Source of the DNA: Savitreella phatthalungensis
Lineage: Eukaryota
Reading direction: 5' to 3'
Length of the DNA stretch: 64,000 nt
Assembly (NCBI GenBank): GCA_051599415.1
Contig: AP039702.1
Location: forward strand, 310,001-374,000
Shown here: one piece after another, positions 1-64,000 of the stretch
How the letters are laid out: every line of letters starts with the position of its first letter
How positions within the stretch are numbered: the stretch's first letter is position 1
Notes under the pieces: model-generated
Databases searched by the model: none
What the model was told of the DNA's origin: nothing
Seen by the model: the letters and a program-made list of their open reading frames with translations, nothing else
Position numbers and translations under genes: made by a program

Positions 1-1
1 T

Positions 2-1849
2 GCCCGCGAAAGGCTACGGCCAGTCAATTCTGCAGGCTTCGGCAGACTTGTCCGGCTTGTATACCCGGACGTTAAGACTCGTCGACTCGGAATCCGCGGC
101 GAGAGCAAGTATCATTACTGTGGCGTGCGGTGTAAGGGAGACAACACGGGCGAGCGCACCGCCAACCAGACATCTGTCAGGCAGAGCAAGAAATCTGCTC
201 TTGCCAATGGCTCAGGTACCTCCACAGGTGGAGGTGGAGACATGTTTGGCGGAGGTCTCATGAACACTAATTCGCTCATGCGCAATCTCCAGCGAGATAT
301 GCAGCAACAGAAGCCTAGTGCAGGTCTACCTGTCTCGAGCATGGACTTCAGCTCCTTCATCAGACCGACCACGAGACTCGTCTATCCAGGTCCAGAACTA
401 GCAGCCGAACTAGACGAGTCCATACCTTTCGAGCTCCCACAGATCTACGACTATCTGCCGGATGACGCAGATGCAGATGCTCAAGACGCCCTGGTGGCGA
501 GCTACTATATGCACTGTGTCAATCTGATCGAGGCGATTGCGTCGATGCGCGTCCGCCAATTTATGCAGCTCAACGCGACCTTCTACCACGGTCTGCCGCA
601 GGAGGTCCAGCAGCTCCTCGGAGCACCCTCCCTCGCCACCTGGATCCAGAAGGCCGACCTCCACACCTACCAACACATGACACGGATTCTGTCCCCGCTC
701 ACGACACAGGTCATTCCGCCAGAAGTCTTCGGTCTCCTGAAAAACCTATCCGTAACCTTACTCCCGAACATCCACCAGTCCGTGAGCGAGCACGCACCAC
801 ATCTCCTCCAGGCGAAACTCGTACCTGCCGGACAATTTGCAAGTCTACTTTCGCGAATGCTGCGGGTGAATGAGACTGCGCATGCGGCAGCGCGATTCCT
901 CACGAACCCTGCTGATCGAGAGCTGATGCGGATGGACTGGCTGCGGTACGTGGATCCGAAGCAGGTCGCCAATCGGGAACTCGCGTGCGGCGAGTCTGAA
1001 GTCGTCAATATTTTGAACGGCGTCCTTAACCTCCTCGGCCCCACGACCAAATCCGCCACGACCTTCTCCCGCGCCCCAGGCACCCCACACCATCCACCAA
1101 ACTCCCCAACCCCACAACTCTCACAACCCAACAAGTCACCATCCACAAACGGCATCGACATCACCCTTCACGAACCCGCACCGCCAACAACCCTCGACGC
1201 GGCCATGCACGCCGCTGACACGGGCCCAGAAGACGCAGTCGTCAGATCATCGTCATCATCCAGGCAGCCTGAGCACCTACCGCACGAGCCTGTCCTGGAC
1301 GCCTGGACGCGGTACCTGTCCACACTTCCGCACAAGTTTCCAGCGATCGAGCCCCGGTTATTCCTGCTGTGTATGGGAACCATCTCGTCCTCTGTGCTTC
1401 GGGAGATCACGGTGTCCGGGGGTGAAGGGTTTGGAGCGCTGTGGGTGGTGAGGTGCTGGGTGGATGAGCACATGCGGTGGCTCTGTGAAAGGGCTGGGTT
1501 CTTGCTAGAGCAGGTGTATGATACGTTTGACGACGACGATGAGGACGAAGACGACCTAGCATTCGATGGCAACAATATCGATCTAGATGATTTCCTCTAC
1601 GCCAAACTCACAGCAGATGCACTCCCACTCACACATACTCTCGGCCCGGAAGAGGAAGAAGAGGAGGTGGATGAGGACGACGATGATGATGATAGTGAGC
1701 ATCACAGGAGTCTAGAACACGTCTACACGGCTGGCGGAAGTGCGTTCCAGCCAGCACTAGCAGGTCTAGGAGGTCTAGAAACCCTAGCCGGCAACCGATC
1801 AAGCTCGTCCACAGCAGCAAATGGCTGGCTCAACTACCCAAGCTCCTAA
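2..1849 (+). CDS. RFX-family winged-helix transcription factor (Sak1/Rfx1-like), 5' end truncated by the window edge
   Basis: Frame from nt 2 reads [43 protein letters not shown], the C-terminal half of an RFX DNA-binding domain. It is in frame with ORF 125..1849, which has the fungal RFX C-terminal helical region. Confidence 0.9.
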
Positions 1850-1935
1850 AGCTAGCTCAAGATGTGTTAGTGTAAGTTGACAGATATAACAATCTTGTTT
1901 ATGGACTTTCTACAGGTGCGCAATCCCAATCGAGT

Positions 1936-4900
1936 CTATGGGTCGCCGGTGGTGGTCATCAGGTCATAGATCTCGTCCGCTTCCTCAGGCGATACTGCCA
2001 TCTCTAGCAGATCTCTGGCGGTGTCGATGCAGGCGAGTGAGAGGCCTAGGGGTGGGTGTGGTTTGTGTTTTGTTGGAGGGACGGAGGCGGTATGGTTGAG
2101 GAGGTCGTTTACTTGGACGAATTGCGCGAAATCGAGTGGGAGATGAGCGAGGGCGGCATTGAACGCTACGCGTGCTTCCAGATCGCCTGCTGACCCACCG
2201 TCCTGGAAGTCCGGTGGGCGTAAGAGGGAGGTCCGTTCATCGTCACTCAGGGTAGACCCAGGGGGAAGCGCGCGCACGGCGGCGACGTAGGCAAGTGACT
2301 GCGCAGACATGATCTCGAGGCTGGTGTCCTGGCCATCGCCCGGCACAGCCGGCTCTTGGTCGTCCGTTGCATCCATGAAAGCTAGTCTCGCAAGCGACAC
2401 GATATGAGCTGCGCGACACTCGTTGTGGTTAAGCGATGGCGGGGCGGGTTCCGATAGCGTGATACCTTTCGGGATTATCTGGACGCCGGCACGAGGGGCA
2501 GCAGACCGCGGACGCACTCGACCACTCGCGAGCTCGAGCTGTCTCCGAGATCGTGGGTAGCCTGAGGACGCCAAATTGGCAGTTGCTGCTGCTGTTTGGT
2601 ATGCAGAGCGACCGCTCTCATTCGAATCCTGCCTCTGTTGCTGCGCCAGTTGGTACGCGATTGGTGCGTTTGATGTATGGGCCGCCCCATCAGCCGTCCT
2701 GCTCAATCCATTAGAGTCGGAGAAGCGAATTGGCAAAGGAGGCCCGAGGTAGGCTGGCTGTGTCTGTGGCGACCAGTGCGATGTCAAGATTGCGCCGTCG
2801 TCATCGCCTACCAAGAACGCGTATAGTCGCACAGCAAGCTCGAGCACGGTCGCGGCGCGAGGTCGCCGATCCTTTTGCCAGACAGCACGCTGAAGGATAC
2901 TCGGAATGGCTCGACTAGGCTTCGGGCCTTTGGATGTTGCCGCAGCGCGCGTGCTGTCTGATCGACCTTTATCCTGTACGGTCGTCGCCGCGCTATTTTC
3001 GTCGACATCTTCCGGAAGGAGCGTGAAGAAGGTCTGCGATCTGCGTAGTTCTTCGATATCGAGGTTGATACGCAGAATCAGATTTGTGATGCATGCCCGA
3101 TCCTTGGCGATGGCTTCCTTTGCAGTCGAGGACGAACGAGCGATGGCGTACAGACACTGGAGGGTATTGACGAAGAGTGCGTGTCGTTGCCACTCATTTT
3201 GAAATCCTTTACCGACGTCGGGCTCGATGTCAGCATCCTGAGAAAGCGGCCGATCGATAATGTGCTGAATCGGTCGCAATCTACGAGGTTTCGGATGAGG
3301 CTGCGGCACGTAGGTATCGTTTGGACGATGATGCTTCCGAATTGCTTGCGGCGAATCACTTCGGACCTCGAATGTCGGAGTGAGGAGAGGCGGGATCGTT
3401 AGTGACTGTGCGATCCAGCCCGGCAGGAACGGTTGCACAAATAGCAGCTTCTCGCTGCAGCTTGCGAGTGCGAGGCACCGGAGCAGCTTGGGTCGCAGCG
3501 CGATGAAGCGAGCATCCGTTAGAGCAACACAAAGGAAGCCAGCAGAGAGTTGCGAAACGGCAGCATGTTGTACGGAATCGTCAAGTTCGAGAGCTCCTTC
3601 ACACAGCCGGATGAACAAAGCAAGCACATCATCAGCGTACTTGTATGCCTTCCGATCCTCGCTCGCAGGCTCGTCTGCAGAGTCCCACAGAAGGTCTTGA
3701 AGAGCTCCTGGAATCGTCTGTGGCTGAAAGTCGGTTCTGGACAAGATTGCCGACACGAGCTGCGATGGCGCTGAATCAATGGCAGCATTGATGAGAATCA
3801 GGATTTCGCGCAAGGCCTCGCGACCGTGAGATTTGTTGTTCAGCTCTTCAGCTAGCAAGGCGCTGAAGGCCAGGACTAGCTGTTGCAGGAAATCGTCATC
3901 CTTCTCGGCGGAACTGGCACTGGCCAGAGCTGATGTGAGATCCTTTGTGCTTTGCCAGGACTTGTCCAATGCGAGAAATGAAATGCCGCGATCGACTTTC
4001 TGCGCAGTGACGATTGACGTACAGATCGCGAGTCTGTCGAGCTGGGTTGGCCTCGGTGTTGCGACCTTGTGTCCCGATAGCGGCTGTGGAGCTACATCCT
4101 GGATATCAAATTCTTGATACTGCGACATGTGTCTGACTCTGTTGGCTTGTGGTGTCTGAGGCGCAGAGCCAGTTCTGGGCTGAGCTCCGATGGTATCATC
4201 AGCAGCCGCCGCCACTGAGCGCGGGCTCGGCAGGTCACCGAGACCAAATTCATCGTCAAAGTCATCATCAGCGGCCTCATTGCGACCGAGCTTCCGGCGC
4301 TTGCGCACACGGCGAGATGTCAAGGACGGAGCTCCGTTGGTCGGCGTGCCTGAGGCGGTCTCGAGAGGTGGAAACTTATCGACCATGGGAGAAAGCGGCT
4401 GACGGACCGGTGAAACTCCGTCATGCATACGAGCGCCTATGCGGGATGGCGATTGAAATGGGACCGACATCACGTCCCTCCTCTCTTGCGCCGTGAACTT
4501 GAGCTGGGTCGTCAGGCGAGCGTTTTCATCCCGCAGAGCTTGAAGCTGACGCTCATAGTCATGCTTGACACGGTCACCGGCATTATGAGCACGATCAAGC
4601 TCCTCGCGATGTTGGACTTCTGCACGATTGGCTCTAGCTCGTAACGTTGCGATTTCTCCGTCTTTGCTTGCAAGTACCTGAGCATAGTTTGACTGGGAGG
4701 ACGCAGGAGCAGGCGCTGGCGCTGGCCTGTTTACCTGCTCATGGCGTGTATACTGCTGCTGTTGCTGCTGCTGCTGTTGCGGCAACGGCGGCTTCTGCTT
4801 GTCTCTCGTAGCATTGTGGCGGGACGCTGGCTGTCCAGCGACAGATCTCTGAGTGGCCCGCCAATGATCCTCATGAGCTTGCTGCTCAATAGCGTCGAGC

Positions 4901-4947
4901 TGGTCCAGGTCCCAGTCATCTTCGTCCTGATCGTCTCCAAAGTCCAT
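1936..4947 (-). CDS. ATR-interacting checkpoint protein, Rad26/UvsD/ATRIP-like
   Basis: Acidic N-terminus (DDWDLDQLDAIEQQA), coiled coil starting KDGEIATLR, helical C-terminal region ending ARDLLEMAVSPEEADEIY; resembles the fungal Rad26/UvsD architecture. Confidence 0.7.
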   Translation of the reverse strand: MDFGDDQDEDDWDLDQLDAIEQQAHEDHWRATQRSVAGQPASRHNATRDKQKPPLPQQQQQQQQQYTRHEQVNRPAPAPAPASSQSNYAQVLASKDGEIATLRARANRAEVQHREELDRAHNAGDRVKHDYERQLQALRDENARLTTQLKFTAQERRDVMSVPFQSPSRIGARMHDGVSPVRQPLSPMVDKFPPLETASGTPTNGAPSLTSRRVRKRRKLGRNEAADDDFDDEFGLGDLPSPRSVAAAADDTIGAQPRTGSAPQTPQANRVRHMSQYQEFDIQDVAPQPLSGHKVATPRPTQLDRLAICTSIVTAQKVDRGISFLALDKSWQSTKDLTSALASASSAEKDDDFLQQLVLAFSALLAEELNNKSHGREALREILILINAAIDSAPSQLVSAILSRTDFQPQTIPGALQDLLWDSADEPASEDRKAYKYADDVLALFIRLCEGALELDDSVQHAAVSQLSAGFLCVALTDARFIALRPKLLRCLALASCSEKLLFVQPFLPGWIAQSLTIPPLLTPTFEVRSDSPQAIRKHHRPNDTYVPQPHPKPRRLRPIQHIIDRPLSQDADIEPDVGKGFQNEWQRHALFVNTLQCLYAIARSSSTAKEAIAKDRACITNLILRINLDIEELRRSQTFFTLLPEDVDENSAATTVQDKGRSDSTRAAATSKGPKPSRAIPSILQRAVWQKDRRPRAATVLELAVRLYAFLVGDDDGAILTSHWSPQTQPAYLGPPLPIRFSDSNGLSRTADGAAHTSNAPIAYQLAQQQRQDSNESGRSAYQTAAATANLASSGYPRSRRQLELASGRVRPRSAAPRAGVQIIPKGITLSEPAPPSLNHNECRAAHIVSLARLAFMDATDDQEPAVPGDGQDTSLEIMSAQSLAYVAAVRALPPGSTLSDDERTSLLRPPDFQDGGSAGDLEARVAFNAALAHLPLDFAQFVQVNDLLNHTASVPPTKHKPHPPLGLSLACIDTARDLLEMAVSPEEADEIYDLMTTTGDP
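4755..4778. repeat. (CTG)n trinucleotide tract encoding polyQ in the Rad26-like protein
   Basis: tgctgctgttgctgctgctgctgttg on +, i.e. QQQQQQQQQQ on the - strand ORF. Confidence 0.85.
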
Positions 4948-5314
4948 CCATAGAGACCTGTCACCAACACAGTGATGCCCTCTGACTGTGGAAGTCTACA
5001 GCTACTCTGCTGTCGTTGTGTAATGTGTGTCGACGTCGACGCGTCTTTGACGTTCAGTCTTACGTGTCTGAACCTGCAGGTGTATGTTGATGAAATGAAT
5101 CTCGTTCGAGTTTGTGCTGACGTCAAAGTAGTTCAAATATTCTTTCATCGACCTGCACCGGGCATATCACAGCACCTTACAACAACAACGGATATCCTCG
5201 GCTTCAGCTTCAGTTCGAGCTTCGGCATTAGCTTCAGCATTCTCCAGTCTATATCAGTCTCTGGTGTACGCCTCTCTGTACAGATTCACGCACTCGAGTC
5301 AAGGAACAGACCTG

Positions 5315-5875
5315 ATGACTCTCTTTGTTGCTCGTAGACATACATGTCGACCTCTTCTGCAGGGCTCGCGGACGTTGTTCGGCTCATCTGCTCAGAGATT
5401 CAGTGTCAAGAAGGAGCTGCCATACTCTCAGAATGATCTGTATCAACTGATCTCTGACATTGACTCGTACGCGAAGTTTGTGCCGTTCTGCACAGGCTCG
5501 AACGTCACAAGAAGGGACGGAAAGGGAATGCCAGTCAAGGCTGACCTTCGCGTGGGTTACAAGAGCTTTGACGAGACGTTCACATCGGATGTTGTTTGTG
5601 CTCCTACTCGGAGTGTTCGTGCTAGTGCAAACAAGCACCCGCTGTTCGAGAAGCTAGTGACTGCTTGGCGATTGTCTGAAGCTGTAGAGGGCCAGAGCAC
5701 GGCAAGTCCATCGACACCATCGACACCGGCAAAGAGCACCGTCAGCCTCGACATCGAATATAAGTTTGCTAACCCGCTATATGATGCACTGTCGGGTGCC
5801 GTGCTACCTAAAGTCGCAGACCAGGTCATGCAGGCTTTCGAGAAGCACGCAAGGGAGACCTTGTCTCGAGCATGA
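5315..5875 (+). CDS. COQ10: Coenzyme Q-binding START-domain protein Coq10, mitochondrial
   Basis: LPYSQNDLYQLISDIDSYAKFVPFC, ADLRVGYKSFDETFTSDV, LFEKLVTAW, VMQAFEKHA; Arg-rich N-terminal presequence from ATG 5315. Confidence 0.9.
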   Translation: MTLFVARRHTCRPLLQGSRTLFGSSAQRFSVKKELPYSQNDLYQLISDIDSYAKFVPFCTGSNVTRRDGKGMPVKADLRVGYKSFDETFTSDVVCAPTRSVRASANKHPLFEKLVTAWRLSEAVEGQSTASPSTPSTPAKSTVSLDIEYKFANPLYDALSGAVLPKVADQVMQAFEKHARETLSRA

Positions 5876-5901
5876 TGCGAAAGATCGAAGACCACTACGG
5901 C

Positions 5902-7491
5902 TCAGAACTGTGCTGTGTACTCGTATGCTCGAGCGACCACATACTGCGCATCGATATACTGAGGCTCGGGGCCACCATCAAGTCTAGAGATACAGGGGAA
6001 ACCCAGTGGAACAATGGCGTCAATGTAATCGGCGACTCTGATAAGGGCGCCACGAATCAGATCGCCCCAGGGCATCCCGATCCCTCTGTCCTCATTCGCC
6101 ATCGTGACTGCTAACATCAGAGCAGCATGTCGAACGATCAACAAGGCAAGTTCTTTGTACGTTGTTGACTTCCCTGTGTCTGGATCGTCGCCGTGAGCAC
6201 TTGCAAATGCTTCGCATAATTGAGGCAGTAGCGATTCAAACTGGCTACATTGATGAATCGTCGAAGCAATTCGATCCTGCAGCACATACCGCGGGTCGAA
6301 ATCGGATATCATGCCTTCGGCAAGGTCCAGCAGGGCTCTCGCGATAAGATCCTGGAGAGGGTGCTCGATGACCTCGATTTCGCTGAACAGCTCGTAGTCA
6401 TTGAAGTCGATCTGGTGCCCGCGACCGGCCTTCAGAAGATCACGCCACCGATGCAGCACCAGACGACAGTCCTCCAGCCCTACACCAATCGTATCATTGG
6501 CCTTCGCGATCTGCCATCGACACAATTCACATGTGCAATCGAAATCCGCGTGCGCTTTTAGTGCAGCACGACGGTCTTCGACGCTTGCAAGGACATCGTA
6601 GCCGTATGAGACGGTTACTTCGTCGTTTTCTTCAATGGGGACATTTGCGTAGAAGAATTGTATTGGTCCGCGTGTGACCATGGTCGCGTTCGGGAGGCAG
6701 TCGTGGTTGAAGTCTGAAGCAAGTCCGCGAGCGTTGAATACATGGCCCATGACGCGCGTCGGTGTGAGCGGCTCGAACCCGATCCGATCATCCTCCGTTC
6801 TCGATCCATCGAGTGGATAGCGCGCTGTGTTAGAGCCGGCCCAGGGGATCTCCCAAGAGCATGTGTTGATGAGGCCGATGATGCGGGTTCGGAGATCAGT
6901 TCCGCGCTCGCGGGACCCTGACAATCGAAAGCCGTCGATGATTGATGTGTTGCCACCGAGCTGATACTTGATTGTGTACTCGACTTGTGCAACGAGCTCT
7001 GCGCGAGAAAGGTCCGTCATCCCACTAGCATCTCCGTCGTCCTCAGATAGCGCCGTATAGCTCGCCGACCAAAATTCAGAAGCTGTCGCATACATGAGCT
7101 CGCCCTTTAATACACGCCGAGTAGTCACGACACCGCGTAGCTTTGGCCGCTGCAAGATCGTTGTCACGACACCGTTCGTGAACGGTGCATGTTTCCATCC
7201 ATCTGCGAGATGATCTCGGGCGATTGATCTCGGGTAGTCGCCGGTGGCGTTTCTTTTACTGCTTCCATGCAGCAGTGCTCGACAGACATACTTTGAGAGC
7301 TTGAGCTCCAACAAGCAGACCTCAATCAGCCAGTGAAGATGAGAAGCACATGTATTTCTGTCAGGTACTAACTCGCCTGCGTCACGAATGTATGTAAGCT
7401 TAGCTTTGAGTGCACGCTGCACGTAGTTGTCGTTGTCTTTTGCCTCTTCCACTCGTCGTTTCTTCCTAGCAGGAATGATGGCATTCTTCAT
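5902..7491 (-). CDS. SET-domain (SMYD-like) protein-lysine methyltransferase
   Basis: RGVVTTRRVLKGEL, FNHDCLPNA, EVTVSYG, post-SET FDCTCELC; first ATG at 7491 (ORF track starts at TTG 7548). Confidence 0.8.
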   Translation of the reverse strand: MKNAIIPARKKRRVEEAKDNDNYVQRALKAKLTYIRDAGELVPDRNTCASHLHWLIEVCLLELKLSKYVCRALLHGSSKRNATGDYPRSIARDHLADGWKHAPFTNGVVTTILQRPKLRGVVTTRRVLKGELMYATASEFWSASYTALSEDDGDASGMTDLSRAELVAQVEYTIKYQLGGNTSIIDGFRLSGSRERGTDLRTRIIGLINTCSWEIPWAGSNTARYPLDGSRTEDDRIGFEPLTPTRVMGHVFNARGLASDFNHDCLPNATMVTRGPIQFFYANVPIEENDEVTVSYGYDVLASVEDRRAALKAHADFDCTCELCRWQIAKANDTIGVGLEDCRLVLHRWRDLLKAGRGHQIDFNDYELFSEIEVIEHPLQDLIARALLDLAEGMISDFDPRYVLQDRIASTIHQCSQFESLLPQLCEAFASAHGDDPDTGKSTTYKELALLIVRHAALMLAVTMANEDRGIGMPWGDLIRGALIRVADYIDAIVPLGFPCISRLDGGPEPQYIDAQYVVARAYEYTAQF

Positions 7492-8008
7492 CACGCACAA
7501 GGGATCTGAGCACGCCGAGCTGCGTAGAAGATCCCTGACCTGAATCAAAGCCTGAGTGCCACTGTCTATGAGTCAGGCATCCTACTGAACACGGAATGGC
7601 TGAAGGAGTGTAGCGAGGGTAGAGTGTCGTGTGTAGACTGGATGCTGAAGTGTGGTTGTTTCTGATCTAAATTTAGATCATGCACGTTCAGCAATCCGTA
7701 CGGGAAAAAAACACTCTTCTCTCTTCAGGAAAGAGGTCACAGAGATCAACAAGAAAGCACTCTACCAGAAGAACTTCACGGTCAAGGAGGATCTCGTATT
7801 CCGTAGCTCAGGATCGGTCACGCTCTACCACGCAGCCTTCACGCTTGCTCGACCCAACACAATCGACTTCACAATCGGCTAGACGACCTCACGCTCTATC
7901 CCAGCAGGAGAGTTGTTCCAACAAGCTCCAGTCACGCGTGCCTTCCACGCGAGTCTCACCCAGCTCATTTGCCGGCACAAGCGTCTTCTCAGTACGGGGC
8001 GTGTGGGC

Positions 8009-9325
8009 ATGAGCATCGAAGATAACCCCAACAGAGGTGCGACAAAGACTAAGACGCTCAGTCCTGCAGCAAGGGCGTTTGTGCCTGTAACAAGAGGGGA
8101 AGGTGACACCGGTCACAGCCAGGGTGAAAGCACGGGCAAGGAGATGCCCAAAGCAAATGGTCTGAGGGAGAAGAAAGGGATCAAGCGGTTGTCGAACGCA
8201 CAGAAGCTCAAGAGAGATCAGGCTCGTGCGGGGATGGGTGCAGATTCGAATGGGAGCGCACACCTAGGAAATCCAGCGTCGTCATCTTTCAAGCTCGATG
8301 GAAATGCTAGCAGCTATACATACCGTGGCGGCAAGTTCAGCAAAGCCAACCAGAAATCCGCACAGACCACCACGACTGGCACTGCTGCGGGTCGCAAACC
8401 GCAGGAGAAAGGTCAAGCGGAGACCAATCGGCGATCTCTGCAAGCTGCAACAAGTACGGCTGGTGAAGCTGCGGATGGGACACAAGCTGAGCACAAACAT
8501 GTGCTGCCTGTGCCGAAGCCTTCGCAAGAGTACCTTGCTGTCTGTCGAGAAGGCTTTGACCACCTTCCTGAGCGAGAGAAGAAGCTCCTGATCCTCGATC
8601 TGAACGGCACCCTCATCTACCGGTCCGGTCGTTACAACCAGAAGGATCGAGTTGCACATCTGCGTCCTGGTCTGTCTGAGTTCATGACCTGGGCATTGGA
8701 CCATGATTTCTGCGTGCTGATCTGGAGTTCCGCGACGCCGCACAGTGTGCGTGGGATGTGCAAGGTAGCATTCTCAGAGGATGTACGATCGCGATTGACG
8801 GGTGTGTGGGCTCGTGATACGCTTAATCTGACGCCAGAGCAGTACGGCAACAAGGTACAGACGTACAAGAACCTGCAGGTGGTGTGGGACGCGCCATCGG
8901 TGCGAGCGGTCAAAGCCTTCTCGCAGCGCGACACCGTCATCATCGATGACTCGAGGTCCAAAGTAGCTCAACATCCCTACAACCACATCTTCGTCCCGGA
9001 GTTTGACCGACACAGGCACGATGCAGGCAACGACGACGTCCTAGACCAAGTACAGCGATACCTCGAGCTCCTCTCCTGCGTCGACAACGTCTCGGCTTAC
9101 ATGAAGCAGTACCCGCTCGAAGTCGTAGACGAGGCTGCACCTGACCCTTCAATTAGGCCGGCGACCGAGGCCGCCGCCGATGACGACGACCATGAAGACT
9201 ATGATGACGACCACGAAGAAGACGACGAAATCGACTTGCCGGCCTCCAATCGCAGTGAAGCTGAAGGTGGACACGATTGCTCTCCAAATGACGTCGATGC
9301 AGCCCTATCTCCCACCCGGACTTGA
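8009..9325 (+). CDS. FCP1/NIF-like HAD-superfamily phosphatase
   Basis: KLLILDLNGTLI, LRPGLSEF, IWSSAT, TYKNL, TVIIDDS motifs; first ATG 8009, with the frame open upstream to 7883. Confidence 0.85.
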   Translation: MSIEDNPNRGATKTKTLSPAARAFVPVTRGEGDTGHSQGESTGKEMPKANGLREKKGIKRLSNAQKLKRDQARAGMGADSNGSAHLGNPASSSFKLDGNASSYTYRGGKFSKANQKSAQTTTTGTAAGRKPQEKGQAETNRRSLQAATSTAGEAADGTQAEHKHVLPVPKPSQEYLAVCREGFDHLPEREKKLLILDLNGTLIYRSGRYNQKDRVAHLRPGLSEFMTWALDHDFCVLIWSSATPHSVRGMCKVAFSEDVRSRLTGVWARDTLNLTPEQYGNKVQTYKNLQVVWDAPSVRAVKAFSQRDTVIIDDSRSKVAQHPYNHIFVPEFDRHRHDAGNDDVLDQVQRYLELLSCVDNVSAYMKQYPLEVVDEAAPDPSIRPATEAAADDDDHEDYDDDHEEDDEIDLPASNRSEAEGGHDCSPNDVDAALSPTRT

Positions 9326-9502
9326 ATGCTAAGATTTCAGCATGAACGCATGTCGACGTGAAGCAACAACGACCCGGCGCCCTCAATGAATGCTCACGTT
9401 CCCTTCTCTCTTAGTCGTGACTTTTGATCTTATGAAATTTTACGATGACTCTACATGCGCACCTCCATGCTAGCACGCCTTTGTGACGACTGACTCACTC
9501 AC

Positions 9503-10438
9503 TCACTCGTTGTGTGGGTATTCCGGGTCGACGACGGCTTCGACGACGGCTCTGATCCTGAAATCGCACGCTCCGAGTGCTCTGACGTTATGGCAGAAAG
9601 CGACCAATCCCCTCTTGCCCTGATCCTCGACGAGCTCGACGAGCGTCTCGTACAGCGTCTCCTCGTCGTTTGTGTGGAGCCAGACAATCAACGGGTCGAT
9701 GGTCTGTGTATCTGGGACACTGACTGTCAAAGTGCCTTCCAACATTCCCATCCCCAGCCGCCCACTCAGCCCCCACTGACCAACCCTATCGAGCTCCACC
9801 AGCTGAGACGTGACCACAAGACCGTGGACGGGGTAGTGTACCTCGCCGTCCCCACCATCGTGCATGATCAGGTCGTGCGTGCACAGGTGGGGTCGCATCC
9901 ACGAGCGGCCTAGGAGTGGGAGGATGTGCGGACTCCGGATATAGGATGCCGGTAGTGAGATTGCCGATCCAGAAACCCCCTCACGAGACACCAGCCCAAG
10001 TGAACTACCGGTCTCGGGATCAATCGTCACGCGCAACTCGTCCCAAGCACGCAGCGTACCGCTGTCAAAGTTCAAGATCGACAAGATTTCATGAGCGAAT
10101 GTCGAGATTGGACGGTCGATCTCAGTGTCTGCGATCGATTCAGGCGATGGTGGCGATTGGAGGTTGTGTGTGAGTGCGAGTGCGACCATCTTGGACGGTT
10201 GTGTCTGCGTTGGGATACTTTGACCTTTGTCGTTGTCTTCTGCGAGTGAGTAGTCTGTGATGGTGGACGCTGAGCTCAGGCGATGTGTTCGGCGATTGAA
10301 TCGATCGGGTGATTTGGAGAATACCTCGGTGGATGTGCCAGGTGATGAGTCCTGGTCTGCATCGACGGTGGCTGGAACAGGTCTCAAATAGTCATGCAAG
10401 TCTAAAGTCGAGTACCTGGTTGCTGCACTAGACAACAT
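9503..10438 (-). CDS. Putative Clp1 (clampless1)-like protein
   Basis: Ser-rich N-terminus, then LPASYIR, THDLI, YPVHGLVVTSQ, VSVPDTQTIDPLIVWLHTND, FCHNVRALGACD. Order and spacing recall the basidiomycete Clp1 family. The ORF itself is solid; the family call is tentative. Confidence 0.55.
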   Translation of the reverse strand: MLSSAATRYSTLDLHDYLRPVPATVDADQDSSPGTSTEVFSKSPDRFNRRTHRLSSASTITDYSLAEDNDKGQSIPTQTQPSKMVALALTHNLQSPPSPESIADTEIDRPISTFAHEILSILNFDSGTLRAWDELRVTIDPETGSSLGLVSREGVSGSAISLPASYIRSPHILPLLGRSWMRPHLCTHDLIMHDGGDGEVHYPVHGLVVTSQLVELDRVGQWGLSGRLGMGMLEGTLTVSVPDTQTIDPLIVWLHTNDEETLYETLVELVEDQGKRGLVAFCHNVRALGACDFRIRAVVEAVVDPEYPHNE

Positions 10439-11593
10439 GTCAAGTGTAGCTCAGATGCGATTGTGGGACCTACAGGGGACGTGACCTTGCTGAGTGATTG
10501 CTGACAGGTTTTTAATATATCGATCGATGTGGTAGACAAGCTCGGTGCGTATGTTGCGCACAGTGGCCGGGGTCTTATACTATGGTGACAGCTTTGGGTA
10601 GATGTCTGAATGCTGTGTTGCCCCTGCTGATGGTCAACATGCTACAGAGTGGATGAATGGTTCAGACAAAGCAACGACAGTATGTCTTCTGTTATCACAA
10701 AAACAGACCGATGATGACTTGTTCTTACAGTCAGTCGTTCACACGGAAGTGTCACATATACATCAGACGTAGTCATTGACATTGACATGGAAAGAGGGTG
10801 AATCATATGAAAGGGACGAGTTGGAGACAAAGCGACGTAGGCATAGACAGGTGGGTGGAATGGATGGGAAGGCAGTTTGAATTTTGTAGCGACAAAGGCA
10901 GTTAAGAAGGTTGAACTGATGTTCTTTTGACACTACAGACTAGAAAAGAAGAAGATGATCAATGTGTCTGTGCGTGAGTGTCTGTGTTTGTGCTCATTGA
11001 TGATTAATTCATGTGACCCTATGAGGATGACGTCTGACCGGGGGTTGGGTTTATAGACGAAGGCAAGGGATAGCCGGGGGTTAAGGATGATCGAATGAAT
11101 CGAATGAATGAATGGTCAAAGCGGTGTCATTGACCACCCTGACATCCTTTGTGTTTCATCCACGATCAAATTTATTGATTTTGATTCAATCGATTTGATC
11201 TGGCTCGAATTTAGTTGAATCTCAAAATCTGATCTTGAATTTGTCTGAATGCAGGAAACAAACTGAATTCAGTTCATCGCTATTCTGCTGGGCACGTGCA
11301 CCAGATCTGATTCCAGGCGGAGATGAATGCACAATTTAAACAATTTCATCAAAGTTCAGAGCAGATGCACGATTTAAAATACTCTCATCCTCATTCTCAT
11401 TCGGAAATCAAATTGATCATGATCAACGGAACATGCACACTATACTCTACATGCACACTATAATGCAACTGATATCTACTCGACAGGCACAAACTATACT
11501 AAACCAATCCCCTGTGACAACACGCCAAACTCCCCTTTCTACCACTCAAGTCACGCTAGTCAACCCTGGCTAGAGCTATTCTGATACTCTCAG

Positions 11594-13522
11594 ATGGCAG
11601 GTGACGCTTTCTTTACAAAGAAGCGAAAGCGTCCCACCAAGACCACCTCAACAGCACCCAGGAACAACAACCCTAGATCAAATCCAACTCGCACCTCAGC
11701 TTCGGCTGCTCTAAAAGGAGGGCGTGTACGTAAGGATGCAGCTGGCAGAGGCGTCTCCACGCGAGATGAGGTAGACGAAGATGACGAGGAGATTGCATCT
11801 GGCTCTGACAATGACTCTTTCGCTGGCTTCAACCGCGGCGATGATTCCGACGTGGAAAGTGGCCGTGACTCTGACGCCTCATATGACACAGAAGACGAGC
11901 AGGAGACGCCGGCAGAAAAGAGACTTCGCCTGGCAAAGGAGTACCTGGCACAGATCGAGGCAGAGATCGCAGGTGACGAAGATGACGTCGATGCAGGAGA
12001 CATCGACAGAGAACTAATTGGCGAGCGACTTGCAAAGGACAACCTGGTCGCCAAGGAACGGATATATCTCAGAATTGCAGATCATATCGACTGGAGTAGC
12101 TGTAGGGTCACTCGGACACCGACAAACCACAAAGCATGCTTGACAAGCGTAGCATGGGCTCCGTCCATTGACACAGTCTACGCAACCTACAAGGACGGTC
12201 GCGTGCAGAAATGGTCGGCAAATCCTCACAGGCGCACATTGAGGCTCAAGAAGACTTCTGGTCGCCTGGCGAAAGCGAAAGCTACTCTGTGCTCCGCTGT
12301 CGACGGTGACGGAGAGACGCTTGCGACTGGTGGCGCTGATGGCAGGATCACCGTGTGGTCATGCGCGACACTCGAGGAGCTCAAGAGCTTCCCTCAACAC
12401 CGCGACGCAGTCAATGGCCTGGCATTCCCACAGGACATCAAGGGATCCCGCGACCTCTATTCCGCCTCATCAGACCGTACTGTCAAGTGCTTCGATACGC
12501 GTCAATTGACCTATATCGAGACCTTGTTCGGTCACCAGGACGTCATCACAGATGTCTCCGCCGTTGTTTCAAATACATGCATCACTGCAGGCGCACGTGA
12601 CAGGACTGTACGACTGTGGAAGGTTCTGGAGGAGAGTCAGCTGGTATTCCGTGGTGGCGACGCGAAGGAGTCCTTCACGGAAGGCTCACTCGACTGCTGC
12701 GCGCAGATTGACAAGGAGCTCTTTGTCACCGGGTCAGACAACGGCACTCTCGCCCTCTGGTCTACCACCAAAAAGAAAGCCCTTTTCAGAATTGCGACTG
12801 CACACGGCCTAGACCCGACTTTCAACACAACGGCTGAGCGCGATCCAGCGGCAACCGCAGCCATCACCGCCAGTGCCAGAGCCACACACACGAAATTCGC
12901 AGACGACGACGGCAAGACCGCAACAACTCATTCGGAAACGCATACCATGGATGCAGTCATGAGAGAACGGATCGAAGCTGATGGTGAGGCTGATGATTTG
13001 ACTCCGCCAGAATCGATGTCTGCCACGCTGAGCAACGGTTCGAGCGATGCGAGCTCGACAGAGAATGCCGACAGGGACGCGAAGCTGAAAGCACTTTCGC
13101 GCAAGTTGCTGCCTGGGATCGCTGCTCCCGATCGCGCTCGATGGATCACGGCTGTGGCTGTCATTCCGTTCTCCGACCTCGTCGTCACAGGTTCGTGGGA
13201 TGGCTACCTGCGATTCTGGGCAATCTCGCGCGACAATCGCCGACTCTCCACAGCACCAATCCACGCTGCGCGCATAGGTCGCGGATGTGTCAATGCCATC
13301 GTCGTCGCGCCCAACCACCTCAAAGCAGCATCCACCTCCAAGCGACAGATCGATGGTCAGAGAGACGGCTGGCGTGTCTACGCAGCACTAGGCTACGAGA
13401 CTCGTCTAGGAAGATGGAAAACCGTCGGCGGTAGTCGGAACGAGATTGTCTGCATCTCAATCCCACCTACAACAACCCCATCTTCCAAGACGATAGCCTC
13501 CACTGCCGCTACAGATTCATAG
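11594..13522 (+). CDS. RRP9: U3 snoRNP WD40 protein Rrp9 (U3-55K)
   Basis: ETPAEKRLRLAKEYL, DIDRELIGERL, YIETLFGHQD, GARDRTVRLWKVLEESQLVFRGG, ETRLGRW. Confidence 0.95.
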   Translation: MAGDAFFTKKRKRPTKTTSTAPRNNNPRSNPTRTSASAALKGGRVRKDAAGRGVSTRDEVDEDDEEIASGSDNDSFAGFNRGDDSDVESGRDSDASYDTEDEQETPAEKRLRLAKEYLAQIEAEIAGDEDDVDAGDIDRELIGERLAKDNLVAKERIYLRIADHIDWSSCRVTRTPTNHKACLTSVAWAPSIDTVYATYKDGRVQKWSANPHRRTLRLKKTSGRLAKAKATLCSAVDGDGETLATGGADGRITVWSCATLEELKSFPQHRDAVNGLAFPQDIKGSRDLYSASSDRTVKCFDTRQLTYIETLFGHQDVITDVSAVVSNTCITAGARDRTVRLWKVLEESQLVFRGGDAKESFTEGSLDCCAQIDKELFVTGSDNGTLALWSTTKKKALFRIATAHGLDPTFNTTAERDPAATAAITASARATHTKFADDDGKTATTHSETHTMDAVMRERIEADGEADDLTPPESMSATLSNGSSDASSTENADRDAKLKALSRKLLPGIAAPDRARWITAVAVIPFSDLVVTGSWDGYLRFWAISRDNRRLSTAPIHAARIGRGCVNAIVVAPNHLKAASTSKRQIDGQRDGWRVYAALGYETRLGRWKTVGGSRNEIVCISIPPTTTPSSKTIASTAATDS

Positions 13523-13576
13523 CTCTGATTGACATGTCTGTATTATATACACGAAAGATTCACCAGCATACTATAA

Positions 13577-14545
13577 CTATAGCCCGTGGTGTTGGAGTGT
13601 CTGTTTGGGCATATGGCCGACCCTGGCAAAGTACTTATCGATGTATGCCAGGAGTGTATCGTCATCGATCTCCATGTGTCTTCCTGGGACTGTGAGTCTG
13701 TGAAGTCGATCTGTCCTGACCAATTCATTCAGACCGAGGGCCTTGTACACCCCCTGCTTCTCCACAGGCACCTCCACATCCTCACCATCCACCACAGCAA
13801 AGTGTGACGACACTTTCGGAATCACAGTCATGTCATCCTCAAACTTGACCATGACGAAATTATGCAGCGTCTTGAGATTGTCTGCGTAGGTCCTGTTTTC
13901 GGTGGAGGACCGCTCGTTGTTGATATCAGCGAGGAGTTGTGATCCTTTGCGGTAGGCGTCTTCGTCCTTGCCGCGGTAGTATGATGCCGGTACGACATGG
14001 GACTGTACCCAGGAGGAGAAGGCGTTCGTGCGGACTAGGTACCTAGCCGTTACACACAGTCGCGAAGGCGTACCACCCTCCTCACCACCACCGCACGGCA
14101 CCTCAGAGATCCCAGCGTGCTGCGAGCCCCACGTCATCAGCGTCCCCACCGCAGGCGCATTGCATCGCTCAGCGTACCCACGCAGAAACTGACCGCCCTG
14201 GGACAGCCCGAGAGCGTTGATCCCGCGAGCGCCAGCGAGCAAAGGCTCGGACGCTAAGGCCGCACACACACCAGCGATCTGAGCGTTCGCGTCGCCGACA
14301 AAGGAAGCGTCGCGGCTGCCGACGCTGATTGCGAACGTTGGAGAGTTCGTGTGGTTGGAGATAAGGGAGACCAGCGACTTGATACCTTCCGAGTCAGCAC
14401 TGTCACCGAGACCGTGCCAGATCACAGTAGGTAGAAAGTCAGTCGCGGCGGATGACAGGTGTCCAGGAATGACGACGTCATCTCGGACGAATGTGATGGA
14501 TGCGGAAGCGGCGCTTGCGCCGATGATGAGCGCGCGCAAGAGCAT
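13577..14545 (-). CDS. PPT1: Palmitoyl-protein thioesterase 1 (secreted/vacuolar)
   Basis: Signal peptide, PTVIWHGLGDS, GLSQGGQFLRGYAERCN, LADINNER, FEDDMTVIPK, GRHM. Confidence 0.92.
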   Translation of the reverse strand: MLLRALIIGASAASASITFVRDDVVIPGHLSSAATDFLPTVIWHGLGDSADSEGIKSLVSLISNHTNSPTFAISVGSRDASFVGDANAQIAGVCAALASEPLLAGARGINALGLSQGGQFLRGYAERCNAPAVGTLMTWGSQHAGISEVPCGGGEEGGTPSRLCVTARYLVRTNAFSSWVQSHVVPASYYRGKDEDAYRKGSQLLADINNERSSTENRTYADNLKTLHNFVMVKFEDDMTVIPKVSSHFAVVDGEDVEVPVEKQGVYKALGLNELVRTDRLHRLTVPGRHMEIDDDTLLAYIDKYFARVGHMPKQTLQHHGL

Positions 14546-15187
14546 TACTCCACGGTAGGATACTATGGGGTTGGTTCGAGATGACGTCTAGACAGTCTGG
14601 TTTGTCCTGCATGAAGAATCCGGTCTGCGGGAGACTGGAAATGCATGTGATTATTCCAATTCAACCAGACTGACAAAGAAAAACAGGATCCGGAAGAAAG
14701 CAGGATGCAAGACTGAGGCGGTGTTCTCAACATTGTTGGACTCTGACGTGCTTCATGATCATTGGCGACTCTCTCCGCGAGCGTTGATCAAAAGCTTCTT
14801 GGCTGGGATAACCGGCGAGTTTGTGCGATCTCATCCTTTTGCACCGTCATTCACCGATATCGGACAGGCATTTGTGGTCACGTAGTAAGCGCCAGTCTAC
14901 TTGGATAGTAGCGCTTGCCGTCAGCGTCCGGACGAGGAGTCTGGCGAGGTTCATATCGAAAGGTCTCTACTATAAAGGGCACAGTAGCTCTGTACAGTGA
15001 ATCTCGATTGGTACCCAGAGGTCTGAATATCATTGATTGTGTTCAACGTGATCTGTCAGATAGGAGTCAAGCATTGGGTAGCAAGCATGCAGTAAGCAAC
15101 TAGAATGCACGACTGACAAAAGTAGTACAATACTAAGAGTTTCGTGTGATCTTAAGCCTTTATACTACTGCTTTTCGAGAGATGTGA

Positions 15188-16198
15188 CTATCGCCTGCGA
15201 GTGACACCAAAACCAGTGCTTGTTCGTGAGGGGCCAAAGTCGGTGAATGGAGAAGGGCTCTTGGAATCAGAGAATGACTTTTGGCTGCTGGCGGTACGTC
15301 GTGTTTGCCAGGAATCGGCGTGTTGATCAAGTCGACGCTGCCTCCTTTGTCTCATCCAAGACGTCGGGCTCAAGCCGCGCAGCTTGTTCATGCCCCGAGC
15401 TGCTGCAGATCCTATGCCTATGCCTGCGCCTGTGCTACCCGTTGATGAAGGACTTGCTGATCCAGATGAAGCCGTCGATGTGTCATATGCAGCAGTCTCG
15501 CTGTATGGTGGGGGCGGTGGATGAGATGGAGAACGCGGATATAGCCGAGTGCCTGCACTGTTTGCAGTGGAGGGCCCACGCCGGTCATTACGGGCGTATC
15601 CTCGTGAGTTCGAATATCTAGATAGGAACGCCCTGATGGACATAACGATCGCGAGAGCAACAAAGAGATAGAAATACCATTTGAGCCCCCACCAGATCCA
15701 CCCAGGCACTTTGGACCAGAATCCTGGGTGACGATCGTATTTGGCATTGAGACGGCGTTCCCCTTCTTCTGTCAAGTGGAGGGTGTACTCGACGGCGCAG
15801 GAACCCCGGGTAATGAAAGGGTCATCAGGGGAGTCGTAGCCCTCGCAGACGACATCTGTAGAACCCAGTCGAAACGATTGAGGGAGTGTTGCCGAGCACG
15901 CCCACTCGATCTCTTTTTCGCCGCCGGTGCCATGATCCTGGCCGTCACCACCAGCATTGAGCTTCGAGCCCAGGTTGCGGCACTGCATGACGTCGATCGC
16001 ATAAAACTCGCAGGCATTACCGTCGACGCATGTGAGTTCCGGCATAGGTGGTGTTCGACGACCTTGTGCCATGGCGTCATGGCGCAATGTCAACACGTTC
16101 ACGTCAGAAAGGCGTGTGGCGTCACGTGCCGACCGCCCGCTGACCTGACCAAGAATACATGCCAGCAGCGCCAGGATCAGTGCGCTCATGGACTTCAT
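15188..16198 (-). CDS. SARAF-like (store-operated Ca2+ entry regulatory factor, DUF1183) membrane protein
   Basis: Signal peptide, LSDVNVLTL, GRRTPPMPELTC, IEWACSATLPQSFRLGSTDVVCEGYDSPDDPFITRGSCAVEYTL, TM segment, PPPY, C-terminal STGFGVTRRR. Confidence 0.92.
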   Translation of the reverse strand: MKSMSALILALLACILGQVSGRSARDATRLSDVNVLTLRHDAMAQGRRTPPMPELTCVDGNACEFYAIDVMQCRNLGSKLNAGGDGQDHGTGGEKEIEWACSATLPQSFRLGSTDVVCEGYDSPDDPFITRGSCAVEYTLHLTEEGERRLNAKYDRHPGFWSKVPGWIWWGLKWYFYLFVALAIVMSIRAFLSRYSNSRGYARNDRRGPSTANSAGTRLYPRSPSHPPPPPYSETAAYDTSTASSGSASPSSTGSTGAGIGIGSAAARGMNKLRGLSPTSWMRQRRQRRLDQHADSWQTRRTASSQKSFSDSKSPSPFTDFGPSRTSTGFGVTRRR

Positions 16199-17688
16199 CG
16201 TGCAGACTGCCTTGAGTTAACAGTAGAGGGAGACTCTACCTTCAAGCTCCTAATCGTGAAACGAGGTCCTAGGTGTGATCAAGTGATAATTATCAAAGTC
16301 GCCACGTCAGTTGATGAGTTCTCTGGTATAAATATGTATTGACAGAGGACAAGGCAAAGCAGGGGCAGGTGAAGGGTCATATTGCGTAGCTGCTAAACTA
16401 CTCAGATCTGGCGTGCGTAGATAATCAAGTCAAAATGGTTTCCAGGATTCTTAAGGTGTTCATCGTTTGAGAGCGTAGAGACTGAAGAACTGAGACTTTT
16501 GAAAATCATCAATCTTGATCATTTGCAAATTGAGATATCGATGGATTGCATGATCGATCACAGGTAGATGCATGTATTGATACGAGTATTATGCTTCACG
16601 TGCGGCTCACTCTCATCTTCGACGGAGATCCTAAGCACGGGATTCCGCTGTATTGACAGTGGCACCAAAGATGACCTCGTCGACAGAGGCTACTGAAGAT
16701 TCGGAGGAGGTTGTTTCCAAGCATTCATCGAATTCCATCCCTCCAAGTAACCAGAAGAGACTCACATCAAATTCTGGTTGTTTCTACGAGCGAAACGCTC
16801 GTCATCTTTCACAATCTAAATCAGCGCATCCTCGGTAAAAAGGCGCCTTCTGGTGTCCGAGCTGATGCATTGACAGCACACTTGGCCTGCCGCCATGCAC
16901 ACAATCTACGAGTCAAAGTCGGTGTCAAGAATTTAGAGACGGTACTGGCAGATTGGCAGAATTTCGAAGAGCAGTTTTCACGGGGAATTGAATGAGGCAT
17001 CCACGACTAAGCGGTGTCTCGCAAGAAGATGCGATTTGCAGCGCAATGGGAAACTGAGCCAAGTCCTGGGAGAGAAACATGGCATTCGACCGTCAATTTG
17101 GCATGTCTCGTAATCAGCTCAGATGGTACTTTGTCTTGCCGAGACAAGCGATGCGAGAGTTTCGGTCTTGCGCGAGAGATTTTCCGCCGTGATCGTCTGC
17201 AGACAAGCTTCATCTCGGATTTGCTTGCCTGCTGAGCTCCGCAAAATAGGAAATTTAGGCCACTTCTCGGCAATCAAGATTGAACGTTGAAATAGAATTG
17301 AGCGCCATCTCCGCATCATCTCACCGGCAACACATACACTTACTATGATAGAATACCTCATCGTGGATGGAAATCAAGGTCTACCTGCTGGTCTTGTGGA
17401 GGTGTCACTATCTCGATTCCAGGGATTGGCTCGCTTGACCCTTGCACTCACCTGCTTTGTATTGTGATTCAGGATCCCAATGCAGGGAACTGGGATGACC
17501 TGCGGCTTTCAATCGCTTGCCCTTCATCATTGAGGTTTTCTGGGGAAAAATCAAGCTAATAGCATCGCGGGGATTGCGGAGACACCTGGGCTTAAGCCGA
17601 GCTGCACCATGCTGAATCATCATGACATTCATTGGAAAAAACACCAGATGCAGTGCATTCATGAGAGAGATGTGCCCTGGACAGACTC

Positions 17689-17694
17689 TATAAA
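17689..17694 (+). promoter_or_regulatory. Candidate TATA box of the carboxylesterase gene
   Basis: TATAAA 38 nt upstream of ATG 17727. Confidence 0.5.
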
Positions 17695-17726
17695 GACTAT
17701 CCTGTCGCCTATTGCTTCTAGTAAAC

Positions 17727-19325
17727 ATGTTTGTCTTCTTTTTGCTTGTTGTGCGCGCCATCGCACAAAGCGTGCAGAGTGACCAATTTCCTGTAGTCGA
17801 TCTCGGTTATGCTCGCATTAGAGGGTACACGGAGATTGCCACATCTACGGACGCCTTCAAGGGCATCAGGTATGCTGCTCCACCCGAAAGGTGGGGACGG
17901 CCGATGCGGCCGCCAACGCAGCGTGCTCTTGTCCTCAATGCTACAGCCTATGGACCCCGTTGCCTCCAGTCTGCCGCAAGCTCTGGAGCGGCAATTGATC
18001 CTCTTGCATCGGGCTATTCAGAAGATTGCCTGTTTCTCAACGTGTTTCGACCGGCTGGCGTCACGTCAAATGACAGTCTCCCAGTCTTAGTCTTTATACA
18101 CGGTGGAGGGTACGGCCAGCTGACTGGGAACTTAAATGACACGTATCTCGCTTCTCTCGCTGGCAACACACAGCGATTTGTGTTTGTTTCAATTGCTTAC
18201 CGACTCGGTGCATTCGGATTCCTCGCCTCGGACGAACTGAAGCAAGGTGGAGGGGCTCTCAACGCTGGCTTGCTTGACCAGGAGAGCGCACTGGAATGGG
18301 TTTCACGACATATTGGTGCGTTTGGAGGCGATGCTGACCGAGTGACCATATGGGGAGAATCTGCTGGCGCAGGATCGGTCATGCAGCAGTTACTTTCCTA
18401 CGGAGGCAGCCGAAATGGCAAGCTGTTCAATCAGGCTATCCTTTCGTCCCCGTATCTGCCACCGCAGCCACAGTACTACGATGCAGTCCCTACCGAATAT
18501 TACTACAGGTTTGTCAGGGCCGCCGGATGCGCCAACAGTACAGACAAAGTGGCCTGTCTCCGAGCAGCACCCTCAAATATTCTCGCCGTTGCCTCGAACG
18601 ACGTGAGTCAGACAGCACCTTACGGCTCTTGGGCCTTCACGCCTGTGGTCGACGGTACATTTGTTACAGGTCGACCGAGCGAGCTGTTACTACGGCAAGT
18701 ATCGAAGCAAATTCCCATCATGGTAGGCATGAATGGAGATGAAGGCTCACTGTTTGTTCCGTCCAACATCACCGGCACAGCGGCCTTTGACCTATGGCTG
18801 TCGACACTGCTACCGCGATTTAACGGTGCGGCGAGTGTGAAGCTGCGCGAGTACTATCCAGATCCCGGTAGCAGTGGAGGGCTTTATACTTCACAGCAGA
18901 CGCGGGCCAACACAATTTTTGGAGACCTTATCTTCAACTGTGCAGGGATCTGGTTGGCAGATGCGCATGAGAGCGCCTGGAAGTATGAATTCGACGTCCT
19001 TCCAGCTTTGCATGGTTTCGACGTGCCGCACTACCTCCCCGATGGCACGTCTGTACCGTATACGCCAGGCGCTGATGCTCGACCGTTCGATCTGGCCTTC
19101 GCCACAATATCCACAAGCTTTGTCACCGCAGGTAGGCCGGTGAGCAATGGAGGTTTGGCGTTGCCCTCCTGGTCAGCTAACATCACCCCTAATGTGCAGC
19201 AGACAGCCTTTAACAGGACGAATGCAGGTCAGCCGATCGTTTCTGTCACTAGTGGTCGACTCCGGACAAACGGAATGGATCGATGCGATTTCTGGCGCGC
19301 ACACGCTGACCTTGTGCCTGTTTAG
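17727..19325 (+). CDS. Secreted type-B carboxylesterase/lipase
   Basis: Signal peptide, FKGIRYA, SEDCLFLNVF, FIHGGGY, YRLGAFGFL, WGESAGAG (catalytic Ser), NGDEG (Glu), ALHGFDV (His). Confidence 0.95.
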   Translation: MFVFFLLVVRAIAQSVQSDQFPVVDLGYARIRGYTEIATSTDAFKGIRYAAPPERWGRPMRPPTQRALVLNATAYGPRCLQSAASSGAAIDPLASGYSEDCLFLNVFRPAGVTSNDSLPVLVFIHGGGYGQLTGNLNDTYLASLAGNTQRFVFVSIAYRLGAFGFLASDELKQGGGALNAGLLDQESALEWVSRHIGAFGGDADRVTIWGESAGAGSVMQQLLSYGGSRNGKLFNQAILSSPYLPPQPQYYDAVPTEYYYRFVRAAGCANSTDKVACLRAAPSNILAVASNDVSQTAPYGSWAFTPVVDGTFVTGRPSELLLRQVSKQIPIMVGMNGDEGSLFVPSNITGTAAFDLWLSTLLPRFNGAASVKLREYYPDPGSSGGLYTSQQTRANTIFGDLIFNCAGIWLADAHESAWKYEFDVLPALHGFDVPHYLPDGTSVPYTPGADARPFDLAFATISTSFVTAGRPVSNGGLALPSWSANITPNVQQTAFNRTNAGQPIVSVTSGRLRTNGMDRCDFWRAHADLVPV

Positions 19326-20134
19326 GTTGAGATGTCCATTGGACGCTTCCTGAACGGGGCAGTGAAGATTTGTTCGGAACTGGCGATACAAACCCCAAAG
19401 GATCGCAGCTGTCAATCAGCTGTGCATTGAACCTCTAAGTATAGTTGATCGTCGCCACTTGACCTGCTTCGCCGCACTATATACAATTAACGTTATAAAT
19501 ATCGCATGAGCTCTATGTACACACGTGCATTCGTCATGGGCCATCATTTTTTCCAACCTACTAATAGCACGTGCATTGATTCACGGCCTGGTGCATGTAC
19601 AGCTTGAGTAAAGTTAATTTCAGTCGACTTAGAATTTACTAGATCTGATTTCCAGGTGGGAATGACCATCACTGTCATATCATAGATCCATTTTGCCCAT
19701 TGAGGGTAGTTCCGATGGATGGCTACATGCTATGAATATATACAGAATGCATAATCCAGATCATCCTGTAGTCGAATTAACAAATTGTACCTCAATCAAT
19801 GAATCGCTCCTGTAGTGGAGCAATCACTGGAGCTGCATGTAGTCGACATTTCAACTGAATCAAATAAATTTGCCTCGAAACATATTAGCATTTAGCTCCT
19901 TCTCTTGTACCTCTCTCTACATCATATAAGATTAGATATTAATTTCTATGAGAGTTTGAATCGTTCTCAATCAACACGCCAAAGCTGGCTACAGCTTCAG
20001 CTTTAACCACAGGCCGAAACCTTAGCCGCTACACCACCACCCACTTAATACGCACGCACTTACACTCATACGCATACAGCACACAAAAAAAATCTCATAA
20101 GGACAGCAGGGTACACACCCACACATACACAACA

Positions 20135-21824
20135 ATGTCATTTGGCACACTCTACTCATACACAGGCAACGCCCGTACAACTGCTCTCCTCGCAGTTGCA
20201 AAGGCCAACGGCCTCGACGTCGAGGTAGCAGAGGTCAAGCCAGGAGACGCCAAGCTTGTCGAAAAGTTCCCATTCGGCAAGGTGCCTGGATTCGTCGGTG
20301 CTGATGGATTCCAGCTCCAGGAGACCATGGCCATTGCCATCTACTGTAAGTAATCAATCACCCACCTGTAAGAAGGAGAGCTCCAGTTGCACGATCACGC
20401 CAGAGAAGAGTGGCTTGTGCTTGGAAAGCTCAAAATGGGCTCCTCATCCAGTGCTAGCAGGATCTCCAGCTATACTCAGCGACAGTCTGCTTCTACCACG
20501 AGTCGAAGGAGAATTTTCGGAAGAGAGGTTTGACAGGGCGACGACGTTCAAGCTGATGTGAGGTGGTCTCAACCACCTGCTTATCCCTGTCTGAACATAA
20601 CTGTTGGAGAAATGGTAACTGATTCTCGTCCTCGCCACGTCAAACCTCCCAAATGATCTGTCATCTCATCCGTCACATGGGAAGTTCCAAGCTGGAGCCC
20701 TCTTCTGCTACTATTCTGCATTCTTGCCTCTCAATTCTTACATGACTCTTGCCCGAATGACAGCTCACTGACCGTCTCCGCTAGTTGCCTCGCAGAACGA
20801 GAAGACCACCTTGCTTGGAAAGACCAAGGCTGACTACGCCTCGATCCTCCAGTGGATGTCGATTGCCAACACAGAGATTCTCCCCACCATCGCTGGCTGG
20901 TTCGCACCTTTGATCGGCCGTTCGCCCTACAACAAGAAGAACGTGGAGGATGCTGAGAAGCGTTTCAACACGGTCGTCGGTCCATACCTCGAGAAGTACC
21001 TCGCCAACCAGACTTACCTGGTCGGCCACCGCCTCACTCTGGCCGACCTTGTCGTTGCTGCTCACCTTGCTCGCGGCTACGAGTACGTGTTCGGTGACGA
21101 GTGGCAGGAGAAGTTCCCCAACATCACTCGTTTCTTCAAGACAGTCGTCAACCAGAAGATCTACAAGTCTGTTGCCGGTGACGTTCCCATCACAAAGGAG
21201 GCCGTCAAGTACACACCTCCCGCGAAGGAAAAGAAGGAGCCGGCCGCTAAGGGCCCCGCTCAGCAGCCAAAGCAGGCCAAGAAGCCAAAGGATGATGACG
21301 AGGAGGAGGAGCCCCTTGTCCCACAGGAGAAGAAGGCAAAGCACCCGCTCGAGTCTGCTCCTACCGGCTCGCTCGTCCTGGACGAGTGGAAGCGCCAGTA
21401 CTCCAACAACGACACACGTGAGGTCGCCCTCCCCTGGTTCTTCGAGAACCTTGACAAGGAGAACTACTCTGTGTGGCGCGTAGACTACAAGTACAATGAC
21501 GAGCTCACCCAGGTCTTCATGTCCTCCAACCTCGTCGGCGGCTTCTTCTCCCGTCTCGAGGCATCGCGCAAGTTCATCTTCGGCGCAATGTCTGTCTACG
21601 GCGAGTCAAACAACTCTGTCATCTCTGGCGCATTCGTCATCCGCGGACAGGACTACCTGCCAGCCTTCGACGTCGCACCTGACTTTGAGTCCTACGAGTT
21701 CAAGAAGCTCGACATCACCGACGCAAAGGACAAGACCTTCATTGAGGACGCCTGGTCCTGGGACAAGCCTGTCGAGGTCGCCGGCAAGTCGTACGACCAC
21801 GCCGACGGCAAGGTCTTCAAGTAA
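20135..21824 (+). CDS. TEF4: Translation elongation factor eEF1B-gamma; exons 20135-20345 and 20785-21824, intron 20346-20784
   Basis: GST-N exon (KFPFGKVPGFVGADGFQLQETMAIAIY); GTAAGT donor at 20346, CACTGAC branch ~20766, TAG acceptor at 20784; splicing restores F-ASQNEKTTLLG; C-terminal LDEWKRQYSN...DGKVFK. Confidence 0.96.
20547..20626 (+). ncRNA. snR38: snR38-like box C/D snoRNA (intronic)
   Basis: TTATCCCTGT followed immediately by CTGA (20581-20594); the 10-mer is complementary to conserved LSU rRNA ACAGGGAUAA. Yeast snR38 is hosted in the TEF4 intron. C-box-like CTGATGT at ~20553 and a second CTGA at ~20619; ends are approximate. Confidence 0.8.
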
Positions 21825-22096
21825 GTGCACAATCACTTCTCTAAACCCCTTGTAGACTTCCGGAACCCGACATCTCCCACGTCCATAGTCTTGACTATGA
21901 TGCACTCGAGTTTGAGGATATTCGTCATCGTCCCTGAACGCACGTGTGGGTCATTCTGTTTGCATTTCTCTGATCATGATAATGTTTGATTGATCTTCAA
22001 CGCCGTATCCCTGGAACTCGAACACGACATCGACCGGCCCCACAAATCCGTCTGTCCCATCACTGAAGACTCCACGCACGTCCAGGCCCTGCCAGG

Positions 22097-23575
22097 ATGA
22101 CGACGATGGCCGACGATGCTGTCCAGCGACATGCAGAGGGGTTCCTGGACTTCATTAACGCCGCGCCGACGGTCTTTCACGCTGTAGACTACTACGCCTA
22201 TCGCTTGCAGTTGCACGGATTTATCCAGCTGCACGAGCGCGATCTATGGGACCGATCTCACCTCGACGCCCGTTGCAACGCTTCCACGGGCGGTCACAAT
22301 TCGAAAAGTCAGCGATTCTTCGTCACCCGCAACTCGTCAGCCATCATCGCGTTCGTCATCCCACCAAGCACCCGACACGCCGCCAAAATCACACTCATCG
22401 GCACCCATCTAGATGCCGTCACAGCCAAACTCAAACCCATCTCACGTCTCACATCCGCAGGATTCGAGTTGTGCAGAGCAGCACCGTACGGTGGAGGGAT
22501 GGGGAGGACGTGGTGGGATCGTGATCTCGGCATCGGTGGGCGTGTGGTTGTGAGGGAGGGTGATGGGAAGCGGAGATTGAGACAGGTGTTGATGAGGTCT
22601 GATGGGCCTGTTGGGAAAATCTGCACGCCGTCGTTGGCGGGAGTGGACGGTGCGGAAGATAGGCGCGATTGGGGCAAGGAGGATGAGCGTGTGCCGATCG
22701 TTGGGCTGGTAGATGGTGACAAGAAGCAAGGATCTGACCCGCAGAATGATGGTATTCCGATCAACGATATTCGCGCGAATCACTCACACAGGCTGATCGA
22801 TTTCGTGGCGAGGCACATCGGGTATCAGCCGGAAGAGGTCGTCGATTTCGAGCTAGAGTTCTACGATCATCAGCCAGCAACCCGACTCGGTCTAGATGGA
22901 GAGCTGCTTTCGGTGCCGCGGTGCGACGATAAGTTATGCTCGTACGCGGCGCTTGAGGCGCTGATCGAGTCTGCGGACGAGAAGGACGTCGGAGATGAGA
23001 TCCACATGGTAGCTTGCTTTGACGACGAGGAAGTCGGTAGCGAGTTGCGTCAGGGAGCGGCATCAAATTTCGCAGACACTGTAATCCGACGCCTCGTCGA
23101 CGTCACACGGAATCAGGAGCTTGACCGGTACGTCGATCGCTCGTCGCTCCTGGCAGCGGTTGTCGCAAACTCATTCATGATCTCTGCAGACGTCGAGCAT
23201 GCAGTCAATCCGAACTTCGAAGGAGCCTACGGGTTCAGGCCCCGGCTCAACACAGGGATTTGCCTGTGCTGCGACGCCAACGCCAACGTCACAACGGAGC
23301 TCGAAGGCAAGGTCAAGCTTGCAGAGGTAGCTCGTCGGGCAGGCGTCCAACTGCAGCTCAGCCAAATTCGTAACGGTGAGCCGTCCGGGGGCACGATCGG
23401 GCCAATGCTCTCGAGCAGCCTTGGTATGCGATCGGCAGATATGGGAATTGTTCAACTTGGAATGCACTCGATTAGAGGAACAATGGGCGCGGACGATCCT
23501 GGTCTAGGCGTCCGCTTCTTCAAGACCTTCTTCCATGAATTCACCGATATCGATGAGGAGCTCATGCTCGATTAG
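22097..23575 (+). CDS. M18 aspartyl/vacuolar aminopeptidase (Ape1/Lap4-like)
   Basis: APTVFHAV, IGTHLDA, APYGGG...WWDRDLGIGGRV, PRCDDKLCS, FDDEEVGS, SADVEHAVNPNF, GGTIGPM, MHSIR. Confidence 0.92.
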   Translation: MTTMADDAVQRHAEGFLDFINAAPTVFHAVDYYAYRLQLHGFIQLHERDLWDRSHLDARCNASTGGHNSKSQRFFVTRNSSAIIAFVIPPSTRHAAKITLIGTHLDAVTAKLKPISRLTSAGFELCRAAPYGGGMGRTWWDRDLGIGGRVVVREGDGKRRLRQVLMRSDGPVGKICTPSLAGVDGAEDRRDWGKEDERVPIVGLVDGDKKQGSDPQNDGIPINDIRANHSHRLIDFVARHIGYQPEEVVDFELEFYDHQPATRLGLDGELLSVPRCDDKLCSYAALEALIESADEKDVGDEIHMVACFDDEEVGSELRQGAASNFADTVIRRLVDVTRNQELDRYVDRSSLLAAVVANSFMISADVEHAVNPNFEGAYGFRPRLNTGICLCCDANANVTTELEGKVKLAEVARRAGVQLQLSQIRNGEPSGGTIGPMLSSSLGMRSADMGIVQLGMHSIRGTMGADDPGLGVRFFKTFFHEFTDIDEELMLD

Positions 23576-23618
23576 AGCTCAAACAGCACGTACGCGCGCG
23601 CGCTCTTTGTAGTTACGC

Positions 23619-24236
23619 TCATGTCAGAAGCTGCGGATTGTATGGCTGTGACGTCGATGGAGGCTGTCGCGAGACGGCGATCTGGTAAGGGAAGGGATTA
23701 TCCTGACCATAGGGAATCGCAGGCAGGTACTCGTCATTTCTTCTATTTGCCGTGTCTGTGATATTCCAGAGTGCGGTGTCGAGTGCACGCCGGGTAGCTT
23801 CCTTAGCCTGATCGCGCTCACCTTCGGAACGTGCAGGAGGGAGCAATCGTGCACGTACACGCCAGCTCTCCCAGCACACAGGCTCTTCCGCGCGCGTAAA
23901 TGGCCAGACGCCCTTGTTTTTGCGCATCTGGAAGAAATCGATGACGATGGTGGGCGTGGAAGGGACCGAGACCGCGTCTGCCGCCGATAACGCGGAAGCG
24001 GTGGCTAGAAGCTGCTGAGCAAATGCGTCCGCCTTGGCATCGATCAAGCTTTCAAGCTTAGCATCATCAGCACAAGACACCGTCACCTCAACAACCTCAA
24101 TCGTCCGAGCGCTCACCTGTCCAAACAGCCGATGAAACAGGATGCTGTGCAACACAGCCTTTCCTATCTCTCTAGCATACTCACCATCGATGCTGCCAAT
24201 GTCAATCGTCAAGATGGCGGCCGCAGGCGAGTCCAT
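23619..24236 (-). CDS. ATG101: Autophagy-related protein 101 (HORMA domain, DUF1649)
   Basis: KAVLHSILFHRLFG, WF-finger-like GVWPF, EEPVCWESW, YLPAIP...NPFPYQI. Confidence 0.9.
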   Translation of the reverse strand: MDSPAAAILTIDIGSIDGEYAREIGKAVLHSILFHRLFGQVSARTIEVVEVTVSCADDAKLESLIDAKADAFAQQLLATASALSAADAVSVPSTPTIVIDFFQMRKNKGVWPFTRAEEPVCWESWRVRARLLPPARSEGERDQAKEATRRALDTALWNITDTANRRNDEYLPAIPYGQDNPFPYQIAVSRQPPSTSQPYNPQLLT

Positions 24237-24541
24237 CCAGATCGCCACGATTCAGACAGAGCCGTAGCTGCGTCCGGAAGCGCTCGAAGGACAGAGAAGG
24301 ATGACGTCCTTTGAGTATATATTTGTGTATTCCGCACGCGTACATCCTACTTCACTACGCATGTGCATCCATTCAGCTTCTGATCAAATTTATGCATACA
24401 CCGTCTGAACACGGGCACGCGTAGGGAGCCAGATCAACACTGCCTTAATACACTGGAAAGGCCATATCGCAGCTCCCCAGTCGCTTTCAAGCGGACGGAC
24501 AGGGCGGTCGCTTACGCTCTTTGAAGCAAAGAGCTGTGGTA

Positions 24542-27307
24542 ATGACTGCTGTTGTGACAGGGGCTTCAAGGCCTACTGGCCCTGCGGCTACGAGCTTGAC
24601 AGCGCTGGAAGATCTGCTCGAGCAGTCAAGACAGCTAGCCCAGGGTCTTCAAGAATACCTGTACCCAGACATCCCGAACATCGACCTCACCCTCAACGAG
24701 ATCATCTCATGTTGTGAAGGAATTGAGCATGGCACTAAGCAAGGAAGAGGTGCAATCGGACCCCAGCAAGAAGAGGACTTTACAAAAGCACATTACCTAT
24801 TGGCAAGCAGCGGCCTCAACCTTGAGCATACTGCACGAGAAATTGACGCAATTGAGCTACAAGAAGCTGAGGAGCCCTTGGCTTCCGCAGATTTCGATGT
24901 CGGTGCATTTGTCCGCCAAGCACGGGAGCGTACAGTCATTGAAATGCTCGAAGAGCGTCAGCGTCAGGCGGACATCGAGTTTGCAGCATTCATGGACAAA
25001 CATATGGAACAGAGCTGGGAGGACACAAAGCGCAAGCTTCTTGATGCCTACTACGCAGATCAGGCGAATGGTTCGAAAGATGTGAGTGCAGGCACGCAGT
25101 TGCAGCCATCCTTCACGCGTTCCCTTGCACAAAAGAGAGCGCCTCCACTACCCGGATTCGAGGACGTCGAGCTTGACAGCCAATTACAAGGCAACGGCAC
25201 AATCTCGTTCGGTCAGCGTGAGCAGACATTCGCTCAGGCCGTTGCTAGCATCAACGAACACCGGTTGATGCGTGAGCCCATGTCGGTTTGCTCATTGATG
25301 GCACAGCTCGTCGGATCGCTCGGAAACGATACGCGCACTCAGCAGCTGACGGATTCTTGGAACCTCCTCGGATTCATCACTGACGAGCGCCACACCGAAC
25401 AGGGCAAGGGCAGTACTGGCAAAACGTTACTGCCTCGTCGCTATCTGCGGGAGTACATGCTCGCCACCCCAGACAAGCCCGACGTTGCATTCAACACGCG
25501 CATTGTCGATGGTGCTCGCAGATACCTCGAAAATCAGTTCTTCGGACTCGTCGAGCGCGAGATCCTGCGCAACCCGCAGGAAGCACGAATGGGTGGTGTA
25601 CCGTCGATTGAGTCGAAGGTCAGGGCGTACGCCAATATCCGGTTCAACAAGAACGGTCAGTGGACTCAACAGAACCTCGAGATCGTCAACAATACGCCGA
25701 TTTGGGTTGTGCTGTTCTACCTGTTGCGGGCCGGCTTTGTAGAGGAAGCGGCTGCTTTTACCGTCAAGAATGAGACCTACCTTGCAAAGGTGGAGAAGAA
25801 CTTTGCATCGTACATGAAGGCCTACGTCAGCAACAACCGCAGACTGCCACGTCAGCTGTCGGAGCGCATGTACACAGAATACACACAACGAATCAGGCAA
25901 TCGTCGCAGCAGGGTGGTAGTGGCGACCCGTTCAAGCATGCACTTTACAAGATTCTTGGCCGCTTCGACCTGACTCGGCGCAATCTGCCAGATGTGCTGC
26001 CTGTCATTGAGGACTGGATGTGGTTGCAGCTGGCGCTCGTGCGAGAGTCGTCGACAGATGATCCTTCTTACGAAACATTCACCCTAGCAGACCTGCAGAC
26101 GACGCTTGTCAAGTACGGTCCCCGTCACTTCAACCCACGAGACACGAACCCTCTGCTCTACTTCCAGATGATGTTGATGACAGGTCAATTCGAGCGAGCT
26201 GTCCACTACCTCACCTCATTCTCGCTTGTCGACGCCGTGCATTTCGCAGCCGTCCTAAGCTACTTCGCCTTGCTACGGATCGCAGCACAGACCACAGCGG
26301 AGGCGACAGGCCGCTTGCTGCACGATGAGGACGAAGGCGGAGTGGTGGCCTTGGACTTTGCCGGACTGATGCGGCTTTACGCTGGAGCGATCGAGAGGCA
26401 AGCTTCGACGGCAGCTGTAGACTACTTGTGTCTGATCTGTCTGAACGACGATGTGCCCAAGCTGGCAGAGTCGCAGCGTAAGGCGGCACACGAGGCCGTC
26501 AGATCACTCGTCCTCGCCACGCGCGACTTTGCCACCCTGCTGGGCGACGTTCAGCCTCAAGGTACCCGTAAACCGGGCTACATCGAGCGCCGCATGAAGC
26601 TACTCGACCTCCAGGACGAGCGAGACTACCTTTACACCATCACTCATCGCGCCGCCAGGCTGGCGGATGAGGATGGACGCGTAGCAGACGCAATTCTGTT
26701 GTTCCATCTGGCAGAGGACTATGACACTGTGGTCGGGGTGGTGAACAAGTCATTGGGCGAGGCGCTCCTCGATCCTGCGTACCTGCCGTCCGAGGGCATC
26801 GGCGGGAACCTGTCGTTGTCGTCGGCAGAGGATCCTGCACTCCTGGCAAAGAACATGATCAAGCTATACAGTAGCAACGCCAGTATCTTTTCCCGCGTCT
26901 CAGCACGGAGCAAGCAGACGTGCGACCTTCTGCTCAAGGTCATCCAGGCACGTCAGCAGCGAGCATCCAACCAATTCGAAGCGTGTCTGACAACGATCGA
27001 TTCGCTTGAGTTGATCCCGATCAAGGAGGAGTATCCTGTCGGCGGAATCAAGCGTCTAGCTTCCACCTTCCAGCAGCTCGAGTCTTCACAGGTCGCCAGC
27101 ATCGTCCCATCCCTGCTGCTCCTCGCAAGCGACTGTCTGCGCGGGCTGTACACCAACCTCAAACACGCAAACTACCAAGACTCTTCCAGGCAGGCGAAAG
27201 CTCAAGGACTTAAGAAACGAGCTCGCAACTTGGCCACCTACGCCGGCATGATCAGGCTGCACATGGACGCATCCACCTACGGAGCGCTGATCGATATCAA
27301 CTGGTAG
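24542..27307 (+). CDS. NIC96: Nucleoporin Nic96/Nup93
   Basis: TKAHYLLASSG, ARRYLENQF, ARMGGVP, PIWVVLFYLLRAG, DPFKHALYKILGR, IEDWMWLQL, GQFERAV, DAVHFA. Confidence 0.95.
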   Translation: MTAVVTGASRPTGPAATSLTALEDLLEQSRQLAQGLQEYLYPDIPNIDLTLNEIISCCEGIEHGTKQGRGAIGPQQEEDFTKAHYLLASSGLNLEHTAREIDAIELQEAEEPLASADFDVGAFVRQARERTVIEMLEERQRQADIEFAAFMDKHMEQSWEDTKRKLLDAYYADQANGSKDVSAGTQLQPSFTRSLAQKRAPPLPGFEDVELDSQLQGNGTISFGQREQTFAQAVASINEHRLMREPMSVCSLMAQLVGSLGNDTRTQQLTDSWNLLGFITDERHTEQGKGSTGKTLLPRRYLREYMLATPDKPDVAFNTRIVDGARRYLENQFFGLVEREILRNPQEARMGGVPSIESKVRAYANIRFNKNGQWTQQNLEIVNNTPIWVVLFYLLRAGFVEEAAAFTVKNETYLAKVEKNFASYMKAYVSNNRRLPRQLSERMYTEYTQRIRQSSQQGGSGDPFKHALYKILGRFDLTRRNLPDVLPVIEDWMWLQLALVRESSTDDPSYETFTLADLQTTLVKYGPRHFNPRDTNPLLYFQMMLMTGQFERAVHYLTSFSLVDAVHFAAVLSYFALLRIAAQTTAEATGRLLHDEDEGGVVALDFAGLMRLYAGAIERQASTAAVDYLCLICLNDDVPKLAESQRKAAHEAVRSLVLATRDFATLLGDVQPQGTRKPGYIERRMKLLDLQDERDYLYTITHRAARLADEDGRVADAILLFHLAEDYDTVVGVVNKSLGEALLDPAYLPSEGIGGNLSLSSAEDPALLAKNMIKLYSSNASIFSRVSARSKQTCDLLLKVIQARQQRASNQFEACLTTIDSLELIPIKEEYPVGGIKRLASTFQQLESSQVASIVPSLLLLASDCLRGLYTNLKHANYQDSSRQAKAQGLKKRARNLATYAGMIRLHMDASTYGALIDINW

Positions 27308-27857
27308 ATGGAGGAAAGCTAGAGGACTAGACAACAGAGTGTGACGGAGGCTAGCATTAGAAGATAATTCCTTCCACACGTGTGCATCATGATCGGTGAT
27401 CCATAAATTGTGGGCGTGGCAGATGGAAGGCGTGATGATCAATCAAGAAATACAGGCCAAGTTGCCACCACTCTCATTGATGGACATGTGGTTGGGTTCA
27501 TCTAGGACGGATACATAAGGACACGCATATGCGCGTACATGTAGAAGATTCTACTGGATTAAATAAGACCTAGTTGAGCTTCTTCACTGAATTTTATATC
27601 TGGACACCATTGCAAAATCAATCGAGTGCATATGTATGTGTTGTATTGAAGGAGGAAATGCTTGATTGACACTGTACGTGAATCGATGGTGTATATACAC
27701 GTGCCAATTGGATGATGAGGATGATCGACGTCATTTTTCTATATTCGATCTTCCAATTGTGCTGTGCATATCTGAATCTTCTTCTCCCGTAAAAATTCCT
27801 TGGAAGTGATTTAAGTGGAGAAGTAAAAAAGAAGAAGAAGGGCATTTTACACAGAAA

Positions 27858-27946
27858 ACAGACACAGACACAGACACAGACACAGACACAGATGCAGACA
27901 CAGATGCAGACACAGATGCAGATACAGACACACATACAAATACACA
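27858..27946. repeat. (ACAGAC/GCAGAC)n hexanucleotide microsatellite
   Basis: acagacacagacacagac...gatgcagacacagatgcagac tandem array in the Nic96-PTP intergenic region. Confidence 0.9.
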
Positions 27947-28819
27947 CCTACGTGTACATCCACAGACTCAAACACAGAGAAACAGATTTAGGTAGTATAG
28001 ATTATTAGTCAAATCAGCCGGATCAGATACTAATGACAAGCAAAGACGTAATTGCGCCTAATCTCGCATGAAATCACACATACCTACAGCCAGAATCAGA
28101 CACCTTCACTCATTCACGTACATACACACAATCACCTTCATACTCATTCACGTACACACTATACACGTACGTCCTCTTCAGCAGGTCAACTCAAGACATC
28201 GCTCAGAAAGGCTTTCGCAGTAAAACCTCTGCTGTCGGATCTACCACCGACCCATCGCGCCGAGTCTGGCGAAAGATTTGAGCGCAGGCAATACAAATCT
28301 GCCCTGCCAACACTTGCACTCAATCAGCTGCTAGTCCTCACAAAAACGGCCGCGTTCTTCTCAAAAACTCGCGATATTACCACAAAGAGAGCTCGTCACA
28401 TCGCCAAGCGCTTCCACTAGCTTAATCGTCGCCGTGTGGAGGACTTGACGCTTTCGCTCCGTCAGCTTTGAGCTTGAATCCTGGCATCCCCGGCCACAGA
28501 ACTGACGCCGACTCCGCGTGACACACAAGGCTCGCGCGAGTCGGCACAAAACTACTTTGACCTCTCGATAGATAGATCGATCTCGAGAGGCATCTCCCAT
28601 CAGAACTTTGACTTCGGCAGCCATTCTAATCACAATGCTGCATACCACTATACACGAGCCGAGCCACCGAATCCAGCGGGATTCAGCTCGACAGCAGACA
28701 GTCTAGGCTCTCCTTCACACGAGAAAAAATCCGACTATGCTGTCGCTGCTGCTGACGAGGTCGCTGGTACAACCTCACCATCTCTCGGCAATCTTTCGTC
28801 GAATCACTCGACCCGAGGA

Positions 28820-31567
28820 ATGACCTCGTCCACTGCAGCCTGGCTCAATCAACAGTCTGCGGCCAATCGGCGCCCTCAACATCCTGGCAACCCGCAGATC
28901 GTAGAAGACCCTTTCGGCAGTGCCCAGTACTCGGCAGTCTCAGCGGCCAACAGCATCACGCACAGCCAATCATCCCCAAGCTCATCTGATCGTCATCACG
29001 ATGAGACACGATGTGAGCCCATCAGCTCACCTCAACTTGCAGCAGGCTTGAAAAGCATCACTGTAAACGACAAGGGATCATCCTCGCCCATACATATACC
29101 TCACGTTTCACGCTTCAATCAGAGTCGTTCCGAAGGACAAGGTTACAACGCGCGCACCAGTGCTCTACACGCTAGCCAACCGCTGCCTCCACACATGACT
29201 TTGCACGAGCTTTTGTCACGTAACCCGGAACTGATCGGCCGATCAGCGACTCCAAGCACGGCCAGTCTCAGGTCCGCCAGCTCTTCCGTGCCAGACACCG
29301 TCGTCGAGCAAATCTCAGCGAAGGATCTGCCTGCAACCCTGAATCAGGTAGACGGTCACGTCATCATTCTCGATCTGAGACCATTTGCCTCGTTTCAAAA
29401 GTCTCGAATGGAAGGCGCAATCAACGTGTGCATTCCAGCCACGCTTCTGAAACGCCCTGCATTCACAATTGCAAAAATCATAGACTCTCTCGCCACAGAT
29501 GAAGCTCGGACAGAGCTTAAGGGCTGGCACGACGCCTCGGCCATCGTGCTCTATGATAGCGATACGCACAAGGTCGGCGATCAGTCGGCTCTTGGACTCT
29601 CGGCCAAAAAGTTCTTCACCGACTCCTGGCATGGAAAGCTCTACACAGTACGAGGTGGATACGCTGCTGTCGCTCGGGAGGCTTCCGAACTCGTCGATAG
29701 TACACCTGTATCGGACTCTGTCCAGTATCGTCAATCAAGCGGACCAGGGCTGAAGCTCGGAACAAGTGCGCCACCTGTCCTTTCTGGTGGTATGACCGAG
29801 TTCTCATGTAGACTGCCTCCTAAGCAGGCTGCCATCAACCCGTTCTTCAACAACATTCGTCAGAACCAGGATCTGATCGGAGGTGTCGGTGAACCTCTAC
29901 CGCTGCACGTTCCGACCATGCCGAAGAGCTTACGGCGACGCCTGCCTCGGTGGCTTCGTCGTGTTGCCTTCTCGCGCGATGGACCAAGGCAGATCGCCGA
30001 GAAGTTCTTCCGGATCGAGAAGGAGGAACTGCACCGGATGCAGCGTGTTCTCAATGCTGGTCCTACACCGGGCTCGAAGCACAATCTCGATGATCGCCAC
30101 AGCATTGCTGCTGGTATTGAGCGCGGCGATAAGAATCGCTACAACAACATCTGGCCATTTGAAAACGCACGAGTTCGACTGCAAGACACATCGCAAATCA
30201 CCTCCGACTACGTCAATGCTTCCTTCCTCCACAACTCGGCGTCCGATCGCTACTACATAGCCACGCAGGGCCCACTGGCAGCGACCACGCGCGACTTCTG
30301 GCAAGTCGTGTGGGAGAATGACGTCCGAGTGGTTGTCATGCTGACCAAGGTCGTTGAAGATGGTCAAGCAAAGTGTCACACCTACTGGACTGAGGACAAC
30401 CTGTCAGGCCCATTCAACATCGAGCAGGTCGCAGAGCGCACAGTTCAGTCAACATACAGATCGGGAGAAGCAGTGCCTCTGATTGTGCGCAAGTTCGTGC
30501 TGTCCAGGAAAGATCGACAGCTAGAGCCGCCGCGCGAGGTGACGCACATTCAATTCCCAGACTGGCCGGATCTTCACGTCGTGGACCCAAGATCGATCCT
30601 GGCGCTCACGCAGGAATCGCAGCTTGCAAGCCTTGTGACTGACTCGCCCGGACCGAAGCGTCGCAAGTCCTTGGCTACAGCTGCAGTGGGCTCACATCAT
30701 CACGAAGGACACGCTACTCGCCCTACGCTGACGCACTGCTCCGCCGGATGCGGAAGGACGGGCGTCTTCTGTACGGTCGACACGGTCGTCGATCTGCTTC
30801 GTCGCCAGCTCGAGCGCCGTCCTGCAGAGCACGATCACATGGACGTGTCTGAGGTTGAGCCAATTCCAGGCCACGCACTGCCCTCGCGATCGGCCACAAA
30901 TTCACCATCAAAGGTCCCTCCGTTCTCCCTGGCCTTGCCGCCAGGCCTCCTCAATGGCATCAATAAACAGCGGAACAAGCGCCAATCCGCTCAACTCGAC
31001 TCGTCCGATGGGAGTGACGACTCTCCAGGCTCACCATGGGGTCGGCCTGAATTGAACCCGCTCAAGAACGCGTTTGCGCCGATCGATCCTTCGGCAGCCC
31101 GCTGGCGACGAGGTTTCCTCACGGGCTCTTCGAGTGCAGCGTCGACGCCATCACATGAGCCATCGAGTGCGGAAGTGAACAAGACCATGCGCTCTCGAGC
31201 GCAAACAATCGCGATACCAGCATCGTCCACGCAAGCCAGCTCTTCATCTGAAGCCACCGAGAGAGCAGCGGATCGTTCCACTCAGGGCAACGCAAAAGAC
31301 GAGATGGAAGGTCTAGATGATGTTGAGGACGAGGATGACTTCTCGGAGGCAGGACTATTTGGAGAGAATGACGACGTCGACTTGATCGAGCAAACCGTCA
31401 GATCCTTCAGGGACCAAAGAATCTCGATGGTTCAAACCCTCAGACAATTCGTCCTCTGCTACGACGCCGCTCTCCTCTACGCCACTGATCTCTGCAAGGA
31501 TCTCGTCGAGTTTGACGCCCAGCGGCGTGCGAAAGAAGCTGCCGATCCATCATCATCGTCATCCTAG
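28820..31567 (+). CDS. Rhodanese + classical protein-tyrosine phosphatase (Pyp1/Ptp2/3-type MAPK phosphatase); may start upstream at CTG 28481
   Basis: ILDLRP...GAINVCIPATLLKRP (rhodanese/KIM), ERGDKNRYNNIWPF, YVNAS, YIATQGPL, WPD, HCSAGCGRTG, QRISMVQTLRQF. Confidence 0.93.
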   Translation: MTSSTAAWLNQQSAANRRPQHPGNPQIVEDPFGSAQYSAVSAANSITHSQSSPSSSDRHHDETRCEPISSPQLAAGLKSITVNDKGSSSPIHIPHVSRFNQSRSEGQGYNARTSALHASQPLPPHMTLHELLSRNPELIGRSATPSTASLRSASSSVPDTVVEQISAKDLPATLNQVDGHVIILDLRPFASFQKSRMEGAINVCIPATLLKRPAFTIAKIIDSLATDEARTELKGWHDASAIVLYDSDTHKVGDQSALGLSAKKFFTDSWHGKLYTVRGGYAAVAREASELVDSTPVSDSVQYRQSSGPGLKLGTSAPPVLSGGMTEFSCRLPPKQAAINPFFNNIRQNQDLIGGVGEPLPLHVPTMPKSLRRRLPRWLRRVAFSRDGPRQIAEKFFRIEKEELHRMQRVLNAGPTPGSKHNLDDRHSIAAGIERGDKNRYNNIWPFENARVRLQDTSQITSDYVNASFLHNSASDRYYIATQGPLAATTRDFWQVVWENDVRVVVMLTKVVEDGQAKCHTYWTEDNLSGPFNIEQVAERTVQSTYRSGEAVPLIVRKFVLSRKDRQLEPPREVTHIQFPDWPDLHVVDPRSILALTQESQLASLVTDSPGPKRRKSLATAAVGSHHHEGHATRPTLTHCSAGCGRTGVFCTVDTVVDLLRRQLERRPAEHDHMDVSEVEPIPGHALPSRSATNSPSKVPPFSLALPPGLLNGINKQRNKRQSAQLDSSDGSDDSPGSPWGRPELNPLKNAFAPIDPSAARWRRGFLTGSSSAASTPSHEPSSAEVNKTMRSRAQTIAIPASSTQASSSSEATERAADRSTQGNAKDEMEGLDDVEDEDDFSEAGLFGENDDVDLIEQTVRSFRDQRISMVQTLRQFVLCYDAALLYATDLCKDLVEFDAQRRAKEAADPSSSSS

Positions 31568-31852
31568 GGCCAAACCCACACACACGCACACAACGACACA
31601 TTATCCTACATCAAACGAACGTACATACATTTATCAAACACACCAACGGTTACAGCGGGAGCATTTAACATCATTTTTTCCTTTTCACGTATCAATCACA
31701 TACACGAGAGCACAGCACAGCACAGCACAGGGACCATAAGGCAGCAATGAAATCAATGAAGTAAGTCTAGGAAGCACCTTGGTATTTGTCTGATGTGATG
31801 TGATAGCTAGTTATGGATGCTAGATACAGTATCTAGGGCTGCGACCTAACAA

Positions 31853-33448
31853 CTAGAAGCCTGCTGCGAGATCGGATGCGCGGGCTGCCATATTAGAGAC
31901 GTCCTGTGGATCGAACGATGTGAACAACCTAGCTGCAAACCCATCGAGTTCAGGAATGGCGTTGATGGCAGCGAGATAATCATTCGCTGCAGCAGCATCC
32001 TCATCGTCGATCCTACCATCCACGCCACCGTACCCTGTGGCTGCGACGCCGCCGCCGGGCGGGCGGAAGGTGTTTGGTTGTGATGAGGGTGGGGAGGTGG
32101 TGGTATTGGCGGCTGCTGCGACGAGATGGGCTTCACGCGTCACGACAGGAAGCATCTTGGCAACCCGATTCCGATCACGCCCGTCAAACACCTCACGAAG
32201 CCGGACCTCGATCAGACCGTGGAGTGCAGCATCAAGTGACCGCGAAATCAGTAAAGCAGCCTCCTGTGAACCCAGCTCAGATCGCGTCTCCGCTAGCAGC
32301 GATCGCAGTTCCGAAGAGACCTCACGTCGGACGGGTTCTGATGAGCGCGGGTGGGTGTGGGGGTGATTGTTGTTGTCGTCGTCGGAGAAGTCTTCGGCAT
32401 CGGATGAGTCCGAGGGATCTTCGAATGCGCCTCCCTCGATCAGGACTTCGAGTTCGTCGTCTGTGTCCTGGAGGGGTAGGAGGTATGGGAGCCAGTCGTG
32501 GTGGTCGTCGCCTGCGGCGTTGAATTCGACGATCGATCGCACGCGCGATGTCAGTAGGCGGATCTGAGCAAGCGTCACCTCCTCCCGCACCTCCAATCGT
32601 CCAAACACCTGCTCGACCGCAGACCGGACGCGAGCGACGAGTGGCACCCATCCGCGGTTGAGCAGGTACCAGACGTAGGTCATGTACTGCCGGTTGAGCG
32701 GGGAATCGAACGTCATCCGGTACTCCTCTGACTCGTCTCGGAGCTGGATTCGGGGGTTTAGGTCGTTCTGGCCGAGGCCGAAGTAGGCTGAGGCTGAGGC
32801 TGGCAGGTAGGAGGTGATGCCGCCGGAGTTCGAGGAAGCTCCGCCGGATGCAGCCGCTGCCTCTGCAGCTGACTTGTCGACGACGATCGACATGACCGAG
32901 GCCACGTATGCCTCTCGGCCGATCAGGTTCAGCTGTACGCGGGTGAGGAGGACGAGGAGGGCGATGGCGTAGTACAGGGAGAATATCCGTGTGAGGGATG
33001 TGATCTTGACTTCGTTCCAAAGCTCCAGCTTGCTCTTCCGGTCGCCCCCGCCTCCGGCCATACCAGATGCAGCCAGTTGTGAGTGTGTAATTTCGGAAAA
33101 GCCAGACCGCATGGACGCAGTGTCGTCCTCACCAGCGAGTCCGGATATCCCTGAGGCGTTTGATCGGCCGACAGACTTGAGCTGTGCCGTGATGGCTTCG
33201 ACTTTGAGTGCGTCGAGGATTCGGTCTGCTAGCTCTGGGAGAAATCCCATGACATTCAGGGTTGCATCCTGCTGATTCTGTCTGAAGCGTCTCTTGAGGT
33301 TTTCCTTTGCAGTACGCTCGTCTGAGGCGCGATCTGTCACCTCACGAAGCTTTGAGGCTGCATACTGGTAGGCGTAGTAAAGACCGGCACCCACTGCTGT
33401 GAATGCAATCAGCTTTCGCCTGTGTCGGCGTAGGAAATCCTTGACCAT
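31853..33448 (-). CDS. PEX3: Peroxin 3
   Basis: FLRRHRRKL + TM, AKENLKRRFRQNQQDA, KSKLELWNEVKITSLTR, LTRVQLNLIGR, YLLNRGW. Confidence 0.95.
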   Translation of the reverse strand: MVKDFLRRHRRKLIAFTAVGAGLYYAYQYAASKLREVTDRASDERTAKENLKRRFRQNQQDATLNVMGFLPELADRILDALKVEAITAQLKSVGRSNASGISGLAGEDDTASMRSGFSEITHSQLAASGMAGGGGDRKSKLELWNEVKITSLTRIFSLYYAIALLVLLTRVQLNLIGREAYVASVMSIVVDKSAAEAAAASGGASSNSGGITSYLPASASAYFGLGQNDLNPRIQLRDESEEYRMTFDSPLNRQYMTYVWYLLNRGWVPLVARVRSAVEQVFGRLEVREEVTLAQIRLLTSRVRSIVEFNAAGDDHHDWLPYLLPLQDTDDELEVLIEGGAFEDPSDSSDAEDFSDDDNNNHPHTHPRSSEPVRREVSSELRSLLAETRSELGSQEAALLISRSLDAALHGLIEVRLREVFDGRDRNRVAKMLPVVTREAHLVAAAANTTTSPPSSQPNTFRPPGGGVAATGYGGVDGRIDDEDAAAANDYLAAINAIPELDGFAARLFTSFDPQDVSNMAARASDLAAGF

Positions 33449-34274
33449 CGACAGGTGAGGAAGTGATCCGGGGTGAAAGCCTCAGTTCCGCGGTGAATCA
33501 GTCAGTCTGCGCTTGTTGACCGAGCGAGGATTAGAGAATAAGGCAGCTAGGATCTCTAAACCAAGAGCTCTTGTCACCTGCTGCTACTGCTACTGCTGCT
33601 GCGGTCGTTGTGACGTAGTATGGCTCTTATGATCCCTGTGTAGTAGGATAGACGCGTAAGTGAGTGAGTGAGTGATAAGCGTTAGCTGTATGGTGGTGGT
33701 GTGTATGTATATGTTGTTGACTTTTGATTGTGTCTGTAAAGTGGAGAAGAAATGAAATAAAGTCTATATAGCTCATACTATATGGTATATGTGTGCACAC
33801 ATACATGAATTACTCACTGGATGCATGCAATAAGTATTTTACGCACAGACATTATTAGATCCATTTATTGGTCATATGTGTGCATCTATACTACATCAAT
33901 TTTCATGTGATAGTCCACTTGCAGGAATCAACTGATGAATTAGATATTTAATTCTGACAGCTGGGGATAATTATTTCTGATTAGAATTCTGGCAGGCAGA
34001 TTCACGGCACATGCCATATCGGCTTCTTGCACGTGATGATACAAGAAGCAAGATCCAGATTCACGTGGATATACACGTGCCCTACCAATGTGTTCAAGAA
34101 AGAAACTTGACATGAGCTATACTATACACCATCTCACAACCAGTACAGTACAGGTGTTCTATCTCTAGGAAGCTCAAAGTCGACAACACGGCTATATACT
34201 CATTCTCTAGCTTGTGATAGTCTCAAGGAGTGAGAAGGGCTGATAGGTCGCTTCCCTCTCAATTGAACCAGATC

Positions 34275-35240
34275 ATGCCACGTCCAAAGATACCACCATT
34301 CTCACTAGTCCGCGGACTGATTCGCCAGTCATGGAACAAGTACAACCTCTATAACCTTGCGAATAAGAAGCTTCCACAGGTCAACAACAAGACAATGTAC
34401 CAACAGAAGTGGACTGCAAAGCGCGAGACGCGCGCCTACCACGGCGGTCACCTGCGCGAGCGGCAATTCAAAGCCCTATGGAGTCAGAAACTTGCAGGCG
34501 TCTCACCAGTCACAAGCGCCACAGGCGTCGGCAGCGGCGCAGGTGGCGCATCTGGTGGCAGACGCAGCGCATACTCCCTTCCCAACCGGAGCCACGCAGC
34601 CAATGGCAATCTAGGCGCAAACGCAAACGACAACCAGAACCTTTCGACACCACTCGCCTCACAGACATACGCCTCAGTCGAGCGCCGGCTAGATTCCGTC
34701 GTATTCAGAGCGCTATTTGCATCATCAGCCATGCAGGCGCGCCAACTCTGTGTTCACGGCAAGGTGTACTTGAACGGACACCGGTGCAAGGTGCCATCGA
34801 CTTTGTTGAATCCTGGAGATCTGGTGGAGGTGGAGCCTGCTGCGGTGATGCAGAGCGTGAGTGCGCCTGTGCGGATGAACGTGGTCGAGCCTGCCGCTGC
34901 TGAGGAAGGTGCGGCAGATGCTGAGGCAGCATCGGCACGGGCTGCTGAGGATGACGGCGCCGCACAGGCACAAGAGGCAGCAGAGGCTGTTGGCGAGGGT
35001 AGCAAGACCGCTGCACGCCGGCTTGCATGGGAGAAGATCGGTCAGGAGAGCTTCAGGCCGAAACCATACGCTTCCGCATTCGCCTTTGTCCCACAGTACC
35101 TCGAAGTCTCGTTCGAGACGTGTGCGTGTGTCTACCTCAGGCACCCCGTCGCCAGACCAGGACAGACCGAGGTCCCATCACCCTTCCCAACACCCATGCA
35201 CGCTCTAGCCTACTCATTCTACCAGCGCAACGGACGCTGA
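34275..35240 (+). CDS. NAM9: Mitochondrial ribosomal protein uS4m (Nam9)
   Basis: SWNKYNLYNL, YQQKWTAKRETRAYHG, ERRLDSVVFRALFASS, QARQL, S4 domain, YLEVSF, YLRHPVARPG. Confidence 0.95.
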   Translation: MPRPKIPPFSLVRGLIRQSWNKYNLYNLANKKLPQVNNKTMYQQKWTAKRETRAYHGGHLRERQFKALWSQKLAGVSPVTSATGVGSGAGGASGGRRSAYSLPNRSHAANGNLGANANDNQNLSTPLASQTYASVERRLDSVVFRALFASSAMQARQLCVHGKVYLNGHRCKVPSTLLNPGDLVEVEPAAVMQSVSAPVRMNVVEPAAAEEGAADAEAASARAAEDDGAAQAQEAAEAVGEGSKTAARRLAWEKIGQESFRPKPYASAFAFVPQYLEVSFETCACVYLRHPVARPGQTEVPSPFPTPMHALAYSFYQRNGR

Positions 35241-35360
35241 TCAGCATTCATGTTCACGATGACGCATATACTCACCAAAATCACACACACATGCACACCT
35301 GTAGCTTCTTATACACACATGGCATTCACAATGATCGTGAAAGCGATTGATTCTACCTGA

Positions 35361-36911
35361 TCAATCCTTGTACTCGACGAATGTGCTGACGATTTTGTTG
35401 GTGGCTGGATCGATGACGTGCTTGACCATCTCTGGGAGTGGTTGTTCGGTGAATTCTTTTGCATCAGACTGACCTTCTAGCACATAGACGTTGACGCCGC
35501 CGGTCTTGGCCGTCATGATCTCGCAGGCGCGCGCGTCGTCGGAAAGGTAGATGCTCCCACCGTCACAAGAGTCGCAGATCACTGTTGGACACTGGCCCTC
35601 GATCTGGATCGCAAATGACTTGCACTTGACGAGATCGATCGATGACACCAAGCTGTCAACGACGACGCCGAGCTTGTCGCAAGACTCCAGCGTCAGTGCG
35701 TTGAATTTACCCTTGATCTGTAGCGTCGATCGCTTGCAGTTTGATACGTACACAGAGTGATTCAGCTCGACGCCGTCGAGGACGATCGGTGTTGATGCAG
35801 AGTCGTAGTTCTCCACAAACCATTTTGTGCCCTCGAGTTCAGTCCGGGCTGGTCGGGCTGGCTTGGCCGTGGCGGATGCGGCCTTAGCCGAGGTTGACTG
35901 TTTGGCCGGAGATTTGTCTGAGACGACCGAGGTCGCCCGGAGTGCTGGATTCTTGTGCGTCATCTGCGACTTGTCCACCTTCTTCAGACCAGAAGTCACA
36001 TTCTCCCCGCGATTCAGGTCGGCAAAGACGGCATTCATGTCTGGACCAGAAGATGCGGGAGCGGCGTCTCCAAGGAACGGCGGCGGCGGTGATCCCGGCG
36101 GTGGAGGCGGAGGCGGTGGTCCAGCACCGCCAGCAGGGGCAGGGCCAGGTGTTGCGGCGGCGGTTGCTGATGGACCAGCTGCATTTGCGAGCGATGTCTT
36201 CAGGTCCTGCTGTGATTTTGCGGAGAAGGCGAGACCCGTGGTGTGATGCTGCTTGACATACTTGTTAAGCTCTGTGAGGATGGCAATAAATTGCTTGGCC
36301 CATTCTGCGTGAGTAGGCTCTTTATCCTTGCTGTCCTTGATGACACGATTTCCCCAGAACTGAGCACTGTCCTTCATGTCGTTGACGAATGGCGCTGGCG
36401 TCTTTTCGATAGCCACCCATCCAAGAGCAGGTACACCTTCTGCTACCGTGGACAGGAGGTTGTAAAGCTTGGAACGGCGATTGTCGTCCTTGATCTGGGA
36501 AATTGAACCCATTCCGGCGGAGAGTGGCTTCAGCGCTTCCGCGAATTCTGGTGATGTGAAACTTGGCTTCTTGCTCTGACCAGCTGCCAAAATTAGGCTT
36601 CTTTGTGCGGCAAACAGCTTCCCAACAGCAGCGGTCTGTATCGAGAGAGGTTCACCAATTGTCTGCGACGCATTGAGCCAGGGCTCGACGAGATCGCTGA
36701 TGAGGGCATCGAAGTCTTTTACAGCTGGTGACAACGGTTGTTCCTCGGTACTTGCGGATGCGGCTGCTATACCAGCTTCCGCTCCAGATACATTACTGGG
36801 TGTCGTTGCTGTGTGACCTGCCAGCGAGCCTTCCAGCTTCGAGATGGCTCCTTTGAGGTCCGAGAGAAATGCGATCAGGCCTTCGGACACTGCGGCGCCT
36901 GATTGTCCCAT
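35361..36911 (-). CDS. SRV2: Adenylyl cyclase-associated protein CAP/Srv2
   Basis: VAEGVPALGWV, SAQFWGNRV, HHTTGL, polyproline, AVFADLNRGENVTSGLKKVDKSQMTHKNPALR, KWFVENY, CARP beta-helix. Confidence 0.95.
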   Translation of the reverse strand: MGQSGAAVSEGLIAFLSDLKGAISKLEGSLAGHTATTPSNVSGAEAGIAAASASTEEQPLSPAVKDFDALISDLVEPWLNASQTIGEPLSIQTAAVGKLFAAQRSLILAAGQSKKPSFTSPEFAEALKPLSAGMGSISQIKDDNRRSKLYNLLSTVAEGVPALGWVAIEKTPAPFVNDMKDSAQFWGNRVIKDSKDKEPTHAEWAKQFIAILTELNKYVKQHHTTGLAFSAKSQQDLKTSLANAAGPSATAAATPGPAPAGGAGPPPPPPPPGSPPPPFLGDAAPASSGPDMNAVFADLNRGENVTSGLKKVDKSQMTHKNPALRATSVVSDKSPAKQSTSAKAASATAKPARPARTELEGTKWFVENYDSASTPIVLDGVELNHSVYVSNCKRSTLQIKGKFNALTLESCDKLGVVVDSLVSSIDLVKCKSFAIQIEGQCPTVICDSCDGGSIYLSDDARACEIMTAKTGGVNVYVLEGQSDAKEFTEQPLPEMVKHVIDPATNKIVSTFVEYKD

Positions 36912-37098
36912 TGTGCAGTGGAAGACTTGGCTCGAAGCTCGTGAGGACTACGAAGGTATGCTAGCGAGTTTCTTGTCTATTGCTAAGTAGAGATGAGTGA
37001 TGTTGTCTACACGGGTGCATGTCGAGTGTGGACGATGACGCGCGAAACCGTCAGATTTCATAGGATTATATACTGCTTTTTGACGAAATTTTGATATT

Positions 37099-37198
37099 GG
37101 GCAGATGGCCGAGCGGTCTAAGGCGCTGTGTTCAGGTTTTCCAAAAATTGTGTTTCGCAGTACGGTAACGTGCGTGGGTTCGAACCCCACTCTGCTCA
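37099..37198 (+). tRNA. tRNA-Leu(CAG) with an 18-nt intron (37137-37154)
   Basis: Acceptor stem GGGCAGA/TCTGCTC + discriminator A, A box TGGCCGAGCGG, anticodon stem CTGTG/CGCAG with TT-CAG-G, long variable arm, B box GGTTCGAACCC, oligo-T Pol III terminator from 37200. Confidence 0.93.
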
Positions 37199-37430
37199 GT
37201 TTTTCCTTTTTTCGTCCGTTCAACGACTTCTCTCACGCCAGTCAACGAGCGATGTCACCAGGTGGGCTCGACTCGACTCGCCTGGACATGGCTCGTTCTG
37301 ATCAATTGTTCAGGGACTTCCTCCGTCTCACACGATCTTTTTAAATGTCGTTATCATATCATTATTGAAAAATGTGGTGCTACAGATGTTGTCGATGTTG
37401 CGTGATAAGTCCTGGCATTTCGATGCAGAG

Positions 37431-38570
37431 CTAGCCGTGGAGAACTCTCTTGATGTCTGCCTTTTGTTGTTGCGAAAGACTAGCCGGCATTTTCACGTTC
37501 GTGACAACGACAAGATCACCCCGCTTGCCTGTCTTGCTGTTCGGCATTCCTTGTCCCGGGAATCTGCACTCCTGGCCCGGTTGTGCGGGTCGAGTTCCAG
37601 AAACAGAAATCTTCTTTCCGTCGATCGTCTCTACTTGCGCGTCATAGCCACAAAGTGCATCGACGAGCTCGAGGTCGAGATTGGTATAGAGATCATCACC
37701 ATCTCGTCGGAAGCGGGGATGCGGCTTGTCCTCGATGACAAATTGAATGGTCTGTGTTGTGCCGTCGGCCTTCTCATCACCAGCATTTGGGAAATTGATC
37801 TTAGTACCGGCCTTGTATCCCGGCTTGATCGATACTTCGAGCAGCTTGTCTGCTGGTGTCGATGAAGCAATGACTTTGCGAGAAATACGAAGCTTCTTCG
37901 TGGTCCCCTTGAAAAGATCTTCGAGTGTTACCGGGAGTGCTCTGGTGACTATCTCAGGCTCAGGACTCGCGGTAGCCGCGCCATTGCCACGACTGCGAGC
38001 ACCGCCTCCCATACCACCCATCCCGGGCATACCGCCCATACCCATGCCACTCATGCCAGGCATGCCTCCCATGCCGCCAAGGTTAAAGAAGCCGCCGCCC
38101 GGGCCACCTGAACCGCCGCCCGCGCCTGCCCCACCGAATGGGTCACCGTGTGCGAAGAACTGTGAGAAGATGTCGTTAGGGTCGCTGGCAGAGAAGCTAA
38201 ATCCGCCACCGCCAGGACCACCAGCACCACCAAATGGATTGCCGCCTGCTGATTGGAATGAGAAGCCACCCGGCATACCACCGCCTCCACCGAACGGGTT
38301 GCCGCCAGGGAATCCTCCAGCGGCGCCAGGGTCTGCACCGCCTGCGCCACCCTTTAGACCAGCTTCACCAAATTGGTCATAGATTTGCCGCTTGTTCTTA
38401 TCTGAGAGTACCTCGAATGCTTCACTGACCTTTTTGAACTGTTCCTCTGCGCCGGCGTCCTTGTTACGGTCCGGGTGATATTTGAGGGCTAATTTGCGGT
38501 ATGCCTTCTTGATGGCTGTATCGTCTGCATCTTTAGATACACCGAGGGTTTTGTAGTAGTCTGCTGCCAT
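37431..38570 (-). CDS. SIS1: Class II J-domain Hsp40 co-chaperone (Sis1/Psi1)
   Basis: J domain with HPD, G/F- and G/M-rich linker, no Zn finger, C-terminal [13 protein letters not shown] and GQGMP. Confidence 0.93.
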
Positions 38571-38930
38571 GTCGGGGGACAGATGAAATAGGGATTGGTC
38601 TGAGGGATGTCAACGAGTAGAAGACTTCAGCTGATCTCCAATGCAAATCAATAGCAGATCTGTTTGTGACTGCAAAGGTAAGCGTAGCGACAATGACCTA
38701 CACTGCAAAAGGAGAAGTTGTAATATAGTGAGCGACTGGATTATCAATCGGCTGGAGTTCTTTCGAGTGATCGAGTCAGGAGGTTGTATGGGTTGGGGGC
38801 AGTAAGCAACCAAGGGTGAGAGTGGGTATGTGACAGAGAGACTGAGTGAGTGACAAAAGGGAGAGAGAGAATTGGTGTTGCTGGCAGATACTGTATCATC
38901 GTGACTTTTCCCCGATGCGCGGTTGTCCAT

Positions 38931-38962
38931 GGAAGCTTCGACGTCATTTCTCGAACAATTCT
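38931..38962. promoter_or_regulatory. Heat-shock-element-like nGAAn cluster upstream of SIS1
   Basis: gGAAgcTTCg...tTTCtcGAAcaaTTC about 360 nt upstream of the SIS1 ATG; SIS1 is a known Hsf1 target in yeasts. Spacing is imperfect. Confidence 0.5.
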
Positions 38963-39538
38963 TGTATTGAAATATTCATCAATTTAATTTATTTGATCAT
39001 GCTCAACCTGGCTCCGTTGTATTCCATCGATCAGAGCCAAAAATACCCATCAAGCAGCATAGTCCAGTGAATTCTTAAGATTCATGCATCCCAACTCAAA
39101 AGATAAATTTAAATTCTAAACATAAAGACTCGAGTGCTCGAGCTTAAAACAATTTCAAACAATTTGCAGTCTGCACGTGTGCAAATGCTCCAATGCATAC
39201 ACTCACGTACCCATTCACGCACGGGGTACTCGACCATGACCACACCAGACCAGAGGTATCTATTCCATACTCCACTTGGACGTGAACGTTAGTACGTAGA
39301 CTCTTCTTGCTAACAATCAACCTTGTGCGCTTCTCACTCAGCCAACTTTTGTCTTGAGAGTTCTTTTCAGGAGAGGACGGAAGGATGCGGTGCAGCCGAT
39401 AACGTCTTCCAAGTTACAAAGGTGAAGCCAGTGCAAGCCGCACTTGTCCACGACAAAATCTCAGGGTAGCGATTGCGTCAAAGCTCCAACCAGCTCAACC
39501 GCCTGAATCATTCTAGACCATTATCACATCTTCTCAGC

Positions 39539-40612
39539 ATGCCACCGATCGATACCTTCACCCGCAAGCTTCAGTCAGATGGTCCTTATGAGGCTCATCA
39601 ATTCCTCCGCACAGCAGCCAACAGACTTGTCAAGACGAAGAAATACAATGATGCATTGACGTTACTCCATGCAGCTGCCATCGCACTCTTCCAGCGTGGC
39701 GAGGGCGCTTCAGGCATCGATCTGGCCATTTACGCGATCGAAGTATTAGATGCAGATGGCAAAACACCTGGAGACCAGGTCAGCGTCACAGTCAACCCAG
39801 CTGGAACCACGAGCTCCGCTCGCCAGATCCCTACGAGAGACTTCGCGCTTGAGCTGCTCACAGCATGTCCACAGTCAGAGATTACACGGACGCGCTTGGT
39901 CAAGAAGATCATCAGCTGGCAGAAGAGCTCGTCGACGGCGGCAGATCCTGAGTGGGGAGATGCAGAGATGCAGGAGAGACTAGGCGATCTACTTGCATCC
40001 GAGGGCGATGTGGCCGGTGCGGAACGGCATTTGCTTCTAGCAGGCACGGAAACGTCGCAGAAGAAGCTAGTCGATATTCTATACTCCTGGTACGCCTCAC
40101 TCGACCCCACACAGCAGTCACCGTCAAATGCAGCAGCAATCCTCGGCAGAATAGTCCTCCCATTCCTGACGGCCGATCGGCCTCGAGAAGCGCTTGATTG
40201 CGCTCGACAATTTGTATCGTCGCTAGCGGCGGTGCAGGCCAGCGGGGATGTGGAGACGGTGGCGATCGATGCTGGGAGTGTGGAGGAAGGGAAGGTGATG
40301 ATTGTGAAGACGATGCCACTGGTGAACTTTTTGTCTTGGCTAGCGGTCTTATGCGTGCGCGCGCGTAACAAGGTCGAGCTGTATGCTCGCCTGCGCAATG
40401 CCTACAAGGCCACACTCGAAGCCGATCAGGAACTCGACAACGCCTGGCGAGATGCTCTTGCAGACATCGCTCTCAAGTACTTCGGCATCCGACCACAACG
40501 CAGTAACAACATGCTCGCGGAGATGATGGGATCTCTTTTCGGGGGTGGTGGTGGCGGAGCAGGAGGACAGCAACGACAACAACCGCAGATCGACTCTGCT
40601 GGTCTAGACTAG
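39539..40612 (+). CDS. GET4: Golgi-to-ER traffic protein Get4
   Basis: YEAHQFLRTAANRL, GEGASGIDLA, EWGDAEM, AERHLLLAG, PLVNFL, IALKYFGI...NMLAEMMGSLFGG. Confidence 0.92.
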   Translation: MPPIDTFTRKLQSDGPYEAHQFLRTAANRLVKTKKYNDALTLLHAAAIALFQRGEGASGIDLAIYAIEVLDADGKTPGDQVSVTVNPAGTTSSARQIPTRDFALELLTACPQSEITRTRLVKKIISWQKSSSTAADPEWGDAEMQERLGDLLASEGDVAGAERHLLLAGTETSQKKLVDILYSWYASLDPTQQSPSNAAAILGRIVLPFLTADRPREALDCARQFVSSLAAVQASGDVETVAIDAGSVEEGKVMIVKTMPLVNFLSWLAVLCVRARNKVELYARLRNAYKATLEADQELDNAWRDALADIALKYFGIRPQRSNNMLAEMMGSLFGGGGGGAGGQQRQQPQIDSAGLD

Positions 40613-40714
40613 GTGTAGACACGACAAAAATCTGTATCCAGTCGTCTGCCTATCCATCACAAGTGGTGCAAAGTTGAACGTTGTGCAACAGGTCGGCTGA
40701 TTAGTCTGCACTCT

Positions 40715-43036
40715 CTACGCAAGATACTGATACTCGTCCTTGCCCGAGCGCTCGAGGTACTCTTTCTCGATCAGAATGTCGATGCACTTCTTGATGTCTG
40801 GAATACGTGGGGTGAAGCGTGACTTGACTTGAGAAATGGTCTCCTGGACGAGCAAGGTGTGCTTCAACTGCTTTCTGGCCTTCATGATGCGGACGATTGC
40901 CGACTGCGTCAACAGCTTTCGATCTTCCTCAATTGTCTTGTGCGTCTCTTCCGCCTCGTGCTTCTGCTCAGACTTGATCGGCATATTCAGGTTGATCTTC
41001 AGCTTCTTCGACTTGAAGTTTTCATTCAGTGTGTATCGTGACCCGGCCTCACCCAGTCCACCCGTACCGCTCTCCAGCAATAGCACCTTCGCTTTCAGCA
41101 TGATGTTGAGTGCACCAGTCAGTTGCTCCTTCGCCGTCAGGCCGGTCTGAGCTTGAAGCTCCTCGTACGATAGCGTCAGAGCATCGTTGAAGGCCAGCAA
41201 GATTGCCATCTGATAGGTCGAAACAGAGAAGATGTACTTTTTGTCGGCAAAGTTCACGCGGATATCAGCTTTCGAGTGCTGGAAGAGCCACTGCAACTTA
41301 CGGCCGGAGTGCTTGCCATTGTAGAAGTTGTGGAACTGCTCGTAAGCCTTCGTGAGCTGCTGTGGAATCCGGAACTCTGTCGATGGCGGCGTCAGAGGCC
41401 AGAAAGCGCCACCGAGCACGAGCACGTCCATGTCGAATGGCGCTGTGGATTCGTTCTGCTCCTGACTCCTGCGGAACTCATTTTGCAGCGTCTGTGAGAT
41501 TTGCATGTCATTGTACATTCGTTGCAACTTGTTCGTGTACTCGAATCCACAAGCCTCCTTGAGCTTGGTCAACATGGAAGCCTCCGCATCGTCCGACGCG
41601 GACTGACCACCAACTAGTCGACGGGAGAGATGCCGCGTGTAGAATTTCTGGAAGACGTCTTTGTCCTCCACGTACTTGAACACCACCATTACGTTTTGTA
41701 GTAATTGTTCCACGTCTCCCTCGTCCGCCATGCGGCTACCCTTCTTCAGGAGGTTGTCGCAGTACTTTGCCAGGAGCTCCGGCGAAGAACGCGACGAGGA
41801 GGACGTAGACTTGCAGATGGAGTTGCGGTTCACATATTCACGGCATGCATTGTCCAGAGACTTTACAAATTCCGCATCGCCGTTGAAGTTTGCCGTGACG
41901 AGAGAATTGTAAAGGGTGTGAACGCCGAGCAAGGAATCGACATAGTCCTTTGGCTCGACCGTGCTGTCCTCGCCTCCAGTAGGTGCGATTCGCTCGACTG
42001 CCGCTAGACCAGCCTTGCGAACATGATCCTCAAACGTTTCCCGGAGCGGACCTAGACCATCAGGCACGCGCTCTAGCAGACGGTACATGCGCTCCATGTC
42101 CTCCCGACGCTCATGCTCAAGCAAGACTCGGAATTGTTCTTGCAGTAGCTCTGCATGCGCGCTAATCAGGGCTTTCTCGCAAGTCTGCAGCAATGGTCTG
42201 AGACTCGAGGGATGCAGGTAAAGGTCAACACGCTCGCTCTCCTCGTGAAGTCGAGTCTCCGCTTTCTTCAAGTAATCTGGAACCTCGTTGTGCTGGATGA
42301 ATTGCTCGGATTCGCGTGAATAGTAGGCTGCCGTTGCCTCCAGGAACCGCTTGCTGAAGTGCGTCTCGTAGACATCGAGAGTGGACCGTGTCGGGTCTTG
42401 CTGATCTATGCCCAGCGATACGTACGAGTCAATCGCGTTCTTAATCAGCTGTGTCTCGACCGGTTCGCCCTCCCGGTGCCTCTCGATATGGATCAGCACG
42501 GCGACGAGCAGCTTTTCGTGGATGTCCTCGAAGAGGATGCGTCGCCAGAGAACAAGGCATAGGGTGTAAATGTCGTAGACCTGCGCCTTCCCTTCATCCA
42601 TCTCGCGCTTGACCCAATAGCGATTCAAATAGCGGAAGATGTGGTGAACAAATCCCGCTCCAACGGTGTAGTCACGCCAGCATTTCGTGTAATATACAAG
42701 TAGCGGCTCACCCTGGAGGTCTCGTGCTCCGTCAAGCAATCTGCTCAAGTGTCTCTGCATGTACTGAGTAAGTCGTTCGTACAGTTCGGCACCCATCAGA
42801 TGAGCACCTTTGCCGCCACCCGCGCCGCTGCCGGAGCCGTCACCGAATCGGTGCATCTTGTTCTGCGTGCAAAAGTTGTAGATGACGGTGTATAGCTCAA
42901 TACAGCGCTGAAAAGACATGCCGCGATGAAGTGTTTCCATGATATCGCTGACTCCATCTTGCAAATACGACCAAGTGGCCTCTAGGTCCTCCACCTTTGG
43001 AGGCTTCGCACGTGGCTGACCGGTGGACGTCGCCAT
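40715..43036 (-). CDS. CUL1: Cullin-1 (Cdc53/Pcu1)
   Basis: LYTVIYNFCT, GAHLMGAELY, YLNRYWVKREMDEG, SPELLAKYCD, EDKDVFQKFY, HSGRKLQWL, neddylation motif AIVRIMKARK. Confidence 0.96.
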   Translation of the reverse strand: MATSTGQPRAKPPKVEDLEATWSYLQDGVSDIMETLHRGMSFQRCIELYTVIYNFCTQNKMHRFGDGSGSGAGGGKGAHLMGAELYERLTQYMQRHLSRLLDGARDLQGEPLLVYYTKCWRDYTVGAGFVHHIFRYLNRYWVKREMDEGKAQVYDIYTLCLVLWRRILFEDIHEKLLVAVLIHIERHREGEPVETQLIKNAIDSYVSLGIDQQDPTRSTLDVYETHFSKRFLEATAAYYSRESEQFIQHNEVPDYLKKAETRLHEESERVDLYLHPSSLRPLLQTCEKALISAHAELLQEQFRVLLEHERREDMERMYRLLERVPDGLGPLRETFEDHVRKAGLAAVERIAPTGGEDSTVEPKDYVDSLLGVHTLYNSLVTANFNGDAEFVKSLDNACREYVNRNSICKSTSSSSRSSPELLAKYCDNLLKKGSRMADEGDVEQLLQNVMVVFKYVEDKDVFQKFYTRHLSRRLVGGQSASDDAEASMLTKLKEACGFEYTNKLQRMYNDMQISQTLQNEFRRSQEQNESTAPFDMDVLVLGGAFWPLTPPSTEFRIPQQLTKAYEQFHNFYNGKHSGRKLQWLFQHSKADIRVNFADKKYIFSVSTYQMAILLAFNDALTLSYEELQAQTGLTAKEQLTGALNIMLKAKVLLLESGTGGLGEAGSRYTLNENFKSKKLKINLNMPIKSEQKHEAEETHKTIEEDRKLLTQSAIVRIMKARKQLKHTLLVQETISQVKSRFTPRIPDIKKCIDILIEKEYLERSGKDEYQYLA

Positions 43037-43893
43037 AGGAGCTGCAGGTACGTTATCCTTATGAGCTCCCTCGTCGTGAGATATTAGCTGGTCGGATTTG
43101 GGTTGGAGAACACGCTTGTTGGAGTCAACAGCAGGTTGTGCAGGTTCGGATAGGGATGCACTGCGCTTACGGCCACGTTTATTCCGAGCCAGACTGGCTG
43201 TCGAAACTTCAATCAAGGCCTCGCAACGATAATGTAAGGAAAGGAGTACCCTCGGCAAGCTTATTGACGAGCTTGCGTAGGACGTTGTACAATAGCCCGT
43301 GCTAGTTTCTGCCGGCGATATCGGCTACGCACGGGTACCCTTTGTTGACTCCGTTCGAACTTCCAGCACAAAATTTTGAGAATCGCGCTGAGTGATAGAT
43401 GTCTGTGCGGCTAAACAGCCTACGAAGTCCGTGCGTGACTTTCGTAGGGTGCTTTCAAGTGTCAGCTCTGTCTTTGTCTTTCTGTGATGAGGTATGACGA
43501 CGCGTGTGTTCGTTTGAGTGTCAGTGCAGTTGATTGCGCGTAAGTGTGAACACTGGATATGTGGTGGGTTGATTTGTTGCATCTGATCATTTCAATTTAG
43601 CATGAATGCAGTCAATTCCAGGTTACGCTACGTAGTCGAGTAAATGCACGACAGTGGAAATAGTCTGTGATCTTCATACGACCTCCTGTTCACATTGTAT
43701 CAGACCTGTGGGCTCAACTTTGTCAGGCAAGCTTAGTGATGCAGGAGAAACAATGAGCAGACCATTGAAAGGAGCTGGCAGCTCTGCTACGTATGCTCTG
43801 TACACATCGCTGGTCAATAAATGTGTCTGAGCAAAACTACCAGTCTGTCGGCTCGTGTCGAGTGATTGTCAATCTCGCCATTTTAATGCTGCC

Positions 43894-45276
43894 ATGGAGA
43901 CGTCAACATGGTCTGCTACAGAATCCATTGGCCTTGCTGCGTCGACTTTGTCGACTAAGCTGAATCAATTGCAAAGGCGACTTCGTGCGAAGAAAAGCTT
44001 GCAACGTTCGCAGCTTCGGATTCGTGGGACTGGACTACGAAAGCTACGCAGATCATTCAAAAGCTATGTGCGGCTGCTAAATGCTGAGAAAGAGACTTTG
44101 CCTTCTTCGGAAGCCGTAAGCGAAGCTCAGAATCAGGCGAGTCATACATGGTCACGCACAGAAAAGGAGATCTTCTTCCGATCACTCGCTCGCCACAGTC
44201 GGCTAAGGCCGGATCTGATCGCCGGGGACCTAAAGTCACGCAGCGAGCTCGAGGTTCTCGTATACATCGACAGACTCGAAACAGCGTATGCAGGCTTGCT
44301 GGAGTCCGCGAGGCAAAGTGGTAAAACCATCGAGTCAGTTGGGCTCACGAGCTTCGCGGAGTTGCCTGCAGCTGCTGAAATCAGTCCGCTCACAATCAAT
44401 GCCGAAGAGCGATTGAGCAGACGCTTGTGTTTCGAAACTGACTCCGTGTGTTCTACAAAAGAGATTGATACGAGCGCTGATTTGCTCGACTTCCCCCAGA
44501 TGGAGAATATATCTCGAGTCCTTTTCTCAAGACCAGTCGCGATGAACGCTAATGTGCGGGAGGCGCTGACGCGGATCGTCGTTCATCTTGTAAAGTCACT
44601 TGTTGCGAGCAGCATCGAGCGTGCAACGGATCGGCTGCGTGTGCTCCCGGCAGGCCTTTGGGATCGATACGTGATGAGGCGCGCCGCTGCTTCTGGTGAG
44701 GATCAGCCTGATGAGGACGATGTCGGGGCTCCTCGATTGCTCAAAATGGACGTGCGAGCCGCTGTTGAGCTAGCTGGTCTGAAGATCGATGCGCGGCATT
44801 TCTGGGCTGATATTGCGGACGACATACGCGCATTACCGAGGAGCAAGCGGGCAGCCTTACACGAAACAGCGCTCGAAGACTTTCAACAGGATCTCGATGG
44901 CCAAGATATAGACAAAGCTCCGTCTAGTAAATGGCTGCTTCATGAATTTGAGGCTAGCGGACGACAACGCATGCGGCTCGACAGCTACGGTCTACTCGAC
45001 GGACAATCAGGAGATAAGCGCACCGGTCTTCCGCCTGACCAGGACCAGAACTACGCTAACGATAACGATGATGACGGAAACATTTATGAAGATGATGGTG
45101 ATGAGGACGAGGGCGTGGCCTCACTCCACGATGGTGTGCTCGAAGCTCTCGACATGCATAGATCCGCGGTTGTGGAGAATGAGCTGCGAGAATGCTTGGG
45201 ACTGATGACAGCTGTGCCTGTGCCTAGTCCGCCACTGCCGGACGTGTTGAGTGATTTGAATCGGCAATCCTGGTAG
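43894..45276 (+). CDS. RRN5: RNA polymerase I upstream activation factor subunit Rrn5-like (SANT/Myb + histone-fold-like)
   Basis: WSRTEKEIFFRSLAR...IAGDLKSRSELEVLVYI, ELPAAAEIS, DVRAAV, C-terminal EALDMHRSAVVE. Confidence 0.75.
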   Translation: METSTWSATESIGLAASTLSTKLNQLQRRLRAKKSLQRSQLRIRGTGLRKLRRSFKSYVRLLNAEKETLPSSEAVSEAQNQASHTWSRTEKEIFFRSLARHSRLRPDLIAGDLKSRSELEVLVYIDRLETAYAGLLESARQSGKTIESVGLTSFAELPAAAEISPLTINAEERLSRRLCFETDSVCSTKEIDTSADLLDFPQMENISRVLFSRPVAMNANVREALTRIVVHLVKSLVASSIERATDRLRVLPAGLWDRYVMRRAAASGEDQPDEDDVGAPRLLKMDVRAAVELAGLKIDARHFWADIADDIRALPRSKRAALHETALEDFQQDLDGQDIDKAPSSKWLLHEFEASGRQRMRLDSYGLLDGQSGDKRTGLPPDQDQNYANDNDDDGNIYEDDGDEDEGVASLHDGVLEALDMHRSAVVENELRECLGLMTAVPVPSPPLPDVLSDLNRQSW

Positions 45277-45596
45277 GCTTTCGAGGTATACTCCTCCCAT
45301 TCACAGATTAACAGCTTTGTAGAACGGTTCAGTGAGCGTCTTCATACAATGGATGAATCTGCACGTGCTTACTGCATGGGCCCTGAAGTATGAAATCATT
45401 GGATTTGTCCTCGGAATTTAGCCGCGGTTGATGCCGCGCATTTCCTAGAATGCCGGATCGATTGTGGGGAAACGGACCGCGACTTGGAGGGATGTGGACT
45501 CCTGAAGTCATGGACACAGTGTAATCACAAGCCGTAAGACTGTTTGGCGGAGCTGCGGATTACAATCTCCCAGAAATTGATTAAGACTGACTAGTC

Positions 45597-46283
45597 ATGT
45601 CAAAGTCTTCGTCCGCCATTGTCGCAGTAGCAGAGATCACATGTAAATCAGGAGAGCTGGCCGCAGTCCAGCAATTCCTGCCGGCCGCAGTTGAGGGCAC
45701 GTGGAAAGAGCCCGGCTGTGAGAGCTACTACTTCTTCGTCTCCCCCAAGGCGCCAGACACGGTCCATGCTTTTGAGATCTACAAGGACGCTGCAGGGATT
45801 CGCGCGCACGGCGAATCTGCACACTTCAAGGATTTCGGTGCAAAGGCAGGAAACCACCTCGCCAAGGCTCTTGACGTGAAGGTTGCCCGGCCATACCTTG
45901 GCTTTGCCGTCCGGGATACCGAGAGCGCCGCGCAGGTCATGAAGAACCGCGACTGCACTGTCGTCCTCGCCACGCTCCAGTTCAAATCTGTTGAGCACGC
46001 TACCAAAGCTAATGAGGCAATCAAGAAGGCTGTCGCTTTGGTTGAGGCAGAAGAGCCTGGCACGCTGTCATACCACTGGTCCTTTGACAGAAAGGATGCG
46101 TCCAAGATTTATGTGTTTGAACGCTATGCAGACAAGGCTGCGGCTGAAAAGCACACAGCCAATGCCGCGCCATTGTTCGCCGCATTCAAGGGCCTCTTGA
46201 AGTCCTCGAGCCTGGTCATCGGTCGTTCTGTTGGCGGATTCCTGAAGAAGGATCCAGGGCTTGTTCAATCGAGCGTTCTGTGA
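45597..46283 (+). CDS. Tandem ABM (antibiotic biosynthesis monooxygenase-like, dimeric alpha-beta barrel) domain protein
   Basis: Two repeats: EPGCESY...FEIYKD...AHGESAHFK and EEPGTLSY...VFERYAD...KH. Confidence 0.85.
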   Translation: MSKSSSAIVAVAEITCKSGELAAVQQFLPAAVEGTWKEPGCESYYFFVSPKAPDTVHAFEIYKDAAGIRAHGESAHFKDFGAKAGNHLAKALDVKVARPYLGFAVRDTESAAQVMKNRDCTVVLATLQFKSVEHATKANEAIKKAVALVEAEEPGTLSYHWSFDRKDASKIYVFERYADKAAAEKHTANAAPLFAAFKGLLKSSSLVIGRSVGGFLKKDPGLVQSSVL

Positions 46284-46866
46284 ATAGGAACCATCACACT
46301 ATGCTCGTCCTTCCCAAGCACAGTACAAGCCATTGCCGTTTGACAGATCAAGGCATGAATGCATCATTCTGGGACGCATCGGTTCACAACCATACTCTTC
46401 TTGACCACCGGGAGCAACCTTCGCACTTAAGTACATATACAGTTGCTGCATACTGATTCATGTCATGTCAATCAACCTATGATAATCACGTGTTTCCTTG
46501 ATGCCAATGGGGCAGAAATTTGAAAATGCGATCAGTTGGTCAAGCGTGTGGGAACTTTTCAGGTAAATTAGTTTTTCGCCAAATAACATAAGGTTGATTT
46601 ATGCATCCTTAGAATTCCTTAGTTTTTGCCAATCTGGTCCTCTCTCGGGGTTGGTTCTCTCGCTTGCGCCAATGCTGCTCTGCCTCACACTACCACGGGC
46701 CGCAACACCGAGCACCAGTGTGTAGCAATTGTCGTCGTGCAGGGCAACCGTGGCCAGTGTCCCTGTAGGCGTCTCCGCTTGTTGGCCAAGCAGCGTTCAC
46801 CGAGCTGCACGCACGCCGTTCATTTAGACATCAGCCTTCAAATTACCCTGACTAGAATCATCGACT

Positions 46867-47577
46867 ATGAAGCTCAACATCTCGTACCCGGCAAACGGTA
46901 CCAACAAGCTCATCGACATTGACGATGACCGCAAGCTGCGAGTCTTCATGGAGAAGCGCATGGGCAACGAGGTCCCTGGCGACTCGATCGGCGACGAGTT
47001 CAAGGGATACGTCTTCAAGATCACTGGCGGAAACGACAAGCAGGGTTTCCCAATGAAGCAGGGTGTCCTTCACCCCACCCGTGTCAGGTTGCTCCTCTCA
47101 AAGGGACACTCCTGCTACCGCCCACGTCGTGACGGTGAGCGCAAGCGCAAGTCCGTCCGTGGTTGCATCGTCGGTAACGACCTTGCAGTCCTCGCCGTCG
47201 CTGTCGTCAAGCAGGGAGAGCAGGACATTCCCGGTCTGACCGACGTTTCCCAGCCCAAGCGTCTCGGCCCAAAGCGCGCGACCAAGATCAGACGCTTCTT
47301 CAACTTGTCTAAGGAGGACGATGTGCGCAAGTTTGTCATCCGCCGCGAGGTCTCAAAGGAGGGCAAGAAGACCTACACCAAGGCACCCAAGATTCAGCGC
47401 CTTGTGACACCTCAGCGTCTGCAGCACAAGCGTCACCGCATGGCACTCAAGCGCCGCAACGCCGAGCAGCAGAAGGAGAACGCAGCAGAGTATGCTGCCC
47501 TGCTTGCCAAGCGCGTCGGTGAGGAGAAGGAGCGCGTTGCAGAGCGCAAGAGGAAGACCACCGAGGCACGGGCCTAA
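46867..47577 (+). CDS. RPS6: 40S ribosomal protein eS6
   Basis: [47 protein letters not shown]; uninterrupted ORF. Confidence 0.98.
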
Positions 47578-48411
47578 ACTTGCTTCTAATGGGAATCACA
47601 GGGAGACGAATCTCAGATTGAGAATAGTGAGTCAGTTTGGGAGAACTTGACGACAGACGTTCTCTGGCACACATCTCTTTCTTCGGTCGACCTTTGGCAG
47701 ATCCTTCGAGACACTCCTTTCATTTGCCTATCACGCACTTTTCTTTCCCAATATTAGAACACCGCATCTCCTGCCTCACCATCTTTACCTTTACCACACA
47801 ATGCAACGACCTACACAGACACACACACCAGGAAAAATTTGAGACTGTGGTAAGTCTCACAATCGATACATACACTACACCACCTTACGTCCTTGATTTC
47901 GCATGGTGAGTCATGATGTGATAAGACTCTGTTGTAGGTTCTGTGTGAAGGCGAGCCCCTACTGCTGATGCGTTGCGAGGATAGCCAAAAGTCATGGAGC
48001 ATAAGATACTAAGATTTGTGCGCTGCCTAGCATATATGCATGTGAACAGGTCTCTGATCAAGCGATGGCGTGCCCGTGTAAAATATCAGTTGCTTTCTGT
48101 CGAGATACAGAAAAACACGTGCTTACAGCCTCCTAGCACAGGGAAACTATCATGGAACCTGTGATACAGTATGTGGATCCCTTTGGGTTGATCCCCTGGA
48201 CCGGTGAGCAACCCTGACCACCACTCAGGTCTGATCCAGTCTCTGCGACGTCGTTCGCTAGGACGCGCACGCCGCACGCTCTGGTGCTCTGTCTACCCGT
48301 CAAGTAGATCGGACTGGAGGAATTTGTACGCCAGGCAGCCATCAACGCTCCAAACTTAGCTTGGCGGACAGTCGTCATTGTCGTCCACCGCTATCGCTTG
48401 GCTCGACCAGG

Positions 48412-49512
48412 ATGAACAGCATCAAGATCTTCGCCGGCAATAGCCACCCGGAGCTCGCTCAAAAGGTAGCAGACAAGTACGTTTGATCTGCACATGCAAG
48501 CGGCATCCGCCCGAAAGCATACTGACATCGTTGCGCAGGATTGGCATCGCTCTAGGCAAAGTGGTCGTGCTCAAATACTCGAACCAGGAGACTGCCATCA
48601 CCATTGGGGAATCTGTGCGTGACGAGGACGTCTTCATCATCCAGACCGGCTGCGCAAGCATCAACGATCACCTCATGGAGTTACTCATTATGATCAATGC
48701 TTGCAAGACGGCGTCAGCCCGGCGAGTAAGTATCCATTCTCCCTTTGACCTGATATAACCCCTGGTCAAGCAATTTGACTCTATAAGGACACGAAGGCTG
48801 ACACAGGCAGATTACCGCTGTAATTCCATCGTTCCCATATGCGCGACAGGACAAGAAGGACAAGTCGCGGGCCCCGATCACTGCGAAGCTCGTGGCAAAT
48901 ATGCTGCAGACAGCCGGCTGCAACCACATCATCACAATGGACCTGCATGCTTCACAGATTCAGGGCTTCTTCAACATACCAGTCGACAACCTATTTGCCG
49001 AGCCGTCGATGCTCAAGTACATCCGGGAAAATCTGGATTACAAAAATGCAATCATTGTGTCGCCCGACGCAGGTGGCGCCAAACGCGCCACAGCCATCGC
49101 TGACAGGCTTGATCTCGACTTTGCTCTGATTCACAAGGAGCGAAAGAAGGCTAACGAGGTAAGTCGCATGGTATTGGTGGGAGACGTGCGTGGGAAGGTC
49201 TGTGTGCTCGTCGACGATATGGCAGATACTTGCGGAACGCTTTGTCTGGCTGCGAAGACGCTCAAGGACAACGGCGCTGCATCGGTCTATGCGATCGTCA
49301 CCCACGGCATCCTCTCGGGCAAAGCTTGCGACTACATCAACGCAAGCACGTTGGAAAAAGTCGTCGTCACAAACACAATCCCTCACGCAGATAAGCGCGC
49401 ACGATGCGACAAGATCGATACGATCGACATCTCTCCCGTTCTTGGCGAGTGTATTCGCAGAATCCACCACGGTGAGTCAGTCTCTGTGCTCTTCAGCAAC
49501 ATGCCGTCATAG
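48412..49512 (+). CDS. Ribose-phosphate pyrophosphokinase (Prs2/Prs4-type); introns 48477-48538 and 48726-48810
   Basis: [31 protein letters not shown] and GTAAGT..GCTGAC..CAG introns restore ESVRDEDV...[36 protein letters not shown]. Confidence 0.95.
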
Positions 49513-49706
49513 GCAGATTGTGACAGAGCGGCTGCCTGGCAGCCGAAGCTCCCGAGCTCTCCCGCCGGGCAAGCCAATCCAGATGGGATAGATCTTTAGA
49601 CACAAGACAGGAGGGGCACGGAGGAAAAAACCATTTACACTTACTATATAACAAACGCATGACATGACTTTCATCCTCCCTGCAAGCATTTTCATCCACT
49701 GTGACC

Positions 49707-51116
49707 TTATGCCGTGTCAGCGTCCTCCTCGCCATCTTCAGCGCCTTCTTCCTCAACATCTCCGACTTCACTGCCATCGAGATTGTCCAGCAATCGCTCG
49801 AGGGTATCTGTCCTGTCATGGTCGGATAGTGCGGCGGCACGTTGGACGAGCTCTTTAGCGCGTGCAAGGTGTTCTTCCGCGCTATCGCTCGTGGCTGACG
49901 AGAGTGAGAACAGGGCCTCAATGAGGAGGGCGAGTATGTCGCCCAGGGGGACATAGTTGCCCTTAAGTCCGGTCTCGACTACATCCTCCGTGGAACTTCC
50001 TTGCGAGCCTTCGGCGGTGTCTTCGGCTCTAGACGCAGAGTGCTTGAGTGTTACGGCATCGTGCGTTTTCAGAGCTTGATCCAATAACTCGATGGCGGTC
50101 TGAAGCGCCTGCACGGCAGTATCGCGTTCGTCACTGTTGCCGGCGTCGGCAGCAGATTCATCATCTTGGTCCTGTCCGTCGACATCGGCTTCAACACGAT
50201 CGAGGTGCTCATTCGCGATGGATAACCAGACAGTGGCGCAGCCATGTAGCGCAGACACGTTCGTGCCGTCTTTGGCCAGTACTGCCGTCCAGTGAGACTC
50301 GCATTGGCGATTGAGTGTCTCGAACTCTGGTCGCGTCTTCGCAGCATCTCCTCGACCGAACGTGTCAGCGTATTTCTGCAGTGTGCATAACGTGCGGTAC
50401 AGGTTGACGGGCGTATAGTGGCGGGCTTTAAAGTGCTCTTTCAGCAGCTTCGGCAGTCGCTCCCCAAGTAGTTCGTGGATCTGACCGGCAGAATCGACAT
50501 CCTCTGCTTGCTGATGCTCCTGTTTCAGCAGAAACTCGCCCTTCCGTGCCAAGCACTTGGCCTGTACCAGCTTGAGTTCCGCCGAGCCCGGGGATTTCGA
50601 GTCACCATTGTCAAGACCTGCTTCGACACGTTCTAGAGCTGCTTCGATATAGTCCCTCTCACCAGAACCAGACTTGTCACTCTCGTCTGCCGTGGTCGAG
50701 AGATCCAGTAAGGCGGAAGCATATGTAGCGTAGAAGTTATTTGGCAGTTGCACTGCGGCTGTGCCGTCTTCTTTGGTCTCGCGATTCCGTAAGATGCGGT
50801 CGGCCTCGTGGATAGTGCCGTTGAGAACAGCTATAGCGAGCTGTGGCTGTGACGACTGAAGCTGCGTGACTGCTTGTGAGTAGAGCGCAATGAGCTCCCC
50901 GATCTCGTCCTCCCCTTCCTCAAAATCGCCCTCTAGCGCGATCGTTCGACTCAGCGAAGCCTCGTTGATCTTCTCAACCGATGATGGCTCGTTTGCCACA
51001 GATCCGTCAAGTTTGGCACGCTTAGCCTTGGCTGCTGCTGCGAGACCACGGGGTGCACGCTTCTTGCTGCCTGTAGAGGCTGCCCCTGAGGACGATGACG
51101 TTTGATTGTCAGACAT
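49707..51116 (-). CDS. ETT1: Enhancer of translation termination Ett1 / Nro1
   Basis: KKRAPRGL, ELIALY, NGTIHEADRILRN, FYATYASALLDL, YIEAALERVEAGL; first ATG 51116. Confidence 0.8.
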   Translation of the reverse strand: MSDNQTSSSSGAASTGSKKRAPRGLAAAAKAKRAKLDGSVANEPSSVEKINEASLSRTIALEGDFEEGEDEIGELIALYSQAVTQLQSSQPQLAIAVLNGTIHEADRILRNRETKEDGTAAVQLPNNFYATYASALLDLSTTADESDKSGSGERDYIEAALERVEAGLDNGDSKSPGSAELKLVQAKCLARKGEFLLKQEHQQAEDVDSAGQIHELLGERLPKLLKEHFKARHYTPVNLYRTLCTLQKYADTFGRGDAAKTRPEFETLNRQCESHWTAVLAKDGTNVSALHGCATVWLSIANEHLDRVEADVDGQDQDDESAADAGNSDERDTAVQALQTAIELLDQALKTHDAVTLKHSASRAEDTAEGSQGSSTEDVVETGLKGNYVPLGDILALLIEALFSLSSATSDSAEEHLARAKELVQRAAALSDHDRTDTLERLLDNLDGSEVGDVEEEGAEDGEEDADTA

Positions 51117-51435
51117 GATTCCCAGAAGACAACTCGCGGGGGATCGATGGCGCTTAAAAGTGCAGAAGGACTGTGCCTGATGAATGACACCTTGTAGCCG
51201 TTGGATGTATCTATGTTTGACTGACTGACTTCTCGTCCTGAACGTGGGGCATTGGTCGTTACGTTCAGGAATTGTTGCATTTAATTTCTGAACGCGTCTT
51301 TTGGCTAAAATGACGACAGATTGAGTAAAGTGATAAAAGTCGGATGAGACACGTACGTGCGTCACCTCACAGCAGGCATAGTCAGGCCTTCCGAGTCGCT
51401 TGTTCGGCATAGGACGACTAGGAGGTAGACTGAGG

Positions 51436-52560
51436 ATGCGTTGGTGGTTTGGAGGCGGTGGCGATGACGCAAAATCATTAGAGAAGGAGATCACCGTGTT
51501 AGCGGACAAGATCTCAGAGCATGAAACCCGGCTATCGAGGCTGCAGGCGGACGACCGGCAGATTCGTGGAGCGCTGACACTGTATGGTCTGCTCATATGG
51601 ATTTTGTACGTGGGGATATGGACTTTGTTATTTGCACGCGATAAAGACGATCTGGGAGTCTACTTCAAGAGAGGCCTGCCAGTGCTGCTCGGACCTGTCG
51701 TCATCTTCTCGCTGCGGTGGTTGCAGAGTAGCTATTATCGAAGCCGTATCGAGTCTCATTCCACAAGTTTGACAGCGCTCAAGAAGCAACAGAAGGAGAA
51801 GATTGAGACCTTCAAGCAGAAGACAGACTTCTACTCGACGAAGAGCCTGATCGAGCGATATGAGGGTGGTGAATCATCCTCTCCGTCGACTCCATCACGA
51901 ACGCCCGCGAAAGCACCGGCATCGACAAAGTCAACTCCCAGAGGCACGCCTCAGAATCTTGCATTGCAGCAACCAAACATGGGTAAGGTCAACACGCCAC
52001 TGAAGCAATCACTGTCAAGAGCAGCATCAATGCGCTCTCTAGAAGGTACAATCCCTACACCGCCACATCTGTCCGGGGCCAAGCAGAGACCGGCACAAGT
52101 CCAACCACAAACGGCAATAGCCCCTACAACAGTAACGTCGGCGCCGGATCAACCTACCCTGCCATACGAACGGCATTGGTACGATCGCGTGCTAGACGTG
52201 CTCGTCGGCGAGGACGAGTCTCAGCCGAGCTCGAGATTCCAGCTGGAGAAGAAGATTCGAGAGCGGGACGAAAAGATTCATCAGCTCGAACTGGAAATCA
52301 TCAAGCTTGGGGGAGCAAGACTTTCCGAGTCGGATTCACAGTCGCCATCCCCGACGGTAGATCAGCATGCAAGCCAGGTCAAGAATGAGGAGAGGGAAGA
52401 GCTGGATGATGAGGCCCGGGAGGACAATAATGCAGAGTCGTCTGGCAGCAACGAGCCAAAATCTACCACCGACGTTGTGAAGTCGGCGACGACGCCAGAG
52501 ACGGTCATCAAGCCAAAGGAAAAGACCAAATCGGTCAGATCTAGAGCGCGTCCCAAATGA
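51436..52560 (+). CDS. LNP1: ER junction protein Lunapark (Lnp1), lacking the zinc finger
   Basis: N-terminal coiled coil, two TM segments, KEKIETFKQKTDFYSTKSLIERYE, HWYDRVLDVLVGEDE. Confidence 0.85.
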   Translation: MRWWFGGGGDDAKSLEKEITVLADKISEHETRLSRLQADDRQIRGALTLYGLLIWILYVGIWTLLFARDKDDLGVYFKRGLPVLLGPVVIFSLRWLQSSYYRSRIESHSTSLTALKKQQKEKIETFKQKTDFYSTKSLIERYEGGESSSPSTPSRTPAKAPASTKSTPRGTPQNLALQQPNMGKVNTPLKQSLSRAASMRSLEGTIPTPPHLSGAKQRPAQVQPQTAIAPTTVTSAPDQPTLPYERHWYDRVLDVLVGEDESQPSSRFQLEKKIRERDEKIHQLELEIIKLGGARLSESDSQSPSPTVDQHASQVKNEEREELDDEAREDNNAESSGSNEPKSTTDVVKSATTPETVIKPKEKTKSVRSRARPK

Positions 52561-54271
52561 CCTTCTCGATTGTCGACTTGTCGTATCGAATGTACTTGTC
52601 CTTATGCTTCGTGAAGTCCGTGTTGACGTATTTGTCGTAGAATCGTCCGTACAATGGCACAATGACGCCTCGTATCTCATTCGTTAGGGACTGCTTGAGG
52701 TCCGGGTCGACGATGGCATAGCCCTTACAGTCCCGAATGCTCGTTTCAAACTCTGTGTTGAAGGTGCGGAATCGATCCTTGAGCGCTTCACGATCTTTGT
52801 TGGTGAACGATTGGCGTTTGTCGCCGACAGTTCGCATCACGGTCGTGTCCATGAGCGGCCGTGCGCTGACGTCCCAGGACTCACGATAGAGTTTGAAGCC
52901 GCGCTTCATGAGATCGTCCAATTTCGCAGGCGTCGTCCTCGGTGCCATTGGAGAGAGATCTGATCTGCCGATGCCGTGTTGAAGTGCTGCTGTGTTGTTG
53001 AGGCAGACAACGCCAACAAAGCCAGGCTTCCGTCCCGTCGCGCGAGCCTTCCCTTCAATGTGTGTCACGAGTGCTCCCGCGACCTCGGCTGCGAAGCCGT
53101 CGAATACAGACGTCGCCTCCTCGACAGGCGCTTGGCCGAGCCTGACAGGTCCATTAAGAGGCGCACGCCAATTATTCTCCCCCACGTGGTAGATCAAATC
53201 TAGCACGACAGCTCGATACTGGGAGAAGCGAACGAGGCGCGTTGTCACATCGCGCGTCAGGTCGACGATGCCAGCGTCGCTAGCAGGCACAAAGTCCGCA
53301 CGACTGATGAGTTGCAGAAGCTCATAGAATGCTGGAGCGCAGCTCGATGCAACCAGCGCCATGCTTGTGTCAAGACCCAGCTCCGGCAAGCTAGCCTGCA
53401 GTCGACGCATGTGTTCGAGCGTCTCAAAGCCGAGGTAACAATCTGTGCTCGGCCGATCCATGATATGACCTGCAATCGCCTTGACTGTCCCGAGGTACTC
53501 CTGAAATGCCGGACCGACGATCTTTGGGAATTCACCCGGGACCACCTTCGCGGCCGCGGCTTTCTCAACAAGAGCCATACGAATGAACGCTTCAGTGTAG
53601 TGGCCGATGCCGTTATTCTCCCGGTCATATAGCGTGCTCGTGCGGATCTCAAGGTTGCGCTGACTTGCCAGCACGAATGTGTACAGGGATCTTTGTAGGT
53701 ACGCACTTCGACTTGCCACGTACCTCTCGGGCTCGCAAGCGACCGACAAGAATTCTAGCGTCTCCGGCGGAAGACTTGGAAGCGGCTGGTCCTTGAGGAC
53801 AAATGGTAATGGCTCGATCTGTTTGGCATTGTCGCGCAAGCATGATTCGATGGAATCCTCCAGTTGAGCTCGTCCTTGCTGTTGCAGCTGCTGCATCCTT
53901 GACGCGATCTTCTGTGAAGCCTCGAGCCGAAGGTCGATCGACGCGAGTCCATTGTCAATCCGCTGTAGGGACTTGATATAAGCATGTGGGTTCTCAAGTG
54001 GTCCTGCTTTGATACGCGCTTCCTCTTCAAAGGGAATGTTGTAGTATTGCCGCGTTTTCTCAATTGCGCGGATCGTGGCACTGATGTTGTCTTGCTGACG
54101 CTTCAGGGTCTCTCCTGACGCGTAGATAGGCTCGACGACGCGCTCGAGCTGCTCCAGACGAGCATCAAATGATTTGAGTATCTCCGCCATCCGAGCTGTC
54201 AACTTATCTGTCTTTGTGAGGTTATCTTGCAGGACCTCAAGGTCTGCACGTTCCTCATCAATGGCAGGCAT
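52541..54271 (-). CDS. EXO70: Exocyst subunit Exo70
   Basis: ILKSFDARLEQLE, LYDRENNGI, CLNN, KDREALKDRFRTFNTEFE, VPLYGRFYDKY...FTKHKDKYIRYD. Confidence 0.93.
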   Translation of the reverse strand: MPAIDEERADLEVLQDNLTKTDKLTARMAEILKSFDARLEQLERVVEPIYASGETLKRQQDNISATIRAIEKTRQYYNIPFEEEARIKAGPLENPHAYIKSLQRIDNGLASIDLRLEASQKIASRMQQLQQQGRAQLEDSIESCLRDNAKQIEPLPFVLKDQPLPSLPPETLEFLSVACEPERYVASRSAYLQRSLYTFVLASQRNLEIRTSTLYDRENNGIGHYTEAFIRMALVEKAAAAKVVPGEFPKIVGPAFQEYLGTVKAIAGHIMDRPSTDCYLGFETLEHMRRLQASLPELGLDTSMALVASSCAPAFYELLQLISRADFVPASDAGIVDLTRDVTTRLVRFSQYRAVVLDLIYHVGENNWRAPLNGPVRLGQAPVEEATSVFDGFAAEVAGALVTHIEGKARATGRKPGFVGVVCLNNTAALQHGIGRSDLSPMAPRTTPAKLDDLMKRGFKLYRESWDVSARPLMDTTVMRTVGDKRQSFTNKDREALKDRFRTFNTEFETSIRDCKGYAIVDPDLKQSLTNEIRGVIVPLYGRFYDKYVNTDFTKHKDKYIRYDKSTIEKVIWDAL

Positions 54272-54816
54272 CGTCTTCGATGCCTTCACAGGCCTGTTGC
54301 AGCCTGGAGACGCCTTCTGTCCCTTCGCGTCAGAGACCAGTGCACTCGAGGACTATCTCGATCGAGTTGGAGGCGTCTCCACTTTAGACGCACGTCTGTG
54401 GAATTGTTGATCACACAGAGAAACTTTATATTTATCGGAGCTCCGTTCTGGTTTGATGTGTGCTAAATATTGTCATGATTGATCGATGATCATGCACCTC
54501 CTACGTTTGTCTACAAAGACCGCGTACCGCTATCATTGACTATCAGATTCATGCTGCCTCTGTACTGCACACAAGGACATACTTTCTTCCCTTCACTTAG
54601 AGCAATGGTATCAGATAGATCAAGAAGATGGGTTCGTTCGGCAACCTCCTGCCAGGACACTGAGCCATCTCAATGTGGCGGAAAAGAGATCGGCGTTGGT
54701 GCAGTAGCGACCAGGTTGATCGGGCAAACAGCTCCAAGAGAGCCATCAAGCCTAACGTAGTACTATCAGTAGGAAGGGTATAGTATACATGGGTGTCTCG
54801 AGATTACGCGAATGGT

Positions 54817-57183
54817 CTACTCGAGCCATGGTCGGCCGGCATCTACTGGCGTGAAAGCGCCTGGGAACGAGGACGTCCTCGCGAGGGGCACGCCACGTTC
54901 AGTGTCGAGTCTGTAGGCTTCACCTGACGGTGTATGACCGAGGACTGTGCCGGGCTCGTTGGCTTCGATCGCATCAACGACGTCGTATATCTGGTCGGCC
55001 TTCGCCTCCATGGCAGCGATCGCCGATCGGACGGTATCTGCGGCCTGTTTGCGTGCCTTCTTCGATACGGCGGGTTCTGCGTGCTTCAGTGCAGCACACG
55101 CGTCAGCATATTTGAGCCGCAGGTGACGGAATTCGTCCTCGAGCGCTGCGAGCACGGAGGAGAGTGCCTGTTGGCCCGGTTGAGAGGGGCGCACGGTTGC
55201 ATCCGCCGGATCGTATGAACGAGGGATCTGGTCGTGCTCGTACACAAGATCCGACGATTGCGTGTGGTAATTATATGGAGCCGGCTGTTGGAGAACGGGA
55301 CGTGCGGCGCCATGACCAGACATCGGTCGGCTAGTGGTGGGACGGGACTTCGCTTGAATATGCGCTGTCGTTCGGGCTTGCTGTCTCTTGCTGCAGATCG
55401 TGCAACGAGCCATGTCGTGCTTTCCGAGCTCCGCAATCATGCGCTGAACGTCAAGCTTCGTTCGAGGCCCTTCGTGCTGACGCTGAGGCCTATGCTGCTT
55501 GGCCGTCGTACTACGACGATGACGAGCGGGCATGCGTCTGTATAGAATCTGCGAGGGCTCGTCGTCGTTGGTGACAAGGCTCTCCACATCACTCGAATAA
55601 TCAGCCTCGGAGCTGTGCTCGGCCTCACTCTCGACATCGTGCGCGAAATCAAGATCGAATGCGTCGGAGCCCTGCTCGAATTCGTCCTCTTCTGCCTCGG
55701 ACACAGACCGCAAGGAGCGTTTTGGCCGTGCTTGCGAACCCTTCGCGTTCTTGCTTTGTCTGTGTCTTTGCGTAGGCAAAACCTTGCTATGCTTTGTCTG
55801 AAGAGGCTGTTGTCGGTTGGCTTGACGAGCCTGCTTGGCCTTTCGACGCTCAATAATTTCTCTCGAGATCTCCTCAATCTCAGAATCTTCGAGTACGGTC
55901 GATCGAGAGAGCTCGATAGCTTCATCGACAAATGACCGAGCCTCCTCGTCCTTTTGCACTTTGGCCTTCTGGACTCGCGCATTGACGCGGTCGACAGCGG
56001 ACTTGAGCTCCGGCTCAACGACAGCTTCCCGTTCTGCAACGAACTTGGCTTGTGCCTGCATGAGCTCGCGACGTAGGGAGTCGCACTCGGCAGTCAACTT
56101 GTCGATATTTGAGAAGGCCTCCGCAAGTCGCTTGACGGCCTCGTCGCGCTCTTCCTCCGTCGCCTTTAGCTCTTCCTGAGCGAGCTGTAACTGAAGCTTG
56201 CCAGCCTTCGACTCTTCCTCTAGAGAGTTGATCGTGTTCTGAAGTCGTTGCGTTTGTGCTTCGAGTGCCTTGATGCGACCGCTATCGACTCTTGACGTGT
56301 TTGCTACGTTGTTGACGGCATCACTGGACACGAGCTGCTTGAGCTCGTTCTCGGCAAACGTCGCTCGCTGCCGCTCAGTCTCAAGTTGCTCCTGTAGCTT
56401 CTTCAGAGCATCCCTGGCTGCTTGTAGCTGTCCGTCTTTGCTTGCGTTACGACGCTCCAATGACTCGACAGAGACTTGTAGATCTTGCAGCGCGATGAAC
56501 AGCTTCTGATTGTCGTTGGAGACCGGCACAGATTCGATGGCCCTGTGCACCGAGTGCTGCTTGCCCTTTCGCGCCGAGGCCAACATGGCTGTCAGATCCG
56601 GCATATCTTCCGGTAGACGAAAGGACTGCTGTGTGGACTCTGCGGGCCTACGTCTCGTTGCGCCTGTCGCCTTCGGGTCGAGCCCCAGGTCGTTGAAGAG
56701 TTCTGCCGTGTTTTTGAATGATTTTGGGCTGATACGCCGAACAGAGTCAAAGGCCTTGTTGTGTGGGGTTCGTTGGTAGGTCTTCTGCGGGGAGTAGTCA
56801 ATTGACTCGGAGTCGTGATGCCCGAGTGCTGTCTCTTTCCTGATATTAGTGACAAGTGGGCTGAAGCGATTCGATGAGGAGCGACGGCCGCTGTCAGATA
56901 GTGCTTTGCGCTGTGTGATTGTAGATGCTGAGAGGGAGGAAACTGAGGAAAGTGTCGGCATCATGGCGTTGAGCCGCGAGTGCATGCCAGGATGCATGCC
57001 CATACCACGCTCGATGCTGGGGCTATCGTTGTGGTCAAACCCCTGGGTGAAATCTGTGAACTGGTTCATCTCTGACTTGGTCGGGGAGTCGTCAAGAAGT
57101 TGCTGTCTTTGAGCTGTGACTTTCGCAAGCTCTTGATCAAGCATGCGATCCATGTCGTCTGTGGATCTGTTGAAAGCGTCCAT
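54817..57183 (-). CDS. Spindle pole body coiled-coil protein Ppc89 / Cep57-like
   Basis: QQSFRLPEDMPDLT, long coiled coil, HDMARCTIC, C-terminal ATVRPSQP...LEDEFRHL...MEAKADQIY (Cep57 microtubule-binding-like). Confidence 0.8.
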   Translation of the reverse strand: MDAFNRSTDDMDRMLDQELAKVTAQRQQLLDDSPTKSEMNQFTDFTQGFDHNDSPSIERGMGMHPGMHSRLNAMMPTLSSVSSLSASTITQRKALSDSGRRSSSNRFSPLVTNIRKETALGHHDSESIDYSPQKTYQRTPHNKAFDSVRRISPKSFKNTAELFNDLGLDPKATGATRRRPAESTQQSFRLPEDMPDLTAMLASARKGKQHSVHRAIESVPVSNDNQKLFIALQDLQVSVESLERRNASKDGQLQAARDALKKLQEQLETERQRATFAENELKQLVSSDAVNNVANTSRVDSGRIKALEAQTQRLQNTINSLEEESKAGKLQLQLAQEELKATEEERDEAVKRLAEAFSNIDKLTAECDSLRRELMQAQAKFVAEREAVVEPELKSAVDRVNARVQKAKVQKDEEARSFVDEAIELSRSTVLEDSEIEEISREIIERRKAKQARQANRQQPLQTKHSKVLPTQRHRQSKNAKGSQARPKRSLRSVSEAEEDEFEQGSDAFDLDFAHDVESEAEHSSEADYSSDVESLVTNDDEPSQILYRRMPARHRRSTTAKQHRPQRQHEGPRTKLDVQRMIAELGKHDMARCTICSKRQQARTTAHIQAKSRPTTSRPMSGHGAARPVLQQPAPYNYHTQSSDLVYEHDQIPRSYDPADATVRPSQPGQQALSSVLAALEDEFRHLRLKYADACAALKHAEPAVSKKARKQAADTVRSAIAAMEAKADQIYDVVDAIEANEPGTVLGHTPSGEAYRLDTERGVPLARTSSFPGAFTPVDAGRPWLE

Positions 57184-57557
57184 GTGTGCAGGGTTTACTT
57201 GGATGGGTAAGTTGTCGGTCGGGATGCGATTGAATGTGTCAGGAAGAAGTGTCGCAGGTAGAAGGCTGGAGAGACAGTCTATGAACGCTTCAGATCAAGA
57301 TCGAGAATGGGCGGGAAAAGAGTGTGAGTAGGCAGAATGGTAGAAGAGAGAAGACAGTGAATGTGTAGGCCGTTGTCGAGGACGCGCGTTTGTCGCGTTC
57401 TTTGGTTATTTAGGGCGGATTACTGTTCACTGACTTTGGTGCCCTGGAAGCAAGGACACCTGGAAGAAGAGTATAGGTGTGTTTGTGTGTAGGTAGGTGT
57501 AGTGATGGATAGATGGACGTGGCAGACCGGAGTGAGGACAGACCAGCAGCCTTGTGG

Positions 57558-57692
57558 AGTGAGTGTGTTTAGGTGTAAGAGTGTGAGTGTGAGTGTGTGT
57601 GTGTGTTTGTGTAAAGTGAGAGCGTGTGTGAGTGTATACAGTATGGTTGCCTGTGCTTCTACTTCTTCTGCTTCTGCTTCTGCTTCTGCTCT
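57558..57692. repeat. (GT/GAGT)n and (CTTCTG)n simple repeats
   Basis: gtgtgagtgtgagtgtgtgtgtgtgt... and cttctgcttctgcttctgcttctg. Confidence 0.8.
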
Positions 57693-58855
57693 TTTGGATA
57701 TCATATGCTTTTGAGCAGCAACCAAGTAAAATTATAGCTCGAAGCGGTCAAACTTCTGGTAGTCAATCGATCATCGATGGGAAATTGTAAACAAACCATT
57801 CCAAAGTATGTACGTATGTACGTGTACACATGCAGCCAAGCAATTTGATCACCATCATCATCATGATCATCAATTAAATCTATGCGCATCTGTGCATCCA
57901 ATTCATATATGCAAGCATATGATATTTCTTCTCAATCAACAACGGAAGTATACTGCACGACTTGCAATGGATGGTCATTATAGCTAGCTAGCTGTACAGT
58001 GCATGATCATGATGATGATGATTTTTGCTCTAGCTAAGTATAGTATAAGCCTAGGTAAATCTCATCAGATCCAAGAATGCATGTGCAGTGAACCATCCAT
58101 CACAAAAACGTAGATGCACGCAGTACAAACAGCTGCATTCCAAAAAATGGGTGCTCCTCCTTTCCAGAAAAGTGTGCCAGCAAACGTGCATCATCACTAA
58201 GAGCGAGCTGCGGGAATAAACACTATATCAGCAGCTGAGAATAGCAGCATGTGCACTGAGATCATCTCAAGTGTGGCATGTAGATACCACGATCACTATA
58301 TCTGACTCTGTCGATGCTGCTTTTCAAAGCCTCATTGCAACGATTCTCCAAATTTTTTATAAAACTTTATATGGATTTCTTTATGTCCTTGTCGATCGAT
58401 CTTCAGAGTCATGCATGCATGCCAGGTAAGAGCATCCACCAATTAATACAGAATTGATCGATCGATCAAGACCTGTGAAGATCCTGAACGTCCAATGCAC
58501 CATCCAACCAACCATGCCATGGATGGCCATGCATGCAGGTCTCCACATCACATAGCTGCAAGGACCCCCCAAAACCACCACAGCACACCCACACCGTACG
58601 CATAAGCACCTCATCTGGGTGCATTAGGTAACAGGCCCGTTTATTCTCACAGTGACAGGTCCAGACACTCTTGTGAAGTGCACGAGCTCCCAAAACAAAA
58701 GCTCTCCGACCTCCTGAACTGTCTTGTCATGCTAAAACTATGAACACCGGGCGTGAAACATTGCTCAATCGCGCAGCGAATGTGTGATCATTCAGTGCTG
58801 AGCTGATCTGGAGACAACATCTCGACAGAGATCATTGCATCGACTTGCACTAGTC

Positions 58856-61453
58856 ATGGTGGCACCATCAGGACCAGCAAAGGCCTCAGGCGCCTCGCGA
58901 TTGCAGACAAACACAACAGCAATCACAACTGCTGCCACCACCGCAACAGGACTATCTCTGGCATCACAGGTCCAGCAGATTGTCGCAAATTCTCGCACAG
59001 ATAACGAGAATCTGGAGCAGCTGGCACCCGTGATCCGTAATGCGTGTCTCTCGGCACAAGAGGAGTCGCTCTTGAGCGAACTGGAGAATGTCGCAGTGGC
59101 GAAAAAGCGCGAGATCGAGTCCATCTGTGCTGATAACAAGGCAGATTTCCTAGGCTCTGTTGGTCATCTCCTCAAAGTCAGACAGAGCACAGTCAGTCTA
59201 CGTCAGCAGGTTGCAGAGCTCAATCATGCTATGCAGGACAGTGGCACGGAGCTCACCAAGCGCAAGAAGGGCTTGCTCGAGTCAAAGGCTGTCTCTCGCA
59301 ATATCGGCGAAGCCATAGGCACTCTGCAGCGTTGCGTCAAGCTTCTCAATGCCACAAACCGCATCCAAGAGTTTGTCGACGGTGGTAACTTCTATGCAGC
59401 CCTGCGCGGCCTCGACGAGCTACAAAGGGTACAGCTCCGGGAAGTGCCTCAGCACGACTTTGTTCTTCTCATCAAGGGTTCCATCCCCACCATCAAGCGC
59501 TCTATCCAGGATGCCGTTCGACAGAAGCTCAAGACTTGGTTATACGACATTCGTGAACAGTCGCGAGCCGTCGGCCAAGCTGCGATTCGCGAGACAGAGC
59601 GACGACAAGCCCGTTGGCGCGCGCAGATCGAGAAGAATCCGTCACTGCAACCATTCAAGCTCAACTCGCCAATCGAACTCGTCTTGAACGACGAGGACGA
59701 TTTCGATCCGCTCGACAACGACGACGTTAGGATCGACTTCACCACCTTCTTCGAATGTGTCCATATCTTTGACGAGATGGGAACGCTGGGCGAGCTGAAG
59801 CAGCAGTATGCAAGCGATCGAAGGACTCAAAAAGACTTGCTCATCCCCGCCTCACTGAGATTGTCAGACGCGTCAAGCGCACAGCAGCAGCTTGAACGAC
59901 TTCTACAGGACATCACTGGCTTCGCCATCATCGAACACTTCACCGGTCGCAAAGCAAGGGAATTCCGTCAACCTGAAGAAGTTGAAGCAATATGGTCTTC
60001 ACTGACGGCGGTCGTAGTCGAGCGCGTAGGGGCTGCTCTCCGCGCGGTCGACGATGCTGCTAGCTTACTAGAGATGCGCAACCAGCTGATGACATTCACG
60101 CTGACATTAGAGAGTCTTGAGTTCGATATGACGAATCTCAACAAGTTCATGCTCGAATTGCTCGAGATTTACTCGTCCTTACTTGGGCGCCAATTCGAAG
60201 CCTCATTTAACGAGAATGCCGACAAGGACAACTACCTGCCCATGTCTGTGGAAAACGAAGAAGACTGGGAGAAGATCGCAGCTTACTGCTGGTACTCTGA
60301 GCCACCGCGCCCTGAGGGGCTGCCCACGCCTACCTATCCTCGTGCGTTCCCGTTCAGTCAGACCTATCCGCTCTGCTGTATCGAAATTCGTGATTACATC
60401 AACGAGTTTTACGCTTGTGCAGACGATCTCAGCAACAAGCACGATGAAGTCGAGGAGATTTTGCGGCGCTCTCTCGAGCATCTGCTCGTCCGCTGCGTCA
60501 ACCAGAATCTGAGTGCGAGGTTGCCACTGCTTCAGCTCTCGCAGCTATCTCAGATGATCGTCAACCTAGAGCAGTTCGAAGGTGCTTGTTCCGAACTGAA
60601 CAAGATCTTGAACGAATCCCGATCCTCCCGCAAATCGAAGCTGCTGGCGAGTGAGCAATTCAGCGTAACACAAGAAGCATGCGAGAAGCGTATCTTTGAG
60701 CTTGTCGATCGCAAGATCGACGCCGTCTTCGAGTTGGCAGAATACGATTGGGGCACGTCGGGTCCAGCTCGAGCAGCGCCTGCGCCTTGGGTCGAGGAAC
60801 TATGTTCCTTCCTAACAGCGACGATGCGTGATCAGCTTGCAAACCTGCCAGAGCGCGTCACGACAATGGTCAGATTCGACGCACTCGACCGAGTCGCATC
60901 TCGAATGACTCAAATCCCGCTGGCCGAAGGTCCAGCCACACGGCGGATCTCGATCGCCGGCGCACAGAACTTCGAGCGAGACGTTCGACACCTAGAGTCC
61001 TTCATCGCCGATCCACGCGCATTCTCGGGCTCTCGGCCATCAACTCGCGACGCTGCCGATCGCACATCGGATGATGGGCCTCAGTCAGCTGCAGACATGC
61101 TCGCTGCGCAAAGCGCGCTCGACCTCCTAGTCGAGGTCCGCCAGGTCTGCAACTTTCTACTGGCGGATGACCCTGGGGCAGAGTACCTCGACACCGCTGT
61201 GCGGAATCGCAAGTACGCTCGCGTGAGACCGGCGGTGGCGATCAAGCTGCTGGAGAAGCTGCTGGCTGCGGTGTCGTCCAACGACGGTAGCTCTTCCGCC
61301 CTCGGCTCCGCTTCCGCAGCCGTCGGCGACGCTCTCGGTGGGTTCATGTCAGGTGGAGGACTTCCGGCCGGCATGGATCCTGCCAAACGGGCACGCAAGC
61401 TCAAGCTCGAGACTGGACTCGCCCAGCTCCAAGCATCCTTAGGCAGGCGTTGA
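58856..61453 (+). CDS. SEC15: Exocyst subunit Sec15
   Basis: LEQLAPVIR, EIESIC, FYAALRGLDELQ, IDFTTFFECVHIF, DNYLPM, FPFSQTYPLCCIEIR, QMIVNLEQFE, ELAEYDW, RNRKYARV. Confidence 0.94.
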   Translation: MVAPSGPAKASGASRLQTNTTAITTAATTATGLSLASQVQQIVANSRTDNENLEQLAPVIRNACLSAQEESLLSELENVAVAKKREIESICADNKADFLGSVGHLLKVRQSTVSLRQQVAELNHAMQDSGTELTKRKKGLLESKAVSRNIGEAIGTLQRCVKLLNATNRIQEFVDGGNFYAALRGLDELQRVQLREVPQHDFVLLIKGSIPTIKRSIQDAVRQKLKTWLYDIREQSRAVGQAAIRETERRQARWRAQIEKNPSLQPFKLNSPIELVLNDEDDFDPLDNDDVRIDFTTFFECVHIFDEMGTLGELKQQYASDRRTQKDLLIPASLRLSDASSAQQQLERLLQDITGFAIIEHFTGRKAREFRQPEEVEAIWSSLTAVVVERVGAALRAVDDAASLLEMRNQLMTFTLTLESLEFDMTNLNKFMLELLEIYSSLLGRQFEASFNENADKDNYLPMSVENEEDWEKIAAYCWYSEPPRPEGLPTPTYPRAFPFSQTYPLCCIEIRDYINEFYACADDLSNKHDEVEEILRRSLEHLLVRCVNQNLSARLPLLQLSQLSQMIVNLEQFEGACSELNKILNESRSSRKSKLLASEQFSVTQEACEKRIFELVDRKIDAVFELAEYDWGTSGPARAAPAPWVEELCSFLTATMRDQLANLPERVTTMVRFDALDRVASRMTQIPLAEGPATRRISIAGAQNFERDVRHLESFIADPRAFSGSRPSTRDAADRTSDDGPQSAADMLAAQSALDLLVEVRQVCNFLLADDPGAEYLDTAVRNRKYARVRPAVAIKLLEKLLAAVSSNDGSSSALGSASAAVGDALGGFMSGGGLPAGMDPAKRARKLKLETGLAQLQASLGRR

Positions 61454-61645
61454 GCTAAATGAATGCGAGGCCAGGAAAAACCCAAATTGTTATGCTCTTT
61501 CCACACTCTTGGGACATCGTCACTTTCATTCATTGTCGTAATCAGAGGAAGAGAAGTATACTATAAGGAAAAAAAGCCCGAAGTTGCACGAGCATGTCAG
61601 AGTCTTTTCGACCTCGTCAAATGGGCGTCGTGTGTGAGGAGATCG

Positions 61646-63673
61646 TCAACAACCTGTCAATGTACTCTTTGGCCAAGAATAGCCAGCGTCCTTCCATTTA
61701 GTCAGATTAGGGTTCGTATATGCAACTGGGTGATTTGCGATGTATTGCGTCGTCGGGAAGCCCGGTGGATCGCAGGTCAGCGAGACAGCGTCAGGATCCT
61801 GATAAATCCGCACGTGGTCGATGTACATGGTCGCCGGAAATTGGAGGTTGGCCTTGTCGATATAGACCCAGGAATTCGACATGCCAAGGTTGAGGATGAT
61901 CGACATAGGCTCGACGGGAATCAGCCGCTGATTGATATTGCCATTGGGGCCGACAGCGGCACCGAGCATTTGCCATGTCCAGTCTGCGCCCACATGCCAT
62001 GCAAGTCTACCAGATTTCCCTCCCGGCACATAGTCGAACGCGTAGGTCTGATACGCATTGCCCTCATACCATTTGCGGTTCAGCGTGGTCACGCCAGAAA
62101 GCGCTTGCTGATATGGGCCTCCATTCCACGAGTTCATGTTCGTCACGGAAACATTGTTGACTGCGAGGTAATCCGAGTTGCTCATCCAGAAGAGGTCGAA
62201 TGGTGCCGTCTGTAGCGATTGGGAGACAACGCCTGTCAACAAATCAGGTTGGTAGGCACCGACTGTAGCCTCGATCACATCAATTTCAGGCGCGCCTCGG
62301 CCTGTGCCAGGATTCGGATGCTCTGCCCCGGAACAGGTGCATGACGACAAGCGTTGCCCAGGCAGGTAGGACAAGCCATCGGCTTGTGACTGATTAGCCG
62401 TAATGCCAGCATCACATGACGAGTATGAGTATGGCCATGTGCCATCTGTGGTAGCGAGGTAACCCGCGCGTCCAAGATTGCCCAGTGTCCAGATGCCCGG
62501 CCACAGTCCAGGAACAGAGCCCGAACCCGGTAAGGAAGCAGACACTTCGATCATACCGCCCTTGAAGCAGAGCTTGTTCCATGATTGCAGCATGCCCGAT
62601 CGGTAATCAAGGCCGTGATTGGCAAACTTCTCGAACTTGATGACGAGCGACCCGTTCCGCGTCGTGATAGCGTCAGGATCATACCACTCCAGATCTTGTG
62701 TGGCACCGTACCGAATGTCGACGGCTTCCCAGAACTGGTCGTCACCTGGATAGAATGTCCTTCCTTCCTGATTGAACTCGTCACTGAAGACCAACTTGTA
62801 CGTCTTGCCAAATACCGACTGCTTCGTATAAGCGCTTTGCGGTGTGTCGGGATCAATCATTGAGGTGCGGATGTGTGACAACATCGGAGCGGTTGAGTTG
62901 ATCAAGTCCTGATCGATTGGTGGAGCAGTCAAATGTCCGGTATATGTAAGCGCAGGAATCAGGATGAAGATGACAATGGAGGAGACCAGGAGCAGGATAA
63001 GCGCACCCATGTTCATAAGACCGCGTCGATTGCGCCACCACACGTTGGTAGGTAGCCGATCAGGCACGCGCGGATCGTGCAGGTAGTCATCATCCTCCTT
63101 GTCAAGAAACGTGCCTGCATAATCTTGTGATGAGATTGCAAATGCGCCGAGTATCTTTGAGCGTTCGTCAAGGCTATCCAGCTCGTCGTTCTCGTCCTTT
63201 TCTATCAGTGTCTCTGGCGAGAGAGAGTTGCGTCGACTCGGCAATCGGGAAGTGTCACGTGAGAGGTCCATCGACGATGGATATCTGTCCAACATGTCTG
63301 CAAGCATTCGCGAGCTCGGCGGCACACCTAGAAGTGGCAAATTGACCTGCGACACGTTGGCAGAATTGTTTGTGCTGGGTCTGCGGCTAGCACCACGCGA
63401 ACTGTTGTATGCGTAAGGCCTCGAGCCTCCAGGCAGCATTGCCTCGTCAGGGCGCAGATTCGATAGAGATCTGCGCAGTGTGCTGAGAGATTGAGATGAG
63501 AAACTCGGTCGAAGTGAGTTACCGATCGCGGCATTCTCATCAGCGAAAGGATCCGCTGCATATCCGGAGGGACTACCGTAGGCATTCGTGAGCTCTCTGC
63601 CGCGTCGCGAAGGCACAGGTGATCGTCCTGAATCGCTTGCTCCAGGGGCACCGGGCGGCGATCTCCCTGGCAT
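61646..63673 (-). CDS. KRE6: Kre6/Skn1 beta-1,6-glucan synthesis-associated GH16 type II membrane protein
   Basis: EDDDYLHDP, TM, IDPDTP, LVFSDEFN, DLEWYDPD, YRSGMLQSWNKLCF, GLWPGIW, GRGAPEIDVIEA, EPMSIILN. Confidence 0.95.
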   Translation of the reverse strand: MPGRSPPGAPGASDSGRSPVPSRRGRELTNAYGSPSGYAADPFADENAAIGNSLRPSFSSQSLSTLRRSLSNLRPDEAMLPGGSRPYAYNSSRGASRRPSTNNSANVSQVNLPLLGVPPSSRMLADMLDRYPSSMDLSRDTSRLPSRRNSLSPETLIEKDENDELDSLDERSKILGAFAISSQDYAGTFLDKEDDDYLHDPRVPDRLPTNVWWRNRRGLMNMGALILLLVSSIVIFILIPALTYTGHLTAPPIDQDLINSTAPMLSHIRTSMIDPDTPQSAYTKQSVFGKTYKLVFSDEFNQEGRTFYPGDDQFWEAVDIRYGATQDLEWYDPDAITTRNGSLVIKFEKFANHGLDYRSGMLQSWNKLCFKGGMIEVSASLPGSGSVPGLWPGIWTLGNLGRAGYLATTDGTWPYSYSSCDAGITANQSQADGLSYLPGQRLSSCTCSGAEHPNPGTGRGAPEIDVIEATVGAYQPDLLTGVVSQSLQTAPFDLFWMSNSDYLAVNNVSVTNMNSWNGGPYQQALSGVTTLNRKWYEGNAYQTYAFDYVPGGKSGRLAWHVGADWTWQMLGAAVGPNGNINQRLIPVEPMSIILNLGMSNSWVYIDKANLQFPATMYIDHVRIYQDPDAVSLTCDPPGFPTTQYIANHPVAYTNPNLTKWKDAGYSWPKSTLTGC

Positions 63674-64000
63674 GATGATGTAGTCGACCAGATCAAATGT
63701 CTTGTCGATCCACCAACAATCTTTATTTGTACTGTACTTTATGTTGCTCGCAGTCACTCACTGCTATGCTGTAGGTGAATGCCGTCACTGTAGACTCTCT
63801 TTTCGTCGTCCGCTGGAAGGACAGCACGAAGGCTAGAAGCACGGCTGAGAGTGATACGCTGATGAGAAGACCTAGATGATTCTAGAGTCCATGTAAAGGT
63901 GCATCGATATAGAGTTCGCAGGCAAGTACTAGGCAAGGGGATAATTGAGAGTGTGGATCCCATTGGCACGCATGAATAAGGATCTCCTTTGAGATAATTA

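Follow-up and report, generated by a model that had tools for sequence, protein, structure and literature searches.

The phosphatase gene and its upstream open frame

The window, i.e., the whole 64-kb stretch of Savitreella phatthalungensis DNA that was analyzed, carries on its plus strand a gene that, judged by its domain content, encodes a fungal rhodanese-plus-PTP tyrosine phosphatase. The annotated coding sequence (28820..31567) begins at M115 of a longer open frame and yields a protein of 915 aa with a rhodanese domain and a classical PTP domain with the active site HCSAGCGRTG. In the numbering of the open frame, Pfam Rhodanese was found at residues 292–399 (26.7 bits versus a cut-off of 22.2), N-terminal to the PTP domain, and Pfam Y_phosphatase at residues 551–777 (E-value 4.1e-54); homologues carry PF00581 and PF00102. 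HCSAGCGRTG represents the HC(X5)R(S/T) signature of classical PTPs and is invariant in the homologue alignment. An AlphaFold2 prediction for the 1029-residue frame, based on 116 aligned sequences, reached a mean pLDDT of 65.1, and both the rhodanese and the PTP domain are predicted to fold with pLDDT values > 90. A sequence search of the PDB returned generic animal PTP domains only, and no solved protein of the fungal Ptp2/Ptp3 type.

Rhodanese plus PTP is the architecture of the MAP-kinase phosphatases Ptp2/Ptp3 of S. cerevisiae and Pyp1/Pyp2 of S. pombe, which dephosphorylate the activation-loop tyrosine of MAP kinases. The phosphatase described here resembles them in the order of the two domains, with HC(X5)R in the classical PTP domain, and in its long disordered N-terminus. 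A disordered insert of ~180 residues within the PTP domain (residues ~786–965) sets it apart; the likeness is one of architecture only, and MAPK specificity is putative. BcPtpA and BcPtpB are further orthologues of fungal Ptp2/Ptp3-type phosphatases according to PMC3621866.

Upstream of the annotated start, the phosphatase frame remains open. It is free of stop codons from 28478 to 31567 (plus strand; 1029 codons) and bounded on the 5′ side by an in-frame TGA (28475..28477), and ATG 28820, codon 115, is its earliest in-frame ATG. The 114 codons in between (28478..28819), which stand out by their open frame, their codon usage, and a sequence motif, form an AUG-less in-frame extension that corresponds to a disordered Ser/Thr/Pro-rich segment; every coordinate given for it in the preliminary description was verified. 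The database protein P0002 is the window's own phosphatase (915 aa, 100% identical) and likewise begins at M115; it is known from one member sequence on one contig, i.e., from a single assembly. An open stretch of 114 codons occurred in 1.4% of shuffles of its own sequence and in 0.9% of those of the neighboring intergenic DNA (P ~0.01), and the extension is the longest open stretch preceding an ATG among the window's 26 ORFs of at least 300 aa.

Codon usage and N-terminal motif of the extension

The codon usage of the extension was scored against several controls. In the phosphatase frame, the extension scored +22.1 bits, with real coding segments of equal length at 26.6 ± 10.3 bits, and its other two frames scored −27.3 and −47.9 bits. 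Frame 0 was positive in all six 19-codon sub-windows, and none of 1500 stop-free shuffles matched the score. Among natural spurious ORFs of 90–250 codons, 2 of 118 matched the 0.194 bits/codon of the extension; measured against these natural controls, the codon test favors coding and is supportive, short of overwhelming. The adjacent non-coding open frame at 28052–28417 scored 0.123 bits/codon, so the local C/A-rich composition helps the score of the extension. A cullin gene in the window has 96 open codons ahead of its ATG, which are non-coding-like (−0.076 bits/codon versus +0.194 for the extension).

The extension also encodes NYFDLSID (residues 25–32 of the open frame; codons 28550..28573), identified by homologue alignment as a conserved N-terminal motif of the family. 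Residues 20–32 (RESAQNYFDLSID) fit the family pattern R-x-(S/P)-S-P-[NS]-Y-F-[GSD]-[LIF]-x-[VI]-[DE], and the NYF motif that the preliminary description had likened to fungal Ptp2/3 N-termini proved genuine and widespread in the family, with YF or FF at query columns 26–27 in 74 of 115 aligned full-length homologues. For a stricter count, we used the pattern [NSD][YF]F-[GSD]-[LIF]-x-[VI]-[DE], a definition made in the present analysis and not taken from the literature. NYFDLSID is intact at all eight of its positions and is the single match (at 28550) in the window, whose six-frame translation comprises 127,996 residues; when the residues of the extension were shuffled 200,000 times, the pattern appeared 3 times, and it is present in 23 of 162 homologues. 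The motif spans the family, with chytrid, ascomycete, and basidiomycete homologues carrying it, and a full-text literature search for its commonest form, SPNYF, returned an unrelated match only. In the AlphaFold2 prediction, residues 1–270 have pLDDT values < 50, and no docking or structural role of the motif is visible. Whether the phosphatase itself carries this motif of the rhodanese–PTP family depends on translation of the AUG-less extension. From the family motif and the coding-like codon usage, the extension looks like genuine coding sequence.

Homology to the family runs from R20 onward and does not extend beyond the motif and the handful of residues next to it. Residues 33–114 have no detectable homology, neither among the aligned homologues nor by BLASTP against P0007, the nearest homologue, for which the search with the extension gave nothing significant (E-value 9.6). 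An alignment by eye that paired the 23 residues preceding NYF with the first 21 residues of P0007 was equally unsupported by BLASTP and was discarded. The closest clade (P0003, P0005, P0006, and P0007) has M-x(2-4)-[ND]YF, i.e., a methionine just ahead of the motif, and the motif is absent from the predicted proteins of the close relatives P0004 and P0024 and degenerate in P0025. Closer relatives were not present in the databases searched, where the best non-self match was 49–52% identical and covered the domains only; the best of 78 metagenome loci was 45% identical to the phosphatase. An in-frame ATG precedes the motif in all 35 informative relatives, these being metagenomic loci that carry the motif and whose upstream frame is complete, several of them near-duplicates. 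A CTG start conserved at orthologous loci, as envisaged in the preliminary description, was thus not found, and relatives use AUG throughout. As far as these sequences indicate, the non-AUG state is lineage-specific, with this locus the exception among its relatives. Locus L021 initially resembled a second AUG-less case, with 113 open codons up to the contig end. The frame runs off the contig, and ~20 codons ahead of the motif, where an intron probably lies, its sequence departs from the relatives; L021 was left out of the count.

The same comparisons bear on an alternative that we regard as unlikely, though it deserves weight: the extension could be a relic. An ancestral AUG before NYF would have been lost recently, translation of the phosphatase would now begin at AUG 28820 and omit the motif, and the extension would persist as an undecayed leader. 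The AUG in all informative relatives fits this scenario, as a non-AUG start is then not ancestral, and so do the start of the public gene model at M115, the lack of homology in residues 33–114, and the open stretch of the cullin gene, which shows that 96 such codons can arise by chance elsewhere in the window. The relatives with a missing or degenerate motif further suggest that it may be dispensable. What speaks against a relic is the preservation of the extension, which is coding-like in codon usage in all six sub-windows and has kept the motif whole.

Candidate start codons, upstream AUGs, and splicing

After ATG 28068, the next ATG in any frame is ATG 28635, and the ATG-free stretch that separates them (28071..28634, plus strand) presumably comprises the 5′ leader together with the beginning of the extension. 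The gap of 567 nt is the longest of the window's 1072 ATG gaps (mean 59.5); 6.2 ATGs were expected from composition, and 0.125% of 20,000 shuffles had none (P = 0.00125).

The absence of ATGs from 28069 to 28634 also weakens the idea of a spliced start, in which a 5′ exon with an AUG would be joined to the frame, e.g., at CAG 28497–28499, and initiation would be canonical. This CAG is preceded by a pyrimidine-rich run and is the only frame-compatible YAG acceptor between the TGA and the motif, and elsewhere in the window (e.g., ~48170–48810) short introns do exist whose donors read GTAAGT, GTACGT, or GTATGT and whose branch sites read CTGAC. Our search covered one-intron models with GT donors and ATGs from 27308 onward. 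Behind any ATG from 27308 to 28068, no phase-compatible donor of the GTRNGT type was detected, and the phase-compatible GTs in this region (GTGATC, GTTCAT, GTTGTA, GTATTG, GTGCAT, GTAGTA, GTATAG, and GTCCTC) all lack the G at +5 seen in the window's candidate introns. In addition, the sole YTRAY branch candidate, TTGAC at 28446–28450, lies 46 nt before the acceptor, the intervening CAG 28465–28467 would put the TGA in frame, and a loose intron pattern had no match on the plus strand from 27506 to 31760. The upstream AUG exon joined at CAG 28499, which the preliminary description had named as a competing explanation, found no consensus donor in phase within this search, and we consider a spliced start highly improbable.

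With the stretch from the TGA to the motif devoid of in-frame AUGs, translation of a motif-bearing form has to begin at one of the near-cognates within 28478–28507. Codons 1 and 2 of the open frame are the tandem near-cognates AUC-CUG (28478..28483), and CUG 28481 is the best candidate. In its context, aatcCUGg, positions −3 (28478), −1, and +4 (28484) are occupied by A, C, and G, respectively. The strong context noted in the preliminary description agrees with the local ATG starts: of the window's 23 presumed ATG starts, a purine occupies −3 in 17 and C or G occupies −1 in 19, and ‘atcATG’ occurs twice among 26 local ATG starts. The in-frame alternatives ahead of the conserved part are ATC 28478, CTG 28502, and ACG 28505, the latter two forming a second near-cognate tandem, CUG-ACG (28502..28507; context gaaCUGa), which also lies upstream of R20. 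Four near-cognates in 24 codons are about the number expected by chance, and because relatives use AUG (35/35), there is no comparative support for CUG itself.

The similarity of CTG 28481 to a regular start could also point to a sequencing error or a strain variant, with the real genome or most isolates having an in-frame ATG before the motif and the annotation being mis-set. CTG 28481 is one base away from ATG, its surroundings (aatcCTGgca) resemble those of local ATG starts, every informative relative has an ATG, and the protein is known from a single assembly. There is, however, no homopolymer or repeat around 28481, and finished assemblies seldom contain substitution errors, which leaves this explanation decidedly improbable.

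Two out-of-frame AUGs, each with A at −3, follow within the extension, and their positions and stops (TAG 28704 and TGA 28821) were as the preliminary description had reported. The first opens an ORF of 23 codons (28635..28706) ending with TAG 28704–28706; the second opens an ORF of 28 codons (28737..28823), the TGA of which (28821–28823) overlaps the annotated ATG as AUGA. If the extension were a relic, both would be ordinary repressive uORFs, and the overlapping AUGA would permit re-initiation at M115. Two out-of-frame AUGs in strong context would nevertheless leave M115 poorly accessible, which argues against the relic.

We return to near-cognate initiation, which we hold to be the probable explanation by a modest measure: the AUG-less extension would be coding, and initiation of the motif-bearing form would take place at a near-cognate, with CUG 28481 the likeliest. 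The annotated AUG would then lie ~114 codons inside the true coding region, the favored start being part of the tandem AUC-CUG, with A at −3 and C and G at −1 and +4, and the AUG found upstream of the motif in relatives would have been replaced in this lineage by non-AUG initiation. Ribosomes scanning past the CUG would meet the out-of-frame AUGs 28635 and 28737, and M115 would be reached only via leaky scanning or re-initiation at the overlapping AUGA. Present-day translation of the extension, its start codon, and the ratio of long to short form are inferred from the sequence.

A further-reaching reading, which appears doubtful to us and a good deal less probable than near-cognate initiation as such, is that, after the swap to CUG, start-codon stringency (eIF1/eIF5 balance, stress) would govern how much phosphatase is made and how the NYF-bearing form is balanced against the form lacking NYF. 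Full-length enzyme would arise by near-cognate initiation only, the upstream AUGs would capture scanning ribosomes, and the AUGA would let a few of them re-initiate. This would constitute a translational input into MAPK down-regulation that AUG-bearing relatives lack. The link between MAPK feedback and start-codon stringency, already drawn in the preliminary description, is speculation.

A predicted RNA hairpin within the extension (28507..28545; stem of 8 + 6 bp with one bulge) lies 23 nt after CUG 28481. The 101-nt fold of this region has an MFE of −31.6 kcal/mol (z −2.9), and 2 of 200 shuffles were as stable. A spacing of ~14 nt is optimal for a hairpin to aid start recognition, and we rejected the hairpin as a start-site enhancer given the misfit of its spacing. 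An Rfam search of 27000–29200 with E-values up to 1 gave no match.

Comparison with near-cognate starts in other fungi

Near-cognate initiation is an established, if infrequent, mode of translation, and the phosphatase would add a case. For Neurospora crassa cpc-1 and its homologues, Ivanov et al. (2017; PMC5487733) describe N-terminal extensions from near-cognate starts. On this account, cpc-1 shares with the phosphatase a long in-frame AUG-less extension before the annotated AUG, a regulatory protein product, and AUG uORFs in the leader, and in both cases the frame led to the proposal, in cpc-1 through frame conservation. In contrast to the phosphatase, the cpc-1 extension and some of its near-cognates are reported to be conserved across ~100 homologues, with initiation demonstrated in vitro; relatives of the phosphatase use AUG (35/35), only a short motif is conserved, and the case is known from sequence alone.

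Closer in one respect is a peroxisomal isoform of 6-phosphogluconate dehydrogenase (PGD) in Ustilago maydis, for which Kremp et al. (2020; PMC7214817) report a cryptic PTS2 in the ‘5′ UTR’ and a start at the tandem AGG-AUU. Both genes have a conserved short motif upstream of the annotated AUG and tandem near-cognates. However, the Ustilago PTS2 is reported to be an organelle-targeting signal that serves dual localization, whereas NYF is a family-wide motif of a signaling phosphatase and, unlike the PTS2, normally lies downstream of an AUG. In Cryptococcus, near-cognate starts are described for ArgRS (AUU) and LeuRS (ACG-AUU) by Wallace et al. (2020; PMC7049704), who also state that swaps between weak AUG and near-cognate starts have arisen several times in fungi. 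These synthetases and the phosphatase have in common a strong near-cognate context, adjacent near-cognates, and lineage-specific replacement of AUG; the Cryptococcus cases are reported to be backed by ribosome profiling and to serve mitochondrial targeting, in contrast to the sequence-based proposal made here. A literature search combining non-AUG initiation, fungal tyrosine phosphatases, and N-terminal extensions found nothing.

If near-cognate initiation holds, the public model of the phosphatase is 114 residues short and lacks an N-terminal motif common to most fungal relatives. The locus would represent a natural replacement of AUG by a near-cognate codon in a signaling enzyme, and would offer a simple system for studying the function of NYF and the influence of start-codon stringency on the abundance of a MAPK-pathway phosphatase. 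The family-wide NYF motif itself may merit a study of its own.

Coding potential of the open frame ahead of the annotated ATG

The phosphatase frame is open from 28478 to 31567 on the forward strand (1029 codons), directly downstream of an in-frame TGA (28475–28477, +), and its first in-frame ATG is codon 115 (28820, +). The product in the public protein collection (P0002, 915 aa) begins at this methionine, M115, and thereby omits a 114-codon, AUG-less extension (28478–28819, +). The preliminary description had given coordinates for the stop, the open frame, the near-cognate codons and two out-of-frame ATGs, all of which agreed with the sequence. A stop-free run of 114 codons was reached by about 1% of shuffles, and the extension is the longest open stretch preceding an ATG among the 26 ORFs of at least 300 aa in the window.

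Scoring of codon usage relied on a table built from 17 long ORFs in the window. In frame, the extension reached +22.1 bits, compared to −27.3 and −47.9 bits in the other two frames, while real coding segments of equal length averaged 26.6 ± 10.3 bits. None of 1500 stop-free shuffles matched this score (mean −11.8, sd 7.8), and its 0.194 bits/codon were met by two of 118 natural spurious open stretches (90–250 codons, inside other genes). The cullin gene (Pfam Cullin at ORF residues 118–770) served as a natural negative control: 96 open codons precede its first ATG (43037–43324, −) and score as non-coding (−0.076 bits/codon). Local composition adds to the score of the extension, since a clearly non-coding stretch of the same frame farther upstream (28052–28417, +; 122 codons, no ATG) scores 0.123 bits/codon, which the C/A-rich composition of the leader probably explains. 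Only TAG 28418–28420 and TGA 28475–28477 separate this stretch from the extension.

Between the ATGs at 28068 and 28635, the sequence lacks ATG in all frames. No gap between ATGs in the window exceeds these 567 nt (mean 59.5). From composition, 6.2 ATGs would be expected here, and shuffles devoid of ATG made up 0.125%; this depletion fits a long leader selected against upstream AUGs. Between the same-strand upstream neighbour Nic96 (stop at 27307) and the phosphatase lies an intergenic (ACACAG)n microsatellite (27849–27944, about 14 copies, 80% matches), with three ATGs (27892, 27904, and 27916) inside variant units. An Rfam search of 27000–29200 gave no match.

An N-terminal motif and the starts of relatives

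Residues 25–32 of the open frame read NYFDLSID (codons 28550–28573) and align with N-terminal motifs of homologues, e.g., MSEGNYFSLSED, MSERDYFQMSIE, and SPNYFGLAVD, in an 11-sequence alignment. The NYF element, which the preliminary description had associated with fungal Ptp2/3 N-termini, is widespread in the family: in a 116-sequence alignment, 74 of 115 full-length homologues carry YF or FF at query columns 26–27, the adjacent columns prefer N/S, G/S/D, L/I/F, V/I, and D/E, and R at position 20, five residues ahead of the motif N, is common to 22 of 115. A strict pattern, [NSD]YF[GDSN][LIF]x[IVL][DE], matches 23 of 162 M-starting homologues and 3 of 200,000 residue shuffles of the extension; in the six-frame translation of the window (127,996 residues) it has a single match, at 28550. 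The pattern was composed after viewing the sequences, so that these counts are illustrative, whereas the alignment was built blind to it. Across the fungal rhodanese-PTP phosphatases (P0003–P0170), the motif roughly follows (S/T)P-[NS]-Y-F-[GSD]-[LIF]-x-[VI]-[DE]. Matches named Rhodotorula and Geranomyces (chytrid) have a DYF form, and one subgroup starts straight with MDFF, MSDFF, or MSDDFF. A full-text literature search for 'SPNYF' returned no description of the motif and nothing relevant. Homology, codon usage, openness, and ATG depletion together give good support to the extension being coding.

The databases searched yielded no close relative, the best non-self matches being 49–52% identical over the domains and the closest of 78 metagenomic loci 45%. 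We examined 67 of these 78 loci, as matches starting past residue 306 identified 11 contigs without the upstream part. The motif lies in the frame of the match in 39 loci, 35 of which include the upstream stop, and in all 35, several being near-duplicates, an in-frame ATG stands between stop and motif, 8 to 94 codons ahead of the latter. The nearest predicted proteins likewise open with M-x(2-4)-[ND]YF; an AUG before the motif is therefore the family norm. The relatives show the motif to be translated sequence in the family, and the locus in the window is the exception to its usual arrangement. A CTG start conserved among orthologous loci, by which the CUG proposal was to be checked, was not found, and comparative support for CUG is thus lacking. 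One metagenomic locus, L021 (1–400), is open and ATG-free for 113 codons upstream of SPNYFGL up to the contig end. It parts from its near relatives L023–L025 about 20 codons ahead of the motif, probably at an intron, on a contig too short to judge.

Candidate sources of a start codon

An AUG exon joined by splicing is very improbable. The interval between TGA and motif holds three frame-compatible AG dinucleotides, and the sole YAG among them, CAG 28497–28499, had been named as a possible acceptor; it requires a donor leaving one base of the split codon. Behind the 20 ATGs at 27308–28068, the phase-compatible GTs (GTGATC, GTTCAT, GTTGTA, GTATTG, GTGCAT, GTAGTA, GTATAG, and GTCCTC) include none like the GTAAGT, GTACGT, or GTATGT donors of candidate introns found elsewhere in the window by pattern scan. 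The only branch-like site, TTGAC 28446–28450, lies 46 nt upstream of this CAG, with another CAG intervening. These results cover single-intron GT-AG models with ATGs at 27308–28068. Genes are densely packed in the window and their ORFs run long without interruption; a few short introns occur elsewhere.

A CUG start is the best explanation at hand and, on sequence grounds, somewhat favoured. The in-frame near-cognates 5′ of the conserved part (R20 onward) are ATC 28478 (codon 1), CTG 28481 (codon 2), CTG 28502, and ACG 28505, four per 24 codons being close to chance expectation. CTG 28481 is preceded by A at −3 (28478) and C at −1 and followed by G at +4 (28484); the 23 presumed ATG starts of the window include 17 with a purine at −3, 19 with C/G at −1, and two reading atcATG. 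CTG 28502 (gaaCTGa) would also be acceptable. Alternatively, a true ATG could be masked by a sequence error or strain variant, most obviously at 28481, but we regard this as improbable.

Two out-of-frame ATGs, each with A at −3, precede M115: 28635 (+; 23 codons, TAG 28704–28706) and 28737 (+; 28 codons, TGA 28821–28823, overlapping ATG 28820). If the extension were a recently orphaned relic, M115 would be the working start. ATG depletion fits this model as well as a near-cognate start, yet both ATGs present sit 3′ of the proposed near-cognate start, and we consider the relic unlikely, though the strongest of the alternatives. With a CUG start, 43S complexes would scan the AUG-free leader, and a minority would start at CUG 28481 or 28502 and yield full-length phosphatase with the motif. 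The remaining complexes would get to AUG 28635 and then AUG 28737, translating short out-of-frame ORFs, and the AUGA at the end of the second ORF, covering M115, might permit some re-initiation and possibly a form without the motif.

A stable hairpin is predicted among codons 1–23 of the extension (28507–28545; GCCGACUC/GAGUCGGC plus CGCG pairs; z −2.9 in 101-nt context). A start-to-hairpin spacing of about 14 nt is helpful for initiation; the hairpin begins 23 nt past CUG 28481 and just 2 nt past CUG 28502, and was not counted as support because neither spacing corresponds.

Fungi are already known to use near-cognate codons for initiating N-terminal extensions (PMC7049704, PMC7214817, PMC5487733). 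Ustilago PGD (AGG-AUU; PMC7214817) and Cryptococcus LeuRS (ACG-AUU; PMC7049704) resemble the present locus in having tandem near-cognates. The distinctive feature here is the apparent loss of the AUG in one lineage ahead of a family-wide motif; a literature search returned no paper joining non-AUG, fungal tyrosine phosphatase, and N-terminal extension.

Features of the predicted protein

Pfam places a rhodanese domain at residues 292–399 and a classical tyrosine-phosphatase domain at residues 551–777 of the open frame, an architecture we take to be that of the fungal MAP-kinase phosphatases Ptp2/Ptp3/Pyp1/Pyp2, MAPK specificity being putative here. The active site HCSAGCGRTG did not vary among homologues in the 11-sequence alignment. 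AlphaFold2 predicts residues 1–270 as disordered (pLDDT < 50), with the NYF motif docked on neither domain. A Ser-rich, acidic, disordered insert of about 180 residues (pLDDT < 50; residues ~786–965, window ~30833–31372) separates the PTP core from its last helices; in the 11-sequence alignment, the closest homologues lack this insert, and others have a short one. The downstream neighbour on the opposite strand is peroxin-3. The predicted proteins of the nearest relatives, P0003, P0005, P0006, P0007 (the nearest homologue), and P0024, all stop at or just past '...SMVQT', where the gene in the window has no intron and goes on LRQFVLCY; in the former genes, the gene caller probably left an intron unjoined at this position.
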